NCBI GenBank assembly: GCA_007376135.1
Contig: VMFR01000003.1
Span: forward strand, 11,660 to 75,659
DNA from: Parcubacteria group bacterium Gr01-1014_31
GTDB taxonomy: Bacteria; Patescibacteriota; Patescibacteriia; Buchananbacterales; GWA2-38-13
Length of the DNA stretch: 64,000 nucleotides
Direction of reading: 5' to 3'
Below the pieces are notes generated by a model that had not been told where the DNA came from, ran no database searches, and worked only from the letters and a program-made list of their open reading frames with translations. Numbering within the stretch: position 1 is the stretch's first letter; every line of letters starts with the position of its first letter. Of this stretch, positions 1 to 64,000 are shown one piece after another. The position numbers and the translations under genes are program-made.

Positions 1-2154
1 TACAAGGAGCAGAGAACGAAATTCTATTATTTCAAGTACGGTCCGGTGATCATTGGCACGGCGCGGCCGGAAACGAAATTCCAGGACAAGACCATCATGG
101 TGCATCCTGACGATGCGCGCTACCGGCACCTGCACGGCAACGAGATGGAGATCGAGTGGATCGAGGGCAAGGTCAAAGCCAACATCATCGCCGATACGGT
201 GGCGGACAAGGATTTCGGTACCGGCGCCATGACCATCACCCCGGCGCACAGTTTCGAGGATTTCGAACTGGCGAAAAAATACCAGCTGCCGGTCGTGTCC
301 ATCATCGACGAAGACGGGAAATTGACGCCGGCGGCGGGCACGTTCGCCGGCAGAGACGCGCGGGCAAGCCGGGAGGAGATCGTTGCCAAGCTGCAGGCCA
401 AGGGGCTCGTGGACCACATCGACGAGGATTACGTGCACAATCTTTCGGTCTGCTATCGTTGCGGCACGCCGGTTGAACCCTTGCCGTCAAAGCAATGGTT
501 CGTGGATGTAAGTGCTAAGTGCAAAGTGCTCAGTGCTAAGCTTAAATATCCCAAAAAGGAAGCGTCATTGAAGGAATTAGCGGCGTGGGTGGTGAAATCC
601 GGCCAGATCGAAATAATTCCCGACCGTTTCACCAAAACGTACTTCCATTGGATGGATAATTTGCGGGATTGGTGCATCTCGCGGCAGATTTGGTTTGGCC
701 ACCGGATACCCGTTTACTATCGTAAACGGAAATTTCCCAATTCTCAATTTTCAATTTCCAATGAAGGTGTCGCTTCGCGACAAAATCTACAAGCCACAAG
801 CCACAAGCCACAAGCTGATAATGAAGAGGTCTACGTTGGGGTGAAGCCGCCGGTGGGGGACGGGTGGAAGCAGGACCCCGATACCTTGGATACGTGGTTT
901 TCGTCGGGGCTGTGGACGTTCTCGACCCTGGGCTGGCCGCAAAAGACCAAGGATCTAAAATCGTTCCACCCCACCGATCTGATGGAGACCGGTTACGACC
1001 TGCTGTTTTTTTGGGTCGCGCGGATGATCTTAATGAGCACGTATTTGGTCGGCGAACTGCCATTCCGCCAGGTCTACTTTCACGGCATGGTGCGCGATAA
1101 GCTCGGCCGCAAGATGTCCAAGTCGCGGCCGGAGACCGCGATCGACCCGGTAGATATGATCGAAAAGTACGGCGCTGATGCCATGCGGCTCAGCCTGGTC
1201 ATCGGTACAACCGCGGGAAACGACACGCAGCTGTGGGAGGAAAAGATCGCATCGTACCGCAACTTCGTCAATAAACTGTGGAATATCGCGCGGTTCGTCT
1301 CAATGACGGCCGGAGAACTGAAGCTGGTAAAGACCGCGCCGACCCCAAAGACCCTGGCTGACCGGTGGATTTTGGCGGAGCTTGATGACATCATCAGGCG
1401 CGCAACGACAGGGTTGGAGCGCTATGAGTTTTCGGCCGTGGGTGAAGCCGTGTATGAGTTTACCTGGAGCAAATTCGCGGATTGGTATTTGGAAATTGCC
1501 AAGATCGAGGGGGGCAAAGAAAAAATGCTTTCCTATATATTGCAGCAAGTGCTCAAGTTGTGGCATCCGTTCACCCCGTTCGTCACCGAACATTTGTGGG
1601 AACGATACGGCGCGGGCCACCGCCGAGGCGGGGCAAAAAAACTATTGATGATCCAAGCCTGGCCGAAAGCCGGCCGCGCCAAGGCGGTAACGGATTTCGT
1701 TCAGGTGCAATCCGTGGTCACCGCCATTCGCAACCTTCGCTCAACCGCCAAAGTCGAACCGGCAAAGCGCGTGGCGGTCCAAATCGCCGCCGGCAAACAC
1801 GCCAAGCTGCTCAAGGCGCAGTCCGCCGTGATAGCGGCGTTGGCCCGATGCAGCGAGTTGACCGTCGAGGCCAAAGTTCCTAAGCCATCGCAAGCGGCTT
1901 CGGCCGTGGTTTCTGGCGTGACCATCTATGTGCCGCTCGCCGGGTTACTGGATGTCGGCAAGGAGCAAGAGCGTTTGCGGCGCGAACTGGACGAAGCCGA
2001 ACGGTATGCCAAAATGTTGGAACAGAAACTTGCAAATGACGCATTCACTGCACGCGCCCCGCAGGCAGTCGTTGCGGCGGAACGCGAGAAACTGGCCGTC
2101 CAGCAGAGCAAGGTCGCCAAACTGCGCGAGCAGTTGAACGCGCTCGCGGCCTAA
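1..2154 (+). CDS. valS: Valyl-tRNA synthetase, partial (N-terminus upstream of window)
   Basis: Class I aaRS motifs including KMSKS; conserved 'DTWFSSGLWTFSTLGWP' and 'DWCISRQIWFGHRIPVYY' blocks; C-terminal coiled-coil. ORF runs to the window edge. Contains low-GC in-frame insertions (see findings). Confidence 0.9.
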   Translation, partial: YKEQRTKFYYFKYGPVIIGTARPETKFQDKTIMVHPDDARYRHLHGNEMEIEWIEGKVKANIIADTVADKDFGTGAMTITPAHSFEDFELAKKYQLPVVSIIDEDGKLTPAAGTFAGRDARASREEIVAKLQAKGLVDHIDEDYVHNLSVCYRCGTPVEPLPSKQWFVDVSAKCKVLSAKLKYPKKEASLKELAAWVVKSGQIEIIPDRFTKTYFHWMDNLRDWCISRQIWFGHRIPVYYRKRKFPNSQFSISNEGVASRQNLQATSHKPQADNEEVYVGVKPPVGDGWKQDPDTLDTWFSSGLWTFSTLGWPQKTKDLKSFHPTDLMETGYDLLFFWVARMILMSTYLVGELPFRQVYFHGMVRDKLGRKMSKSRPETAIDPVDMIEKYGADAMRLSLVIGTTAGNDTQLWEEKIASYRNFVNKLWNIARFVSMTAGELKLVKTAPTPKTLADRWILAELDDIIRRATTGLERYEFSAVGEAVYEFTWSKFADWYLEIAKIEGGKEKMLSYILQQVLKLWHPFTPFVTEHLWERYGAGHRRGGAKKLLMIQAWPKAGRAKAVTDFVQVQSVVTAIRNLRSTAKVEPAKRVAVQIAAGKHAKLLKAQSAVIAALARCSELTVEAKVPKPSQAASAVVSGVTIYVPLAGLLDVGKEQERLRRELDEAERYAKMLEQKLANDAFTARAPQAVVAAEREKLAVQQSKVAKLREQLNALAA

Positions 2155-2167
2155 TAATATATTTTGT

Positions 2168-3355
2168 ATGCCAAAAATTTCCACCGACCCGAAGCTGATC
2201 GCCGAAGTGTTAGAGCGCGGCGTACAGAACATCTATCCTAGCAAAGAGGCGTTCGGACAGGCGCTCGCGTCCGGCCGGCGGCTCACCATCTACAACGGCA
2301 TCGACCCGACGGGGCAGTTGCACCTCGGGCATGGCGTGGTGCTCTTGAAGTTGCGGCAGCTGCAGCAACTGGGCCACCGCGTCATCGTGTTATTTGGCGG
2401 GTTCACGGCGCAGATCGGCGACCCCACCGATAAACTGGCAACGAGGCAGCCCTTGAGCGCAGCGCAGATCAAGGCGAACGCCAAAAACTACAAAAAACTC
2501 ATCGGAAAGATCTTGGACCCGAAAGCCACGGTGTGGAAAGATAACGCGACCTGGTGGGACAAGATCACCGCCGCAAAATTCCTGGAATTGGCATCGGAGC
2601 TGTCGGCCGCCCGCATCTGGGAACGCGACATGTTCCAGGAGCGCCTCAAGCAGGGCAAAGAGGTGCACCTGCACGAATTGCTCTACCCTTTGCTGCAGGG
2701 GTACGATTCGGTGGCCATGGACGTGGACGCCGAGGTCGGCGGCAACGACCAGACCGTCAACATGCTGGTGGGGCGCGAGATGCTCAAACGCCGTGGCAAG
2801 GAAAAGTTTGTCCTGACGTGCAAGCTGCTGGTGGACCCGACGGGCAAGAAGATGGGGAAGACCGAGGGCAACTTTGTCGCCATGGACGACAGCCCCCAGC
2901 AAACCTACGGCAAGGTGATGTCGTGGCCGGACTCGGTCGTACCGTTGGCATTCGAACTGGCAACCGTCGTGCCCTTGCCGGAAGTGGTGCAGGTCAGGAA
3001 TGACCTGGCCGCCGGGAAGAACCCAAAGATTTTAAAAATGCTTTTGAGCTACAAGATCACCGAGCTGTACCACGGCACGCCAGCGGCGATTTCCGCCGAA
3101 GAGCATTTCAAACAGGTCTTTGAGCGGGGCGAAAAGCCAACCGACATTCCCGAGGTGCGGACGGTCGAACGCGCGCTGCTCGAGGTGCTGGTCGCCTGCA
3201 AGCTCGCCGCTTCCCGGACCGACGCGCGTCGGTTGATTCAGCAGGGCGGCGTCAAGGTCAACGGGGTGACGGTCAAGGATGAACGGTTTGAGGTTCCCGA
3301 TGCCGCGGTCATTCAGAAAGGCAAACGGTTTTTCGTCGGTATCAAACGCGCGTGA
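2168..3355 (+). CDS. tyrS: Tyrosyl-tRNA synthetase
   Basis: HLGH (HIGH) and KMGKT (KMSKS) motifs, C-terminal S4-like domain; starts 14 nt after the valS stop. Confidence 0.9.
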   Translation: MPKISTDPKLIAEVLERGVQNIYPSKEAFGQALASGRRLTIYNGIDPTGQLHLGHGVVLLKLRQLQQLGHRVIVLFGGFTAQIGDPTDKLATRQPLSAAQIKANAKNYKKLIGKILDPKATVWKDNATWWDKITAAKFLELASELSAARIWERDMFQERLKQGKEVHLHELLYPLLQGYDSVAMDVDAEVGGNDQTVNMLVGREMLKRRGKEKFVLTCKLLVDPTGKKMGKTEGNFVAMDDSPQQTYGKVMSWPDSVVPLAFELATVVPLPEVVQVRNDLAAGKNPKILKMLLSYKITELYHGTPAAISAEEHFKQVFERGEKPTDIPEVRTVERALLEVLVACKLAASRTDARRLIQQGGVKVNGVTVKDERFEVPDAAVIQKGKRFFVGIKRA

Positions 3356-3374
3356 AGAGCGGCGCAGTACTGCC

Positions 3375-4823
3375 ATGGCGTTGACGGCCCGGCGGGCAAT
3401 GGTGGGCGGTCGCGGGGCGGCCGCAGTGGTGTTGGCAGGCTCTCTGCTGCTTTCGCTGCTTACGTACTGGCAGCACGACGGTTCCTCGGATGCCGGGACG
3501 ACCTTGACGACGGCCTGGCAGATGAGCCAGGGCAAAGTGCTGTACCGCGATATCGTGGATTTTTACCCGCCCGTGGCGTTCACGCTGCTGGCGGGCGTTT
3601 TTAAAATTGTTGGCCCCAGCTATCTGGCCGCCAAGGCGCTGTTCCTGGGGTTGCTGATCATTTGCGGACTCGCGGTGCAGCGCGCCACGCGAGACTTTTT
3701 ACCCCCCGCATGGCGGTACGCCGTGCTGCCACTGTGGCTGGTATTTTTCGCGTTCTACACGCTCATCAACCACAACCCCCTCAGTTTGTGGCTTGCGGCG
3801 CTGGCCTGGGTGAGCTGGAGCACGGCGCAGCGCTCATCCTCCCGCGGATTTTCGTTCTTGGCCGGGCTGTTGGCGGGAGCGGCCAGCGGCACATTGCAGA
3901 CGAAAGGATTGGCGGTGCTGGTGGCAGCCGCACTCGTCGTTGCCATCCATCAGTGTAAGGTTTGGCGGCTCTTGTTATGGTTGGGTGGAGGTTTTGTTAC
4001 CGTGCTGTTCCTGTTATTTACCATCTGGCCGCCGGCACTTTTGTGGGAGTTGCTGGTCGCCGTTCCCGCCAATTCCTACGCTGTACCGCCGGGCCGTTTG
4101 GAGTATGGCTTGTTGGTGTTGGCGGCCGCGGTGCAGTTGGTTGCCGGCTGGCAGCTCTTGCGGCAGCGCGCTCCGATCGTGGTCTGGGGATGGTGGTGGC
4201 TGGGAGCGGCCCTGCTTGCCAGCACCGCGGTGCGCACCGACGCGCATCACGTCGTGATGAATTCGTTCCCGTTGCTGCTGGTTTCCCTGTGGATCGCGTC
4301 GCAGCGGCGGTGGGAGAGAACGCACGGCCTATCCCAAGTGGTGGATCGGTTGTTAACAACCTTGGTCGCGGCGTATCCGTTGACGCTCATGTTGCTCGTC
4401 GTCGTGGCGCTGCCGTCCGGATTCCCGACCGCCCAGGATCGGACGTTTTGGGAGTGGCTCGCGCTGCGAAACCGGGGGATCGAGCAAATCGTGTTCGCGG
4501 TACAGACCCGCGTACCGCCCGGCAAGCCCATCTACGCCGGGCCGTTCTTGGCCAATGCGTACTTTGAAACGCAACGCGAAAATCCCACCCGTTTCAACAA
4601 TCTCATCACCGGCCTGTACCCGTCCGCGTATTTTCAGGAGGCACGCGCCAGCCTGGAGGAAGATACGCCGGCGGTGGTGTTGCTTAATTACCCGCTGGTC
4701 GCCAAATACCAGCACCAGATGAACAATCCTGTCGATGCGTTCTTCTGGTCGCGCTATCGCGTGACGGCGCAATTCGGCGACACGGTGCTGTTGGAATTGC
4801 AGCAGCCGTCAGGCAGCCCGTAG
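3375..4823 (+). CDS. Polytopic GT-C fold glycosyltransferase paralog 1 (PMT_2/GT39-83-like; DE motif replaced by DA)
   Basis: Many predicted TM helices. 'FYPPVAF..FG.S...AK' block aligns to the PMT_2 signature of paralog 6. C-terminal soluble domain with the 'QRENPTRFN' motif. Start chosen at the first ATG after the tyrS stop; it is uncertain. Confidence 0.6.
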   Translation: MALTARRAMVGGRGAAAVVLAGSLLLSLLTYWQHDGSSDAGTTLTTAWQMSQGKVLYRDIVDFYPPVAFTLLAGVFKIVGPSYLAAKALFLGLLIICGLAVQRATRDFLPPAWRYAVLPLWLVFFAFYTLINHNPLSLWLAALAWVSWSTAQRSSSRGFSFLAGLLAGAASGTLQTKGLAVLVAAALVVAIHQCKVWRLLLWLGGGFVTVLFLLFTIWPPALLWELLVAVPANSYAVPPGRLEYGLLVLAAAVQLVAGWQLLRQRAPIVVWGWWWLGAALLASTAVRTDAHHVVMNSFPLLLVSLWIASQRRWERTHGLSQVVDRLLTTLVAAYPLTLMLLVVVALPSGFPTAQDRTFWEWLALRNRGIEQIVFAVQTRVPPGKPIYAGPFLANAYFETQRENPTRFNNLITGLYPSAYFQEARASLEEDTPAVVLLNYPLVAKYQHQMNNPVDAFFWSRYRVTAQFGDTVLLELQQPSGSP

Positions 4824-4827
4824 AGCT

Positions 4828-6252
4828 ATGCCGCACACCATTCTGCGCCAGCGGTGGGTCGTCTGGGGACTCTTGGCAGCCGGGTTTGCCACAGTGGCAG
4901 GCTACCACGCCGTACTTCCCATTGATGTTGATGAAACCTGGGTGCTGACGGTCGGCTGGCAGATCACCCAGGGCGTGGACCCGCTCCGCGATCTGTATGA
5001 ATTTCATACGCCCGGCGCATTCTACCTGGCCGCCGCGATCATCAAAATGTTCGGCGCCAGCGTTTGGCCGTTGCGGCTCGTGGTGACGCTGTTGACCGCG
5101 GCAACGGCCTGGCCGCTGTGGCGCCTGGCGCAACTATTGGGATTGCGGGGTTGGCAGCCGCCGGCGGTGGTGGCGACGTGGATTTTGCTGCTCACTATGT
5201 TCCCGTGGATCAACCCCAACCACCTGGCCCAGCTGGGTGGTATCTGGGCGGCGTGGGCGCTGGTCTTTGCCTGGCAGAAGCGGCGGCTGCGCTGGTTTGT
5301 TCTGGCGGGCGCGATTGCCGGGCTTGCCGTGTGGCTGTTGCAGACCCGCGGAGGCGCCCTGGTGTTGGCGGGCGTGGTAATTGCCCTCACGGCCCGTCGG
5401 CTTTGGCCGTTGGTGGCATACCTTGCCGGGGTCGGGGTGGTTTGGCTGCCATTCCTGTTGTGGCCGCCCGCGCTGCTCTGGCATAGTCTGGTCACGCTGC
5501 CGACGACCCAGTACCTGCCGTCCCAGTTCGTCGGCGTGCAGCTGGTGGTCATTACGGTCGGATTCCTCACTGTTCTCGCGCTGCTGGCATTGGCCGTGCA
5601 TGCCGCGCCGTCCGGATTTTGGCCGCTCTGGGCAGTCGCGCTTGTTCTGGCGGCAAGCATCTGGTCGCGCGCCGAAATTGCCTACTGGTCAACGATCGCC
5701 TGGCCGCTGTCGGTGCTGTTTTTTTCGCTGCTGTCGTGCCCCTGGCCCCGGCTGTCTGGCCGTCCACGGCAGACGGTGCGTGCCGTCATGTGGTACGGCG
5801 GCGCGCTGCTCGCGGCGCAGGTGTTTGGTTGGGCGGCGATCAACGGCGCGTCGCGCGTCGCGATGGCCATTTCCGACCGGCGCGCAGGGCGCGGCGACCT
5901 GTGGCAGGGGATCGGGGCAGCGGTAACGGCGCGGACGTTGCCGGGGGAGGAGATTTTTGCCCTGCCGTATCTGCCGGGGGCATATTTTTTCAGCCAGCGG
6001 CCGAACGCCACGCCGTACAATACGCTGCTGTCCAATTTTCACCCGCCCGAAATCCTCGCGGACGCGATTTCGCGGCTGGAGCGGGTCAAGCCGAAAGTGG
6101 TGGTGCGGGCACGCGACAGTTTCGCCGTTCGGCGAGGTTTTCATCAGGACGGCACCGCGCTGGACGCGTACCTGGATGACCATTACCGCGTGGCGCAAGA
6201 CTCGGTGGCCGGGTATGTGGTGGAAATTTTGGAGCGTCGGCCTGGGTTATGA
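4828..6252 (+). CDS. GT-C fold glycosyltransferase paralog 2 (DE motif intact)
   Basis: 'DVDETWVLTVGWQ' plus 'EFHTPGAFY..FGASVWPLRLVVTLLTAAT' align with the PMT_2 motif region. C-terminal domain 'SQRPNATPYN ... DAYLDDHYRV'. Starts 5 nt after the paralog 1 stop. Confidence 0.65.
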   Translation: MPHTILRQRWVVWGLLAAGFATVAGYHAVLPIDVDETWVLTVGWQITQGVDPLRDLYEFHTPGAFYLAAAIIKMFGASVWPLRLVVTLLTAATAWPLWRLAQLLGLRGWQPPAVVATWILLLTMFPWINPNHLAQLGGIWAAWALVFAWQKRRLRWFVLAGAIAGLAVWLLQTRGGALVLAGVVIALTARRLWPLVAYLAGVGVVWLPFLLWPPALLWHSLVTLPTTQYLPSQFVGVQLVVITVGFLTVLALLALAVHAAPSGFWPLWAVALVLAASIWSRAEIAYWSTIAWPLSVLFFSLLSCPWPRLSGRPRQTVRAVMWYGGALLAAQVFGWAAINGASRVAMAISDRRAGRGDLWQGIGAAVTARTLPGEEIFALPYLPGAYFFSQRPNATPYNTLLSNFHPPEILADAISRLERVKPKVVVRARDSFAVRRGFHQDGTALDAYLDDHYRVAQDSVAGYVVEILERRPGL

Positions 6253-7682
6253 ACGAGGAATTGCCGACATCTCGCTGGGGGCTGGGCGCCCGTGCCACGG
6301 TGGTCGCGGTGCTGGCAGCGGTTGCCTTCATCCGGTGGTACGTCGGAATCGATCCGGATGCGGGATTGACGATGACGGCCGCCTGGCAGGTGAGCCAGGG
6401 ATTGGTGCCGTACCGGGATTTTTTCGAATTCCATCCCCCCGGCGCATTTTATGCGCTGGCCGGCGTTTTTCAGATCTTTGGCTCCACCTACGTCGTCGCC
6501 AAACTGTTCTCGATGCTCGTTCTGGCCCTTGGCGCGGTGGGAGTGGATCGCTGCGCGCGGCGGCTGTTGCTGCGTCCGTGGCATCGCGTTGCCGCTTTGG
6601 CGGTGTGGGGGCTGCTGGCGCTGCAGTTTCCACTGGTGAGCTATAGTACATACGCGCACGTCGGTAGCATCTGGGTCGCGTGGCTTTTGGTGCGGCTCCA
6701 TCAGCGCAGCGCTCAAGGGTGGGAGGCGCTCGCCGGGTTTGCCGTCCTCGGAGCGAGCGCGGCGGGGGTGGGGTGGCTTTTGCAGACGCGCGGTGCGGCA
6801 TTGTTCCTGGTCGGGCTGGGTGTTGCCGCGGCGTCGCGCCGCTGGCAGCTGGTCGCAGCGTACCTGGGAGGATCGGGGGTGGCGCTGCTGCCCGGCCTCG
6901 CGCTTCCGCTGCGGGAATTTTGGCAGCAAACGGTCGTCTATCCCGCTGCCCACTACCCGGCCATCAACACCGACCAGCCATTGTGGCTGGTGCTCTGGGG
7001 TGGCGTCATCGTGACGCTGGGCATAGTCGCATACTGGGCGCGATCCTCGTGGCGCGGATTTTGGCCGTTGTGGTGGACGGCCCTCGCGCTCTTGGTCAGC
7101 ATCTGGCCGCACGCGAACGGGGTGTACCTCTCGATGGTGCTGTGGCCCTTGGCGCTGTTGTTCACCGCCGCGGTGCCGCCGCCGTCGGCCATGGCGTGGC
7201 GACGGCTCTGGCAGGGGGTAGCTGCGGCATCCGGAGCTTTTGCCGGCGCGCTGGCCTTGATGACCGTCGGCGTTTTTTTTACCCTGTTCCCCGGCGCGCG
7301 CGCCGCCGACCCCTGGGGCGCGCGGGCGCCCTTCTGGGAGGATCTGGCCGTTGAGGTGCGGATGCGGACGCAGCAGAACGAACCCATCTTTGCCACGCCC
7401 ACGCTACCCAATCTTTATTTTTTCGCGCAGCGTCCGAATGCCACGCGGTATAATTCCCTGTTCAGCGGTCAGTACGACGCTCCGTATTTCTTGCAAGCGG
7501 TCGTCGATCTGGAGCAGCGCCGTCCTCGATACGTCGTGCGCGAGCTGGACAGCTTGGCGGTGCAACTGGGTTACCACCGTGACGGCACCCAGGTGGATGT
7601 GTATCTGGATGAGCACTACCGCGTGGCCGCCGAGCTGACGAAGTTTCTGCCGCGGCGGTTGCAGCTCTTGGAGCGGCGATAG
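6249..7682 (+). CDS. GT-C fold glycosyltransferase paralog 3 (DA variant)
   Basis: ATGA start/stop overlap with paralog 2. 'DPDAGLTMTAAWQVSQG...EFHPPGAFY'. C-terminal 'AQRPNATRYN ... DVYLDEHYRV'. Confidence 0.65.
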   Translation: MNEELPTSRWGLGARATVVAVLAAVAFIRWYVGIDPDAGLTMTAAWQVSQGLVPYRDFFEFHPPGAFYALAGVFQIFGSTYVVAKLFSMLVLALGAVGVDRCARRLLLRPWHRVAALAVWGLLALQFPLVSYSTYAHVGSIWVAWLLVRLHQRSAQGWEALAGFAVLGASAAGVGWLLQTRGAALFLVGLGVAAASRRWQLVAAYLGGSGVALLPGLALPLREFWQQTVVYPAAHYPAINTDQPLWLVLWGGVIVTLGIVAYWARSSWRGFWPLWWTALALLVSIWPHANGVYLSMVLWPLALLFTAAVPPPSAMAWRRLWQGVAAASGAFAGALALMTVGVFFTLFPGARAADPWGARAPFWEDLAVEVRMRTQQNEPIFATPTLPNLYFFAQRPNATRYNSLFSGQYDAPYFLQAVVDLEQRRPRYVVRELDSLAVQLGYHRDGTQVDVYLDEHYRVAAELTKFLPRRLQLLERR

Positions 7683-7689
7683 CATCCGT

Positions 7690-9114
7690 ATGACGTGGTA
7701 CCCCCTCCCTCGTTCCCGCTGGACGCCTCCCGCGATTGCGGGGCTTGTGTTGGCGCTGCTGGTGGTGCGCTGGTATCCGGACCCCGCCAGCGACGAAACA
7801 TTGACGCTGACCATCGCCTGGCAGGTCAGCCAGGGGCTTGGGCTCTACCGCGATGTCTTTGAATTCCATCCGCCCGGTACGTTCTATTTCTTTGGCGCGC
7901 TGTTCCGGGTGTTCGGCCCGTCGTATCTGGCGGCGAAGATCGCGATCGTACTCCTGACCGCGGCAACCGGTTTTGCCCTCGATGTGCTAGTTCGCCGCTT
8001 CACCTCCCGCGGACTACCGCGGGTCACCGTGCTGGCGGGGTGGCTGCTGTTGGTCTGGCAATTTCCGGCGATCGGCTACCATTCCTTGGCGCACCTGGCC
8101 AGCATTTGGGTTGCGCTCTTTTTGGTTCTGGCGTCCGTTGAGCGGCGTACCGGCTGGGCTTTGGCCTGCGGTCTCGCGACGGCCGCTGCGGGCTGGTATA
8201 TGCAACCCTACGGCGTGGTCCTGGCGGCGGTGGGCGTTGGCAGCATGCTCGCGACGCGGCAGCTGCGGCTGGCGTTCGCTTACGTTGCCGCGCTCGCGAT
8301 CGCGCTGCTGCCGTTGCTGGCCTGGCCTTTGCCGCTGCTGTGGCAGCATCTGGTGCGATTCCCGCTGACGTACTACGCGCCCGCGAACCTTTCCCAAGGC
8401 AGTCCGGCAGGGTTGTTCGTCCTGGTCGCGGTGGTTCTCATGGTCGGCGCTGCGGCTGTCTTCAGTCGGCGGGTGCCATCCGGGTTTTGGCCGTTATGGT
8501 TCATGTCGCTGGTCCTGCCGCTCACCGTGTGGCCGCACTCGCAGGTCGGCTACCTGGCGAGTGTTGCCTGGCCGTTGCTTTTGCTGCTCGTGGTAACACC
8601 GCCGGGTGGGGGAGCGATGCGGGAGCAGATCTCGGCCATCGTCGGGCAAAGCCTTCGGTTTGTGGCCGTGGTCGGCGGCATCGCAGCGGCAGTCGTTTCG
8701 GTCGGATTTTTTTCCGTGCGTTGGCCGCTCCATGACGAGTTCGGTCTGCGCGTGCCGTTCTGGGACGACCTTGGAACTGCGGTGCAGGCCCGCACGAGGA
8801 CGAATGAACCGATCTTTGCCGTGCCGTACTTGCCGGCGATATATTTTTTTGCCCAGCGGCCCAATGCCACCCGGCACAACTCGCTGCAGACCGCGTTCCA
8901 TCCGCCGTACGTCTTGGATGAGATCATCACCGATCTGGAGCGCACCAAGCCGCGGGTGGTCATCCGCGAGTATGCCAGCTGGCTCGCGCGATTGGGGCAG
9001 TACGACGAGGGCAACCGCGTTGACGCCTACCTGGATATGCACTATCGGTTCAGTGAGGAGCTGACGCAGTTTGCCCCGCGGCGGATCCAGCTGTGGGAAC
9101 GACGCGTTCCGTAG
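7690..9114 (+). CDS. GT-C fold glycosyltransferase paralog 4 (DE intact)
   Basis: 'ASDETLTLTIAWQVSQG...EFHPPGTFYFF'. C-terminal 'AQRPNATRHN ... DAYLDMHYRF'. Confidence 0.65.
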   Translation: MTWYPLPRSRWTPPAIAGLVLALLVVRWYPDPASDETLTLTIAWQVSQGLGLYRDVFEFHPPGTFYFFGALFRVFGPSYLAAKIAIVLLTAATGFALDVLVRRFTSRGLPRVTVLAGWLLLVWQFPAIGYHSLAHLASIWVALFLVLASVERRTGWALACGLATAAAGWYMQPYGVVLAAVGVGSMLATRQLRLAFAYVAALAIALLPLLAWPLPLLWQHLVRFPLTYYAPANLSQGSPAGLFVLVAVVLMVGAAAVFSRRVPSGFWPLWFMSLVLPLTVWPHSQVGYLASVAWPLLLLLVVTPPGGGAMREQISAIVGQSLRFVAVVGGIAAAVVSVGFFSVRWPLHDEFGLRVPFWDDLGTAVQARTRTNEPIFAVPYLPAIYFFAQRPNATRHNSLQTAFHPPYVLDEIITDLERTKPRVVIREYASWLARLGQYDEGNRVDAYLDMHYRFSEELTQFAPRRIQLWERRVP

Positions 9115-9118
9115 TCGT

Positions 9119-9234
9119 CTATGCCCCGTAGGACAACGGAATGGCGGGGAAAATAGATATTAGACGGGGGAGAAGCTATTATGTACGCCATCACATGAGC
9201 ATTACACATTTGACCGTTGTCCTGCGGGGTAGGC
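9119..9234 (+). repeat. Start-codon-enclosing inverted-repeat element, copy A (between GT-C paralogs 4 and 5; degenerate distal ATG)
   Basis: Inverted repeats ctatgccccgtaggacaacgg and ccgttgtcctgcggggtaggc (ATG changed to AGG); begins 5 nt after the paralog 4 stop. Confidence 0.7.
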
Positions 9235-10628
9235 TGCAAGACCTTCCCCGTATCGTTGCCTCGCGGTGGTGGCCGTTCGTCTACTGGCCGGCATTGTTGC
9301 TCCTCGCGATTTTTTTGAAATGGGGCCACCTGGTCAACCAGGATGAGGGGTTAACGCTGGCCGGTGCGTGGCAGGTTAGCCTTGGGTTGCAGCCATATCG
9401 TGATTTTTACGATTTCATCACGCCGGGCTCTCATTATCTTTTGGCGGGCGTCTTTCGCATGTTCGGTTCGACGTACGTCGTGGCGAAGGTCTTTTCATTG
9501 TTCCTCCTTCTGCTCTCCCTATACGGCGTGCGACGGATCACGGTGCGGTTCGCCTCCGGACCATGGTCGTGGTGGCCGTCGCTGCTGTGGCTCTTGCTGT
9601 CCGATCACTATGTGCTGATCAATCACAACACGTACGCGCTGGTGGCGGCGGTCTGGGCGATCGAGCGCGCGTTGGCGGCAGCCGGCAAGACCGCGGCGCG
9701 ATGGCCGTCCTGGCTGGTCGCGGGGTTGCTGGCCGGCGCGACCGTGATGCTGCACCAGGCGCGGGGAGCAGCCGTGGTCGCGGCCGTGCTGTGGCTCGCG
9801 CTGACCTTCGGGGTTGTCCCGGCTCTTGCCGTCATCGGGGGAGTGGCACTTGCGCTCCTGCCGCTGTTGGCATGGCCGTTGCCGCTCCTGCTGCAATCAT
9901 TGGTTGCCTTTCCTTTCGTCCAATATCTCCCGTTCAACCGGACCGGGATGACGCTGTTGGGCGCTTTGGTCGGCGTATATCTCGGGGTGGTGTTGCTTTC
10001 CCCATCACGCTGGCGAGACCGCCGCTGGGTATTTCTCTGGGGCAGCGGGGTTTTGCTGTTGGCGAGTAACTTCAGCCAAGCCGACCGTTTTCACCTGCTG
10101 CCGGCGATGTTTCCCATCGGCGCGCTGATCGCAACGGTCGCCATCCAGCGGCGTTCGCGCTGGCCGGCGTTGATGGCCGCTTCCGGCACGGCGGTATTGG
10201 CGGTAATCTCCATCGGCTTTACGGCACACCGCATTGCCAGCGTCGGCGTCAGGCCGTTCCTTCAGCTGCGCGACCCCCAGCTGGAGCAGCTGGTTTCCCG
10301 CATACAGCAAACCGTCGCGCCCCAGCAGCCGATCTTCGCCGCTCCGTTCCTGCCCAATCTTTATTTTGAAACTCAGCGCCGTAATCCGACGCGGTTCAAC
10401 GTGCTGATCTATCGGCACCATCCTTCGGCGTTCTTTGCGGCAGCGCGTGCCAGCCTGGAAGCCGACCCACCGCCCGTCATTCTCCTGAACTACTACACGA
10501 CGCCCGAAGGGTTTGCGACATTCCTGCTGGGCAACCCGGTCACTGACTATATCCGCCAGTACTACCGATACGCGGAAACCGTGAATAACATCCAGATCTA
10601 CCGCCGCACGGTCCCTCCGACACTATGA
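9141..10628 (+). CDS. GT-C fold glycosyltransferase paralog 5 (DE intact; start uncertain because it lies inside the repeat element)
   Basis: 'NQDEGLTLAGAWQVSLG...DFITPGSHY'. C-terminal 'TQRRNPTRFN'. The first in-frame ATGs (9141, 9195) lie inside the 9119-9234 inverted-repeat element, whose distal repeat has lost the ATG. Confidence 0.6.
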   Translation: MAGKIDIRRGRSYYVRHHMSITHLTVVLRGRLQDLPRIVASRWWPFVYWPALLLLAIFLKWGHLVNQDEGLTLAGAWQVSLGLQPYRDFYDFITPGSHYLLAGVFRMFGSTYVVAKVFSLFLLLLSLYGVRRITVRFASGPWSWWPSLLWLLLSDHYVLINHNTYALVAAVWAIERALAAAGKTAARWPSWLVAGLLAGATVMLHQARGAAVVAAVLWLALTFGVVPALAVIGGVALALLPLLAWPLPLLLQSLVAFPFVQYLPFNRTGMTLLGALVGVYLGVVLLSPSRWRDRRWVFLWGSGVLLLASNFSQADRFHLLPAMFPIGALIATVAIQRRSRWPALMAASGTAVLAVISIGFTAHRIASVGVRPFLQLRDPQLEQLVSRIQQTVAPQQPIFAAPFLPNLYFETQRRNPTRFNVLIYRHHPSAFFAAARASLEADPPPVILLNYYTTPEGFATFLLGNPVTDYIRQYYRYAETVNNIQIYRRTVPPTL

Positions 10629-12073
10629 AATTTCATTGGGCCAAAATGTTTTTGCGGTCACCGTGGATTTGGGCAGTGTTTGGGTTGACGGTTTTCGGCA
10701 TGGCGCTGCGATGGCTGGGATTGGGACGCGAGTCGCTGTGGATGGACGAGCTGCAGACTTTGCGCGCCGCTCTTCTGCCGTGGGGGGAGCTGGTCATGGA
10801 ACGCCTGTCGGCCGGCCACGCGCCGCTATATTTCCTCTTGATGAAGCCGTGGATAGCTGTCTTTGGTGCGTCGGAAACGGCGCTGCGGTTGCCGTCGTTG
10901 CTGTTGGGAACAGCGACCATCCCGCTGACCTATCTGTTGGGCCGGCAGGCAGTCTCCCGCACGGTCGGTCTGTTCGCGGCATGCGGGATAACAGTCTCGG
11001 CCATCAACATCGAGTACGCGCAGGAGGCACGGCCATATACGCTGCTCACGCTGTTGGTGTTGCTCTCCGCCCTGGGGGCGGTGAAGTTGCATTCCTCGTT
11101 GGGTCGGCAAGGCTGGGGGTTGGCGTGCGTTGGGTTGATCGCCGGCATCTACACGCATTCCTATTTTCTCTTCTTTGCATTGGTCATCGTGGGCTGGCTG
11201 CTGTGGTCGAGTCGGGGGACGGCGGCCGTGGGACGGGTCTGGTCGCTCGCGCTCACGGTCGGCATGGCCGCGCTGCCGTGGGTCGCTGCCGTCACTTGGC
11301 AGCAGCTGCGCCCGCAGCCGGGCAATCCGGTCTTCTTCCTTTCCCAGCAGCAGTGGACCCTCTGGGACGCCGCCGTCAATTTCTTGGTCCGGACGCGGGC
11401 GGCCACCTACTGGCCCGAACCGTCGTATCTGGCGGTCTTTCCAACCGCTCTGCTGTTGGGTGTGGCGATCCTTCCGGTCGTACGGTGGGTTCGCCGGGGC
11501 GTTACGGATCAGAAGACCCCGATCGTCCTGCTCTACGGTTTGGTAGTCATCCCGGTGCTTTTGCCGTGGCTCTGGTCGCAGGCAGGTACGAATATCTTCG
11601 GCATCCATTATCTGCTGCCGGTGACGCCGGCATTGTATGCGGTGGTTGCCGTCGGCGCGGTCAGCACATGGGAAATGCTGCCGTGGCGCCAAAGGCCGAT
11701 CGTTCTGGCGATCGCCGTTGCGGCGTTCATCCCGCTACAGTCCGGGAGTTTGGCGGTCGCGTACCTCGTGCACCATAAGCCGCCGTGGCGCGAGGTGGAC
11801 GGTTATCTCCGGCGTAACGTCGGTGGGGAAGACGCGGTCGTGCTCATCGGCCCGGCCGCCGAGGCAACTCCGGTACTGGCGCACTACGCGCGCGGAGCCT
11901 ATGCGGTGCAGCCTGCGCCGACCGCCGATGTCCGCGAGGCCGCGCGGCTCTGGATGATCGGCTATGGACCCCAGGCGATGGCGCGCTCCCTTCAGTCCCT
12001 GGCGACGGTTTTGCAACCGTTCGCAACCGTGCGGATAGATCGCATCGGCATCATCGGGCTGGAGCGCCGTTGA
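10625..12073 (+). CDS. Glycosyltransferase family 39/83-like (PMT_2, ArnT/PMT-type) membrane protein
   Basis: Canonical PMT_2 N-terminal signature 'SLWMDELQTLRAAL...HAPLYFLLMKPWIAVFGASETALRLPSLLLGTATIPLTYLLGRQ'. ATGA overlap with paralog 5. Lacks the C-terminal domain shared by paralogs 1-5. Confidence 0.75.
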   Translation: MKFHWAKMFLRSPWIWAVFGLTVFGMALRWLGLGRESLWMDELQTLRAALLPWGELVMERLSAGHAPLYFLLMKPWIAVFGASETALRLPSLLLGTATIPLTYLLGRQAVSRTVGLFAACGITVSAINIEYAQEARPYTLLTLLVLLSALGAVKLHSSLGRQGWGLACVGLIAGIYTHSYFLFFALVIVGWLLWSSRGTAAVGRVWSLALTVGMAALPWVAAVTWQQLRPQPGNPVFFLSQQQWTLWDAAVNFLVRTRAATYWPEPSYLAVFPTALLLGVAILPVVRWVRRGVTDQKTPIVLLYGLVVIPVLLPWLWSQAGTNIFGIHYLLPVTPALYAVVAVGAVSTWEMLPWRQRPIVLAIAVAAFIPLQSGSLAVAYLVHHKPPWREVDGYLRRNVGGEDAVVLIGPAAEATPVLAHYARGAYAVQPAPTADVREAARLWMIGYGPQAMARSLQSLATVLQPFATVRIDRIGIIGLERR

Positions 12074-12129
12074 ATCCAGTTTGACGGTTCCTCGTGCCGG
12101 GATTAGACTACACTCTTTAGCACCGTGAT

Positions 12130-12825
12130 ATGGCCACTTCTCGCACTGTTGCCGGAAATCATCTCGCTATCCTGGAGGAGATCCTCGAGACGATCTCGCG
12201 GACGTTAGAATTGAAAGACATTCTGCAGCAGGTCGTGCACATCGTCGCGCGGGTTACCCGTGCCGATTCCTGCCTGCTGTATCTCATTTCGGGCCGTGAG
12301 GTCGTACTCCAGGCGTCACTGAAAACGCACCCGCACTTGTCCAAGATCCGCATGAAGGTGGGTGAGGGCATTACCGGCTGGGTCGCGGAGGAGAAAAAGC
12401 TGGTGGCCATCGCCCGCGCCGCTTACCAGGATCCGCGGTTCAAGCTGTTCAATGCCCTGCCCGAAGACCGTTTTGAGGCGTTCCTGTCGGTGCCGATCAT
12501 CCATCGCGGCACGGTCATCGGTGTGATCAACGTGCAGCACCGCCGGCCCCGCCGCTATCCAAAAACCACCGTGCGACTGTTGGAGACCGTCGGCAAGCAG
12601 ATCGGCGGGCTGCTCGAAGTCGTACGGCTCGTATCGGAAACCCAGGCGCTCAAGGAGGCGTTGGAGACGCGCAAGCTGATCGCCCGCGCCAAAGCCGTGC
12701 TGATGAAGCAGCACCATTTGGACGAGGCGGCCGTTCACCAATTGTTGCTGAAAAAAAGCATGGACAAGCGTAAGTCGCTGCGCGAAGTGGCCGAGGCCGT
12801 GATTTTAGCAAGTGAGATATCGTGA
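12130..12825 (+). CDS. GAF domain plus ANTAR RNA-binding antiterminator regulator
   Basis: N-terminal GAF-like fold. C-terminal ANTAR consensus 'RKLIARAKAVLMKQHHLDEAAVHQLLLKKSMDKRKSLREVAEAVI'. Confidence 0.8.
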   Translation: MATSRTVAGNHLAILEEILETISRTLELKDILQQVVHIVARVTRADSCLLYLISGREVVLQASLKTHPHLSKIRMKVGEGITGWVAEEKKLVAIARAAYQDPRFKLFNALPEDRFEAFLSVPIIHRGTVIGVINVQHRRPRRYPKTTVRLLETVGKQIGGLLEVVRLVSETQALKEALETRKLIARAKAVLMKQHHLDEAAVHQLLLKKSMDKRKSLREVAEAVILASEIS

Positions 12826-12974
12826 AATGATTTGACTATGGGATTGCGTATTGCGCATTGTTTAGCCGTCCGGAGAATACGTAATTCGTAATCCGCAATA
12901 AAAAATTTGTAATTTATTTCTGGAGGTTATCCACTTGTCCGCCGCTCCATCGGGGCGTAGGATAGGGGAGTTGG

Positions 12975-12992
12975 CGGCACAATGGCGTGCCG
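12975..12992 (+). promoter_or_regulatory. Hexaloop hairpin in glnA leader (candidate ANTAR target)
   Basis: cggcac-AATGGC-gtgccg: 6-bp stem, hexaloop with A at position 1 and G at position 4. Confidence 0.35.
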
Positions 12993-13050
12993 TTCGCCGG
13001 AGACAATGAGGTCTTCTGGGTTTATGCCCGGGAGATTTTTTGGTATTCCT

Positions 13051-14460
13051 ATGACCAAAGACGAAATATTCTCGCTGATCGACCGCGAGCAGGTCGCGAT
13101 GGTGGATTTCCGTTTCGTGGATGTGTTCGGGCGCTGGCAGCATTTCACCTCGCCGGTGTCCGAGTTGACGCCGGAGGTGTTCGTGGAGGGCGTCGGATTC
13201 GACGGTTCTTCCATCCGCGGCTTCAAGCCGATCCAGGAAAGCGATATGCTGCTGGTGCCCGATCCGGTATCGGCGTTCGTTGACCCGTTCTTCGCCGTCA
13301 AAACCCTGGTGCTTATCTGCGATGTGTATGAGCCGGGTAATGAGCTGACGCCGTTCACCTACGACCCGCGGCGCATCGCGCGTCAGGCGGAAAGTTTCTT
13401 GCGGGGAAGCGGCGTGGCAGATGTGGCGTACTTCGGCCCCGAAGCCGAGTTCTTTATTTTTGATTCCATCCGTTACCACCAGGACGCCCGCGAAGGAAGC
13501 TACGCAATTGAATCGTCGGAAGCGCCGTGGCGGAGCGGCGACGGGGGAGCGAACCTCGGCTACCGCATTCCGCATAAAGAAGGGTATTTCCCGGTGCCGC
13601 CGCACGACACGCAGCAGGACGTGCGCACCGCGATGGTCCAGCATTTGACGGCCTGCGGCGTGCCGGTGGAAAAGCATCACCATGAGGTCGCGACCGCCGG
13701 GCAGGCGGAGATCGACCTGCGCTACGGGCCGTTGGTTTCGATGGCTGATCAGATGATGATCTACAAGTACGTGGTCAAAGCAACCGCCCGTCAGCACGGC
13801 AAGGTGGCAACCTTTATGCCCAAACCGATGTTCGGCGACAACGGTTCGGGCATGCATACGCACGTGTCGCTCTGGCAGGGCGGCAAACCGTTGTTCGCCG
13901 GTAACGGCTACGCGGGATTGTCGGACCTGGCGCTGCATTTCGCCGGCGGGTTGCTGCACCACGCGGCGGCGGTGCTCGCATTCGCCGCGCCGACGACCAA
14001 CTCCTATAAACGGCTGGTCCCCGGCTACGAGGCGCCGGTCAATCTGGTCTATTCCCAGCGTAACCGGTCGGCCGCCATCCGCATCCCCGTGTACTCGCAG
14101 TCGCCCAAGGCCAAGCGTTTGGAGTTCCGTCCGCCGGACCCGTCATCCAATCCGTACCTGACGTTCGCCGCGATGCTGATGGCCGGGTTGGACGGCATCC
14201 GGCGCAAGCTCGACCCCGGCGCTCCCATCAACGAGAACATCTACGCCCTGCCGCCGGAGCGCGCGCGGCAGATCAAGTCGGTGCCCGGGTCGTTGGGCCA
14301 GTCGCTGTCGGCGTTGGCGGCCGACCACGAGTTTTTGACCGCCGGCAATGTCTTCCCCAAGGGATTCATCCAGCAGTGGATTTCCCTCAAGCGTGAAGAG
14401 ATTTCGCAGCTCAACCTGCGGCCGCATCCCTATGAATTCGTGCTCTACCACGACTGCTAA
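13051..14460 (+). CDS. glnA: Glutamine synthetase type I
   Basis: GS-I motifs ('MHTHVSLW', 'KPMFGDNGSGMHTHVS', adenylylation-region-like C-terminus). GGAGA RBS about 10 nt upstream of ATG 13051. The upstream ORF-track start at 12982 is rejected. Confidence 0.9.
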   Translation: MTKDEIFSLIDREQVAMVDFRFVDVFGRWQHFTSPVSELTPEVFVEGVGFDGSSIRGFKPIQESDMLLVPDPVSAFVDPFFAVKTLVLICDVYEPGNELTPFTYDPRRIARQAESFLRGSGVADVAYFGPEAEFFIFDSIRYHQDAREGSYAIESSEAPWRSGDGGANLGYRIPHKEGYFPVPPHDTQQDVRTAMVQHLTACGVPVEKHHHEVATAGQAEIDLRYGPLVSMADQMMIYKYVVKATARQHGKVATFMPKPMFGDNGSGMHTHVSLWQGGKPLFAGNGYAGLSDLALHFAGGLLHHAAAVLAFAAPTTNSYKRLVPGYEAPVNLVYSQRNRSAAIRIPVYSQSPKAKRLEFRPPDPSSNPYLTFAAMLMAGLDGIRRKLDPGAPINENIYALPPERARQIKSVPGSLGQSLSALAADHEFLTAGNVFPKGFIQQWISLKREEISQLNLRPHPYEFVLYHDC

Positions 14461-14549
14461 TTGACGGCCATCGAGGTAAGGCCGTACGATACCAGGGCGG
14501 TTGCACGGTGCAGCCGCCCTGAACATTTGCCCTTTCGCAAGGAGATTCC

Positions 14550-14966
14550 ATGCAATGGCCAGGCTTCTCTTTTTCTGTACCGATGCTGGCGCGGCTGGTC
14601 ACCCTCGGGATGCGCCTGCTGTACGTACAAGGGGCGACCGATGATTTGGACCGGCGGCGGGTGTTTCTGCGGTCGCGGCGCCTCCAGCTGTACGGCGAAG
14701 TCTCCACGAACGATTGGAGTCAGCCGGATCCCGACCTGCGCGTCGGATTGTTCTTCTGGGGTTCCTACCGTCCGCCGCGGCCGTACCTGCGGTTGCCGTG
14801 GTGGACCTGGCAGACGCCGCGCACGCCGGAGTACATCACTCCAAAGAACTGCTACGGCCTGCGGAACATCACCGACCGCCAGATCAGAACCGTCGTACGG
14901 TTCCTCACCGCGGCCCGTCCGATCTCGGCGGAGGAACTTTCCTGCGCCCGACTGCACCTGCCGTGA
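14550..14966 (+). CDS. Hypothetical Arg/Trp-rich protein
   Basis: AAGGAG RBS 7 nt upstream; followed by an intrinsic terminator at 14998-15026. No recognisable domain. Confidence 0.45.
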   Translation: MQWPGFSFSVPMLARLVTLGMRLLYVQGATDDLDRRRVFLRSRRLQLYGEVSTNDWSQPDPDLRVGLFFWGSYRPPRPYLRLPWWTWQTPRTPEYITPKNCYGLRNITDRQIRTVVRFLTAARPISAEELSCARLHLP

Positions 14967-14997
14967 AGGGACCGGCCCCTGTCCCCGATCCCGATCC

Positions 14998-15026
14998 CCG
15001 GCACGACCTCTGTGCCGGTCTTTTTT
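14998..15026 (+). terminator. Rho-independent terminator
   Basis: ccggcac-gacctct-gtgccgg stem followed by tcttttttt. Confidence 0.7.
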
Positions 15027-15032
15027 ACCCCC

Positions 15033-15722
15033 ATGGCAATTCCTGCCGACATCGTTGCCACCGTTACCTCGCTGCGCGATACGACCCACGACACGCGGGT
15101 TTTTTCACTGCGCCCGCACGCGGATGACTACGCATTCCTGCCCGGGCAGCACTGTCTGGTGGACGCGGGGCTGCAACGTCCCAGGCCGTTCTCGTTCACG
15201 ACTTCGCCGCTTCAGGGGCCGGAGTTCGAGCTGGCCATCAAACGTGAGGGTGTGCTCACCGACCGTTTATTCACGCTCAAAGCGGGCAACGTTGTACACA
15301 TCAGCCGTCCGCTCCCCAGCCGGCTCGCCCTGCGGCCCGACGATACCGAACTGGCGATGGTCGCCGGCGGTACGGGGGTCACGCCGTTCATGAGCATCAT
15401 CCGCGACGCCGCGCTGCACCATCTGCCTGCGAGATTACGGCTGCTGTGCGCGCATCGCACGGCCGCCGACATCATCTTCCGTTCCGAGCTGGAAGAACTG
15501 TCGCGCGCGCATCCGGCCCTGACCGTGATGTTCACGCTGACCCGGGAGCAGCCGGCCGGCTGGTTGGGCGAACACGGTCGCGTCGATGCGGCCATGCTGC
15601 ACCGCCAGTTCCCCGATTGGCAGCATCCGCGTTTTCTGCTGTGCGGCCCGCCGCCGATGGTCGTCGCGTTGCGGCGCGAATTGCTTGCCGCCGGCGTTCC
15701 CGCTGACCGCGTCGCCGTTTAA
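15033..15722 (+). CDS. FNR-like FAD/NAD(P)-binding oxidoreductase
   Basis: 'RxFSxxS'-like FAD-binding region ('RPFSFTTSP'), 'MVAGGTGVTPFMSII' NAD-binding glycine motif. Confidence 0.65.
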   Translation: MAIPADIVATVTSLRDTTHDTRVFSLRPHADDYAFLPGQHCLVDAGLQRPRPFSFTTSPLQGPEFELAIKREGVLTDRLFTLKAGNVVHISRPLPSRLALRPDDTELAMVAGGTGVTPFMSIIRDAALHHLPARLRLLCAHRTAADIIFRSELEELSRAHPALTVMFTLTREQPAGWLGEHGRVDAAMLHRQFPDWQHPRFLLCGPPPMVVALRRELLAAGVPADRVAV

Positions 15723-15793
15723 TTTACGTTGACGTCAACGATTTTACGGTGGTATACTGCCTCCGCTTTCTTTTTTGTTTGAGCCGAAATTCG

Positions 15794-16561
15794 ATGATTA
15801 AGGTCAAGAACGACGCGCCGGCCATTCCCGTACTCGAGGTGCGGGATCTGTATGCCTCGGTCGAGGGTAAGCCGATTCTCCAGGGCGTCACGCTGACGGT
15901 CGGGCGGGGCGAATTACATGTACTCATGGGCCCCAATGGTTCCGGTAAATCGACGCTCGCCAATGCGTTGGCGGGCGCGCCCAACGTTACCGTGGCCAGC
16001 GGCGCAGCCCGACTGGACGGCCATGATCTGCTGGCCATGAGTCCCGATGAGCGGGCGCGGGCCGGGCTATTTTTGGGTTTTCAGTATCCCGTCAGTATTC
16101 CCGGGTTGAGCTTGACCGGCCTGATCGCCGCGGCTCGCGCTGCCCGCGCGTTGGGTCCGGTCGAAAAGCAGGCACTGCCCGCGCTGCTCAAGGAGCTGCA
16201 ACTGGCCCCCGAGATGGTCGGCCGTGATGTGAACGAAGGATTATCGGGCGGTGAGAAAAAAAAGTCGGAGATCGCGCAGCTCACGTTGCTGCCCCCGCTG
16301 CTGGCTATTTTGGATGAACCGGACTCCGGATTGGATATTGATTCGCTGCAACTGATCGCTCGGGCCATCGACCGGCGCCACCGCGAGGGAACCGCCGTGC
16401 TCCTCATCACGCATTACCAGCGGATCGTCCAGTTCCTGCGGCCGGATGCCGTGCACGTAATGGCCAGCGGGCGGGTGGTGAAGAGCGGGCCCGGTACCAT
16501 GGCGGCCGAGATCGAGCGGACCGGCTACGCGCCGTTGCTGGGTCCGAATCCGGCAGCATAA
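15794..16561 (+). CDS. sufC: Fe-S cluster assembly ATPase SufC
   Basis: Walker A 'GPNGSGKST', ABC signature 'LSGGEKKK', Walker B 'ILDEPDSGLD'. Confidence 0.9.
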   Translation: MIKVKNDAPAIPVLEVRDLYASVEGKPILQGVTLTVGRGELHVLMGPNGSGKSTLANALAGAPNVTVASGAARLDGHDLLAMSPDERARAGLFLGFQYPVSIPGLSLTGLIAAARAARALGPVEKQALPALLKELQLAPEMVGRDVNEGLSGGEKKKSEIAQLTLLPPLLAILDEPDSGLDIDSLQLIARAIDRRHREGTAVLLITHYQRIVQFLRPDAVHVMASGRVVKSGPGTMAAEIERTGYAPLLGPNPAA

Positions 16562-16569
16562 GACCGGCT

Positions 16570-17979
16570 ATGTCCGACCATCTCTCGGAACTCGTGAAAT
16601 CAAAGCAAGAGTACCGGTACGGGTTCCAGGAACCGGACCGGTCCGTGTTGCGTTCACCCAAGGGGTTATCACGCGCGGTCGTCGACCTGATTTCCGGGCA
16701 GAAGCAGGAGCCGGATTGGATGCGGCAGCTGCGCTACGAAGGGCTGAAGCATTTTTCGGCGCGGCCGATGCCGGCCTGGGGCGCCGACCTTTCGGGTATT
16801 GATTTCAACGACATCTACTATTACATTAAGCCGACCGAGCGCAAAGCGCAGGATTGGAACGACGTGCCGCCCGAGATCAAGCGGACGTTCGATCGGCTGA
16901 AGCTGCCCAAGTACGAGCAGGAATTCCTGGCTGGGGTGGGCGCGCAGTACGATTCCGAGAATATCTACCACCATGTGTTGCCCGAGCTGCGCAAGCAGGG
17001 AGTGGTCTTCACTGACGTGGAGACCGCCACGCGCGAGTACCCAGACCTGGTGCGGCGCTATTTCTCCACGATCGTGCCGTCCAATGACAATAAGTTCGCG
17101 GCCCTCAACACGGCCGTGTGGTCGGGCGGGAGTTTCATCTACGTGCCGCCGAACGTGCATGTGGAACTGCCGCTACAGGCATATTTCCGCATCAACGCGT
17201 CGCAGATGGGGCAGTTCGAGCGCACCCTCATTATTGCCGATGAAGGCAGTTTCGTGCACTACGTGGAAGGGTGCTCGGCGCCCATCTACCAGAAAAGTTC
17301 TCTGCACAGCGCGGTGGTCGAGATCGTGGCGAAGCGCGGCGCGCGCGTGCGTTACACGACCGTACAGAACTGGTCCAAGAACGTCTACAATTTGGTGACC
17401 AAGCGCGCGCGGGCCGAAGAGGAGGCGACCGTCGAGTGGGTGGACTTCAATTTCGGCAGCAAGGTGACGATGAAATATCCGTGCGTCGTATTGGCCGGCC
17501 GCGGGGCGCGCGCAGACATTCTGTCCATGGCCTTCGCCGGAGCGGGTCAGATCCAGGACGCGGGCGGTAAGGCCATCCACTTGGCGCCGGATACCACATC
17601 GGTCATCACCTCCAAGTCGGTTGCCCAGGGCGGCGGTCGTACGACCTACCGCGGGCTGCTGCAGGTGGCCCCGGCCGCGCTGCGCTGCCGTTCGAAGGTC
17701 ACCTGCGACGCGCTCATCCTGGACCCGCAGTCAGCGTCGGACACCTATCCGACGATGAAGATCGGTAACAGCCAGGTCAGCATCGAACATGAAGCGACGG
17801 TGACCAAGATCTCCGAAGCGCAACTTTTCTACCTGCAGAGCCGCGGTTTGCCGGCCGCGGAGGCAGCCGCCCTCGTGGTCAACGGCTTCATCGAACCGTT
17901 GGTCAAGGAACTGCCGTTGGAGTACGCCGTGGAGATGAATCGTTTGATCGCCCTGGAGATGGAGGGTTCGGTCGGATAG
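16570..17979 (+). CDS. sufB: Fe-S cluster assembly protein SufB
   Basis: Length and conserved SufB blocks ('NTAVWSGGSFIYVP', 'QNWSKNVYNLVTKRA'). Confidence 0.9.
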   Translation: MSDHLSELVKSKQEYRYGFQEPDRSVLRSPKGLSRAVVDLISGQKQEPDWMRQLRYEGLKHFSARPMPAWGADLSGIDFNDIYYYIKPTERKAQDWNDVPPEIKRTFDRLKLPKYEQEFLAGVGAQYDSENIYHHVLPELRKQGVVFTDVETATREYPDLVRRYFSTIVPSNDNKFAALNTAVWSGGSFIYVPPNVHVELPLQAYFRINASQMGQFERTLIIADEGSFVHYVEGCSAPIYQKSSLHSAVVEIVAKRGARVRYTTVQNWSKNVYNLVTKRARAEEEATVEWVDFNFGSKVTMKYPCVVLAGRGARADILSMAFAGAGQIQDAGGKAIHLAPDTTSVITSKSVAQGGGRTTYRGLLQVAPAALRCRSKVTCDALILDPQSASDTYPTMKIGNSQVSIEHEATVTKISEAQLFYLQSRGLPAAEAAALVVNGFIEPLVKELPLEYAVEMNRLIALEMEGSVG

Positions 17980-17991
17980 GGGAGCATCGCC

Positions 17992-18633
17992 ATGTTTCAG
18001 ACCCTAAACGAAGTGGTCGTCCGCGGCGCGACCGTCATCGTCGACCAGGATGAAGCCGCGGACCTGCGCATCGTGCTGACGCCGCAGTCGGATGTCGTGT
18101 ACGTGGGCGTGCTCGGCCTGGGACAATCTTCCAAACGGCTGCATTTCGTGCTGCAGGACGGCGCTCGTTTGCGCTGCACCACGGTCTGCTGCGGTGCCGC
18201 GAGCGACCGGATCGCCGCCGACTATATCATTGAACACGTTGGCCGAGGCAGTACCGCCTTCACTTTGGTCAAGGGCGTTTTTTCCGACACCGCTCGCGCC
18301 GAGATCTTCGGCCTGATCAAGATCCCATCCAGCGGACAGCAGACCGAATCGTTCCTGGAACAGCGGGCGCTGCTGCTGTCGGATACCGCCTACGCCAATT
18401 TGCAGCCCAAGCTGCAGATCGAAGCCAATGATCTGAAGGCCAGTCACGCCGCCACGGTCGGCCAGCTGGATGCCAACCAGTTGTTCTACTGCCAATCGCG
18501 CGGATTGCCGCGCGCAACCGCCGCCCGGCTGATCGTGCGGGCGTTCTTGGCCGAGGCTTTGGCGGCGGTGGCGCAGCCCGAACTTCGCGGAGAATTGCAG
18601 CAAGCATTGGACCGTAAGATGGCGCTTGCATAA
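17992..18633 (+). CDS. sufD: Fe-S cluster assembly protein SufD (short form)
   Basis: SufB/D C-terminal beta-helix region 'QLFYCQSRGLPRATAARLIV'; position immediately after sufB. Confidence 0.75.
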   Translation: MFQTLNEVVVRGATVIVDQDEAADLRIVLTPQSDVVYVGVLGLGQSSKRLHFVLQDGARLRCTTVCCGAASDRIAADYIIEHVGRGSTAFTLVKGVFSDTARAEIFGLIKIPSSGQQTESFLEQRALLLSDTAYANLQPKLQIEANDLKASHAATVGQLDANQLFYCQSRGLPRATAARLIVRAFLAEALAAVAQPELRGELQQALDRKMALA

Positions 18634-18639
18634 TCTTCT

Positions 18640-18948
18640 ATGTCCACCCTACTCCAGTTCCAAGCCGGTGAACTACCTTCGGGCCAGTGCCGCGCATATG
18701 CGACCGGCGGTATGACCGTGATGGTCTACCACCTGGCCGATACCTTCTACGCCACACAGGGGTTGTGCAGCCATGAGGACATGCCGCTCGAAGGAGGAGA
18801 GATCAAGGAGAACGTCATCCAATGCCCGTTCCATGATTCGCGGTTCAATATCCGGACCGGCAAGGTGCTGTCCGGGCCCGCCGAGCGCGGTTTGAAAATC
18901 TTTCCCGTCACCGTCGACGGTGGTACGGTAACGGTAACGTTGCCGTAA
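18640..18948 (+). CDS. Rieske [2Fe-2S] domain ferredoxin
   Basis: CxH ... CxxH boxes ('CSHEDMPLEGG', 'CPFHDSRF'). Confidence 0.8.
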   Translation: MSTLLQFQAGELPSGQCRAYATGGMTVMVYHLADTFYATQGLCSHEDMPLEGGEIKENVIQCPFHDSRFNIRTGKVLSGPAERGLKIFPVTVDGGTVTVTLP

Positions 18949-18949
18949 T

Positions 18950-20170
18950 ATGCCGATATCCGTTCGCCGCCGATTCCCCATATTCACGCGCCGCATCCAC
19001 GGCAATCCGCTGGCGTACCTGGATTCTGCCGCCACGACCCAGAAGCCCCTCGCCGTCCTTTCCGCCATGGACGATTTCTACCGACGCCATTGCGCCAATC
19101 CGCGCCGCGGACTGCATCAGCTGGGCGTGGAAGCGACCGCCATGGTGGAAGACGTCCGGCAGGAGGTCGCCGCGTTCATCGGCGGCCGTCCGGAGGAAGT
19201 GATATTCACTTCCGGTACGACCGCAGGCATTAATTTGGTTGCCTACGGCTGGGCGCCGCTGGCGCTGCGGGCAGGAGATACGGTGCTCGTCTCGTTGTTG
19301 GAACATCACTCCAATTTCGTGCCGTGGCAGCAGCTGGCTACGTTGCACCGCTGGCGGGTGCAATTCATCCCTGTCGGCGCAGGAGGGAAACTGGATACTC
19401 GTTGGCTGCGCACGCACCTGCATCGCCGCGTAAAACTTGTCTGTATCACGCACACGTCCAACGCGCTTGGCACGCAGCCGCCGCTGCCAGCGGTGGTTTC
19501 CGCCGCGCATCGGGTTGGCGCACGGGTGCTGGTGGATGCAGCGCAGGCGGTGGCCCACCAGTCTATCGATGTCCAGCGTCTAGATTGTGACTTTCTGGCA
19601 TTCTCCGGGCATAAGATGTATGGTCCGATGGGCGTGGGCGTGCTGTGGGGGAGGGCCGAACTGTTGCGGCAATCCCGTCCCTTCCACTACGGGGGCGAGA
19701 TGATCCGCCAAGTGCGCCAGCGGGGGACCACGTTTGCCGACTCCCCGGCGAAGTTCGAAGCCGGCACGCAGAATGCCGGCGGCATCGTCGGCCTCGGCGC
19801 GGCGATCAGGTGGATCAAGCAGCTCGGTTTTCGCGCCATCGCACGCCACGAACGGCAGCTGATGGTGTACGCGCTGCGCCGGCTGTCAGCGTTGCCCGGG
19901 GTCGTCCGGTATGGGCCGGCCGGCGTTGTCGGCCGCGGTCCGGTCATCAGTTTCAACCTTCGCGGGGTGCACGCGCACGACGTTGCCCAGATCCTGGACG
20001 CTCGGGGCATCGCGGTACGGGCGGGCCACCACTGCGCGATGCCGCTGATGGAACAGTTGAAGGTACCGTCCACCGTGCGGGTGAGTTTCGGAGCGTACAA
20101 TATAAAGGAAGACGTAGATCGACTTATCAAGGGGTTAAAGGAGGTACAGAGGATATTTAGTGGTAAGTAG
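18950..20170 (+). CDS. sufS: Cysteine desulfurase SufS (class V aminotransferase)
   Basis: PLP-lysine region 'FSGHKMYGPMGVGVLWGR'; catalytic Cys in 'RAGHHCAMPL'. Confidence 0.9.
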   Translation: MPISVRRRFPIFTRRIHGNPLAYLDSAATTQKPLAVLSAMDDFYRRHCANPRRGLHQLGVEATAMVEDVRQEVAAFIGGRPEEVIFTSGTTAGINLVAYGWAPLALRAGDTVLVSLLEHHSNFVPWQQLATLHRWRVQFIPVGAGGKLDTRWLRTHLHRRVKLVCITHTSNALGTQPPLPAVVSAAHRVGARVLVDAAQAVAHQSIDVQRLDCDFLAFSGHKMYGPMGVGVLWGRAELLRQSRPFHYGGEMIRQVRQRGTTFADSPAKFEAGTQNAGGIVGLGAAIRWIKQLGFRAIARHERQLMVYALRRLSALPGVVRYGPAGVVGRGPVISFNLRGVHAHDVAQILDARGIAVRAGHHCAMPLMEQLKVPSTVRVSFGAYNIKEDVDRLIKGLKEVQRIFSGK

Positions 20171-20239
20171 TAAGTGCTAAGTGTAATTCATTGATTGGCC
20201 ATGACTTAGTACTTACTGCTGTGTACTTAGTACTTCGCT

Positions 20240-20605
20240 ATGGACCTCTACCGTGAAAAAATCCTTGACCACTACCGGAACCCGCGGCAGTACGGGAAGG
20301 TCGCCGGTGCGACGCACCGGGCGGTGCGCGCAAACCCCGTGTGCGGTGACGAGGTCACGTTGACGGTGCGCGTGCGGCGCGGCACAATCGTCGACGTGCG
20401 ATTTTCCGGACGCGGGTGTGCCATTTCCACGGCGACCAATTCGCTGCTGCTGGAGTTACTGGTCGGCAAGACCGTTGCGGCCGTACGGCAGTTGCAGCCG
20501 GCGGCGGTGCTCAAGCTCTTGGGTGTTCCCATCGGACCGGCGCGTCACCACTGCGCCTTGCTGGGCTTTGAGGCGTTGCGCGAGGCCCTCGCCACGAAGC
20601 CCTAG
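20240..20605 (+). CDS. sufU: SufU/IscU-like sulfur acceptor scaffold
   Basis: Three conserved Cys ('PVCGDEV', 'GRGCAIS', 'HHCALL') in a NifU-N-like fold. Confidence 0.85.
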   Translation: MDLYREKILDHYRNPRQYGKVAGATHRAVRANPVCGDEVTLTVRVRRGTIVDVRFSGRGCAISTATNSLLLELLVGKTVAAVRQLQPAAVLKLLGVPIGPARHHCALLGFEALREALATKP

Positions 20606-20620
20606 AATTTTTTGGAAAAT

Positions 20621-20655
20621 AAAAATCCCCCGGCGAATGCCGGGGGATTTTTTCT
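20621..20655. terminator. Bidirectional intrinsic terminator between the suf cluster (+) and the zinc-ribbon gene (-)
   Basis: aaaaatcccccggcgaatgccgggggattttttc: perfect stem with A-run before and T-run after. Confidence 0.8.
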
Positions 20656-20674
20656 ACCTACGTGTTGGCGTAGA

Positions 20675-20890
20675 TTAGAAGCGACCACCGCCGCCACCGA
20701 AGCTGCCGCGCATCGAATCGCGGCGCTTGCGGTTGCAGTCTCGGCAGTAGATCTTGCCGTAGGTCCCGTCTTCCTTGGTGGAAGGCTGGAACGGCAATTC
20801 CTTGACGTCCGTACCGCACTCCGCGCACTTGATATTCATGGCGGAGACGTCGTACATCTGCCGGGGTGGGCGAGAACCAAAATCTTGCAT
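20675..20890 (-). CDS. Small zinc-ribbon protein (CxxC...CxxC) with Gly-rich RGG-like C-terminus
   Basis: 'CAECG...CRDC' pairs, C-terminal 'RGSFGGGGGRF'. Start taken at the internal ATG (MQDFG), which has a GGTGA RBS. Confidence 0.55.
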   Translation of the reverse strand: MQDFGSRPPRQMYDVSAMNIKCAECGTDVKELPFQPSTKEDGTYGKIYCRDCNRKRRDSMRGSFGGGGGRF

Positions 20891-21131
20891 GTGGTTGTTC
20901 ACCGTCTCGTTGAATTGTTAAGTTATCGCTGACTAGGTGAACGACCTTTGAACTCCACCTACGCCGATAATAAAGACAGCATACACCAGAACGCGGTTTT
21001 TGTCAATCCTCCCGGATTTTGGGGTGCCTTGAACGGTCAAAGGAACCATGGTACCCTCAAGGTGCCGATTTTCCTCCGGTTGGGCGTCATCGGCAAGCGT
21101 TGCCCGCCGGTCGGCGGCATTTTTTAATTCC

Positions 21132-21419
21132 ATGGCTATGCCCGACGACCGCCAAGGTTCTCTGTGGGTGGCGCTGGGATTTGCCTGGCGCCTGGGCTAC
21201 AGCATCGCCGTACCGCTGGTCATCCTGCTGGCTTTGGGACGGTATCTGGACCGGCGGCTGGGCACCGAGCCGTGGCTGCTGATCACGGGGCTGGTGCTGT
21301 CGTTCGTTATGACCAATATCTTGATGTTCCGCGAGGCGGTACGGGTGATGAAGCAAGCGGAGGCCGCTGACCGCGGAAAAACATCCCCTCCGCCATCGTC
21401 CGCCGCGCCTTCTCGCTAG
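21132..21419 (+). CDS. atpZ: ATP synthase protein I/AtpZ-like small membrane protein
   Basis: Two hydrophobic helices ('WVALGFAWRLGYSIAVPLVILLALGRYLDRRLG') immediately upstream of atpB. Confidence 0.55.
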   Translation: MAMPDDRQGSLWVALGFAWRLGYSIAVPLVILLALGRYLDRRLGTEPWLLITGLVLSFVMTNILMFREAVRVMKQAEAADRGKTSPPPSSAAPSR

Positions 21420-21433
21420 TCATTTTTGAGTCT

Positions 21434-22246
21434 ATGAGCACCCCGCTCGAGGAAACCGCGGTACAAGCCGGCGTTCAGGCCACCGAAGCGGCCGCAGAAA
21501 AAGCCGGTCCCGTCATCTCGCTGGCCGCCGAGAAGGTCGGCAGCGTGTTCGGTTTCCCCATCACCAATTCGCTGTTGGCCAGCTGGCTGGTGGTCGTAAC
21601 GCTGGCCGTTATCGGGATGCTGGTGCGGCGGCGGGTTGCCCTGGTCCCGCGCGGCCTGCAGAACGGGATGGAAGCAATCATGGAGTTCCTGTTGAACCTG
21701 GCTGATCAGGTGACCGGCGACCGCCGCCAAACGGAGCGGTTCTTTCCCCTCATCGCAACCATTTTTTTGTTCATCGTAACGGCCAACTGGTTCGGGCTGC
21801 TGCCGGTGGTCGGCCCGATCGGCGTCCAGGGTGTGCATAACGGGCACCCCGCGCTCATCCCGCTGTTGCGGTCGGCGAACGCCGACCTCAACACGACGCT
21901 GGCATTGGCCATTATTGCCGTCGTGTCGCTGCAGGTGTTTGGCATTGCGACCATCGGATTTGCCAAGTACGCCGGCAAATTCTTCAATTTCCATAATCCC
22001 ATTCTGTTCGCGGTCGGCATCCTGGAGCTGTTCGGCGAGGTGGCCAAGATGATCTCGTTCTCGTTCCGGCTGTTCGGCAACATTTTCGCCGGCGAGGTGC
22101 TGCTGATCGTCGTCAGCTCATTGGTCGCGTACATTGCGCCGTTGCCGTTCTACGGGCTGGAGCTGTTCGTCGGCTTCATCCAGGCGCTGGTGTTTGCCAC
22201 TCTGACCTTGGTGTTTCTGAAAATGGCGACCGAGGAGGCGCATTAG
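21434..22246 (+). CDS. atpB: F0 ATP synthase subunit a
   Basis: 'FSFRLFGNIFAGEVLL' signature with conserved Arg. Confidence 0.9.
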   Translation: MSTPLEETAVQAGVQATEAAAEKAGPVISLAAEKVGSVFGFPITNSLLASWLVVVTLAVIGMLVRRRVALVPRGLQNGMEAIMEFLLNLADQVTGDRRQTERFFPLIATIFLFIVTANWFGLLPVVGPIGVQGVHNGHPALIPLLRSANADLNTTLALAIIAVVSLQVFGIATIGFAKYAGKFFNFHNPILFAVGILELFGEVAKMISFSFRLFGNIFAGEVLLIVVSSLVAYIAPLPFYGLELFVGFIQALVFATLTLVFLKMATEEAH

Positions 22247-22302
22247 GGGAGCAGGCGAGGCCAGAAAGGCTGGATCTTGTCAAGTGGACGGCACCTGGAG
22301 TA

Positions 22303-22330
22303 TTGACAATCGGCGATTTTTCCCTATACT
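22303..22330 (+). promoter_or_regulatory. Sigma70-like internal promoter upstream of atpE
   Basis: TTGACA, 16-nt spacer, TATACT. Confidence 0.55.
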
Positions 22331-22375
22331 AGTGGTGTTTTAAAAATTAACGCATTTAACCTTAACGACATTTCT

Positions 22376-22609
22376 ATGGCGTTAGATCCAGAAGTCGCAA
22401 AGAACTTCGCGACGGCGGCGGCGATCTCAATCGGGTCGATCATGCCCTCATTCGCGATCGGTCGCATCGCGGCCAAGGCGATGGAGTCCATCGGCCGCAA
22501 CCCGGAATCGGCCAGCAAACTCCAGACGCCGATGATCCTGGCCGTGGCCTTCGCCGAAGCCATCGCGATCTACGCGCTGGTGGTGGCGTTGGTGATTAAG
22601 TTCGTCTAA
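22376..22609 (+). CDS. atpE: F0 ATP synthase subunit c
   Basis: Two-helix hairpin proteolipid with conserved acidic residue ('AFAEAIAIYALVVAL'). Confidence 0.9.
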   Translation: MALDPEVAKNFATAAAISIGSIMPSFAIGRIAAKAMESIGRNPESASKLQTPMILAVAFAEAIAIYALVVALVIKFV

Positions 22610-22643
22610 CCGGAGGGCCCTTCGCGAGTTCTTCTTTAGTTCC

Positions 22644-23147
22644 ATGGGCGATCTCGTCGGTAAACTTGGTTTGGACTGGCGTCTCCTGTTGGCCCAGGCG
22701 GTCAACTTCGGCATACTTTTGGGGGTGCTGACGTGGGCGGTGTACAAGCCGCTGCTAAAGGTGATGGAAGAGCGCCGCGCCACGATCGAGCGCGGGTTGA
22801 ACGATGCGGCTGCCGCCCGGCAAAAGCTGGCGTCCTTCGAGGCCTTCCAGCGCGAACAACTGCAGGAGTTCCGCAAAAAAGCCGATGCCATGCTGGCGGA
22901 AGCGACGCGTCTGGCCGAGCAGACGAAAAAGGAATCGGCCGCGCGTGCCGCCGACCAGGCGGCAAAGATCGTCCAGCAGGCCAAGCTCACCATTACTGCC
23001 GAACGCGAGCAGATGTTTCAGGAATTACGCGGGGAACTGGCCGACCTGGTGGCCGCGGCTGCCGGGAAAGTGGTCGCCGCTCGCGGCGTCAGCGCCGAGC
23101 AGCACCGGAAATTGGTTGATGCGGCCGTCACCGCTCTTAAACAATGA
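22644..23147 (+). CDS. atpF: F0 ATP synthase subunit b
   Basis: N-terminal TM helix then long Ala/Glu/Lys-rich coiled coil. Confidence 0.85.
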   Translation: MGDLVGKLGLDWRLLLAQAVNFGILLGVLTWAVYKPLLKVMEERRATIERGLNDAAAARQKLASFEAFQREQLQEFRKKADAMLAEATRLAEQTKKESAARAADQAAKIVQQAKLTITAEREQMFQELRGELADLVAAAAGKVVAARGVSAEQHRKLVDAAVTALKQ

Positions 23148-23512
23148 GCAAAGCCGTCGCCACGCCTGCCCAGTACGCCGCCGCCTTTTGGGCGGCGCTC
23201 CGCGATGCCACGCCGGCTCAGGAACCGCACCTGCTCGAGGGGTTCGCTCGGCTGTTGGCCGATGACCGGATGATTGGGCGTTGGCCCGAGATCGAGCAGG
23301 CCCTCGCGGCACTGGCAGTCGTTCGGACCGGTGCGGTGGCGCGGGCGCAGGATAGCGCGGACGTTGCCGACGCCCTGGGCCCGGGGGCAGACGTTACCAT
23401 GCAGCCGGAGCTGATCGCCGGGGCGCGGCTGCGGGCAGGAGATCGACTGGTGGATTCCAGTATCCTTGGCCAGCTCCAGCGGCTGCGCGACGCGCTGGCC
23501 GGTAATCGCTAA
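23144..23512 (+). CDS. atpH: F1 ATP synthase subunit delta (short, 122 aa)
   Basis: Position between atpF and atpA, ATGA overlap, OSCP-like C-terminal '[26 protein letters not shown]'. Confidence 0.7.
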
Positions 23513-23532
23513 CTTTTCGAATTTTTTTCCGT

Positions 23533-25047
23533 ATGGCCGATACCCACGCCGTCATTGAACAGTTGAAAGAACGCCTCAAGGCGTACACGCCGAGCGTAAC
23601 TGCCGAAGAGGTGGGTACGGTGATTGTCGTGGGTGATGGCATTGCCCAGGTTTCCGGTTTGTCCCAGGTCGGGGCGATGGAAATGGTGGACATTGCCACG
23701 ACCGGCGGCAAGGTGGCCGGCGTCGCCTTGAACCTCGAGCAGTCCAAGTGCGGCGTGGTTGTCCTGGATGACGCTCATGGTATCAAGGTGGGCGACACCG
23801 TGCGCGCCAGCGGGCGCTTGCTGTCGGTGCCGGTCGGCGCCGGGGTCCTGGGTCGCGTGGTGGATGCGCTGGGCCGCCCGGTGGACGGGCGCGGGCCGTT
23901 CAAGGCGGAAAAATTTTACCCCGTGGAAAAGATCGCCCCCGGCGTGATCACCCGCAAGTCGGTGGATACGCCGTTGCAGACCGGCGTCATCGCCATCGAC
24001 GCCATCATCCCGATCGGCCGCGGCCAGCGTGAGCTCATCATCGGCGACCGTCAGACCGGCAAGACGGCGATCGCCATCGATGCCATTATCAATCAAGCCG
24101 GGCAAGGGGTGCAGTGCATCTACGTTGCCATCGGCCAGAAGGAATCCAAGGTCGCCAAGCTCGTCGAGAAATTGCGCGAGGCCGGAGCAATGGAGTACAC
24201 GGTCGTCGTGTCGGCGCCGGCGGCGGCGCCGGCGGCGTTGCAGTACCTGGCGCCCTACGCAGGCTGCGCCATCGGCGAATATTTCATGGAGCAAGGCAAG
24301 GACGCGCTGGTCGTCTACGATGACCTGTCCAAACATGCCGTGGCGTACCGGGAGATCTCCTTGCTCCTGAAGCGTCCGCCCGGCCGCGAAGCTTTCCCGG
24401 GTGATGTGTTCTACCTGCATTCGCGGTTACTGGAGCGCGCTGCTCGGTTGAACAACGACCACGGCGGCGGGTCGCTGACGGCCCTGCCGATCATCGAGAC
24501 GCAGGCTGGTGACATTTCCGCGTATATCCCGACCAACGTCATTTCCATCACCGACGGCCAGATTTACCTGGAATCCGACCTATTCTACCAAGGCATCCGG
24601 CCGGCGCTGAATGTCGGGCTGTCGGTGTCGCGCGTCGGTTCCGCTGCCCAGATCAAGGCCATGAAAAAGGTGGCTGGCAAGTTGCGGCTTGACCTGGCCC
24701 AGTTCCGCGAGCTGGCGGCGTTCGCGCAGTTCGGTTCCGACCTGGATGCGGCGACGCGCCAGTCCATCGAGCGCGGGGCACGCATTACGGAGATCCTGAA
24801 ACAGCCCCAGTACGCACCGTTACCCGTCGCGCAGCAGGTCGCGGTTTTGTACGCCGTCATCAATGGCCATTTGGATGGCGTGGCACTGGAGCGGATCGGG
24901 GAGTGGAAGACGCAGTTTTTGGTGCAGCTGGGAACCCGCCACCGGGCGTTGGGCGAGCAGCTCCGGCAGCAGCGCGAACTAGCTCCGGCGCTGGAAGAAC
25001 AGATGGTGGCAGCGATCAAGGAATTCACCGCCGCCTTTACGAAGTAG
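23533..25047 (+). CDS. atpA: F1 ATP synthase subunit alpha
   Basis: P-loop 'GDRQTGKTA', conserved alpha blocks. Confidence 0.95.
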
Positions 25048-25067
25048 CGTTACTTTTGCCTTCGCGT

Positions 25068-27421
<2,354 letters not shown>

Positions 27422-27889
27422 ATGGCGACCATCAAGTTCAAAATCGCGACGCCCGAGCGGCTGGTGCTGGAGACGGAAGCCGATTCCATTTCCGTGCCGA
27501 CCGTGCAGGGAGAGATCACCGTACTACCCAACCACGTGCCGTTGGTGGCTGCGTTGGAGCCGGGCGAGTTGACGATCCGCAAGGGCAGCGATGTCCAGCA
27601 TTTGGCCGTCGCCGGCGGTTTTCTCCAGGTCCAGGGCGGTGATGAGGTCGTTGTGCTGGCGGATGCCGCCGAACGCGTGGAGGAGATCGACGTCGCCCGG
27701 GCGGAGGCGGCCAAACAGCGCGCCGCTAAGCTGCAGACGGAGGCTGCCGATGACCGACAGTTTGCCGACCGTGCCGCACAGTTGGCCAAACATCTGGCGC
27801 GATTGCGCGTGGCACGGCGACGGCGCGCGCCGCATACCGGCCAAGAAGGCGACAGCCTGCGCACCGAGGGCACTCCGCCACCGGCGTAA
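27422..27889 (+). CDS. atpC: F1 ATP synthase subunit epsilon
   Basis: N-terminal beta-sandwich 'KFKIATPERLV...', Ala/Arg-rich C-terminal helices. Confidence 0.85.
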   Translation: MATIKFKIATPERLVLETEADSISVPTVQGEITVLPNHVPLVAALEPGELTIRKGSDVQHLAVAGGFLQVQGGDEVVVLADAAERVEEIDVARAEAAKQRAAKLQTEAADDRQFADRAAQLAKHLARLRVARRRRAPHTGQEGDSLRTEGTPPPA

Positions 27890-27902
27890 CCGAATGGAAT
27901 TT

Positions 27903-27933
27903 AAAAAAACCGCCCCGCCGGGCGGTTTTTTGG
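27903..27933. terminator. Bidirectional intrinsic terminator after the atp operon
   Basis: aaaaaaaccgccccgccgggcggttttttgg. Confidence 0.85.
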
Positions 27934-27944
27934 TTCTACCCTCG

Positions 27945-28526
27945 CTAGCGGAAGCGGACGGGAAAGCGCAATTCCGCTGCATGCTCCGGCAGGCCGGACG
28001 GATTGTCCTTCTCCAGGACCAGCGTACCGGTGTCGGTCTGCGGGGCGGTGAATTCCAACCGCACGAGGAAAGGTACGTAGTCCTCGGTCATCCATTCGCC
28101 TTGCGCCTGCGCCGGCTGTATTACGATCTCTTTATTGTCGCCGTCCAGTAGTTTAACCGGGAACGAAGCCTCGAAATACCACGTGCCCCGGGCGGCGCCC
28201 GTCACCACGAGCGGGTTCCTGACAATGCTGTCGGGCAGCGGGCTATCCACATAGATGCGGTCTTCAAGTTCCGCGCGCGCGGGTCCCTCGACGAACATGC
28301 GGCCATCCGGAGTGCGGCATTGGCGTGGAAAGGATTCTTGGACCGGATTCCCGGCTGCCACGCAGTCGGAAAAACTTTGCGCCGCTATCGGCGTCGGGGT
28401 GGCTGCTCCTTGCGGAGTGCTGACACACCGTCCTCCGCCGCAGACCATCAGCAGTGCGACCAGTAGCGCGCCGACCACACACAGGCCAGCCACCGTGATC
28501 GCTGCGATTTTGAGCGGGTCGCGCAT
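27945..28526 (-). CDS. Membrane-anchored Gmad2 immunoglobulin-like domain protein
   Basis: N-terminal TM helix, Pro/Thr linker, C-terminal 'NPLVVTGAARGTWYFEASFPVKLLDGDNKEI' Gmad2-like beta domain. Confidence 0.55.
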   Translation of the reverse strand: MRDPLKIAAITVAGLCVVGALLVALLMVCGGGRCVSTPQGAATPTPIAAQSFSDCVAAGNPVQESFPRQCRTPDGRMFVEGPARAELEDRIYVDSPLPDSIVRNPLVVTGAARGTWYFEASFPVKLLDGDNKEIVIQPAQAQGEWMTEDYVPFLVRLEFTAPQTDTGTLVLEKDNPSGLPEHAAELRFPVRFR

Positions 28527-28620
28527 AGTATTGACTTCAGACTAGCGGAGTCGGCAGCCTTACACAAGGGGAAACTATCAACTCAGCATACCCCGCAACC
28601 CTCGGCGGTACAAAGGCAAT

Positions 28621-28675
28621 GGCGAACCGCTGCGCCCGAAACGGTGAGGGCCTATTCGGCCCGCGCGGTTCGCGA
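28621..28675 (+). ncRNA. Structured RNA-like repeat copy 1 (nested hairpins)
   Basis: gcgaaccgc ... gggcc-tattc-ggccc ... gcggttcgc. Second copy at 40196-40256 in opposite orientation with compensatory changes. Confidence 0.45.
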
Positions 28676-28968
28676 GGCGCCAGCCCGGAGTTCCTAATAC
28701 ACCATCAATTGATTGTATTTCGGCGCCGATGGTGCGGGGTTGTTCCCAGCTCGCCATTCACCTTCGGTCCGATGGACATCGGACCTCGGGGTCTGGCGGC
28801 TGGAAACAAAAAGACCCCGTTCCAGAGGTCATGACCTTCATTCCTTACGGAAAGACATGTGCTTGTGGTGCAAAGAAAATCGCGAGGCCCTGGAACGGGG
28901 TTGAGGAGGGAGAGTGTACTTCCCTACCCAAAGAGCACCTCCAGTATACGGCGGGAGGTGCGGCAACG

Positions 28969-30180
28969 TCAACGCGGGTCGGCCAGGAGCTGCGACAGCA
29001 GCTGGTTGCGTTCCTTCATGGAGCGGGCGTGGAGGACCACCGCGATGGTTTCGCCGCGCCGGACGGCGACGGTGCGCTGGGCCTCAATGAGAAAACCGGA
29101 TTTGGCGCCGTCGGGGCCGAAACGCAGCAACGTAGCGTTGCGGTTGACGACCGGGATGTCGCGGGCGGTGCCATCCGGCCGACGGGCGGCGATGGTGAAT
29201 TGTCCCATGACCGACGTGCGAGCGATCTCGGGCTGGCTGAAAGCCGCCGCCGCCAGGCGCGCCATTTCGGCGGCCGTGGAAACATTGTAGGGATCCAAAC
29301 CGCTGGGGTCGGTGAAGCGGGTGCGGGTCAGGCCGAGCGCGTTGGCTTTGGTGTTCATCGCGGCCACGAATTCGCGTTCGGTCAAGCTGCTGGCGCCTGC
29401 CAGCATTCCGGCCGCTTGGTTGGAGGAGGCCACCAGCATCGCTCGCCACAGGTCGCGCACCGTCACGCGGTCGCCGGACGTGAACGGCACCTCGCTGGTG
29501 ACGTCGCCGGGGTCGACGTACAGCTGCGGATAGGCGAGGGCGTCGGCGGTGATGGGGACGACCTGGTCCCAATCGGGGTCGTGGTCGAGCAGTACCATCG
29601 CTGTCATCAGCTTGGTCAGCGACGCGATGGGCAGGATCTCATCGGCGCGGGTGCCATCGGCGATCTGGCCATCCTCAAGCCGGGCGGCGGCCACGCCGTT
29701 GAACGCGGGGTCAAAGGTGATCTGCCGCGTGTTCATCGGCACCTGGGCGAGGTCGGCGGTTTTCACCCCCAGGTGCGCGCGCAGCACGGCCGTCCAGCAG
29801 GATTCGGGGTCGTTCAAGGGAGTTGCCCGGCTGTCCAGCGGGCTGACGAAGTACAGCCGGCCGCGTTGTTCGGTCGCCAGCAGAAAGCGGCCCGACAACC
29901 GGCGGGCGAGTCCGCGGTCGCCGCCGCGCTTTCCGGCGGCGGGGAGTTTGTTCAGGTCCGCGGTGCGGATGCCCAGGGCAAGTTGCGGGGCCAGCTCCCA
30001 GCAGCCGCCGGGGTTCTGCAGAAAGTAACGTTTTCCGTCCCCCGGGTTGACGTACCAGGCTTGGCCGCGCTGGTCAGTCTGGAGCAAGACCCGGCCCGCG
30101 GCGCGTTGGGTTAACGGCGGCGCGGCGGCCAGCAACGGCAGCGGGATGATGAAGAGTCCGAGGAGAAAGAATTTGCGCAT
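28969..30180 (-). CDS. D-alanyl-D-alanine carboxypeptidase (S11, PBP5/DacB-like) with two N-terminal approximately 55-aa tandem repeats
   Basis: SxxK 'SLTK', SxN 'SSN', KTG-like region; signal peptide; repeats 'LLxTxQRGxxxYVxPxDxxxxxLxxPxxCW...TADL'. Confidence 0.8.
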   Translation of the reverse strand: MRKFFLLGLFIIPLPLLAAAPPLTQRAAGRVLLQTDQRGQAWYVNPGDGKRYFLQNPGGCWELAPQLALGIRTADLNKLPAAGKRGGDRGLARRLSGRFLLATEQRGRLYFVSPLDSRATPLNDPESCWTAVLRAHLGVKTADLAQVPMNTRQITFDPAFNGVAAARLEDGQIADGTRADEILPIASLTKLMTAMVLLDHDPDWDQVVPITADALAYPQLYVDPGDVTSEVPFTSGDRVTVRDLWRAMLVASSNQAAGMLAGASSLTEREFVAAMNTKANALGLTRTRFTDPSGLDPYNVSTAAEMARLAAAAFSQPEIARTSVMGQFTIAARRPDGTARDIPVVNRNATLLRFGPDGAKSGFLIEAQRTVAVRRGETIAVVLHARSMKERNQLLSQLLADPR

Positions 30181-30288
30181 ACCCGGTAGGACAACAGTCA
30201 AATATGGTGGTTTCCTCGTAACAATTGAGAGTGTACTTGCCCTGACGCAGACTTTTCCCCGCCCGTCCGTTGTACTACCGGGCATACG
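30177..30288 (-). repeat. Start-codon-enclosing inverted-repeat element, copy B (upstream of dacB-like gene)
   Basis: Terminal inverted repeats gcatacccggtaggacaacag and ccgttgtactaccgggcatacg. Fills the entire intergenic space between the M23 stop (30289) and the dacB ATG (30180, inside the repeat). Confidence 0.7.
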
Positions 30289-31488
30289 TTAGGGAAGCAA
30301 CGGGTCAAGGCGTTGGACCTCGGCGGTAAAGGCATCCCGTTGGTCGTCGGGGATAGGTATGCCGGCGGGCAATTCGACGGTGAACGGGTTGACCTTCGCG
30401 CCGCGTTGGTACATTTCGTAGTGTAGGTGCGGCCCGGTCGAGTGGCCCGTCGATCCTACGTAGCCGATGACCTGGCCCTGGGATACGTTCGTTCCCGTCC
30501 GCATACCTTTGGCTAAACGGGAGAAGTGGCCGTAGCGGGTGGTGAATGTTTCATTGTGGCGCACGGTCAGGGAAATACCGTAGCCGTTATTCCAACCGGC
30601 TTGCACCACCACGCCGTCGCCAACCGCAACCGTCGGCGTTCCCATCGGCGCCGCGTAGTCAATGGCGTAATGGGCGGTGATCTTTTTTGAAATGGGATCC
30701 CAGCGCCTGCCGGTGAATCCGGAACTGATGTAGCGATAGGTCAGCGGCGATTTTAAAAAGACGCGCTGCAGGGAATGGCCTTGTTCGTCAAAGTAGCCGC
30801 TCACGCCGTCAGTTGAAAAATGGTAGGCATGGTAGGCGGTGCCGTCATTGGTAAATCGTGCCGTCAGGATATTGCCGGGCATGACGTATTTCCCGTTGCG
30901 AAAGCGCTGTTCGTACGCCACGGCGAACGTATCGCCGACCCGCACGTCAACGGCAAAGTCCACTTGCCAGGCAAAGACTTCGGCCAAGGCGATGGCCAGC
31001 TGGCCGTCATCACCTTGGGAAAGCATCGCTTCCCACAGGGACGAAGTGATCTCGCCCCTCGCTATTGCGGTCCGTACTTCGTAGGGGACGGGCTGCTCAT
31101 CCGCTATCCAGCCGTCGGCGGTGCGGCGAACCGTCACGATATCTTCGCGATTCGGTTCATAGCTGACCGCGACGAGCCGGCCGTCGTCGGCCGAGAATGT
31201 GAACGTGAGCGGCTGGCCGGATCGGAGTTCGGCCAGGGTATGGATCGTTTCGGAAGCCGTCAACACCGCCTGCGCGTCGGTACCCCCGACCTCTGCCCGC
31301 TCGGCGAGGACGCCAAAAGTATCGCCCTCCCCGATGACGAACGGTACCGTCCGATCGGGCGTTGGGGTTGGCGTTTCCGTCGCGGCGGGTGTTGGTGCGT
31401 CCGGCGTGGAACGGCCGCTGCGGGGTAAGAGCAATGTGGCCGTTCCCAGTAGGGCAAATGTTGCAACCAAAAAAATGGTTTTCCGCAT
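30289..31488 (-). CDS. M23 family metallopeptidase (LytM-like)
   Basis: 'HxxxD' and 'GYVGSTGHSTGPHLHYEM' M23 catalytic motifs; signal peptide. Confidence 0.85.
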   Translation of the reverse strand: MRKTIFLVATFALLGTATLLLPRSGRSTPDAPTPAATETPTPTPDRTVPFVIGEGDTFGVLAERAEVGGTDAQAVLTASETIHTLAELRSGQPLTFTFSADDGRLVAVSYEPNREDIVTVRRTADGWIADEQPVPYEVRTAIARGEITSSLWEAMLSQGDDGQLAIALAEVFAWQVDFAVDVRVGDTFAVAYEQRFRNGKYVMPGNILTARFTNDGTAYHAYHFSTDGVSGYFDEQGHSLQRVFLKSPLTYRYISSGFTGRRWDPISKKITAHYAIDYAAPMGTPTVAVGDGVVVQAGWNNGYGISLTVRHNETFTTRYGHFSRLAKGMRTGTNVSQGQVIGYVGSTGHSTGPHLHYEMYQRGAKVNPFTVELPAGIPIPDDQRDAFTAEVQRLDPLLP

Positions 31489-31543
31489 ACGTGGGCAACC
31501 ATTATAGCACACTCCCTCAACGGCGGGAGTGTGGAGGGTGGTA

Positions 31544-32404
31544 TTACGTGCCCGTGACTGCGGCAAGGATGATGACACCGCCCACCGCCAGCGTGATGCC
31601 GATTCGCTGGCGGAGGCGTAATTGTTCGCGGTTGACGAGCAATCCCAGCAGTACGGCGAGCGCCACATAGCTTTCGCTGATGGTGATGGCAACGGCGATC
31701 GGGATGAATGTCGTTGCCAGCGCGTAGCCGACCCAGGCGGTGACATCGGCTGCTCCCAGGGCGATGATCAGTCGCCAGTGCGCGCGCACCTGGAAGAGCA
31801 AGCGCTTGATCCTTCGTTGGAACAGAAGCGCCGTCAGCGCTTCCATGGTCAGTGCCGCGTAGGTCACCAGCAGCGCCAGCATCGGCGAAATGTCCTGGCT
31901 GTTCTTGCCGATCAGAAAATTGCTGGCCGCCAAGCCGAAGGCGCTGAAGAATGCCAGCGCGGCTCCTCGTTCCAACCGCGTCGCGGTGCTGGCGCTGGCC
32001 AGCATCATGCCGGTAAAGACCGCCAGGATCAGGCCGATCTGCAGGGGCGACAGCTGTTCGCGGCCGATGGCGATGCTCAGGGCGACGGTCAGCGGCAGCT
32101 CCAGGGCGATGATGGGGGAGACCACCGAGATTTTGCCGCGCCGCAGCGCCAGGAAATTCACTGGCGCCGATACGCAGGCAATCAGGGCGGAGAGCGCGAG
32201 CGGCGGCCACTGGGAATGATCGCCGAGCGCGGCAACCAGCGCCGGTGCAGCGGCCGGCAACAGCGCCAACGTGCCGATGCCCGAGAGCAGGAGCAGGGAC
32301 GCCCACACGCCGACCAGGCGCGCCGTTCGTTGAATGAAAAAATCGCCCAGGCCCCAGCCGACCAAGGCGAGCACGGACAATCCGATGCCAAGCCAGGCGC
32401 GCAT
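31544..32404 (-). CDS. DMT superfamily (EamA-like) transporter
   Basis: Ten predicted TM helices in two repeated halves. Confidence 0.7.
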   Translation of the reverse strand: MRAWLGIGLSVLALVGWGLGDFFIQRTARLVGVWASLLLLSGIGTLALLPAAAPALVAALGDHSQWPPLALSALIACVSAPVNFLALRRGKISVVSPIIALELPLTVALSIAIGREQLSPLQIGLILAVFTGMMLASASTATRLERGAALAFFSAFGLAASNFLIGKNSQDISPMLALLVTYAALTMEALTALLFQRRIKRLLFQVRAHWRLIIALGAADVTAWVGYALATTFIPIAVAITISESYVALAVLLGLLVNREQLRLRQRIGITLAVGGVIILAAVTGT

Positions 32405-32407
32405 GGG

Positions 32408-32980
32408 CTAGGCGAGTTTGTGCCAGGCCCGCAACAGCCGCTCGCGTCGTGGCTTGGACAGCCGCGTTGGCGCGCGCTGGCGCTGACGGAACGCTTCGTA
32501 GAGAGTGACGGCAGCCGCGACCGACACGTTGAGGCTCTGGGCGAAACCGACCTGGGGAATGCGGAAGGTGCCATCAGCCAGGCGTGCGGCCGCATCACTG
32601 GCGCCGTGGTGCTCGTTGCAAAATACCAGGGCGGTCGGCGGTCGCAATTTCAGCCGATAGAGGCTGATCGGTTTTCCGGCCAAGGTGCTCGCCAGGATGC
32701 GGTATCCCGCGCGGCGCAAGACGCGGTAGCAGGCGACAATGGTGGCGTGCCGTTCGATATGCAGCCATTTCTTGACCCCGGCGGCAGCCTTTGCGCCGAT
32801 GCCCGGGAAGGTGTCCCGGTCATAGACCAGATGTACGTCCTGGATTCCGACGGCATCGCACGTGCGCAGGATGGCGGCGATATTGTGAGGATCCCAGATG
32901 TTCTCCAGAACGACCGTCAGCCCACGCTGGCGGTGAGCGGCGACCTGGAGCAAACGTTTTCGGCGCGCCATCGTTATCAT
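32408..32980 (-). CDS. SpoU/TrmH family RNA 2'-O-methyltransferase
   Basis: SPOUT motifs 'VVLENIWDPHNIAAILRTCDAVG', 'LVFCNEHHG', 'LNVSVAAAVTLYE'. The long N-terminal extension in the ORF track overlaps the next gene, so the start is trimmed. Confidence 0.75.
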   Translation of the reverse strand: MITMARRKRLLQVAAHRQRGLTVVLENIWDPHNIAAILRTCDAVGIQDVHLVYDRDTFPGIGAKAAAGVKKWLHIERHATIVACYRVLRRAGYRILASTLAGKPISLYRLKLRPPTALVFCNEHHGASDAAARLADGTFRIPQVGFAQSLNVSVAAAVTLYEAFRQRQRAPTRLSKPRRERLLRAWHKLA

Positions 32981-32984
32981 AGGT

Positions 32985-33764
32985 TCATGGGCAATTACCC
33001 GCCTTGCGGAATCCCGCGGCAATAGCGTCATTCTCGACGCAGAACCATTGTTCATCCTTGGTTTCCTCGATGACCGTCTTTTCATAGGAGCCGCAACCGG
33101 GCAGGTGGTAGATTTTTTCTCCCTTCGTATTGATATTCCCTTTAATGCTGCAGCCACCCGGCGGCGGAGTGGCGGCAACGGCGGCGGCATCGGCGGCAGC
33201 CGCGCATGCGCCCCACAGGCCGCGTTTGGCGGCTTTCGCTTGGGCCATGGCGTCATCCAGCGCAGGAGCGTAGAGGACGTCGGGTGGATAGCGCGAGGCA
33301 AAAGCGAAACCGTCGGCGACCAGCGTTTCGTTCACCATGGTGTCGTTGATGTATACGTAACGCAGCAAGCGGCCGAAGCGGTCGGTGTCGGTGCGGTCGC
33401 GTTCCAGCCGGACCGTTTTCCCCAGTACCAGGCGTTCATTGGCCATTTTGGATTCGTTCGCGAAGCAATCCTTGCGGCTGAACTCCGGCGCGTCGATGCC
33501 CAGGTAGCGCACCCGTCGGCCATCCTTCAGTTCAATGGTGTCGCCGTCAATGACGCGCGCAACGCTCGCGGAGGCATCCAGCGCCAACTCCTCCTCATCG
33601 GTCCAGCTGCTCAGCACCGCCGCCACGGGGGTTGGAGAAGGGGCTGCGGTCGGTATGGCCGCAGGCGACGGACGGTTCAAGCGGGAAACTAATGTCGCGC
33701 CCAGCAGCAAGCCGGCGAAGAAAGGTATGAGCCATCGGCCGCGCAGGACTCCTAGGGGCGCCAT
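32985..33764 (-). CDS. Secreted thermonuclease (SNase-like) with Cys-framed C-terminal domain
   Basis: 'VIDGDTIEL...RYLGIDAPE' SNase motifs; C-terminal '[26 protein letters not shown]...[19 protein letters not shown]'. Confidence 0.75.
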
Positions 33765-33771
33765 ACGCGGT

Positions 33772-34638
33772 TTACAGCGTCGGCGGTGCGGGCTCGTCGA
33801 GGGTCGGTTGCACGATCTGTTGGGCGTCGAGCGCCAGTTGCGCGGCGGCTCCCGGGGAAAATCCAAGTTTTCGTAGAACCTCGGGCTGGCCGGCCAACTG
33901 TCGGCACAGCAGCACATCGCGCTGCAGTAGCACCCGCCGCTGGATCCCCGACAGTCGCGGCAGGCAGGTGATGGGGTAGAGGGCGGCGGCCTCGATCAGG
34001 CGTTGGAGGCCGGCTTCCGCCGGGTAACCCCAGCCCAACACTTTGAGGCCGACGCAACGGGCGAAGTTCAGTGCGTCGCTGGTGACCTTGGTGTTGGTGA
34101 CGAGCCACCCTTCGTCGAAGGCGTGGCCGCCGCCGTGTCCGGCGGCGCCACGGTCGCGGATGTCCTCAAAACGCGCCCAAGTGTACATCGCGACCTTGGC
34201 GTCCGACTGCACGCCCCGGCGGTTGTGGTATTTGCATTCCACCATCAGCCGGCGGCCGGCGCGTTCGGCAATGACATCCACTTCATGGCTGATGCAGCGG
34301 CCGGCAACATGCTGCCCGACCAGGGTCGCGTAGCCGTAGTGGTCAAAGATCTTGGCGACGTATCGTTCGAACGGGTAGCCTTCGGGTCCCAACTCCATAA
34401 TGGCGCGTCGCAGCCGATAGCGTGCCGCCACCCGCTGGTCGAGGCGGCCCAATTCGCTGGAGACGCCGAGGGCCAGGTCGTCGGTCGTCAGGCCGGAGTG
34501 CAGACGACCCCGCAGCCGCTGCAACACGGCCCTCACGTGCTCGGGGTTGGCGCCGACCCGCTGCAGGGAGGAAACCAGCTTATCCTCGCGGAACGGCTCG
34601 TGCCAGTGTGTGGCTTTCTGGATGCGAAATGTCCGCAC
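33772..34638 (-). CDS. ATP-cone domain protein fused to Mrr-like (PD-(D/E)xK) restriction-endonuclease-fold domain
   Basis: N-terminal ATP-cone-like region; '[20 protein letters not shown]' D-x(n)-ExK motif. Confidence 0.6.
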
Positions 34639-34650
34639 AGTCCAGCGCGG

Positions 34651-35715
34651 TTAGCCAACACTGCTCGATGGTCGTTGGCCGGCGGTTTTGTCGCGGAATT
34701 CCTGCTGGTAGATCTCCAGCAAAGCGAGGAAGACGCTCAGAATGATCGGGCCGGCCACAAATCCGACCACGCCAAAGACCTGCAGTCCGCCCAGTACCGA
34801 CACCAGCACGAGCAGGGGGTTGATCCTAACTCGCGAGCCGATGAACTCGGGGTTGAGCAAGTTGTCGATGAGGCCGACGACCAACACACCCCAGAGTGTC
34901 AGTCCGATGGCCGTACCCGTATGACCGCCAACGAAAAGGTAGATCACCGCAGGAACGATGACGGTCGCCGTGCCGAGCCACGGCACGAACGAAATAGGCA
35001 CGGTCACCATGCCCCAGAGCACCGCGCCCGGGACCCCGAACATCAGAAATCCGACGCCGGTCAGCACGCCTTGGATGACGGCCAGGAGCAGCGCGCCGAG
35101 GATGACCGAGGTGACCATCAATCGCACGCGCGCGATGATCTTGGCATCATAGTGGTTGGGCAGCGGCGACAGCTGGGCGAAAAGTTTTGGCAGCTTATCT
35201 CCCTCTTTGAAGAAGTAGTACAGGCCGTAGAGGAACACCACGATGTGAATGAAGGTGCCCGCGACGCTCGACAGGATGCCGGCGGCATGGCTGATGAAGA
35301 AACGGAGCGCCTGCCCGATGTACTCATCGACGTTGAGCGCCGCCGGGTCGAACGACGGGCTGATTTTGCCGAAGAAATTTTCAGGCAGGTCGATCAGCTG
35401 CTGCAGGACGCGGTCGAAGAGCCCACCTTGCTGCAGCCGTATGACGAACTGCTGGGCTTCCAGGACAGCGGTCGCCGTCAGCGCAAAAATCGGCAGCAGC
35501 ACCCCGGACAGCACAATGAGCATGCTGACGAACGCCGCGATGGTCCCGTGCCCAAGCCATACCCGCAGCCGCCGATGCAGCGGCCAAAAGATGATGGCCA
35601 GCGTCGCCGCAAACAGCAGCGGGGTCAGGTAGGGCCGAAACAGCCTCGCCACCAGCGCAAATGCGACGGCGAGGAGGCCGAAGAAAAAGACGTTCTGAAA
35701 ATGACGTTGTTGCAT
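34651..35715 (-). CDS. AI-2E family (PerM/TqsA-like) transporter
   Basis: Eight TM helices, characteristic Gly-rich C-terminal helices 'GGLQVFGVVGFVAGPIILSV'. Confidence 0.8.
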   Translation of the reverse strand: MQQRHFQNVFFFGLLAVAFALVARLFRPYLTPLLFAATLAIIFWPLHRRLRVWLGHGTIAAFVSMLIVLSGVLLPIFALTATAVLEAQQFVIRLQQGGLFDRVLQQLIDLPENFFGKISPSFDPAALNVDEYIGQALRFFISHAAGILSSVAGTFIHIVVFLYGLYYFFKEGDKLPKLFAQLSPLPNHYDAKIIARVRLMVTSVILGALLLAVIQGVLTGVGFLMFGVPGAVLWGMVTVPISFVPWLGTATVIVPAVIYLFVGGHTGTAIGLTLWGVLVVGLIDNLLNPEFIGSRVRINPLLVLVSVLGGLQVFGVVGFVAGPIILSVFLALLEIYQQEFRDKTAGQRPSSSVG

Positions 35716-35823
35716 ACCCGGTAGTACAACGGTCGGGCAAGAGTTGCGTTACGACTTAATAAATATTGAATCGCTGCCTAATATCCTTCGGCCGCATGGG
35801 CCCGTTGTCCTACCGAGCATACC
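35712..35823 (-). repeat. Start-codon-enclosing inverted-repeat element, copy C (upstream of AI-2E transporter gene)
   Basis: Inverted repeats gcatacccggtagtacaacgg and ccgttgtcctaccgagcatacc; the gene ATG (35715) lies inside the first repeat. Confidence 0.7.
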
Positions 35824-35873
35824 CTCATTGTACGCTTCCTAGCCATTTTTTGCTACTAGGGAGGTTTTTGCCC

Positions 35874-35901
35874 TTGACAAATCGTGGTTTTTTGGTATAC
35901 T
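35874..35901 (+). promoter_or_regulatory. Sigma70-like promoter
   Basis: TTGACA, 16-nt spacer, TATACT, about 55 nt upstream of TTG start 35959. Confidence 0.55.
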
Positions 35902-35958
35902 GCGTGTTTCGCTGTTCTTTCCGTTCCGTGGTTTTTAGGAGTTTGGAGGAGGTGTACC

Positions 35959-36894
35959 TTGAATCATGAGCAATGGTTTTCCCGCCTGCGCGAGCAGGCT
36001 CGCGCGGTCGCCGATCATCAGGCAAAAGCATCCGAATTCAGGATGTTCGGCCACGTCATTGGCTGTATCGACGGGCGATGCGGCGCCCCAGTGTACGGTT
36101 CGTTGCCGTACAAGCACTCTCGGATCCTGGGCGCCTACGTCGACCGACGCAACGCCCGCGCGATCATGCGGCGACTGCGCCACGATGCGCAGCGGGCCGA
36201 GGCACGCGGTTTGCGGCAGCTGGTGGTGTGCGAAACGCATACCGACTGCGCGTACCGCGCGGCGCTGGGCGTGAGCGAACTCGAAGTGTGGGAGAACTTC
36301 TGCAGCTGGTGCCGCTCGGTGCCGAACACCGAATTGGTGTGGATCTCGCGCGACGTGGCGAACGGCGCGGTGCGCATCCATGCGGCTCACGGCATCGTCG
36401 ACGCGGCGCGCTGCCGCGAGTTCTCCCCGCGCGGGCTATCCCTGTCGCAGATGTCGGAGCTCCTGCAACGTGCAGGGATCACCGGGTACGACCTCGTGCA
36501 CGACCTGTCGCGGTGCCTGCAGGGAAACATCGCCTATCTGGGGCAACCCTACCGCTGTTCGCAGCACAAAGAGGAGGGGATCGTCGTCGGTTCCGGCTTG
36601 GCGGGCGATCCGTCATACTTCATGGTCTCCGACCGCGTCGAACGTCTGAAACCCGCGCTGGGCGTGGCGGCCAATCTGCTGCTCCAGCGCCAGTCACGGC
36701 CCATTCCCGTGGCCGTGGTCATCCAGCGGCACCCGCATCGTTCCGATAAGAACGATACCTATGCGGCCAATCTGCACGCGCTCAAGGGTGAGGTCTCCCG
36801 CGCGTTGCAGCAGCTCAGCTGCCAAGAATCCTTCCCCCTCATGACCGCCTACGCCGTTAAAGGCCGCGGCGATCTCGTTCCTTGTAACACATGA
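35959..36894 (+). CDS. Hypothetical protein with beta-carbonic-anhydrase-like Cys-Asp-Arg / His-x-x-Cys motif pair
   Basis: 'GCIDGRC' (CxDxR) and about 50 aa later 'CETHTDCAY' (HxxC); AGGAGG RBS 7 nt before TTG. Confidence 0.4.
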   Translation: MNHEQWFSRLREQARAVADHQAKASEFRMFGHVIGCIDGRCGAPVYGSLPYKHSRILGAYVDRRNARAIMRRLRHDAQRAEARGLRQLVVCETHTDCAYRAALGVSELEVWENFCSWCRSVPNTELVWISRDVANGAVRIHAAHGIVDAARCREFSPRGLSLSQMSELLQRAGITGYDLVHDLSRCLQGNIAYLGQPYRCSQHKEEGIVVGSGLAGDPSYFMVSDRVERLKPALGVAANLLLQRQSRPIPVAVVIQRHPHRSDKNDTYAANLHALKGEVSRALQQLSCQESFPLMTAYAVKGRGDLVPCNT

Positions 36895-36951
36895 GCAGTA
36901 CCTGCTCGTGCCTCACGGCGGCGGTGGTACCCCCACTGCCGCTTTCTTTTT

Positions 36952-37986
36952 TTATACAATCAGCATCGCGTCGCCGTAGGAATAGAAGCGATAGCCCGCA
37001 GCGATTGCCTCCTGGTAGGCCGCCAGCACCAGGTCGCGTCCGCCAAATGCGCATACCAGCAGCAGCAAGCTGGAGCGGGGGAGATGAAAATTGGTGACCA
37101 ACCCATCAACGGCCTGGAAACGGAAGCCGGGCGTGATGAAGAGGGTCGTTTCCCCACCGCCGGCGGAAACCATGCCGCGGTGGTCAAGGGCGGATTGTTC
37201 CAGCGTGCGCACTGTCGTGGTGCCGACCGCCACGACCCGGCCTCCGCGCCGGCGGCAAGCATTGATGGCCGCGGCCGCCGGGGGCGTTATCGCGTAGCGT
37301 TCGGCGTGCAATTGGCCGGTCTGCAGTTGCCGAGGGCGCAGTGGCTGGAACGTGCCTAGCCCGACGTGGAGGGTAACCGCCGTTGATGCGATGCCGCGCT
37401 GGCGCAGCGCAGCAAGCAGCGCCGGGGTGAAATGCAGTCCGGCGGTCGGTGCGGCCACCGCCCCCGGATTTTTTGCGAACATCGTTTGGTAGTTGACGCG
37501 GTCGGCCGGAAAATCCTCGCGTCCCAGGTAGGGCGGCAGCGGCACATGGCCGGCCTCGTCCAAAATTTTTTCCAGTGGGACATCGGTCTGCAGGGCGACG
37601 GTCGCCAGTCCTTCCGGATGCTTGGCGGTGATAGTGACACGCAGTTCCTTGGATACCGTCAGCGTCTCCCCAACGCGGCATTTGCTGGCGGGCTTGAGCA
37701 ATGCCTCCCACGAACCCGGGGCCAACTCCCGGTGGAGCAGCAGTTCCACGGCGCCACCCGACGCGCGGATAGCCCGCAGCCGCGCCCAGATGACCTTGGT
37801 GTCGTTGACAACCAAGCAGTCGGCGGGCGCCAGGAGGGCCGGCAGGTCGGCAAAGGTTCGGTGCTGCCACGATTGCGTCCGCCGGTCGATGACCAGCAGC
37901 CGTTCGGTGCCGCGCGCGAGGGGTTCCCGCGCGATCAATGACGGCGGCAGCCGGAAGTCGTACGATTGCAGATCGGCAGGCAGCAT
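36952..37986 (-). CDS. queA: S-adenosylmethionine:tRNA ribosyltransferase-isomerase
   Basis: 'LSDFDFELPEELIA'-like N-terminus ('LQSYDFRLPPSLIAREP'), conserved 'VAVGTTTVRTLE'. Confidence 0.9.
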   Translation of the reverse strand: MLPADLQSYDFRLPPSLIAREPLARGTERLLVIDRRTQSWQHRTFADLPALLAPADCLVVNDTKVIWARLRAIRASGGAVELLLHRELAPGSWEALLKPASKCRVGETLTVSKELRVTITAKHPEGLATVALQTDVPLEKILDEAGHVPLPPYLGREDFPADRVNYQTMFAKNPGAVAAPTAGLHFTPALLAALRQRGIASTAVTLHVGLGTFQPLRPRQLQTGQLHAERYAITPPAAAAINACRRRGGRVVAVGTTTVRTLEQSALDHRGMVSAGGGETTLFITPGFRFQAVDGLVTNFHLPRSSLLLLVCAFGGRDLVLAAYQEAIAAGYRFYSYGDAMLIV

Positions 37987-38092
37987 ACCCCGTAGGACAA
38001 CGGTTAAACGTATGGTCTTCGTGTTACGACGTAAAAAGTATCTGTGCCGCCGTTTCTTTTCCATCCCCAGCCCGTTGTACTACGGGGCATAG
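37983..38092 (-). repeat. Start-codon-enclosing inverted-repeat element, copy D (upstream of queA)
   Basis: Inverted repeats gcataccccgtaggacaacgg and ccgttgtactacggggcatag; the queA ATG (37986) lies inside the repeat. The ORF track artificially extends queA through the element as '...LTVVLRGM'. Confidence 0.7.
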
Positions 38093-38208
38093 GGTCGGCC
38101 TTATCGTAGGGTGCCACGCCGACGGTGTCAAAATCGTCCTGCGTTGCGTTTTTTCGTCTTCTATGGTATGGTGGTGCACACCCCGCGGGGATTTTTTATT
38201 TACGTTCC

Positions 38209-40029
<1,821 letters not shown>

Positions 40030-40046
40030 CGTCGGTTCGCGTCGCC

Positions 40047-40072
40047 CGCGCGTCAGCCGCGCGGTTTTTTAT
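40047..40072 (+). terminator. Intrinsic terminator after typA
   Basis: gcgcg-tcagc-cgcgc followed by ggttttttat. Confidence 0.6.
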
Positions 40073-40195
40073 TTCCCTACCTCCAAATACTCGTTCCCCC
40101 AAGGCGAGACGGGATGAATAGAGGAGAAAAAGGAAATAACCCCGCACCAATTTTGCCGTACCCCTCCGCTCCACCATAGTTTTGGCACGCCGTGG

Positions 40196-40256
40196 CGAAC
40201 GGCCGCGAAGCGCGAGGCCGAATAGGCCTCCCCGTTCTGGGCGCAGCGCTTCGCCG
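40196..40256 (-). ncRNA. Structured RNA-like repeat copy 2 (inverted orientation)
   Basis: gcgaagcgc ... gaggcc-gaata-ggcctc ... gcgcttcgc; same architecture as 28621-28675. Confidence 0.45.
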
Positions 40257-40319
40257 TATCCTCTGGAGCTAAATTGGTGCTGGGGTTGGTGGGGTGATAC
40301 CACCCCGTTTGCGGAGTGG

Positions 40320-40934
40320 TTATTTACTGTCGTGTATAGACCATAGCCAACCCATGGTTGCCGTCGCCGCAGTCCCCAGCAGCACGAACGTCGCGGCCGT
40401 CTGGAAGTATTGCGGTGGGAAGAGGACAACCAGCTTGCTTTCCGCCGGGTCGAACGCCCACGGCGCCTGGATAAAGACCATCTGATGGAACCATTGGAAT
40501 GCCGCGGCGAATGTCAGGCTTCCGAGCACGAGGAATCCCAGCGTTACCGCCAGGGAGGCTTGGCACGCCGAGCGCAGGGCCTGCCGCAGCCATGGTATGC
40601 CGTGCCCGCGGTATCCGCGGAAACCTAAAACGATGGCAGCCAGAGTGCAAGCGAGCAGGAGCCATGGCACGGTGCCGATGATAGTCGCAACCTCCTGGAG
40701 GTGGGCGCGTTCATCCGGGGTGTAGCGGGCAATCAGGGCAGTATCGCGGGTATAAAAAAACCGTTGCAGCTGCGCGGTTGCCTCCAGCCGTTCTCGGGCG
40801 GACGAGCCGGTAACCGGAGTAAGGGCAACAAGCAACTGCTGCGGCTGCGACAGGAAGATGACGCCCAGTGTGAACGCGCACACGGCACCCGCTGTTGCCG
40901 CCGCGGCAAAGAGTGAAATTCGCAGTGATGACAT
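40320..40934 (-). CDS. DUF1461/TIGR01906-like integral membrane protein
   Basis: Two TM helices flanking an extracytoplasmic domain; start at the ATGA overlap with the upstream gene stop. The ORF track's 140-aa N-terminal extension is rejected. Confidence 0.5.
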   Translation of the reverse strand: MSSLRISLFAAAATAGAVCAFTLGVIFLSQPQQLLVALTPVTGSSARERLEATAQLQRFFYTRDTALIARYTPDERAHLQEVATIIGTVPWLLLACTLAAIVLGFRGYRGHGIPWLRQALRSACQASLAVTLGFLVLGSLTFAAAFQWFHQMVFIQAPWAFDPAESKLVVLFPPQYFQTAATFVLLGTAATATMGWLWSIHDSK

Positions 40935-41899
40935 CACGAGGGTGTCGGGGGAGGGCTGGCGGTCGTGATCGTTCGCGGAGGTACCGCCGATGCCGCCGCG
41001 CGTCGCACTGCTTGCTGGCGGTATTTGAGGAATAATCCGATGGCGTGCGAACCGACCACGAACACGACCGGCAGCCAGAACACAACCTGGGTGGACAGCG
41101 GCCGGTTTCCGACCACGCCGCGCCAGATGTGAACGACCACCGACAGGTAGGCGGCGTATACCAGGAGGTGCAGCTGGCGCCAGCCGTTCGGTGTCCGGTG
41201 GGCAAAATGCTGGACGCGCCACGGGGCAAGCCAGAGCCACCAGACGGCGATGCCGACGAGGATGATTTTTTCCAGCGGCGTCAATCCGCCGCCGCGCCAC
41301 CCCAGCCCCAGCAGTCCAAGGTAGGGGAGCAGGGTGAGCGTATGGATGATGCTCCACGAGCGCAGAGTGATCTTTCCTTGCGCCCAGTCCCAGGAGGTCA
41401 GCCCCAGCAGCTCGATGATGTAGATCGACGCGGCGCCAAAGACGTTGGAGCCGATCATCAGCGCCAGCGGAACCTGGTTATTGTAGTAGCTGGAAAGTAC
41501 GATGTTGACGTGGGTGAGCGCCAGCAGCAGGCCCGTGACGCCGACATGCCGACGGTGTTTCATTAGGCGCACAAAGCGCGGGCGGAAGAAGCGCGACCAG
41601 GGGCCAATGAGCAGCGTCGCATTGAGGAAGACAAACGCGAGGATGGCCGTAGTGATGAGGACCAGCAGCAGGCCGTCCGTCGCGGGCCACCGCAGGCGGG
41701 CAAGTCCCAGGATCAAGGCAATAACAGCGCCAAGGCCGGCGTCAACCCACGCTCGCCGCACGGTTGCCAGGACGGCGATAATGACCGCGCAGCCCAGGGT
41801 GACTGGCAAGGCACGGTCGGCGAGCGCGGGGATACGCGGCAGCAGGGCCGCATTGCCCAGCGCCAGGATGAGCGCGACAGGTATGTGGTTGAGCGGCAT
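40934..41899 (-). CDS. Ferric-reductase-like transmembrane domain protein (MsrQ/YedZ-like, bis-His helices)
   Basis: Paired His in TM helices ('HRRHVGVTGLLLALTHVN', 'HLLVYAAYLSVVVHIW'). Confidence 0.45.
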   Translation of the reverse strand: MPLNHIPVALILALGNAALLPRIPALADRALPVTLGCAVIIAVLATVRRAWVDAGLGAVIALILGLARLRWPATDGLLLVLITTAILAFVFLNATLLIGPWSRFFRPRFVRLMKHRRHVGVTGLLLALTHVNIVLSSYYNNQVPLALMIGSNVFGAASIYIIELLGLTSWDWAQGKITLRSWSIIHTLTLLPYLGLLGLGWRGGGLTPLEKIILVGIAVWWLWLAPWRVQHFAHRTPNGWRQLHLLVYAAYLSVVVHIWRGVVGNRPLSTQVVFWLPVVFVVGSHAIGLFLKYRQQAVRRAAASAVPPRTITTASPPPTPS

Positions 41900-41913
41900 A
41901 GGGGAAACGTTGT

Positions 41914-42717
41914 CTAGTATACCATTCCTCGCCGGATATCCCGCAGCGCCGCGGCCAGGTCCGATGCCAGAAAGTAGTACCCGCCGTACTTTTTTCGAAG
42001 CGCATCGCCGACCCGGCCCAGCCGATAGACGGCATTGATGGATGCCTGGAGCGGGTCGCCCGACTGCGCGATCAAACCCGCGATGAAGCCCGCCAACACA
42101 TCGCCGGTTCCGGCTTTGGTCAGTCCCGGGTTGCCCGTGCGGTTTTGAAGCCTGCCTCGCATTGAGTAGATCACGGTTCGCCAGCTTTTTGCCACGATGA
42201 TGTTACCTTTGGCAACCAGCGCACGCAGGTCGCAACGGCGCTGCAGGCGCAGATACTCGCCGCGATTGGGCGTTAGGACGGCGTTTCGTAGGCTTTGCGG
42301 ATCGAACGCGTCTAGGGCCGCGGCGTCCAGTACCTTACATCTAGGGAGAGCGGCAAGGCGTTTGAGTAGGGAAAGTGACTGCGGTCGCGGGTGCACGCCA
42401 CCGCCGAGTAACAAGCAGTCGGCCCGCGAGGCCATTTTTTTCAGCTCCGAAAAATGCCGTACCGACAGGAATTGCCCCGGCAGTTTGCGGGTGACCAGGT
42501 CAGGGGAGCAGCCGTTGATGGCCCAGGCGACTTTTTCGGGCGCGGCGACCACTACCGAATCTGCCCCGCTGCGCAGGGCGGCGATGCCGGAAAGCGCGGG
42601 CGCGCCGCTATACTCCGGAGAGCCGCCGACGATCAACACCCGGCCGTTATCGCCCTTACGGGAGTTTGGCTGGCGGGTCGGCCAGCGGAGATGGCGGCGG
42701 GTGATAACGGTGGACAT
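41914..42717 (-). CDS. nnrD: ADP-dependent NAD(P)H-hydrate dehydratase (YjeF C-terminal domain)
   Basis: 'GTGDVLAG' motif, YjeF_C fold. Confidence 0.8.
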   Translation of the reverse strand: MSTVITRRHLRWPTRQPNSRKGDNGRVLIVGGSPEYSGAPALSGIAALRSGADSVVVAAPEKVAWAINGCSPDLVTRKLPGQFLSVRHFSELKKMASRADCLLLGGGVHPRPQSLSLLKRLAALPRCKVLDAAALDAFDPQSLRNAVLTPNRGEYLRLQRRCDLRALVAKGNIIVAKSWRTVIYSMRGRLQNRTGNPGLTKAGTGDVLAGFIAGLIAQSGDPLQASINAVYRLGRVGDALRKKYGGYYFLASDLAAALRDIRRGMVY

Positions 42718-42762
42718 AGGGGACGCATCGTCAGTATACGCGGCGCACGAAAAGGCGTCGAC

Positions 42763-42800
42763 CAGCAAAAAACCAGCCCGGTCAGCAGGCTGGTTTTTTC
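42763..42800. terminator. Bidirectional intrinsic terminator
   Basis: aaaaaaccagcccggtcagcaggctggttttttcg. Confidence 0.8.
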
Positions 42801-42814
42801 GTCTTGTCGAGGTA

Positions 42815-44047
42815 TTATTCGCAGCCTGTGCCCAGACCTCCGACGCATTCTTCCGTCGGCGGTTCTCCGCGCTCGGGGCAGGTCTTCGAGTAGATGCAGG
42901 CGGTATCAGGGACGGCGTCCAGTTGGCGCTGCAGGGCGGGTTTGCCCTCGGCGCCGTAGGAGATAAGGATGCGGTTCAGGTCGGCGATGACGTAGTCGCC
43001 GTATTGGTCGTTGGCGCGGCCATCCACGAACAGTTTGACCGTCTTGCCGTCGGCATTGCAGAGGCGGTTGCGGGCATCGAGGGTGAAGCAGTCGGGCGTC
43101 AGATCCATGCTAAGTGATTTGAGGAAATCATTCAGGGTGACGCCCGCGCGGTGGGTGTGGACGACCATTCCTTCCTCGTCGTGCAGGTGGACCGCCGTAT
43201 CCAGTTCTTTTTCTTTGGTGGATTGGTACTTGTCCGCGGACAGATCCACGGGCTTGCCGTTCAGGACGATGGCAAGGTTAGCGTGCTGATGGACGAGCGC
43301 TGTGGTGCTGGTGGCCGTGACCGGGGCGTTGGCGAGCGCGGCATCCAGGTACTGCTTGAATTCTTCGAGGCTGCGCGGGTAGTCGATGGCGCGGCCGTTG
43401 ACGAAGAAACTGGGCGTGCCGCTGATCTGCAGTGCCGTGCCCGACTGTTGGTGAGCATCGATCTTGGCACGCACCGCCGGGTCGGCGTAGTCGGCCTGGA
43501 ATTTCGCCGCGTCCAGCTGCAGCTCGGCCGCGTACGTACCGAACAGTTCCAGCGGCGTGCGGCTGTCCTTCCAGGCGTCCTGGCGCTCGTACAGCAGGTC
43601 GTGCATCTCCCAGAATTTACCCTGGCGGCCGGCGGCTTCCGCGGCTTGAGAGGCCGGCACGGCGTTGCCGTGCTGGCGGAGCGGGAAGTGGCGCATGACG
43701 ATCTTGACGCGGTCGCCGTATTCGTCGCCCAGCTGTTTGACCAACGGCGCATAGGCCGCGCACGCCGGGCATTGGAAGTCGGCGTATTCCATCAAGGTGA
43801 CGGCGGCATCGGGGTTGCCGCGAACCCAGTCGTCCGGTTGCAGGTCCGACGTTCCGATGCCGCCACCCGTGCTGCCGGAGCGCAGCCACCAGCCGATCAG
43901 GACGGCGACCGCGATAATGGCGACCGTCCAGGGCAGGAAACGGCGGGTGGTCTGTTGGCGGGTCTGGCCTTGCCGTTGGGCTGCCCGTTCGCGCTGTTTG
44001 AGTTCCCAGCGCTCGCGTTTGGTCATTTGGGGCGGTAGTGGTTCCAT
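42815..44047 (-). CDS. Membrane-anchored DsbA-like thioredoxin-fold protein with Cys-rich C-terminal domain
   Basis: 'QCPACAAY' CxxC active site; N-terminal TM; C-terminal approximately 170 aa with three further Cys pairs. Confidence 0.65.
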   Translation of the reverse strand: MEPLPPQMTKRERWELKQRERAAQRQGQTRQQTTRRFLPWTVAIIAVAVLIGWWLRSGSTGGGIGTSDLQPDDWVRGNPDAAVTLMEYADFQCPACAAYAPLVKQLGDEYGDRVKIVMRHFPLRQHGNAVPASQAAEAAGRQGKFWEMHDLLYERQDAWKDSRTPLELFGTYAAELQLDAAKFQADYADPAVRAKIDAHQQSGTALQISGTPSFFVNGRAIDYPRSLEEFKQYLDAALANAPVTATSTTALVHQHANLAIVLNGKPVDLSADKYQSTKEKELDTAVHLHDEEGMVVHTHRAGVTLNDFLKSLSMDLTPDCFTLDARNRLCNADGKTVKLFVDGRANDQYGDYVIADLNRILISYGAEGKPALQRQLDAVPDTACIYSKTCPERGEPPTEECVGGLGTGCE

Positions 44048-44135
44048 AAAAAAAGGGTTCCTTTAAAGTGAACCCAGTTACTTTACCGTTTCCTTTACGG
44101 CTGTCAAATGGCGCCAGACGGCTGGCCGACCGAAA

Positions 44136-45062
44136 CTATGCGGGTACGCACTTGGCCTCAGCGGCCTTCAACTCGCGATAGGAGAGGTAGAAAAAGACGG
44201 TCAGTAGCAGGAAGGTGTTGAGCGGCGCCAGCCAGAACGGATACTCGCGGCCGAAGCTCTCCCAGATCATCAGGCCGCCCAGCATGCCGATGGAGTACAT
44301 CGCGCCGTTCTTGAGGTAGGCGAATTTCTGGACCACGTCGATGCCGCGGATGGTCAGTTCCCGCACCACGAACGCGCCCAGCCCATTGCCCAGGATGATG
44401 AGCGGCACCGAGATGGTGAACGCGAACGCACCGATCACCCCGTCAATGGAGAATGACGCATCCAGCACCTCCAGGTAGAGGATCTTGCTCCAGGCGCTCA
44501 TATGCCCGCTGAGCAGGCGCTGCTCTTGGACCTCGGCGTTCTTCTTGAAACCGTCGGTGATGAAAAATGCGGTGGACCCGATCGAGGCGGACAACGCCAA
44601 GAGCGGATTGTGCTGCAGCGAGAGGTAAATGATGGCGGTGAAGAAGAGCGAAGAAAAGGCGTAGAACCACGCGGATTGCCGGTGGATGAAGTGTTCCACC
44701 AGGAAGGCGTATTTTTTTTCCTCCAGGAACAGCCAGGATAGGAAGACGAACACCAGGTAGACGCCACCGCCCAACAGCAGTAAGGCCTTGGATGCTTCAA
44801 CGCTGCGTTCCAGGTCGGCGTTCCCGAGCGCCGCGCCGATGACCTGCAGCGGCCCCAGCCCGGGGTTGGCGATCCACACGATGAGGAACGGCAGCAGGCC
44901 GCGGACCAGGAACACTGCAAAGAGTAGCCCCCAGAAGAGAAAGATCTTTTGGAATCGCTCCGGCAGCGTGCGCAGGACGTGCGCGTTGATGATGGCGTTG
45001 TCGACGCTGGAGATGATCTCGAACAGCGCCAAACCGATGATGACGATGACGTAGTGCAGCAT
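44136..45062 (-). CDS. TerC/DUF475 family integral membrane protein
   Basis: 'ISSVDNAII' TerC-type motif and repeated TM halves. Confidence 0.6.
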   Translation of the reverse strand: MLHYVIVIIGLALFEIISSVDNAIINAHVLRTLPERFQKIFLFWGLLFAVFLVRGLLPFLIVWIANPGLGPLQVIGAALGNADLERSVEASKALLLLGGGVYLVFVFLSWLFLEEKKYAFLVEHFIHRQSAWFYAFSSLFFTAIIYLSLQHNPLLALSASIGSTAFFITDGFKKNAEVQEQRLLSGHMSAWSKILYLEVLDASFSIDGVIGAFAFTISVPLIILGNGLGAFVVRELTIRGIDVVQKFAYLKNGAMYSIGMLGGLMIWESFGREYPFWLAPLNTFLLLTVFFYLSYRELKAAEAKCVPA

Positions 45063-45094
45063 ACCTCGCGTGCCTTGGGCCGGTGGTATGGCGG

Positions 45095-46156
45095 CTAGAT
45101 GCGGATGAAAAATTGTTCGGCAACGCTTGGCGGCAGCAGCGGCACAGTCACCGTGAACGTCGTACCCTTCCCCGGACGGGAGACAAAGGTGATGGTGCCA
45201 TGGTGGGCTTCGACGAATTTTTTACTGATGAACAGACCGATGCCCGTGCCCGTGCTGGAAGTAGCCCTGGCGTTCGAGGCGCGGAAGAACTTGGTAAAGA
45301 CCTTGGCTTGCTCGGCGGGCGGGATGCCGATGCCGGTGTCGCCGATCTCCAATTTCAGGCCGCTGGGCGAACTGGTGGCCGTGACGCGCACACTGCCGCC
45401 GTTGGGGGTGTAGTTGATGGCGTTCTCGGTCAGATTCTCCGCCACCTGCCAGAGCTTGTTGGCGTCGGCGCGCAGGGTGATTTTGTCGTCGACCTGGCTG
45501 GCGTACCCCAGCGTGATCTTCTTACCCTCCGCCATCGGCTGCAGGCGGTCCACGGCCGATTTGATGCCGCGTTCCAGTTCGCCGAGCCGGATGTTCTTCA
45601 CGCTGACTTGCAGGCGGCCGGCATCCAGCTTGGAGGCATCCAGGAAATCCTGGGTCAGGGTTACGAGGCTCTCGGTGCTGCCGTAGAGGTTGGTGAGGAT
45701 ATCGCGCTGTTCGGCGCTGACGGGCCCGAAGTCGCCGCCCAGCAGCATCTTGAGCGCGTATTTGGTGGACGTCAACGGCGTTCGCATTTGGTGGGTCATG
45801 GAGGAGATGAGTTCATTTTTCGCCTGGGCTGCTTCGTTGAGTTCGTTGAGTTTTTTTTCGCGGGTGGCATCGCGCTGCCGTTCCACGACGATGTCGGCCA
45901 GTGCGACGCCGGCGGTCACGAATCCGGCCACCAGCGCGAACGAGTTGGCGGAGAATCGCTGGCGCAGCGCTTCGATCAGCGACAGCTGGTCGCCGCCGGT
46001 CAGGCCGGGCAGCAGGAACAGCAGGGCCGCCAGGAACCCGAGCAGCGCGCCCAGCGCATACAGCAGGATGGCGCGGAAGTCCGTGGCCCGCGCCGGCCCC
46101 CCGGGGGTTGGCACCAGGTGGGTTGTGCTGCGGGTTGCGGGTTTGACGGGAGCCAC
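45095..46156 (-). CDS. Sensor histidine kinase (orphan; no response regulator adjacent)
   Basis: HisKA H-box 'MTHQMRTPLT', HATPase N/G boxes ('NLTENAINYT', 'GTGIGL'). Confidence 0.8.
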   Translation of the reverse strand: MAPVKPATRSTTHLVPTPGGPARATDFRAILLYALGALLGFLAALLFLLPGLTGGDQLSLIEALRQRFSANSFALVAGFVTAGVALADIVVERQRDATREKKLNELNEAAQAKNELISSMTHQMRTPLTSTKYALKMLLGGDFGPVSAEQRDILTNLYGSTESLVTLTQDFLDASKLDAGRLQVSVKNIRLGELERGIKSAVDRLQPMAEGKKITLGYASQVDDKITLRADANKLWQVAENLTENAINYTPNGGSVRVTATSSPSGLKLEIGDTGIGIPPAEQAKVFTKFFRASNARATSSTGTGIGLFISKKFVEAHHGTITFVSRPGKGTTFTVTVPLLPPSVAEQFFIRI

Positions 46157-46168
46157 AAGAGAGAGAGC

Positions 46169-46834
46169 TCAGCGTCGGGATGGCGGAGGCAGGGCTGCGG
46201 TGCCGCGTTGCATCGCGCGGCCGGCAAAAAGTGCCGTCAGGAGTACCAGCGGCGCCGCGAGTTGGAAGGTCGCGGCCACCACCGCGGGCGCGCCGGCGAT
46301 GGTTGCCAGGTGCGCGCCGATGCAGCAACTGGCAATACCCGCGCCGCTGCCGATGGCTTTCACGCGCACCGATGGTAGGTGCGAACGCAGGCCAATGGAG
46401 AACAGATAGCCGCCGGTGATCCCGCCGTTGATGACCATCATATACGCCATGGTGGCCGGCAGCAGCAGATTTCTGCCGTCGGGGGTGCCAACCAGCCAGG
46501 ATAAGAGCAGCCAGCTGACCGCCAAGCTGACGTAGAACGCCAGCGGCCGCAGCGGCTGCGGGAGCACCGTGAACGGCAAGCGCAACATGACGCACGCGCC
46601 GGTGATGATGGAGAATGCCCCGAGGTACGCGAGGATCGGCACGTCCAGCAGGTCGGCAGCGCCCAGCAGCGACAGCCCGGCAGCCATGCTGGCGAAGAAC
46701 GCCAGCACCGCCGCGGTCAGCTCGCTGCGTTCCCGCGTGAAGGTGGGCAAAAAGACGATGGTGCCCACCACATAGAGGATGGCGGCGATGAACGCCAGGG
46801 CATCGGCCAGCGGGATGTTCGCGAGGACCGGCAT
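46169..46834 (-). CDS. Hypothetical polytopic membrane protein
   Basis: Six hydrophobic helices; no known motif. Confidence 0.45.
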   Translation of the reverse strand: MPVLANIPLADALAFIAAILYVVGTIVFLPTFTRERSELTAAVLAFFASMAAGLSLLGAADLLDVPILAYLGAFSIITGACVMLRLPFTVLPQPLRPLAFYVSLAVSWLLLSWLVGTPDGRNLLLPATMAYMMVINGGITGGYLFSIGLRSHLPSVRVKAIGSGAGIASCCIGAHLATIAGAPAVVAATFQLAAPLVLLTALFAGRAMQRGTAALPPPSRR

Positions 46835-46968
46835 ACGGGCGAAAGAAAAAAGGGAATACTACTGCTATTGTACGACAGCGCAGGCATTTGCACAAAAAAA
46901 CGCCCTGTGGCGGGGTATAAGAAAAGTCCGCCCGAAGGCGGACCGTGAGGAGGGGTGGGCGGGACGCG

Positions 46969-47160
46969 TTATTCGCGTTCGCTCCCCGACGTTGGGTGGG
47001 GGCCGTAGAACAGCCCTGCGATGGCCCCGGCGTGAATGCCGAGGATCACCAGTGCCAGCAGCAGGCCTTGGCATCCAAGTTCCCGGCACAGGCCGGCAAC
47101 GAATGGAGTTACCCCAATTGCGCACCCAAGCAGTAAAAGAACCTTCTCGCGCTTGCTCAT
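46969..47160 (-). CDS. Small membrane protein (63 aa)
   Basis: Consensus promoter (47212-47240, minus), AAAGGA RBS, and hairpin/T-run terminator at 46926-46945. Confidence 0.5.
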   Translation of the reverse strand: MSKREKVLLLLGCAIGVTPFVAGLCRELGCQGLLLALVILGIHAGAIAGLFYGPHPTSGSERE

Positions 47161-47211
47161 CCGTATCCTTTCTTTCTGTTGCACCAAATAGCTCAGGAAA
47201 ACGAATAATCC

Positions 47212-47240
47212 AGTATACACCAAATAACCGTATTAGTCAA
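47212..47240 (-). promoter_or_regulatory. Sigma70-like promoter (TTGACT, 17-nt spacer, TATACT) for the small membrane protein gene
   Basis: Reverse complement of agtata ... agtcaa on the + strand, in an AT-rich patch. Confidence 0.55.
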
Positions 47241-47262
47241 GGCATTTTTGATATTTTTGGCT

Positions 47263-47300
47263 AATTTTAAACCACCCCCGGGAGACGGGGGTGGTTTGCT
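47263..47300. terminator. Bidirectional terminator between the lipoprotein gene and the small-gene promoter
   Basis: ccacccccg-ggaga-cgggggtgg flanked by A/T runs. Confidence 0.7.
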
Positions 47301-47313
47301 TGGCTCTTTTATC

Positions 47314-49335
47314 CTATTCCGCTGCTACTTCTATCTGCATCGTCGGTTTGTCCTTGACCTTGCCGTAACCGCACTGCGGTCCGGGGTCAATGACCATGCT
47401 CCCATCCGTTGCCCGCACGGCTCCGGCGGCCGCATGCCAGTGCGCCTGACCGCCGTCGCAGCCCTGTTCGCTTTCTACGATGAGCTGGTCGACCGGCAGG
47501 TACTTGCCATTGTATTGGATGACCTGGACCTTGATCATTTCTTTGTCCGGTGTCGGCGTGGGGGTTGGTTGCGTTCCGCCACCGCCGGTGGTCTCGCGCG
47601 GCGTCGGGGTCGGTGTCGCTGTAGGCGTCGGGGTCGGATCGCCCGCGGTCGGCGTGGGGGTTGGCGTCGGGGTCGGCGGCGGGACGCACAAGTTCTTGCC
47701 GTCCGCGCCATCCTGGCCCGGCGGGTTGCCCTTGCCGCCTTTGCCGCCCTTGCCTTCGCCGCAGCCGTCGCCGCCGTTCCCGCCGTTGCCGCCCGTTTCA
47801 TCCTGCACCGCGCCGTCGCTGCCGTTGCGCGTCTTGCCCACGCCTCCTTTGCCGAAAATACTTTTGGCGTCGCCGCCTTTGCCGCCGGGTCCGCCGGGAC
47901 CGCTGGCGTCGCAGTTGCCGCCGTTGCCGCCTTTGCCGCCGTGGGCGTCCGCATCGCCGCCGTTGCCGCCCACATCCTCGGGCGAGGAGCGGCCTGCGCC
48001 GCCCGTCAGCGTCAGCGCCGCTTTGCCGCCCTGGCCGCCGGTGGCAGTACCGCTGCCGCCATTGCCGCCGCGCTGCTTGCACTTCAGGCCGTCGCCGCCG
48101 TTGCCGGGGTCCGCGGTCGCCAGGCCGCCGTCGCCGCCGAACATCGCGTCGAACGTGACGTTGCTGGCGCCCGCGACCGTGCCGGCGATGGACAGCTCTT
48201 TGACGTTATCGCCGCCCTGGCCGCCCGTCGCTCTGGCGTCGCCGCCGTCCTCGCTCGGTCCGCCGTGCTTGCCGAGCGCCGTGGTGCTGCCGCCCGCGCC
48301 GCCATTGCCGGTCGAGACCTCGAAGGCACCCGTGATCTTGAATTCGCTACCCGCCACCATTTTGAAGTTGCCGGGTTTACCACCCTTGCCGCCGATGGCC
48401 ATGCCGGGCTTGCAGTCGCGCTTGGTTTCCGCATCGCCGCCCTTGCCGCCGTTGCCCAGTTTCAGCTTGAAATTATTGATGGTGATGTTCGGCGCTTTGA
48501 CCAGCAGCCGGAATGCGTCCTCGCCATCCTTGCCGCGCGCGTTGCAGCTGGTCCCTTTGTCGTCCGCGCCGGGCCGGCCGTCCGGTCCGGTCAGTTCAAA
48601 ATTTTGGACGTTAAGGCCAACGGCATCGGGGAATTGGAATATCACCATCCGTCGCACGCCGGGCGGCGGGGTGCCGACGCTGACCCGCCCCGAGATGGTC
48701 ACCGTATGGGAAGTTGCCTTGGCCGCCGGAATGCCCCAGAGGGAGCGGCGGGGGAGCGGTCCCGGCACGGGGGTCGGTTCAACGACCGCCGCGAGCGGCG
48801 AGCGTTCGATGCCGGCTTCGGATCCTCCAATGAACGGTCCGACGCGGTTGCCCGCGCCCGTCGGTGACCCGGCTTCCTGGTACAATTTTTCCAGTTCCTG
48901 CGCGGAGTCGGCCAGCAAATCGGCGCGGCTGGAAATTTGGACGTTGCCGTCGGCGGCAATCTCCGCATTTTTGGCAAAGGTGACGTCGTCGGCAACGACG
49001 ATGCGCACGTCGCCGCCTTTGCCGTCAGCGCCACGGCACTGCAGTTTCCCGTTGACCGCGGTCGTCCCCCGGACCGTAAGTTCCAGGTTCCCGCCGTCGC
49101 AGCCAAGTTCCCCCGCCACGTCGAGGTTACCCTCTACGGTCAGTTTCGCCCCGCCCCTGAGCACAACGGGTTTGTCAGCGGCGACCGCATAGTCACCCTT
49201 GACCGTCAGGTCTTCGCTGATGACGATGGCGTTCTTTGGGATCTGGACGCTTGGCGCGGTCGTCGTTTTTTTGGCGCAGCCAGCCGCCGCGAACGCCAAG
49301 GCGACTGCCGACCACCGCAGGACGCGGGTGCCCAT
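47314..49335 (-). CDS. Large lipoprotein with Gly-rich (GGxGGxGG) repeats and a Pro-Thr linker
   Basis: Lipobox 'LAFAAAGC'; long 'GGNGG(D/S)G' repeat region; 'PTPTPTPTPT' linker; Cys-containing C-terminal domain. Confidence 0.7.
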   Translation of the reverse strand: MGTRVLRWSAVALAFAAAGCAKKTTTAPSVQIPKNAIVISEDLTVKGDYAVAADKPVVLRGGAKLTVEGNLDVAGELGCDGGNLELTVRGTTAVNGKLQCRGADGKGGDVRIVVADDVTFAKNAEIAADGNVQISSRADLLADSAQELEKLYQEAGSPTGAGNRVGPFIGGSEAGIERSPLAAVVEPTPVPGPLPRRSLWGIPAAKATSHTVTISGRVSVGTPPPGVRRMVIFQFPDAVGLNVQNFELTGPDGRPGADDKGTSCNARGKDGEDAFRLLVKAPNITINNFKLKLGNGGKGGDAETKRDCKPGMAIGGKGGKPGNFKMVAGSEFKITGAFEVSTGNGGAGGSTTALGKHGGPSEDGGDARATGGQGGDNVKELSIAGTVAGASNVTFDAMFGGDGGLATADPGNGGDGLKCKQRGGNGGSGTATGGQGGKAALTLTGGAGRSSPEDVGGNGGDADAHGGKGGNGGNCDASGPGGPGGKGGDAKSIFGKGGVGKTRNGSDGAVQDETGGNGGNGGDGCGEGKGGKGGKGNPPGQDGADGKNLCVPPPTPTPTPTPTAGDPTPTPTATPTPTPRETTGGGGTQPTPTPTPDKEMIKVQVIQYNGKYLPVDQLIVESEQGCDGGQAHWHAAAGAVRATDGSMVIDPGPQCGYGKVKDKPTMQIEVAAE

Positions 49336-49583
49336 AGATGTGGGTAGATAAAGGATAGTAAAAACGTGAGTAGGGTAGCATGCCTTCTCACGCGGGGTCA
49401 AACGGGGGCACCTTTTTGCCACCTTTCTAGGAAAGGTGGCGCCAAAGTCGCGAGCCGTCTCGAAATTTAGAAAAAATCAGGTTCACTCGGCGTAAAATCG
49501 CTATGCGCACTCGGCCTCAGCACGCGATTTCCCGCCGCCTCGCTCACCTCGATTTTTTACCTAAATTTCTCCAATGCTCGCAT

Positions 49584-50087
49584 TTATTGTTTAATGATTT
49601 TGAAAATTTTGTTTGCCATCTCTATGAGTGAAGGAGTTGCCAAAACAAGATTTAAAAAATTCTGAGGAGCCTTTTTATTTGTAGCGTTAGCAAAGAGTTC
49701 CCATGCTAACTGTACGGACGCACTATTTGCTTTCTCCTCGTTATTTTTCATGTTTATCATTTGCAAAAAAAGTTTGCTATAAACAGGATATTTTTCTTGC
49801 AGACGAGCTGTTAAGTAATTTTTCTTTAGCTCGTTTTCGCCGTTTCGATTATCGTAAATATTGTTTAGCCACGCTTCATTGAATTCATCAGCAATTTTTT
49901 CAGGATTGTCCGAATCCAGAGATAGTATTTTTAGGGTAGCAATTGAGGCTACAAAAATTCCGATTTCAGAAGTGTCAATATTGGTGCCATCAATTTTTTT
50001 TACTATCTCAGCTATCTCCTCGTACACCGGTACCAGTTCAGTGACCCAGGAATTCACCCGATTTTTTATTGAAGATTGTATGGTCAC
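49584..50087 (-). CDS. Low-GC hypothetical protein (likely horizontally acquired)
   Basis: Markedly AT-rich ORF in a high-GC genome; GTG start 7 nt after the methyltransferase stop; acidic, helix-rich. Confidence 0.45.
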   Translation of the reverse strand: MTIQSSIKNRVNSWVTELVPVYEEIAEIVKKIDGTNIDTSEIGIFVASIATLKILSLDSDNPEKIADEFNEAWLNNIYDNRNGENELKKNYLTARLQEKYPVYSKLFLQMINMKNNEEKANSASVQLAWELFANATNKKAPQNFLNLVLATPSLIEMANKIFKIIKQ

Positions 50088-50093
50088 ATTGCA

Positions 50094-50861
50094 CTAGTGT
50101 TTTACCGCCTGGAGCAGTAGGAAGAGGGGGATTTCCTTGCGGGCGCGGTCCTCGGCAGCGGCGCGCGGCCCTCGCTGGCTTTGGCGGTGGGAGATCCATT
50201 CTTCCAAACGAGTCACGCACAGCCCGGTTTTGCGCAGCATCTTGAAATAGCCCTGCAGCGGCCGGTGGAACGTGACGGTGCGCACCGTGGGGTCTGCGCC
50301 CGGGCGCATTTGAATTTTTACTTTGTCGTCGGACAGGTAGCGCTCAATGCGGCGGAACTGGAGTTTTGTACCGTCAAACCCCCAGGCGGACGCCTGGGGT
50401 ACCCGGAAGGCCGGGTGGTTGAGAACGATAAAAAGTTCGCCCCTCGGTTTGAGGACGCGCTTTATTTCCTGTAGGACGGCGGCCGCGTTCTCGATATTTT
50501 GCAGCGCTAGCACGATGACGACCTTATCCACGCTGGCGTCGGCGACCTGCGGCACGCGGTCGGCGGGTGCCGTATAGTAGGTCGGCGACGTGCTCCCGCG
50601 CGGTACGGGTTGACGTTTGGCAAGAGCGATCAGCGGTTCGGCGAGGTCCGCTCCGATAACGCGCACGCCGGCTTTGGCGAATTCGCGGCTGAAAAAGCCC
50701 TGCCCGCAGGCCAGGTCAAGGACCGTCTGTCCCTGTTTGAGTTCCAGCACCCGCAGCAGGTTGGGCATGATAACTTGGCGCTGGTAGGAGTCCGGGTCAT
50801 CCTCCAGCATCCCGTGGTACCAGTCGGCCACCTCGCCCCAGGAGGTATCAGATTGTGGCAT
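50094..50861 (-). CDS. Class I SAM-dependent methyltransferase
   Basis: Motif I 'VLDLACGQGFFS', motif post-I 'GADLAEPL'. Confidence 0.8.
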   Translation of the reverse strand: MPQSDTSWGEVADWYHGMLEDDPDSYQRQVIMPNLLRVLELKQGQTVLDLACGQGFFSREFAKAGVRVIGADLAEPLIALAKRQPVPRGSTSPTYYTAPADRVPQVADASVDKVVIVLALQNIENAAAVLQEIKRVLKPRGELFIVLNHPAFRVPQASAWGFDGTKLQFRRIERYLSDDKVKIQMRPGADPTVRTVTFHRPLQGYFKMLRKTGLCVTRLEEWISHRQSQRGPRAAAEDRARKEIPLFLLLQAVKH

Positions 50862-50882
50862 CGTTGTACTAAGTACTATGTA

Positions 50883-51248
50883 CTAAGTGCTACGTGCGTT
50901 GGCTCGCATCCAACCGTTGAGTAACCTACCAGCGGTTTCGCAAAGTTGCAAGGCCTCATCGTGGTCCTGGGAAGTGAGGTACTTCAAATCCTTAGCGATA
51001 AGGAAGGCACATTTAGTTTCTTCAAGTGAGGCTTCGGCTATGTTGTAGAAATGCAGTGCTTCCGCCGTTGATCGGCGCTTGAATCCTTCCGTGATATTGA
51101 GGGCAATTGAAACCGCAGCTCGGCGGAGCTGCGATGTCAATCCGTACGTTTCCGATTTTGGGAACGCGGCAGTCAGCCGGTAGGTGGTGAGGACTACAGT
51201 ATAGGCAGCTTGCCAGGCTTTGATATCCCGAAAGGTGGTTGCTGCCAT
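50883..51248 (-). CDS. Four-helix-bundle protein (TIGR02436; 23S rRNA intervening-sequence-type protein)
   Basis: 'AYxxxLxTY ... SQLRRAAVSIALNITEG' family signature. Gene is tightly flanked by AGTACTTAGT-type repeats. Confidence 0.75.
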   Translation of the reverse strand: MAATTFRDIKAWQAAYTVVLTTYRLTAAFPKSETYGLTSQLRRAAVSIALNITEGFKRRSTAEALHFYNIAEASLEETKCAFLIAKDLKYLTSQDHDEALQLCETAGRLLNGWMRANARST

Positions 51249-51295
51249 ACCTCCACAGTACTTAGTCCTTAGGACTTAGTACTTAACACTTCCAA

Positions 51296-53704
51296 TCAAT
51301 TGACGATATTGAAGTCGTCGGTCGTCTCCTTCTTGAGTTCCAGATTCTTGACCTCGCCGAGGTCGGAGATGCGGTTGGCTTTCAGGTAAGTTCCCGACAG
51401 CGTGTACAGCAGGTCGCGGATGTAGAGGCTGCGCTTGACCTGGCTGTTGTACCAGTTGGCGCTGTAGCGGTCGCGTAGGGTTGACGGCTGGTGGGAAATT
51501 TTTCCCCGCAGGGTCAGGCCCGAGGCTTTGTCCACGCTGAACACCACCGCGCCGTTGAAACCGGCCTCGTAGCGCATCGCGCAGGGTCGTTGCGACTGCT
51601 GCGGGCAGGGGCCGGGGCCAAAGCAAGGGACCGGCATTGGGCAGGAAGGGTCGCTGATCTTTTCCTGCAGGGTGGCGGGGAATACCAAAAGATTTTTTTC
51701 GCGCGAGAAGAGGAACGCCTTGTGGTCGTTGAGGGCGATCGAATCCGAGCCGCGGTCGCCCAGCACTTCCTTGTCCAATTCTTTGGGGTTCGCGACGTCG
51801 CTGACGTCGAACAGCGAAACCTTCAGCCCGAGCTGCGTGGCGCCGCCCCAGGAGGACGCTTCGGTCTCTCGCCCAAGCCCGATGAGCGTGGTCTCGTCAT
51901 AGGGATGCAGGTAGGTCGAGAATCCCGGCACCTTCAGCTCGCCCAGCACGCGCGGATTCCTGGGGTCCTTGAGGTCAAGCACGAACAGCGGGTCGGTCTG
52001 GCGGAAGGTCACAAGGTACGCGCGGCCCTGCATGAAACGCACCGAAAAGATCTGTTCGCCCTTCGCGAGCTCTTCCACCTTGCCCACCAGTTTGAGATCC
52101 TTGTCCAGCACGTAGAGGTTGCTGTAACTGTCCGTACTCGCGCCGGTGCTGTACATGTCCCACTGGCGGCTGCGGGTGGTGGCGATGCGCAGGTAGCCCT
52201 CGTGTTCATCGAGCGCGAACTGGTTGAGCACATACCCGGGCACCTGGCCCGCGCCGCGGTAGTCCAGGTCCTTGCCCTTGATTCCAATCTTGTGGACGAC
52301 GGTGGTTTCCAGTTGCCGCGCGATCTCGGCCCAGCGTTCTTTCAGCTTGGTTTCCAGATCCTTTTCCAGACGCTCCTGTTCTTCTTCGGTCAATGATCCG
52401 CTCCAGCGTTCGAGGATCGCGGATATCTTTTGGAATTTTTCCCGCTGGCTCAAGATGCTGGTGTCCACCGCTTCGATCTTGGTGATCTGCTCGCGGTCGC
52501 TGGCCGGCAACAGCGGCAGCACATAGCTGCGCATCACTTCCCAGGCAAGCACCTCCGGGTCCAGCCGTTTCGTGTAGGCCAGGTAGAGGTGGTCGCGCGA
52601 CATATAGACGGTCTGCCCCGCGCTCATCAGGTAGGCGTCGCCGCCGACCGCTTCGGAGGGGTTCACGACGTTGACGGCCGAGACTCTGGTGTAGGTGTAG
52701 TCGCTGCCGTTCGGGTCAAAGTAGTACACGTCGGGGCAATTGCAGCGGGCAACCCCGGGCGCGGCGGGCAGCTCCTGGCCGTTCTCCAGGATGCGCGGAA
52801 TGGAGGGTTCGCCTTCATAGTAGGCCGCCATGCTGGAGGATAACAGGTAGACGTAGTTGCCGACCATGCGCGCGCCGGCAAAGTCGCCTTCAAAATCCAG
52901 GTCGCGGACCTGGCGCGGATTGCGGCGGTCTTTGATGTCAAATACTTTCAAGAACAAGTACGGCGAACGGCGGCGGAATTTTTTATACGTCTCCGTGGTG
53001 CTAATGACGGAATTGTTGCCGACCACCACTAAAGAGTCCCCGTTCAGGAACAAGTGCTGCGGCGTGGACTTGAACTCTATCTTTGCCAGAATAGTGGCCT
53101 GTTCGGCCGGGTAGGCCTCCACGATGAACAGGTTGTTGCCCGACACGGTGTAGACGTATTTGCCGTCGGTCTTGACGATATCGGATTCATCCACGCCCGA
53201 CACCTGGACGTTGGTGCCGGAGTAGTCGCCGTCCTGGGTGCCCCAGCCCACGATGGTGGCGTACGAGAGTCCCTGGTTGACCGTTGCGCCGAGGCCCGGC
53301 GCAGCGCCGCTGCTCATTGGCCCGGCAAGCTCATCCACCATCATTTCCGGCCCGGTCATCATCGGACTGCTGCGGTAGTACGACGATCCGGCGTCGGAGG
53401 GATGGCTGCGCAAGAATTGCTCCACCTCTTGGTAGGAGGAGAATTTCATTATGGTCGTAGGTACCTGCAGTAGGGGAGAGGACGGCGTCGGGCTCGGCGC
53501 GGGACTGGCGGCGGGTGGCGGCCCGCCCCAGGGTACGCCAAAGCTCGGCAATTTTTTCAACGCCTTGAGCACGACGAACGCCCCGCCCGCGATCATGACG
53601 GCGGCAACGATGATGAGGGAAAGCAGCGTCAGCGCGGAACGATCTTTCGGAGGCTGCGGCTCGGCGGCCGGTTGGGTCATTTGCGGGAGCATTGGTGATT
53701 CCAT
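51296..53704 (-). CDS. Secreted beta-propeller domain protein (PF09826-like)
   Basis: N-terminal TM/signal anchor and Pro-rich linker; repeated blade-like segments 'YVYTVSGNNLFIVEAYP', 'YVYLLSS', 'NLYVLDKDLKLVG'. Confidence 0.7.
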   Translation of the reverse strand: MESPMLPQMTQPAAEPQPPKDRSALTLLSLIIVAAVMIAGGAFVVLKALKKLPSFGVPWGGPPPAASPAPSPTPSSPLLQVPTTIMKFSSYQEVEQFLRSHPSDAGSSYYRSSPMMTGPEMMVDELAGPMSSGAAPGLGATVNQGLSYATIVGWGTQDGDYSGTNVQVSGVDESDIVKTDGKYVYTVSGNNLFIVEAYPAEQATILAKIEFKSTPQHLFLNGDSLVVVGNNSVISTTETYKKFRRRSPYLFLKVFDIKDRRNPRQVRDLDFEGDFAGARMVGNYVYLLSSSMAAYYEGEPSIPRILENGQELPAAPGVARCNCPDVYYFDPNGSDYTYTRVSAVNVVNPSEAVGGDAYLMSAGQTVYMSRDHLYLAYTKRLDPEVLAWEVMRSYVLPLLPASDREQITKIEAVDTSILSQREKFQKISAILERWSGSLTEEEQERLEKDLETKLKERWAEIARQLETTVVHKIGIKGKDLDYRGAGQVPGYVLNQFALDEHEGYLRIATTRSRQWDMYSTGASTDSYSNLYVLDKDLKLVGKVEELAKGEQIFSVRFMQGRAYLVTFRQTDPLFVLDLKDPRNPRVLGELKVPGFSTYLHPYDETTLIGLGRETEASSWGGATQLGLKVSLFDVSDVANPKELDKEVLGDRGSDSIALNDHKAFLFSREKNLLVFPATLQEKISDPSCPMPVPCFGPGPCPQQSQRPCAMRYEAGFNGAVVFSVDKASGLTLRGKISHQPSTLRDRYSANWYNSQVKRSLYIRDLLYTLSGTYLKANRISDLGEVKNLELKKETTDDFNIVN

Positions 53705-53787
53705 ACAACGTTCGCGTTACACGGGGCAGTTCCCCTCCGCCCTTCACTTTACCACAAATGATTCTACGACGCAGCGCACAGCTGGTA

Positions 53788-53821
53788 ACAAAAAGCAGGC
53801 ATGCGGTGGGCCGCGTGCCTG
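53788..53821 (-). terminator. Intrinsic terminator (minus sense) after the 53890-54228 ORF
   Basis: caggcacgcggcccaccgcatgcctg plus cttttt in the minus sense. Confidence 0.6.
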
Positions 53822-53889
53822 CGATGTTTGGCCGGCGGGTTGTGGAAATGCCCCTGTTCAGGGGTGTTCAGCGGCGCGACTTCGCGCCG

Positions 53890-54228
53890 CTAGCAAGGGA
53901 CGACTTCTTCGATGCGGACGTCGACCTTCCCGTTGACGAAGATGCGGGTGATGAGGTCGACCCAGCCGGGTCGCTGGTGTTCCAGCCGACTGGTGCCGCG
54001 AAGGACGACGCCGACCTCCGAGAGGTTCGGGCAGGGTTCTCCGTCGGGGAGTTCCTGGAGCAGTTCCAGTTCCCCGATGTTGCAGAAGAAAGGGACGACG
54101 GCACGGACACCGCCAGGCTTGAGTTGGACGCGCGGGATGCGGGCGCGCACGGGCCGCATGTGCGGTATGCCGACCGCCGCGATCTCGTCGGTCAGGACGT
54201 AGGGCTGCTGGTATTCGGCAACCTTCAT
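53890..54228 (-). CDS. Hypothetical 112-aa protein
   Basis: AGAGGA RBS-like sequence upstream; terminator downstream; no confident domain call. Confidence 0.4.
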   Translation of the reverse strand: MKVAEYQQPYVLTDEIAAVGIPHMRPVRARIPRVQLKPGGVRAVVPFFCNIGELELLQELPDGEPCPNLSEVGVVLRGTSRLEHQRPGWVDLITRIFVNGKVDVRIEEVVPC

Positions 54229-54328
54229 GGGGAGCGTCCTCTCTGGTTGTGTAAAGTGCCGGCCAAACGTGGTCACCATGCCAGAACCATCGGCCGCGGT
54301 CAATGTTGAGAATCCGGATTTGGCTGCG

Positions 54329-54357
54329 TTGACAGGAGACGCGGATTTTGCTATCCT
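54329..54357 (+). promoter_or_regulatory. Sigma70-like promoter with approximately 140-nt leader
   Basis: TTGACA, 17-nt spacer, TATCCT. Confidence 0.5.
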
Positions 54358-54501
54358 GCGATTTCGTGTTCTCATTGGACCTTGGCAATTGGAAGAAAGG
54401 AGACCGATCATTCCGTTTTGTCGGCGACGCGGAGCTTTGGCGCCGCCAGCGTTTCCTCAATAACCGCGCCGTACGCGGCGCACTACCGTTAGGAGGTTTC
54501 C

Positions 54502-55593
54502 GTGAGGGAATCACAGATCAAGGGGCCGGGGATCTTTGCCGCCCAGTTCATGGGTGACGAATACCACGGCAAGAGCCTCAAGGGCTTCTGCTCTTGGGCG
54601 TCGGGCATGGGCTACCGCGGGGTGCAGATCCCCAGCTGGGATGCCCGCTGCATTGACCTCGCCCAGGCCGCCGAAAGCCAGGCCTACTGCGATGACCTGG
54701 TGGCGATGCTCGTCGCCCAGGGCATGGAAGCGACCGAGCTGGCCACGCACCTGCAGGGCCAATTGGTGGCCGTGCATCCGGCCTACGACGAGCTGTTCGA
54801 CGGCTTCGCGCCCGAGTCGGTCCGCGGCAATCCCGCCGCGCGTACGGCCTGGGCCGTGGAGCAGATGAAGCTGGCCGCCAAGGCCAGCGCGCGGCTCAAG
54901 CTCAAGTCCTGTCCGAGTTTCACCGGGTCGCTGCTGTGGCCGTTCATCTACCCGTGGCCGCAGCGTCCCGCGGGGCTGGTCGCGGAGGGCTTCACGGAAC
55001 TGGGCCGCCGCTGGCGGCCGATCCTGGATGCCTTCGAGGAGGTCGGCGTGGATATCGCCTGGGAGCTGCATCCCGGCGAGGACGTCCATGACGGCATCTC
55101 CTACGAGCGCTTCATGGAAGCGCTCGGCAACCACCGGCGGTCGCGTATCAACTACGACCCCAGCCACCTCATCCTGCAGGGGCTGGACTACCTGGGCTTC
55201 ATCGACGAATACGGCCAGAGCATCGTCGCCTTCCACGTCAAGGACGCGGAGTTCCATCCCAGCGCCAAGTGCGGCGTGTACGGCGGCTTCGCCGATTGGA
55301 AGGACCGGGCGGGCCGTTTCCGTTCGCTGGGCGACGGCCAGGTCGACTTCAAGGCGGTGTTTTCCAAGCTGACGCAGGCCGGCTACCGCGGCTGGGCGGT
55401 GCTGGAGTGGGAGTGCTGCCTGAAGGACGCCGAGCAGGGCGCGCGCGAGGGCTCGCGCTTCATCGAGTCCTGCCTCATCACGACGCCCGCCAGGGCCTTC
55501 GACGACTTCGCCGGCGTCAAGACCGACCCGGCCCAGCTGCGCCGGCTGCTCGGTCTGCCCGCCGACGCCGACGTGCCCGTCGAGACCACCTAG
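54502..55593 (+). CDS. Sugar phosphate isomerase/epimerase (xylose-isomerase-like TIM barrel)
   Basis: AP-endo2/XylA-like TIM-barrel blocks ('GYRGVQIP', 'ELHPGEDVHDG', 'GYRGWAVLEWEC'); AGGAGG RBS before GTG. Confidence 0.75.
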   Translation: MRESQIKGPGIFAAQFMGDEYHGKSLKGFCSWASGMGYRGVQIPSWDARCIDLAQAAESQAYCDDLVAMLVAQGMEATELATHLQGQLVAVHPAYDELFDGFAPESVRGNPAARTAWAVEQMKLAAKASARLKLKSCPSFTGSLLWPFIYPWPQRPAGLVAEGFTELGRRWRPILDAFEEVGVDIAWELHPGEDVHDGISYERFMEALGNHRRSRINYDPSHLILQGLDYLGFIDEYGQSIVAFHVKDAEFHPSAKCGVYGGFADWKDRAGRFRSLGDGQVDFKAVFSKLTQAGYRGWAVLEWECCLKDAEQGAREGSRFIESCLITTPARAFDDFAGVKTDPAQLRRLLGLPADADVPVETT

Positions 55594-55626
55594 CCGCAAT
55601 CCGCGCGGCACCTACCGCACCTTCGT

Positions 55627-55660
55627 CCACCTGTTCCTCGTCTGGAGCAGGTGGTTTTTT
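55627..55660 (+). terminator. Intrinsic terminator
   Basis: ccacctgttcc-tcgtctg-gagcaggtgg followed by tttttt. Confidence 0.8.
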
Positions 55661-55754
55661 AATTGTTCCTCCAAATTTTGTTGCGAAATTTGGTTAGGAA
55701 CAATTAACCCACCGAAAGTCAGCCGAATAGACTATGGAAATATACGGACCAGCC

Positions 55755-55885
55755 GCAGGCGGTTGACCCCGTTAGACAACCTTTTTGCTAATTATCTTGT
55801 GCCTGTAGCTAGTGCAGGTACTACTTTAGTGCGTCTTTTAACAATAATCCCATGGTTGTCTAACGGGGTTGACCGCGCCCGCCTG
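55755..55885. repeat. Approximately 130-bp AT-rich element bounded by 15-bp perfect inverted repeats
   Basis: ccccgttagacaacc ... ggttgtctaacgggg flanking a low-GC core; sits in a long non-coding spacer. Confidence 0.5.
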
Positions 55886-56188
55886 ACATGGCTAGGCACC
55901 TTATGTATCCGCGGACTGTAGGTGGGTTGGTACCTTAATTTTCCGCAGTCCCCCTACGGGGGATCACCCGAAGGGTGGCAAGGGAACCAGCGAAGAGACA
56001 GGGAAAGCAAACCAAAAACGGCCCATCGGGCCGCTTGGTTTCTTGTGTTCTCCGTGTGCAGCCGGGGCGCGTGCGGCGCACGTACCGTTGCATTACCTTC
56101 GAGACCGTGCTAGCATCACCGCTGGCTCGGGAGCATGGTGCGACCGAGCGAGCCGGTCTTTCCAATGAAAACAACGGAGGTTCTTTTC

Positions 56189-57181
56189 ATGATCCTACGT
56201 GGCATCGACTTTGGCAATGTCCTCAACGCGTCGGGCGCGCGCGGCTTCTTCGGCGAGGGCTACCCGTTTCACCGGTTCTTCGAGCCGTTCGGCCTCAACT
56301 ACGAGGGCTCGACGTTCGTGGCCAAGACCACGACGCTGCACCCGCGGCTCCGGCCGCACCTCAAAGAGGGGAACATGCCCCTCGGTGCCGACGGTATCAC
56401 GCCGGCCGAGTTCAAGCCCGCCTGCATCAAGGTGCGGCTGTGGCAAGGTATCACGCTCAACGCCGTGGGCTTGAGCGGTCCCGGCGCGGAACGGCTGCTG
56501 CGGGAAGGGCGCTGGGAGTTGTTGCGCAGGCCGTTCTTCATCTCCTTCATGGGCATGGGCGACAAGGCCCAGCGGCTCCGCGAGCTGCGGGAGTTCGTGC
56601 AGCTTCTGGTTGGCTCCCGGCACCGGTTCATCGCGCGATTCGGGTTGAAGATCAATTTCTCCTGCCCCAACGTCGGGCTGCGGCCAGCCGAACTGGTCGA
56701 AGAGGTCGGCGAAGCGCTCGAGATCGCCGCACCGCTGGGCGTTCCGTTGGTGCCCAAGCTCAACGCGACGGTACCGGTCGAGCCGGTCGTAGACGTTTCC
56801 CGTCACGCAGCGTTCGATGCGCTCTGTATCTCCAATACCATCCCCTGGGGGCAGCTGCCGGAGCGCATCAACTGGCGCCAGCTTTGGGGGACGAACGTTT
56901 CCCCGCTCGCTCACCTCGGTGGGGGAGGAATGTCGGGACCGCCGTTGTTGTCGATCGTTTGCGACTGGATCCGTCAGGCGCGGACAGCCGGTCTCTCCAA
57001 GCCGATCATCGGCGGGGGCGGCATCATCTCGCGTGGCGGGGTCGACCAGATGCTTGTTTCCGGTGCCACCGCCATCAGCCTGGGCACCGTCAGCATCGTG
57101 CGTCCCTGGCGAGTGCAGCGGTTGATCCGCTACGCCAATGCCTGTATGGCATGGCACCAGCGTGCTGGCGCCGTCCGCTAG
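56189..57181 (+). CDS. Dihydroorotate dehydrogenase family (DHOD/DHPD-like TIM barrel) protein
   Basis: 'NASGARG', 'FSCPNVG', 'IIGGGGIISRGG' motifs; GGAGG RBS 8 nt upstream. Confidence 0.7.
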   Translation: MILRGIDFGNVLNASGARGFFGEGYPFHRFFEPFGLNYEGSTFVAKTTTLHPRLRPHLKEGNMPLGADGITPAEFKPACIKVRLWQGITLNAVGLSGPGAERLLREGRWELLRRPFFISFMGMGDKAQRLRELREFVQLLVGSRHRFIARFGLKINFSCPNVGLRPAELVEEVGEALEIAAPLGVPLVPKLNATVPVEPVVDVSRHAAFDALCISNTIPWGQLPERINWRQLWGTNVSPLAHLGGGGMSGPPLLSIVCDWIRQARTAGLSKPIIGGGGIISRGGVDQMLVSGATAISLGTVSIVRPWRVQRLIRYANACMAWHQRAGAVR

Positions 57182-57226
57182 TCCGCTGGTCACGAGCGCG
57201 CACCGCGATCGACCGCCAACGAAATC

Positions 57227-57258
57227 CGCCGGCACATTCTGTGTTCGGCGGTTTTTTT
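57227..57258 (+). terminator. Intrinsic terminator
   Basis: ccgccggcac-attct-gtgttcggcgg followed by ttttttt. Confidence 0.8.
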
Positions 57259-57347
57259 ACGGTTCCCGGGCTCAACTACCGTCCGCCCGTTGCGAGCGGT
57301 TTTTTGTAACCAAAAACGGCCCAACGGGCCGTTTGGTTCTTCGCGGG

Positions 57348-57449
57348 CTACTTGCGCAGCCGGCGCGTGTTCCTGGCCAGCCGCCGGCCGATGGCCGTGT
57401 TCTTCTTGGCGTGCTTGGTGCGGGCTTTGGCCGCGGTGTTATGTCCCAT
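57348..57449 (-). CDS. Candidate 33-aa highly basic peptide (S21 C-terminus-like)
   Basis: MGHNTAAKARTKHAKKNTAIGRRLARNTRRLRK; bracketed by a bidirectional hairpin at 57303-57338. No clear RBS, so this is speculative. Confidence 0.25.
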   Translation of the reverse strand: MGHNTAAKARTKHAKKNTAIGRRLARNTRRLRK

Positions 57450-57554
57450 AGCTGTTTGGCGTTAGCGGATTGTCTCGCGTTGAGTATAGCAGACGTTCGC
57501 GTTTTTTCAACTCCGTAAAAAAAGAACCCCCATCGGTCGCCCGATGGGGGGAGG

Positions 57555-59051
57555 TCAGTGTTGGGATTCCGGCGGCAGGCCGGGGGCGCTGGTCCCGTGG
57601 CGGCCGGCGATGGTGTGAATGGACAAGAAATTGGTTTGGCCGGGAGCGCCTTGGGGGCGCTTGGCCATAATGACCAGCGGCTGTTCTGGGCGGACGCGTC
57701 CCTCCCGCAGCAGGGCCGTTTCACAGGCGAGGACCACCTCCTCCACGGTGGCGGGCGCGGATTCCAGTAGCCGCGTCTGCACGCCCCACACCAGGGCCAA
57801 CCGTCGCAGGACCGCGGCGTGTTCAGAAAAGACGTACAGCGGCAGGCGCGGCCGGCGGGCAGCAACCAAGGGCGGCGATTCGCCGTGCTGGGTGTAGACG
57901 ATGATGCCCTGGGCGCCGACGGCTTCGGCCGCATAGCAGGTAGCCGCGCCGAGCGCGACCGGAAAGGAGGCCGCATCCACCATGAAGCTGCGGGGGCAGC
58001 GGTCGCCGTCGCGGTCGCTGGCGCTCTCGCTGGAGCTGAGGATGCGGCGCATGGCGGCCACCGCCTCCACGGGGTAGCGGCCGATGGCCGTTTCGCCCGA
58101 CAGCATGACGCCATCGACACCGTCGAACACGGCGTTGGCGACATCGGAGGTCTCCGCGCGGGTCGGCTGCGGCCGTTCGATCATCGTTTCCAGCATCTGG
58201 GTGGCGACGATGACCGGTTTGAGATGGTCGCGCGCGTCCGCGACCAGGCGCTTTTGCATGTAGGGGACCGACTCCGGGGGCATCACCACGCCGAGGTCGC
58301 CGCGAGCGATCATCACGCCGAACGCTTCGGCGAAAATTTCATGGAGCTCCTGCAGGAACTCCCGCGTCTCCAGCTTGGCGATGACGGGCGTGTCGGTGCC
58401 GCGGGCCTGGATGAATTGCTTGGCCAACCGTACGTCGCGTCCGGAACGGACGAACGACAGGGCGAACACGTCCACCCCGTTGGCGACCCCCCAGGCAAGG
58501 TCGGCTTCATCCTTCGGGGTGAGCGAGGGCAAAATGCCACGCTGGCTGTCGGGCAGGTGCACCCCGCGGCGGTCGGCCATGGTGCCGCCCTGCTCCACGC
58601 GGCAGAGAAACGACGCCGCGCGGCGCTCCAGGGTCAGCAGGCGGATGCGGCCGTCGTCGATGAGGATGCGCTCCTCGCGCTGCAGCAGACCGGTCATGCC
58701 GCCGGGCTGCAGCCGCAGGCACGACCGGTCGCTGGGCTGCTCGCCGTCGGCCACTTCGATCGTGGCGCCGGTTTCCAGCGTGAACGGCCCGTGGGCGCAG
58801 ACCGTAGTGCGGATCTTGACGCCCTGCAGGTCGCCCATGACGGCGATGTCATGGCGCTCCAGGTCAGCGGCGGCTTGGCGGACGTTGGCGAGGGCTGCCG
58901 CATGCTGGGCGTGGTTGCCGTGTGAGAAGTTCAGCCGAAAGACGTTGGCGCCGGCGATGATGAGGTCGCGGATGATGGGAACGGCGTGGCTTGCTGGCCC
59001 AAGCGTGGCGATGATCTTGGTGCGGGTCGGCGGGTAAACGGAATTGCTCAT
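57555..59051 (-). CDS. pyk: Pyruvate kinase
   Basis: 'KIIATLGPAS' N-terminus, 'MVARGDLG' motif, conserved K/E/T sites. Confidence 0.9.
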   Translation of the reverse strand: MSNSVYPPTRTKIIATLGPASHAVPIIRDLIIAGANVFRLNFSHGNHAQHAAALANVRQAAADLERHDIAVMGDLQGVKIRTTVCAHGPFTLETGATIEVADGEQPSDRSCLRLQPGGMTGLLQREERILIDDGRIRLLTLERRAASFLCRVEQGGTMADRRGVHLPDSQRGILPSLTPKDEADLAWGVANGVDVFALSFVRSGRDVRLAKQFIQARGTDTPVIAKLETREFLQELHEIFAEAFGVMIARGDLGVVMPPESVPYMQKRLVADARDHLKPVIVATQMLETMIERPQPTRAETSDVANAVFDGVDGVMLSGETAIGRYPVEAVAAMRRILSSSESASDRDGDRCPRSFMVDAASFPVALGAATCYAAEAVGAQGIIVYTQHGESPPLVAARRPRLPLYVFSEHAAVLRRLALVWGVQTRLLESAPATVEEVVLACETALLREGRVRPEQPLVIMAKRPQGAPGQTNFLSIHTIAGRHGTSAPGLPPESQH

Positions 59052-59188
59052 GGCGAGCTCCTTTTGGTTTGGCGGGGGTCAAAGTGCTTTGGAACGACGC
59101 GGCCGCCATTGTACTATAGGCAGCCATCAATATTCAAGGGACGAAAAAAACCGGGCCAAGCCCGGCGACCGCCGTTGCCGCGCCAGTG

Positions 59189-59659
59189 TCAGTGGGTGAA
59201 CCCGAACAGGTGGTTGAAGATGGCCTGGTAGAGCCGCCGGCGCGAGACCATGCCGACCAGGCGGCCGTCTTCCAGCACCGGCAGGCGATGGATGTTGCGC
59301 GCGAGCATTATGGCGCCGATCTGCACCAGCGGCGTTTCGGGCGTGGTGGTGATGGCCGGCTTCACGAATTCGGCGATGGGTTTTGCACCCTCGTCGCGCA
59401 GCCATTCTTCCATGCCGCCCGGGTCCATTTTCGGGATGAGCGCTTCCTGGGCATAGAACTCCCCGTAGGTAGGGTAGAGGGCGCGGAACAGGTCCTTCTC
59501 CGAGATGACGCCCGTGAGCTTGCCGTGGGAATCGACCACGGGCGCGCCAGAAAATCCACCGCGGTGCATCAACTCGGCCGCCTGGCGGATGGTGGCATCC
59601 CGGGGGATGGCGGTGAATTTCGTGATCATCACGTCGCGGACGGTGAGTACGCGGTGCAT
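59189..59659 (-). CDS. CBS domain pair protein
   Basis: Two CBS repeats ('VRDVMITKFTAI', 'PLVQIGAIMLARNIHRLPVL'). Confidence 0.8.
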   Translation of the reverse strand: MHRVLTVRDVMITKFTAIPRDATIRQAAELMHRGGFSGAPVVDSHGKLTGVISEKDLFRALYPTYGEFYAQEALIPKMDPGGMEEWLRDEGAKPIAEFVKPAITTTPETPLVQIGAIMLARNIHRLPVLEDGRLVGMVSRRRLYQAIFNHLFGFTH

Positions 59660-59750
59660 AGAGGGGTTTCTTTCGTTCCCATCCTAGCACAGGGCAAAAC
59701 GAAAAACGAACCCAAGTATTAAGAAAAAAATGGCAGGTATTATGTGGCTA

Positions 59751-59779
59751 TTGACAAAATAAGATTAATGTGATATAAT
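59751..59779 (+). promoter_or_regulatory. Consensus sigma70 promoter with extended -10
   Basis: TTGACA, 17-nt spacer, TGaTATAAT; followed by an approximately 80-nt leader with two perfect hairpins and a GGAGG RBS. Confidence 0.65.
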
Positions 59780-59862
59780 TATATTGCTTTGTGAAGTAGC
59801 AAAGACCAGTTACTTCGTAACTGCGACGTTCTTTCTCAGACAGCGTTTTGGAGGAAACGACC

Positions 59863-60282
59863 ATGATGGGTCCAAACGATCGGAACCCGAAGTTTGCTCA
59901 GATTCCCACGCTCGTCCGCCATGGCCTTGGCAATGCCACCTGCCGTGAGGTGGGGGAATGGTACGCCACGCAACCCTGGGCCACGAAGCGGCAAGTCCGA
60001 AGAGAGCATCGAGCGACGTGCACCGCGAAAGAATGGCAGCAGTGCGAGGAAGGCGCGTGGATTATCCTGGGCGGCATCCTTGCCGTCCTTGGCATCCCCT
60101 TCACACTCTACCAGGCGTGGTGTGGGGTTTCTCCGCTCATCATGGTGGCATTGGCGCTGGGGCTCGCCATCTGCCTCATCGCCGCCATCCGAGGAGGCTG
60201 GCATCAGCTCGTCGCTTTCGCCATCACCGGCGACCCTCCCGTCGCTCCTCGTAGCGACTGCAAGCGCGTGCTCGAAGACTGA
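59863..60282 (+). CDS. Small Cys-containing membrane protein (2 TM)
   Basis: GGAGG RBS 8 nt upstream; 'ATCREVGEW', 'CTAKEWQQCEEG', then two TM helices; terminator at 60319-60351. Confidence 0.5.
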   Translation: MMGPNDRNPKFAQIPTLVRHGLGNATCREVGEWYATQPWATKRQVRREHRATCTAKEWQQCEEGAWIILGGILAVLGIPFTLYQAWCGVSPLIMVALALGLAICLIAAIRGGWHQLVAFAITGDPPVAPRSDCKRVLED

Positions 60283-60318
60283 GTACTCGCGGTAGTGAGG
60301 TGCGGCAGTGCAATCAGC

Positions 60319-60351
60319 GAGACCAGGCAAATCACGTCTGGTCTCTTTTTT
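60319..60351 (+). terminator. Intrinsic terminator
   Basis: gagaccag-gcaaatcacgt-ctggtctc followed by ttttttg. Confidence 0.8.
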
Positions 60352-60701
60352 GCGCATCAGGCGTACCCCTGGTGTTGGGGTGGCTCATCGAGAACGTTGG
60401 AAAATTTTGGTTCAGGGGATTGTGAGGGTAGTAGCATGTGGGGTAGTAATTGGTAGATTTAACATTAATCATTGTGGTACAATAAAAATGGTCGCGGAAT
60501 TTGTGAGTCATTTTCGGATATGCTACATAGTCATGAGATCGCAACGTGGTCCGGTTTTATTTTTGTCCCGAGTAATGTCTTTTGACCCGGGGGTATTTTT
60601 TTGCAAAAAGCGACCGTCGTTTTGAACTTTGCCCCCGCCCGGGGTTTTTGTTTTTGAGATAGGATTTAAGTTCATTGACAATCAGAACAGAAAGGTTTGT
60701 C

Positions 60702-61337
60702 ATGCAAGCGTATTATGCGGTCGGAAATCGCTGCGCCGTCGATATCGCATCGCTGCAGCTTCCAGTAGCTTTGGTCACTGCACTCGCCATTCTCGATCGT
60801 AAAGGTTTTGCGGTGGTGGATGTTGATCTCATTGGGTTGGCTCGACAGTGCGTTGGCTCCTCGCAGTACCGTCGCGGCGCGAAGCTAACCGAGGCACCCG
60901 CCGTCGTTGATTGTTCGGGTTTTGTGAAGTGGCTGTACGGGCAACGCGGGCTGTGGCTGCCGCGGCGATCCATCCAGCAACGATCGTTGGGTGAATCGGT
61001 CGCCCTTGATGCCATCTCTGGGGGAGATCTAGTTTTCGTTTCGGGTTGTATCGATTACTACCTTGATGATCCGAACGATGGAGTCGGCCATGTCGGGATA
61101 GCGACTAATCACCGCACGGTGATACACGCCGCCAACGCCGCGTTGGGGGTGGTGGAAAGTCCGCTCGACCGATTCATCGGCAAGCAAGGTTTTCGCGGTG
61201 CGCGGTGCTACCTCCCGAACGATCGCGAGGTGTTGACCCTTCTGACGCCCCCGGAACGAAACGTGGAGATTGCGGATGATATCAAATGGATCGTTCTGCA
61301 GTCTCTGCCGCAGAGTTCGTCGGCTTCGGTCGTCTAA
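60702..61337 (+). CDS. NlpC/P60 family cell-wall peptidase
   Basis: Catalytic Cys 'DCSGFVKWLY', His 'GHVGIATN', downstream His; AGAAAGG RBS. Confidence 0.75.
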   Translation: MQAYYAVGNRCAVDIASLQLPVALVTALAILDRKGFAVVDVDLIGLARQCVGSSQYRRGAKLTEAPAVVDCSGFVKWLYGQRGLWLPRRSIQQRSLGESVALDAISGGDLVFVSGCIDYYLDDPNDGVGHVGIATNHRTVIHAANAALGVVESPLDRFIGKQGFRGARCYLPNDREVLTLLTPPERNVEIADDIKWIVLQSLPQSSSASVV

Positions 61338-61359
61338 ATCCGATGGCGCTCTTTGCCGG

Positions 61360-61401
61360 GCTCCCCACAACCTTTAAACGGTTTATGGGGAGCTCTTTTT
61401 T
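61360..61401 (+). terminator. Intrinsic terminator
   Basis: gctcccca-caacctttaaacggtttat-ggggagc followed by tctttttt. Confidence 0.8.
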
Positions 61402-61485
61402 GTCCACTACGTAGTTCGTGCCTCATCATTGGTGCAAACAAAAAAAACCTCGCGGAGGAGATGGTACGTCGCTTCCCGAAGCGTG

Positions 61486-61872
61486 CTATCTTATCGCTTG
61501 CCAGCGTTCCGGCAGCAAGTCTGCAAGTTTAATCATGCGATCTTCGGCCAGCATAACTTCGGTATCAATATTGTCGTGATTCACTTGGTAGATCATTTCT
61601 CTACAACGGCCGCAGGGCGGCACAATGTTGCCGTTGCTGTCAACCGCGACGATCGCGGTGATACGGCTTTCACCGCCGGCCACCATGCTGGCAATGGCGC
61701 TTTGCTCGGCGCAAAACCCGATGCCGCAAGCGGCGTCGATACTGGTCCCAACATACATGTTGCCCCGGTCGGTTTGCAGCGCACAGCCCACTTCGCCCAC
61801 CACGCATTCCGGCGTCAGGGTACGGGTATTCGTGAGTGCCTGTGCTTTTTTGTACAGCTGTGTATGCTGCAT
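61486..61872 (-). CDS. cdd: Cytidine deaminase
   Basis: Zinc ligands 'CAEQ' and 'PCGRCRE'. Confidence 0.8.
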   Translation of the reverse strand: MQHTQLYKKAQALTNTRTLTPECVVGEVGCALQTDRGNMYVGTSIDAACGIGFCAEQSAIASMVAGGESRITAIVAVDSNGNIVPPCGRCREMIYQVNHDNIDTEVMLAEDRMIKLADLLPERWQAIR

Positions 61873-61941
61873 AGTAAGTTGCCCTTAGTATAGCAGAGGA
61901 TTAAACAAAAACACCTCCCCAGAAGGGGAGATGTCTTTAGG

Positions 61942-62013
61942 GGTGGCTAACGGGAATCGAACCCGTGCTAAAGGCGCCACAGGCCTCTGTGCTACCTCTA
62001 CACCATAGCCACC
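61942..62013 (-). tRNA. tRNA-His (anticodon GTG) with encoded G-1
   Basis: Manual cloverleaf: acceptor GTGGCTA/TAGCCAC with extra 5' G opposite discriminator C; anticodon loop CTGTGGC; T-arm ACGGG-TTCGATT-CCCGT. Followed (minus sense) by a hairpin/T-run terminator. Confidence 0.8.
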
Positions 62014-62204
62014 ATAGATAGATTTTCAACCCGTCGTTCCCCCTCCTATATATAGGAGGGAATTTCGCCTCGTTTTTGTCAGCACGCCTTTCCCCCCGGT
62101 ACGAGTCGCCCCGCCATTCGGGGGTACCCGCGTCGGTTAAACCCCCACCCTGCCAGATGAGGCAGCCACTTTTTGCGGGTGCTCTATTTACCCCGCGCCT
62201 TTCA

Positions 62205-62275
62205 TCCCCCCGGAGAGAATCGAACTCCCATACCCGGCTTAGAAGTCCGGCGTTCTTCCATTAAACTACGGGGGG
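62205..62275 (-). tRNA. tRNA-Arg (anticodon TCT)
   Basis: Manual cloverleaf: acceptor CCCCCCG/CGGGGGG, D-arm GTTT-AATGGAA-GAAC, anticodon loop CTTCTAA, T-arm GGGAG-TTCGATT-CTCTC, discriminator A. Confidence 0.75.
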
Positions 62276-62424
62276 TGGAAAGGTGCGGGGTCCATTGTCC
62301 CGCCGCTGGCGGGATCCGCCCAATGGCGGAAGCTACGGGGGGCGGGGAAAGGTGTGCCGACAAACCGGTCTGGAAAGGGCGCGAGTGCGGAATTGGTGCA
62401 CGATACCAAAATTTTACGGTTGCG

Positions 62425-63324
62425 TCAATCGTCCGCCGCCTTTTTCCTCGGCGGCAGGTAGCGCTTGGTGGTGGCAAGCGACGCGTGGCCCAACCGCGTG
62501 CGGACGGTTTCCAGGTCGTTGCCGGCTTCCACCAGGCTGGCGGCGACCGTGTGGCGCAGGACGCGGGGCTGTACCGTTTTCCCCAGGCCGGCGGCGCGGG
62601 CGTATTTCTGCACCAACCGTTGTACCGACCGCGGGGTCAGCCCGGCTGGAGCCGTCCGCTTGGCTCGTCCCGCGGTTCTGGCGGCCGGGTCGTGTCGGAC
62701 GAACAGCTGCGGCGCGCCGTCCACGCGCAGCTTGAGGTAGCGTTCGATCCAGTAGCGGGCTTGATTCCCTAGGGGTACCGTCCGCACGCGGTTCCCGTGG
62801 CTGACGATGGCTAGCGTCGAGCCGTCGGCGGTGATGCTGTCGCGCCGCAGCCGCGACAGTTCGCCGACCCGCACGCCGGTGGTGCAGAGCAGCTCCAGGA
62901 TGGCGCGGTCGCGGTGCTGCTGCAGGGCTCTGCCTTCCAGTTTGAAGGGTAATTCCAGCAGTTTGTTGATACCCGTGGTTTCCACGCGGCGTGGTTGGCG
63001 GGAGGGCATCGGGTCCAGCCGGATCAGTCTTGGCTCCAACACCGGACGGCCCGCGGTGCGGAGGTATGCGGCAAATCCCCGCAGCGCGGTGAGGTGGTAG
63101 TTGATGGTCGGTGTGCGCAACAGCACGTCCCCGTCGCGCCGCAGCCAGAGGCGGAACCGTTCGACCGCTTGCAACGTGAGCTCGGAGATCATCGTCGTCC
63201 CGGTGGCCGTGACGAATCGCTGGAGGTAAAGTCGGTAGTTGGTGGCCGTTTGTGCGTTGCGCCCTTTGGCCGTCTGCAGCGAGTGCAGGTAGGCGGCGAT
63301 GGCGTCGTTCAATTCCCCGGGCAT
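62425..63324 (-). CDS. Tyrosine site-specific recombinase (XerC/XerD family)
   Basis: R...HxxR...Y catalytic set ('LRHTVAASL', 'ATTKRYL'), N-terminal core-binding domain. Confidence 0.85.
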   Translation of the reverse strand: MPGELNDAIAAYLHSLQTAKGRNAQTATNYRLYLQRFVTATGTTMISELTLQAVERFRLWLRRDGDVLLRTPTINYHLTALRGFAAYLRTAGRPVLEPRLIRLDPMPSRQPRRVETTGINKLLELPFKLEGRALQQHRDRAILELLCTTGVRVGELSRLRRDSITADGSTLAIVSHGNRVRTVPLGNQARYWIERYLKLRVDGAPQLFVRHDPAARTAGRAKRTAPAGLTPRSVQRLVQKYARAAGLGKTVQPRVLRHTVAASLVEAGNDLETVRTRLGHASLATTKRYLPPRKKAADD

Positions 63325-63591
63325 ATGACGGTATTTTACGACGCCCGACTGCCCGGGGCAAGCCGGAGCGCAGTCTTGCCAAGAGCGCCAACCTGTGCTA
63401 GAGTAGCGCCACTAGACACGACTGCGGCGGTGCGCGCCAGTGCCAGGCGGCGTCGCGGCAGCCCGTGGGGAAGCACGGCCATTCGGCACCATCCGCACCG
63501 CGGAACGACAAACGAGGGAATCGTTTTGTCCGGTCAGAATGCGACGTGCAGCGCCGGACGTTTTTTATTCTTCAATAGGCACGTCAACGCT

Positions 63592-63963
63592 ATGCTCGAA
63601 AAGAAGCTCAAAGCCAAGATCATTAGCAAGTTCAAGACGCACGAGGGCGACACCGGTTCCTCGCAGGTGCAGATCGCCATCTTGACCGAGGAGGTCAAGC
63701 AGCTGACCAAGCACTTGAAGGACCACAAGAACGATTTTTCCTCGCGGCGCGGACTTCTCCGCAAGGTCGCTGAACGGCGGAAGCTCCTCAACTATCTTTA
63801 CTGGGAGGACCAGCCCGCTTTTGAAAAGCTGGCCGAAGCGCTCAAGCTGAAAGTGGTCAAACCCAGCAAGGGCGGCCCGACGGTCGCCGAACTGGCCGCG
63901 CTCGCGGCCGCCGACGAGGGGCACGGCACCGAGGCGGAAGCGACAACCGAAGCAACAGCATAA
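63592..63963 (+). CDS. rpsO: Ribosomal protein S15 with approximately 35-aa Ala/Glu-rich C-terminal extension
   Basis: 'TGSSQVQIAILTEEVKQLTKHLKDHKNDFSSRRGLLRKVAERRKLLNYL' S15 core. Confidence 0.8.
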   Translation: MLEKKLKAKIISKFKTHEGDTGSSQVQIAILTEEVKQLTKHLKDHKNDFSSRRGLLRKVAERRKLLNYLYWEDQPAFEKLAEALKLKVVKPSKGGPTVAELAALAAADEGHGTEAEATTEATA

Positions 63964-64000
63964 CGGGACGCGCCGGCTTGTGTCGGCGCTGTTCGTTTGC

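What the first reader, a model, noticed from the sequence alone, without database searches (positions are those of the whole stretch)
37983..38092. Four copies of an approximately 112-nt element whose terminal inverted repeats enclose the downstream gene's AUG in a roughly 19-20 bp stem
Elements at 9119-9234 (+), 30177-30288 (-), 35712-35823 (-) and 37983-38092 (-) share 21-nt terminal inverted repeats (gene-sense 5' CTATGCCCCGTAGGACAACGG ... CCGTTGTCCTACGGGGTATGC 3') and a partly conserved core (GGCGGGGAAAAG ... ACGA-GA-ACCA-TA-TTT). All four sit in the same orientation immediately upstream of a gene. In three copies the gene's ATG is the ATG inside the distal repeat (dacB-like 30180, AI-2E transporter 35715, queA 37986). 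As RNA, the two repeats pair perfectly with one G-U, so the AUG and the G-rich stretch just 5' of it are buried in a long helix. This resembles a translational riboregulator or thermosensor, or a MITE that donates a start codon. Copy A (9119-9234) has lost the distal ATG (AGG), and its gene uses upstream in-frame ATGs inside the element core. Gene callers mis-extend the N-termini through the element, giving the recurring 'LTVVLRGM' artefact in the ORF track. Partial homologs of the repeat (gcataccccg) occur near 28563 and 31486.
Basis: seen in the sequence. Interest (0 to 1): 0.85.

Follow-up and report, generated by a model that had tools for sequence, protein, structure and literature searches.

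The report
Mobile hairpin elements at start codons
The four hairpin repeats are stripped-down copies of a small mobile DNA element, widespread in ultra-small (CPR/Patescibacteria) bacteria, that sits exactly on a gene's start codon with the ATG duplicated; its full-length form uses the first ATG to express its own nuclease. I found no description of this kind of selfish DNA.

Summary
Each copy reads YATG | CCCSGTAGKACAAC… loop …GTTGTMCTACSGGG | YATG. The window comes from a Parcubacteria (CPR) MAG.

The same arms occur in many CPR phyla. In 48 of 55 short copies the 3' ATG is the native start codon of a host gene, for example rpsL, GAPDH or L27.

Longer versions (~300-350 bp) carry a ~95-aa GIY-YIG nuclease of the Slx1/UPF0213 type between the same arms. 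Its ORF starts at the 5' ATG and reads through the 5' arm (MPGSTT…). It usually stops 6-9 nt before the host ATG.

A sister genome has an empty site at the AI-2E gene (…GAGGG CATG CAAC…), against TATG-element-TATG here. That is a clean 105-bp indel. Arms-only mini-hairpins carry 4-5-bp target duplications of varied sequence.

The window copies are therefore MITE-like, ORF-less relatives of a start-codon-occupying mobile element. They are not a dedicated riboregulator or thermosensor. Stem covariation shows no strand bias, the stems are far too stable, and Rfam has no match.

The burial of the AUG in RNA is a by-product of the arms. The host gene is probably translated by termination-reinitiation. 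I found no published description.

The parts
37984..38091 (-). Copy D, the finding's own copy. 5' TATG 38091-38088; 5' arm CCCCGTAGTACAACGG 38087-38072; 68-nt interior; 3' arm CCGTTGTCCTACGGGG 38003-37988; 3' TATG 37987-37984, whose ATG (37986-37984) is the queA start.
   Evidence: 108 bits; an identical copy at the same site in the sister MAG; the site is empty in more distant relatives L118, L119 and L120
38103..38131 (-). Sigma-70-type promoter of queA: TTGACA (38131-38126), 17-nt spacer, TACGAT (38108-38103), then 12 nt to the A of the 5' ATG. It lies upstream of the element, so the whole element is transcribed at the 5' end of the mRNA.
   Evidence: element-free orthologue L118 has the same layout, TTGACA-17-TACCAT-12-ATG; consensus reading only, not tested
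36952..37986 (-). queA (344 aa), starting at the 3' ATG of copy D.
   Evidence: 100% identical NCBI protein of 344 aa, Parcubacteria group bacterium
35713..35821 (-). Copy C. TATG 35821-35818; 5' arm 35817-35802; 3' arm 35732-35717; TATG 35716-35713. The ATG at 35715 is the start of the AI-2E transporter gene (34651-35715). A -10 box TACAAT at 35832-35827 lies 6 nt before the 5' ATG, a leaderless-type layout.
   Evidence: empty site in sister MAG L116/L117, a clean 105-bp indel
30178..30286 (-). Copy B. TATG 30286-30283; 5' arm 30282-30267; 3' arm 30197-30182; TATG 30181-30178. The ATG at 30180 is the start of a Peptidase_S11 (dacB-like) gene (28969-30180). The 5' ATG lies 3 nt after the stop codon of the upstream gene. 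It is in frame with the gene and no stop intervenes, so a 35-codon extension is possible.
9120..9233 (+). Copy A. TATG 9120-9123; 5' arm 9124-9139; 3' arm 9214-9229; degenerate 3' flank TAGG 9230-9233. The native start codon has mutated to AGG. In-frame ATGs inside the element (9141, 9195) could now serve as starts.
   Evidence: (AGG aligns with the Met of four paralogues)
55763..55872 (.). Fifth copy, from a sister subfamily. TTGA | CCCCGTTAGACAACC … GGTTGTCTAACGGGG | TTGA. Intergenic, not at a start codon; interior 38% GC in a 62% GC genome.
   Evidence: a relative of the same subfamily in L120 is flanked by TCTA/TCTA

Best explanation
The four ~105-bp elements are non-autonomous, ORF-less copies (MITE-like) of a mobile element that is widespread in Patescibacteria/CPR.

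**Full-length form.** The full form (~300-350 bp) carries a ~95-aa single-domain GIY-YIG nuclease of the Slx1/UPF0213 type between the same 16-22-bp inverted arms.

**Insertion.** The element integrates with a 3-5-bp target duplication. The copies that persist sit overwhelmingly on (Y)ATG start codons, and full-length copies are in sense orientation.

**Consequences of the ATG duplication.**
- The upstream ATG keeps the host's promoter, leaderless transcription start or SD. It becomes the start of the nuclease ORF, whose first codons (MPGSTT…) are the 5' arm.
- The downstream ATG stays the host gene's start.
- Host translation then most likely depends on ribosomes that translate the element ORF, or its remnant mini-ORF. 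They melt the arm-arm hairpin, terminate a few nucleotides upstream and reinitiate.

**Shown:** the anatomy, the distribution, the coincidence with start codons, shared ends with nuclease-bearing copies, presence/absence polymorphism, and target duplications.

**Inferred:** that the nuclease mobilises the arms (perhaps by cutting the hairpin or cruciform they form), that the 5' ATG is used, and that the host gene is expressed by reinitiation.
For: **1. Family and distribution.** A scan of one genome per species found paired copies in about 45 loci, essentially all CPR MAGs. The hits in other phyla were single arms. The window itself is from a Parcubacteria MAG.

**2. Start codon.** In 48 of 55 short copies the 3' ATG opens an ORF of at least 80 codons; the other two frames reach that in 1 and 6 of 55. 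The N-termini are native ones: rpsL MPTVNQLIRKGR, GAPDH MAKVAINGFGRIG, L27, L9, FtsA, Tmk, MiaB.

**3. Autonomous form.**
- L086, L094, L114 and L115 carry a GIY-YIG ORF (Pfam E 2e-16) between the same arms, starting at the 5' ATG.
- 56 of 88 protein homologues begin MP[GS][ST]T…, the arm-encoded peptide.
- In a protein-anchored metagenome set, which has no bias on the flanks, 67 of 80 loci are open in frame from the flank ATG through the arm.
- Of 52 distinct loci in that set, 50 have ATG right after the 3' arm and 47 open a long host ORF.
- The distance from nuclease stop to host ATG is 6-9 nt in 31 of 50 and 15-33 nt in 18.
- The catalytic Y, Y-G, R and E are invariant.

**4. Mobility.**
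- There is a clean 105-bp presence/absence difference at the AI-2E start between the window and its sister MAG. Outgroups are also empty.
- Insertions are nested or tandem in L067 and L078.
- Arms-only mini-hairpins carry 4-5-bp direct repeats of varied sequence: CAAG, CTTA, CAAA, CGATG, CGAA.
- Non-ATG duplications also occur: TATA, CATA, TTGA, TCTA.

**5. Host signals lie before the 5' ATG.** -10-like hexamers peak 6-9 nt upstream of it. They occur there in 19 of 51 short and 15 of 52 full-length copies, against 3-5 at control offsets and 13.9% for crude control ORFs.

**6. Deletion derivatives.** Some short copies keep the nuclease's C-terminal codons (L021: arm + KKTTGGRTFLAQRLRAYLFG* + arm; also L051, L075).

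**7. Nuclease fold.** The predicted structure matches UPF0213 and Slx1, a nuclease specific for branched DNA, and not I-TevI. The arm-encoded N-terminus is disordered.
Against: - No GIY-YIG gene lies in the 64-kb window.
- The family HMM finds no significant coding remnant in the four window copies. Their link to the nuclease-bearing form therefore rests on shared arms and flanks, not on interior homology.
- Nothing shows that the nuclease moves the element. No prokaryotic transposon with a GIY-YIG enzyme is known to me.
- In short copies the mini-ORF stops 6-130 nt before the host ATG, or runs past it. Tight coupling is therefore evident only for full-length copies.
- The genome scan pattern included YAT, which biases the flanks in that set. 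The protein-anchored set removes that bias only for full-length copies.
- Orientation of short copies is hard to define because the arms are nearly symmetric. One copy with a recognisable remnant (L021) is in the opposite orientation and is not at a start codon.
- It is unresolved whether the enrichment at start codons reflects targeting or selection.
Confidence: 0.8

Rival explanations
1. The elements are primarily cis-acting RNA regulators (riboregulator or thermosensor), selected because the long helix sequesters the AUG and opens on a signal.
For: The sense-strand RNA folds into a 19-21-bp helix that contains the AUG. Its MFE is -42 to -49 kcal/mol, about 10 kcal/mol better than antisense. 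The stem covaries (93% of cells paired, 9 pairs with double changes, 0 of 500 shuffles reach this). The queA copy is unchanged between two genomes that differ in the neighbouring promoter spacer.
Against: - The sense advantage comes only from the duplicated YAUG flanks. Inside the arms there are 17 G.U cells against 16 A.C cells, so there is no strand bias.
- Such stable stems would not melt at physiological temperatures.
- The same arms bracket a nuclease gene, where they lie about 300 nt apart, and also occur as bare 31-nt mobile hairpins.
- The host genes are functionally unrelated.
- A sister genome does without the AI-2E copy.
- No Rfam match.
- The queA region is 97% identical overall, so 0 changes in 104 nt is only weakly notable.
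Confidence: 0.07
2. The arms belong to an ordinary MITE mobilised by a conventional transposase (DDE or HUH/RAYT-type) encoded elsewhere. The GIY-YIG gene is a passenger homing-endonuclease gene that invaded the loop of some copies.
For: The window has copies but no nuclease gene. Bare mini-hairpins move without any ORF. GIY-YIG enzymes are not known transposases (my knowledge; the Slx1-like cluster was regarded as non-selfish in PMC1564403). GTAG inside the arm recalls GTAG-tagged REPs.
Against: - The association is tight and reciprocal. 56 of 88 homologues start with the arm-encoded peptide.
- 67 of 80 protein-anchored loci have the ORF in frame with the arm, where about one third would be expected by chance.
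- The stop codon is positioned 6-9 nt before the host ATG.
- The arms covary with nuclease subfamilies (MPGSTT, MPSTTT, MPGRTI).
- I did not come across a candidate transposase next to copies in the loci I looked at, but I made no systematic search.
Confidence: 0.12
3. The element spreads by classical homing: the nuclease cuts the empty allele, and the break is repaired from a filled allele. It does not transpose, and each insertion is inherited or exchanged only between homologous loci.
For: The nuclease has a GIY-YIG fold. Orthologous insertions are shared between related genomes (GAPDH in L082 and L097; queA in the window and L116).
Against: - Dozens of unrelated host genes carry it.
- Target duplications have varied sequence.
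- Insertions are nested or tandem.
- The protein is a bare ~95-aa catalytic domain with no DNA-binding module. It resembles Slx1/UPF0213 rather than I-TevI (Foldseek E 1.3).
Confidence: 0.08
4. The short copies have been domesticated. They form a 5'-terminal hairpin on leaderless or short-leader mRNAs that protects the transcript or sets the translation rate, and selection keeps them.
For: -10 boxes lie 6-9 nt before the 5' ATG in about a third of copies, so the hairpin would sit at the very 5' end of the mRNA. Copies persist at essential genes (rpsL, GAPDH, L27). 5'-terminal stem-loops are known mRNA stabilisers (general knowledge, e.g. ompA).
Against: There is presence/absence polymorphism between close relatives. 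Copy A has decayed, losing its ATG. There is no strand-specific covariation. Persistence is also expected for a neutral insertion that is hard to lose.
Confidence: 0.15

Closest known systems
Bacterial MITEs that are co-transcribed with genes, e.g. Correia/NEMIS elements of Neisseria and ERIC/IRU of enterobacteria
   Same: They are about 100-150 bp long, with terminal inverted repeats, short target duplications and many copies next to genes. They are transcribed as long hairpins that can affect expression. They are non-autonomous.
   Different: The arm sequence is unrelated. Correia duplicates TA and has no known cognate enzyme (my knowledge). The present copies sit exactly on the start codon with ATG duplicated. 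They share ends with a nuclease-bearing form and are confined to CPR bacteria.
Free-standing and intron-encoded GIY-YIG homing endonuclease genes (I-TevI, T4 seg/mobE)
   Same: A small selfish cassette whose only product is a GIY-YIG nuclease, inserted so that the host gene still works.
   Different: The nuclease is a bare Slx1/UPF0213-type domain with no DNA-binding module. The element has inverted arms and target duplications and occupies many unrelated genes. The host gene is preserved by start-codon duplication, not by splicing or intergenic placement.
Bacterial Slx1-like / UPF0213 proteins (BH0048 1zg2, EF2693 1ywl) and eukaryotic Slx1
   Same: These are the best sequence and fold matches: phmmer E 1e-6, and Foldseek top hits with rmsd 2-3 Å to Slx1 over about 72 residues. 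They share the minimal GIY-YIG domain.
   Different: Those proteins are treated as repair or structure-specific nucleases that are vertically inherited (PMC1564403). Here the gene is embedded between mobile inverted arms, borrows the host's start codon, and has a conserved basic C-terminal motif, YLKTTGGRRFLAKRL.
REP/REPIN elements with RAYT transposases, and IS200/IS605-derived palindromic elements
   Same: Short mobile hairpins. The hairpin rather than a long terminal repeat is the recognisable unit. GTAG is present in the arm. Bare 31-nt hairpin forms exist.
   Different: No Y1/HUH transposase was seen. To my knowledge those elements do not duplicate the target. Here there are 3-5-bp direct repeats of varied sequence.
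Rickettsia palindromic elements (RPEs)
   Same: Palindromic ~100-150-bp selfish repeats tolerated inside expressed genes of reduced genomes. Copy B here is in frame and stop-free, and mini-hairpins are inserted in frame inside nuclease ORFs.
   Different: RPEs insert within coding regions as extra peptide segments (my knowledge). These sit at the start codon and mostly are not in frame.

Membership tests
MITE (miniature inverted-repeat transposable element) | Small (under ~500 bp), no functional transposase ORF | tested here: met
   104-114 bp. Mini-ORFs of 11-28 codons only, except for the in-frame read-through in copy B.
MITE (miniature inverted-repeat transposable element) | Terminal inverted repeats | tested here: met
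   16-nt arms, extended to 18-22 nt in relatives. 93% of cells are paired across 36 copies.
MITE (miniature inverted-repeat transposable element) | Target-site duplication and presence/absence polymorphism | tested here: met
   Filled site TATG…TATG against empty site CATG in the sister MAG, a 105-bp indel. Other duplications: TTGA, TCTA, TATA, CAAG, CTTA, CAAA.
MITE (miniature inverted-repeat transposable element) | Multiple copies per genome | tested here: met
   4 + 1 copies in 64 kb. Several copies per MAG elsewhere. Whole-genome counts could not be made.
MITE (miniature inverted-repeat transposable element) | Shares ends with an autonomous element that encodes the mobilising enzyme | tested here: inconclusive
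   The same arms bracket a GIY-YIG nuclease ORF in more than 50 distinct loci. It has not been shown that this nuclease is the mobilising enzyme, and no such copy lies in the window.
RNA thermometer / translational riboregulator | Start codon or SD sequestered in a helix | tested here: met
   The AUG lies in the basal 4 bp of the predicted helix in B, C and D.
RNA thermometer / translational riboregulator | Marginally stable helix that opens in the physiological range | tested here: not met
   MFE -42.4 to -49.1 kcal/mol, with 19-21 bp.
RNA thermometer / translational riboregulator | Covariation specific to the transcribed strand (G.U tolerated, A.C not) | tested here: not met
   17 G.U cells against 16 A.C cells inside the arms.
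RNA thermometer / translational riboregulator | Match to a curated RNA family | tested here: not met
   No Rfam hit at gathering scores. There are only far-sub-threshold miRNA-hairpin look-alikes.
GIY-YIG homing endonuclease gene | GIY-YIG catalytic domain with conserved active-site residues | tested here: met
   Met for the full-length relatives only: PF01541 E 2e-16, with invariant Y14, Y25-G27, R35 and E59. No such gene is in the window.
GIY-YIG homing endonuclease gene | Attached DNA-binding module and one long cognate target (homing between alleles) | tested here: not met
   Single-domain proteins of 86-119 aa. Dozens of unrelated host genes. The fold is nearer to Slx1 than to I-TevI.
REP/REPIN (RAYT-mobilised) | Hairpin repeats associated with a Y1 (RAYT) transposase, without target duplication | tested here: not met
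   Direct repeats flank the copies. I did not come across a RAYT in the loci I looked at, but I made no dedicated search for one.
Correia/NEMIS | Characteristic 26-bp TIR and TA duplication | tested here: not met
   The arm sequence CCCSGTAGKACAAC and the YATG flanks differ. The Correia consensus is recalled from memory.

The most novel reading that the evidence does not exclude
This is a previously unrecognised class of prokaryotic mobile element. It is a hairpin-ended transposon whose only protein is an Slx1-like GIY-YIG structure-specific nuclease. It integrates at translation or transcription start points (YATG, often the +1 of leaderless genes). It borrows the host start codon and promoter for its own nuclease and hands the host gene a duplicated ATG, which is reached by reinitiation. 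Its ORF-less derivatives and bare 31-nt hairpins populate CPR genomes.
Probability: 0.45. Interest if true: 0.9.

Novelty: new variant of a known kind. Interest (0 to 1): 0.8.

Why it matters
**A new way for selfish DNA to persist.** If the reading holds, it shows how selfish DNA can live in very compact genomes. The element sits on the start codon, duplicates it, and lives off the host gene's own expression signals without knocking the gene out.

**A new role for a nuclease family.** It would give a mobile-element role to the bacterial Slx1-like GIY-YIG proteins (UPF0213), which have been treated as repair enzymes. It would also add a nuclease class to the enzymes that move prokaryotic DNA.

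**Practical consequences for CPR genomics.**
- Gene starts next to these repeats are easily mis-called.
- The repeats mark transcription and translation start points in organisms that cannot be cultured.
- Presence/absence of copies is a fine-scale strain marker.

**An open question made testable.** How a ribosome reaches an AUG locked in a 20-bp helix, with no SD, behind a leaderless 5' AUG, can be tested directly with reporter constructs.

Tried and rejected
**RNA families.** Rfam at gathering thresholds, and at E up to 1 on the element and on the fifth copy, gave nothing usable.

**Phage carriage.** A scan of viral contigs gave 8 single-arm chance hits and no paired copy.

**Nuclease gene in the window.** A tblastn search with four family members found none.

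**Coding remnants in the window copies.** The family HMM gave nothing significant, with E above 1. Copy C (MLGRTTGPCGRRILGSDSIFIKS*) resembles the nuclease C-terminus by eye only.

**Extra copies near 28563 and 31486.** Rejected.

**attC site of an integron.** I considered this because GTTAGAC/GTCTAAC in the fifth copy fit GTTRRRY/RYYYAAC. I rejected it because the boxes are in the reverse order relative to attC, as I recall that architecture.

**Constraint on the queA copy.** The element is identical between two genomes. I rejected this as strong evidence of constraint because the whole region is 97% identical.

**Tight stop-start coupling in the short copies.** Not found; the distances are 6-130 nt.

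**Enrichment at leaderless genes.** The result is suggestive only (37% against 13.9%), because the control gene starts are crude.

**Literature.** Eight full-text searches combined CPR/Patescibacteria, GIY-YIG, MITE, start codon, UPF0213 and transposase. None found a description of the element. The library does not hold most subscription-journal papers.
Full report
**Observation**

The four elements are in the sequence as described.
- The 21-nt arm pattern finds 5 sites at up to 3 mismatches, against 0.01 expected.
- A 14-nt core finds 10 sites, against 1.09 expected. That is two arms for each of five elements.
- I built a covariance model from the four copies and four relatives and ran it over the whole window without filters.
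- It returns the four copies at 9120-9233 (+), 30178-30286 (-), 35713-35821 (-) and 37984-38091 (-), with 82-108 bits.
Nothing else scores below E 0.1.
- The 'partial homologs' near 28563 and 31486 are not there. One 10-mer at 28586 is at chance level.

**Anatomy**

Read in gene sense, each copy is YATG | CCCSGTAGKACAACGG – 68-78 nt interior – CCGTTGTMCTACSGGG | YATG.
- The outer four bases are a direct repeat, not an inverted one.
- As RNA the sense strand folds into a 19-21-bp helix, with MFE -42.4 to -49.1 kcal/mol and z -2.8 to -4.8.
- This is about 10 kcal/mol better than the antisense strand.
- That advantage comes from the two UAUG flanks, which pair through G.U.
- Copies B, C and D have a 1x1 mismatch in the middle of the stem.
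- The interiors are weakly similar to one another, and only in the co-oriented sense (A-D 34 against 11 reversed; C-D 29 against 14).
- The interiors are 45-51% GC in a 62% GC genome.

**Where the window comes from**

- QueA is 100% identical to a protein of a 'Parcubacteria group bacterium Gr01…' MAG.
- Part of the window, including copies B, C and D, also lies on a contig of a metagenome assembly.
- Public gene calls there start queA, the AI-2E transporter gene and the Peptidase_S11 gene at the 3' ATG.
- Only the mechanical ORF list runs upstream through the element.
- In copy A the 3' ATG has become AGG. This codon aligns with the initiator Met of four neighbouring paralogues, so the native start was lost after insertion.

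**Distribution**

- I scanned one genome per species with GTTGTMCTACSGGGYAT.
- Paired arms 80-210 bp apart occur in about 45 of these loci.
- They come from Uhrbacteria, Saccharibacteria, Parcubacteria, Paceibacterota, Moraniibacteriota, Kaiserbacteria, Kerfeldbacteria and unclassified small genomes.
- Hits in other phyla are single arms and look like chance.
- Two MAGs labelled Bdellovibrionales and Gammaproteobacteria also carry pairs.
- The 'Gammaproteobacteria' MAG is syntenic with the window and is probably mislabelled.
- No paired copy lies in viral contigs.

**Start codons**

- I oriented the copies by their flanks. The 3' ATG then opens an ORF of at least 80 codons in 48 of 55 short copies.
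- The other two frames reach that in 1 and 6 of 55.
- The N-termini are the native ones of conserved proteins: rpsL MPTVNQLIRKGR, GAPDH MAKVAINGFGRIG, L27 MAHKKAQGS, and L9, FtsA, Tmk, MiaB and BipA.
- The exceptions lie just upstream of an SD or a -10 box (L021, L028, L085).
- Caveat: the scan pattern contained YAT, so the flanks in this set are partly pre-selected.

**The full-length form**

- Longer copies (L086, L094) carry an ORF for a GIY-YIG nuclease between the same arms (PF01541, E 2e-16).
- The ORF starts at the 5' flank ATG and reads through the arm: ATG CCC GGT AGT ACA ACT TCG = MPGSTTS….
- Of 88 homologues in the protein collection, 56 begin with this arm-encoded peptide. Those that carry a taxon name are from Patescibacteria or unclassified bacteria.
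- Two further genomic contexts show the host gene (Wzy_C, peptide deformylase) starting at the 3' ATG.
- I then used a protein alignment to fetch 80 metagenome loci. This route puts no constraint on the flanks.
- In 67 of these loci the ORF is open in frame from the flank ATG through the 5' arm, and 65 have the 3' arm.
- Of 52 distinct loci, 50 have ATG directly after the 3' arm and 47 open a long host ORF.
- The nuclease stop codon lies 6-9 nt before the host ATG in 31 of 50 and 15-33 nt before it in 18. It is often inside the 3' arm (…TCG AAG TTG TAG TACTGGGT ATG).
- Some loci use an internal ATG instead.
- The catalytic residues are invariant.
- The nearest solved relatives are UPF0213 proteins (1zg2, E 1e-6; 1ywl) and Slx1.
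- The predicted fold (pLDDT 86) matches Slx1 at 2-3 Å and not I-TevI. The arm-encoded first ten residues are disordered.
- A 2006 survey placed these bacterial Slx1-like proteins outside the selfish branches of the superfamily (PMC1564403).

**Evidence of mobility**

- The sister MAG E14_metabat.bin.16 has 87% QueA identity and is syntenic. It carries the queA copy but not the AI-2E copy.
- The empty site reads …GTACAATGAGGG CATG CAACC…. The window reads …GTACAATGAGGG TATG[element]TATG CAACA…. This is a clean 105-bp indel.
- More distant relatives are empty at both genes. The insertions are therefore derived.
- L067 shows a short copy inserted at the 3' ATG of an older, decayed nuclease-bearing copy. 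L078 has a tandem pair.
- Arms joined by a 3-10-nt loop (31-38 nt) occur as separate insertions.
- These carry 4-5-bp direct repeats of varied sequence: CAAG, CTTA, CAAA, CGATG, CGAA. Some lie in frame inside nuclease ORFs.
- The fifth window copy (TTGA/TTGA) and a relative in L120 (TCTA/TCTA) belong to a sister subfamily (CCCCGTTAGACAA…) that sits in intergenic DNA.
- L021 keeps the last 20 codons of the nuclease between the arms. It is flanked by CATA/CATA, that is, it is inserted the other way round at a non-start site.
- L051 and L075 keep similar remnants.
- The window copies have none that the HMM can detect.

**Host signals**

- -10-like hexamers peak 6-9 nt upstream of the A of the 5' ATG.
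- They occur there in 19 of 51 short and 15 of 52 full-length copies, against 3-5 at control offsets.
- A crude set of 404 control ORFs gives 13.9%.
- SD-like motifs are rare (3 of 51).
- In the window, queA has TTGACA-17-TACGAT-12-ATG and the AI-2E gene has TACAAT-6-ATG. Both lie upstream of the 5' ATG, and their element-free orthologues have the same layout.
- Many transcripts should therefore begin at or just before the 5' AUG and carry the whole element.

**RNA or DNA?**

- Across 36 copies the 22-pair stem is 93% paired and 9 pairs change on both sides. None of 500 shuffles reaches this.
- But inside the arms there are 17 G.U cells against 16 A.C cells. The pairing is no better on the transcribed strand than on its complement.
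- This fits a DNA hairpin or cruciform, or two ends read by the same protein, as well as it fits an RNA.
- One stem position is mismatched in 22 of 36 copies.

**How it most likely works**

*Shown:* an element with inverted arms integrates with a short target duplication. The surviving copies sit on start codons. The full-length form places its nuclease ORF behind the upstream ATG and ends it just before the downstream ATG.

*Inferred:*
- The nuclease, being Slx1-like, recognises the structure formed by the arms and mobilises them.
- The element depends on landing behind an expressed ATG to make its nuclease. Together with selection against disruptive insertions in compact genomes, this would explain the start-codon bias.
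- Direct targeting of the YA at transcription start points is an alternative that I cannot exclude.
- Ribosomes starting at the 5' AUG melt the hairpin, terminate and reinitiate at the host AUG.

In the short window copies the mini-ORFs are MPRSTTGWGW…* in D (stop 17 nt before the ATG) and MLGRTTGPCG…* in C (33 nt before). Copy B reads through in frame for 35 codons, and copy A stops early.

**Comparison and novelty**

- The short copies meet the descriptive criteria of a MITE.
- They fail the tests for an RNA thermometer, a classical homing endonuclease gene, Correia elements and REP/RAYT elements.
- Eight literature searches found no description of the element. The library does not hold most subscription-journal papers.
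- I therefore rate it a new variant of a known kind (mobile inverted-repeat element). It has a real chance of being a new class, if the GIY-YIG nuclease proves to be the mobilising enzyme.

Noticed in passing
window 55763-55872: A fifth hairpin element of a sister subfamily (arms CCCCGTTAGACAACC / GGTTGTCTAACGGGG). It is flanked by TTGA/TTGA, is intergenic, and has a 38% GC interior in a 62% GC genome. A relative in L120:5107-5218 is flanked by TCTA/TCTA.
   Followed up: partly
window 55660-55716: An AT-rich inverted repeat, TAATTGTTCCTCCAAATTT…AAATTTGGTTAGGAACAATTA, lies just after the ORF ending near 55600. It could be a terminator or another small palindromic insert.
   Followed up: no
window 55940-56040: A GC-rich stretch with several short hairpins (CCCCCTACGGGGG, GGCCCATCGGGCC) overlaps the start of the 55975 ORF. 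It has no Rfam match at E up to 1.
   Followed up: partly
window 4828-12073: Five tandem paralogous ORFs of about 475 aa with no Pfam match and similar N-termini (M..LPRSRW…). Copy A sits at the start of the fourth.
   Followed up: partly
window 61942-62012 and 62205-62275 (-): Two tRNA genes. These are the only Rfam hits at gathering score in the window.
   Followed up: no
L101:5840-5870, L151:1461-1498, L177:1524-1555, L198:1504-1540, L130:827-857: Bare 31-38-nt hairpins made of the two arms only, flanked by 4-5-bp direct repeats of varied sequence. Some are inserted in frame inside nuclease ORFs, where they produce the extra 'SNPALQPSCSNRA' segment of some proteins.
   Followed up: partly
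L067:6480-6970; L078 (tandem pair): Nested and tandem insertions. In L067 a short copy is inserted at the 3' ATG of an older, decayed nuclease-bearing copy in front of rpmA. This suggests that the element's own GGG-YATG end is a preferred target.
   Followed up: partly
CPR loci L063, L070, L074, L080, L082, L095, L097 and window 35827-35832: Strong -10 boxes (TATAAT, TAAAAT) lie 6-9 nt before the ATG, and SD-like motifs are scarce. This points to frequent leaderless or near-leaderless genes in these CPR lineages.
   Followed up: partly
L084, L118 (assembly CAYJVS): A MAG labelled 'uncultured Gammaproteobacteria bacterium' carries the element and is syntenic with the Parcubacteria window (bipA-queA-…-AI-2E). 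The taxonomic label looks wrong.
   Followed up: no
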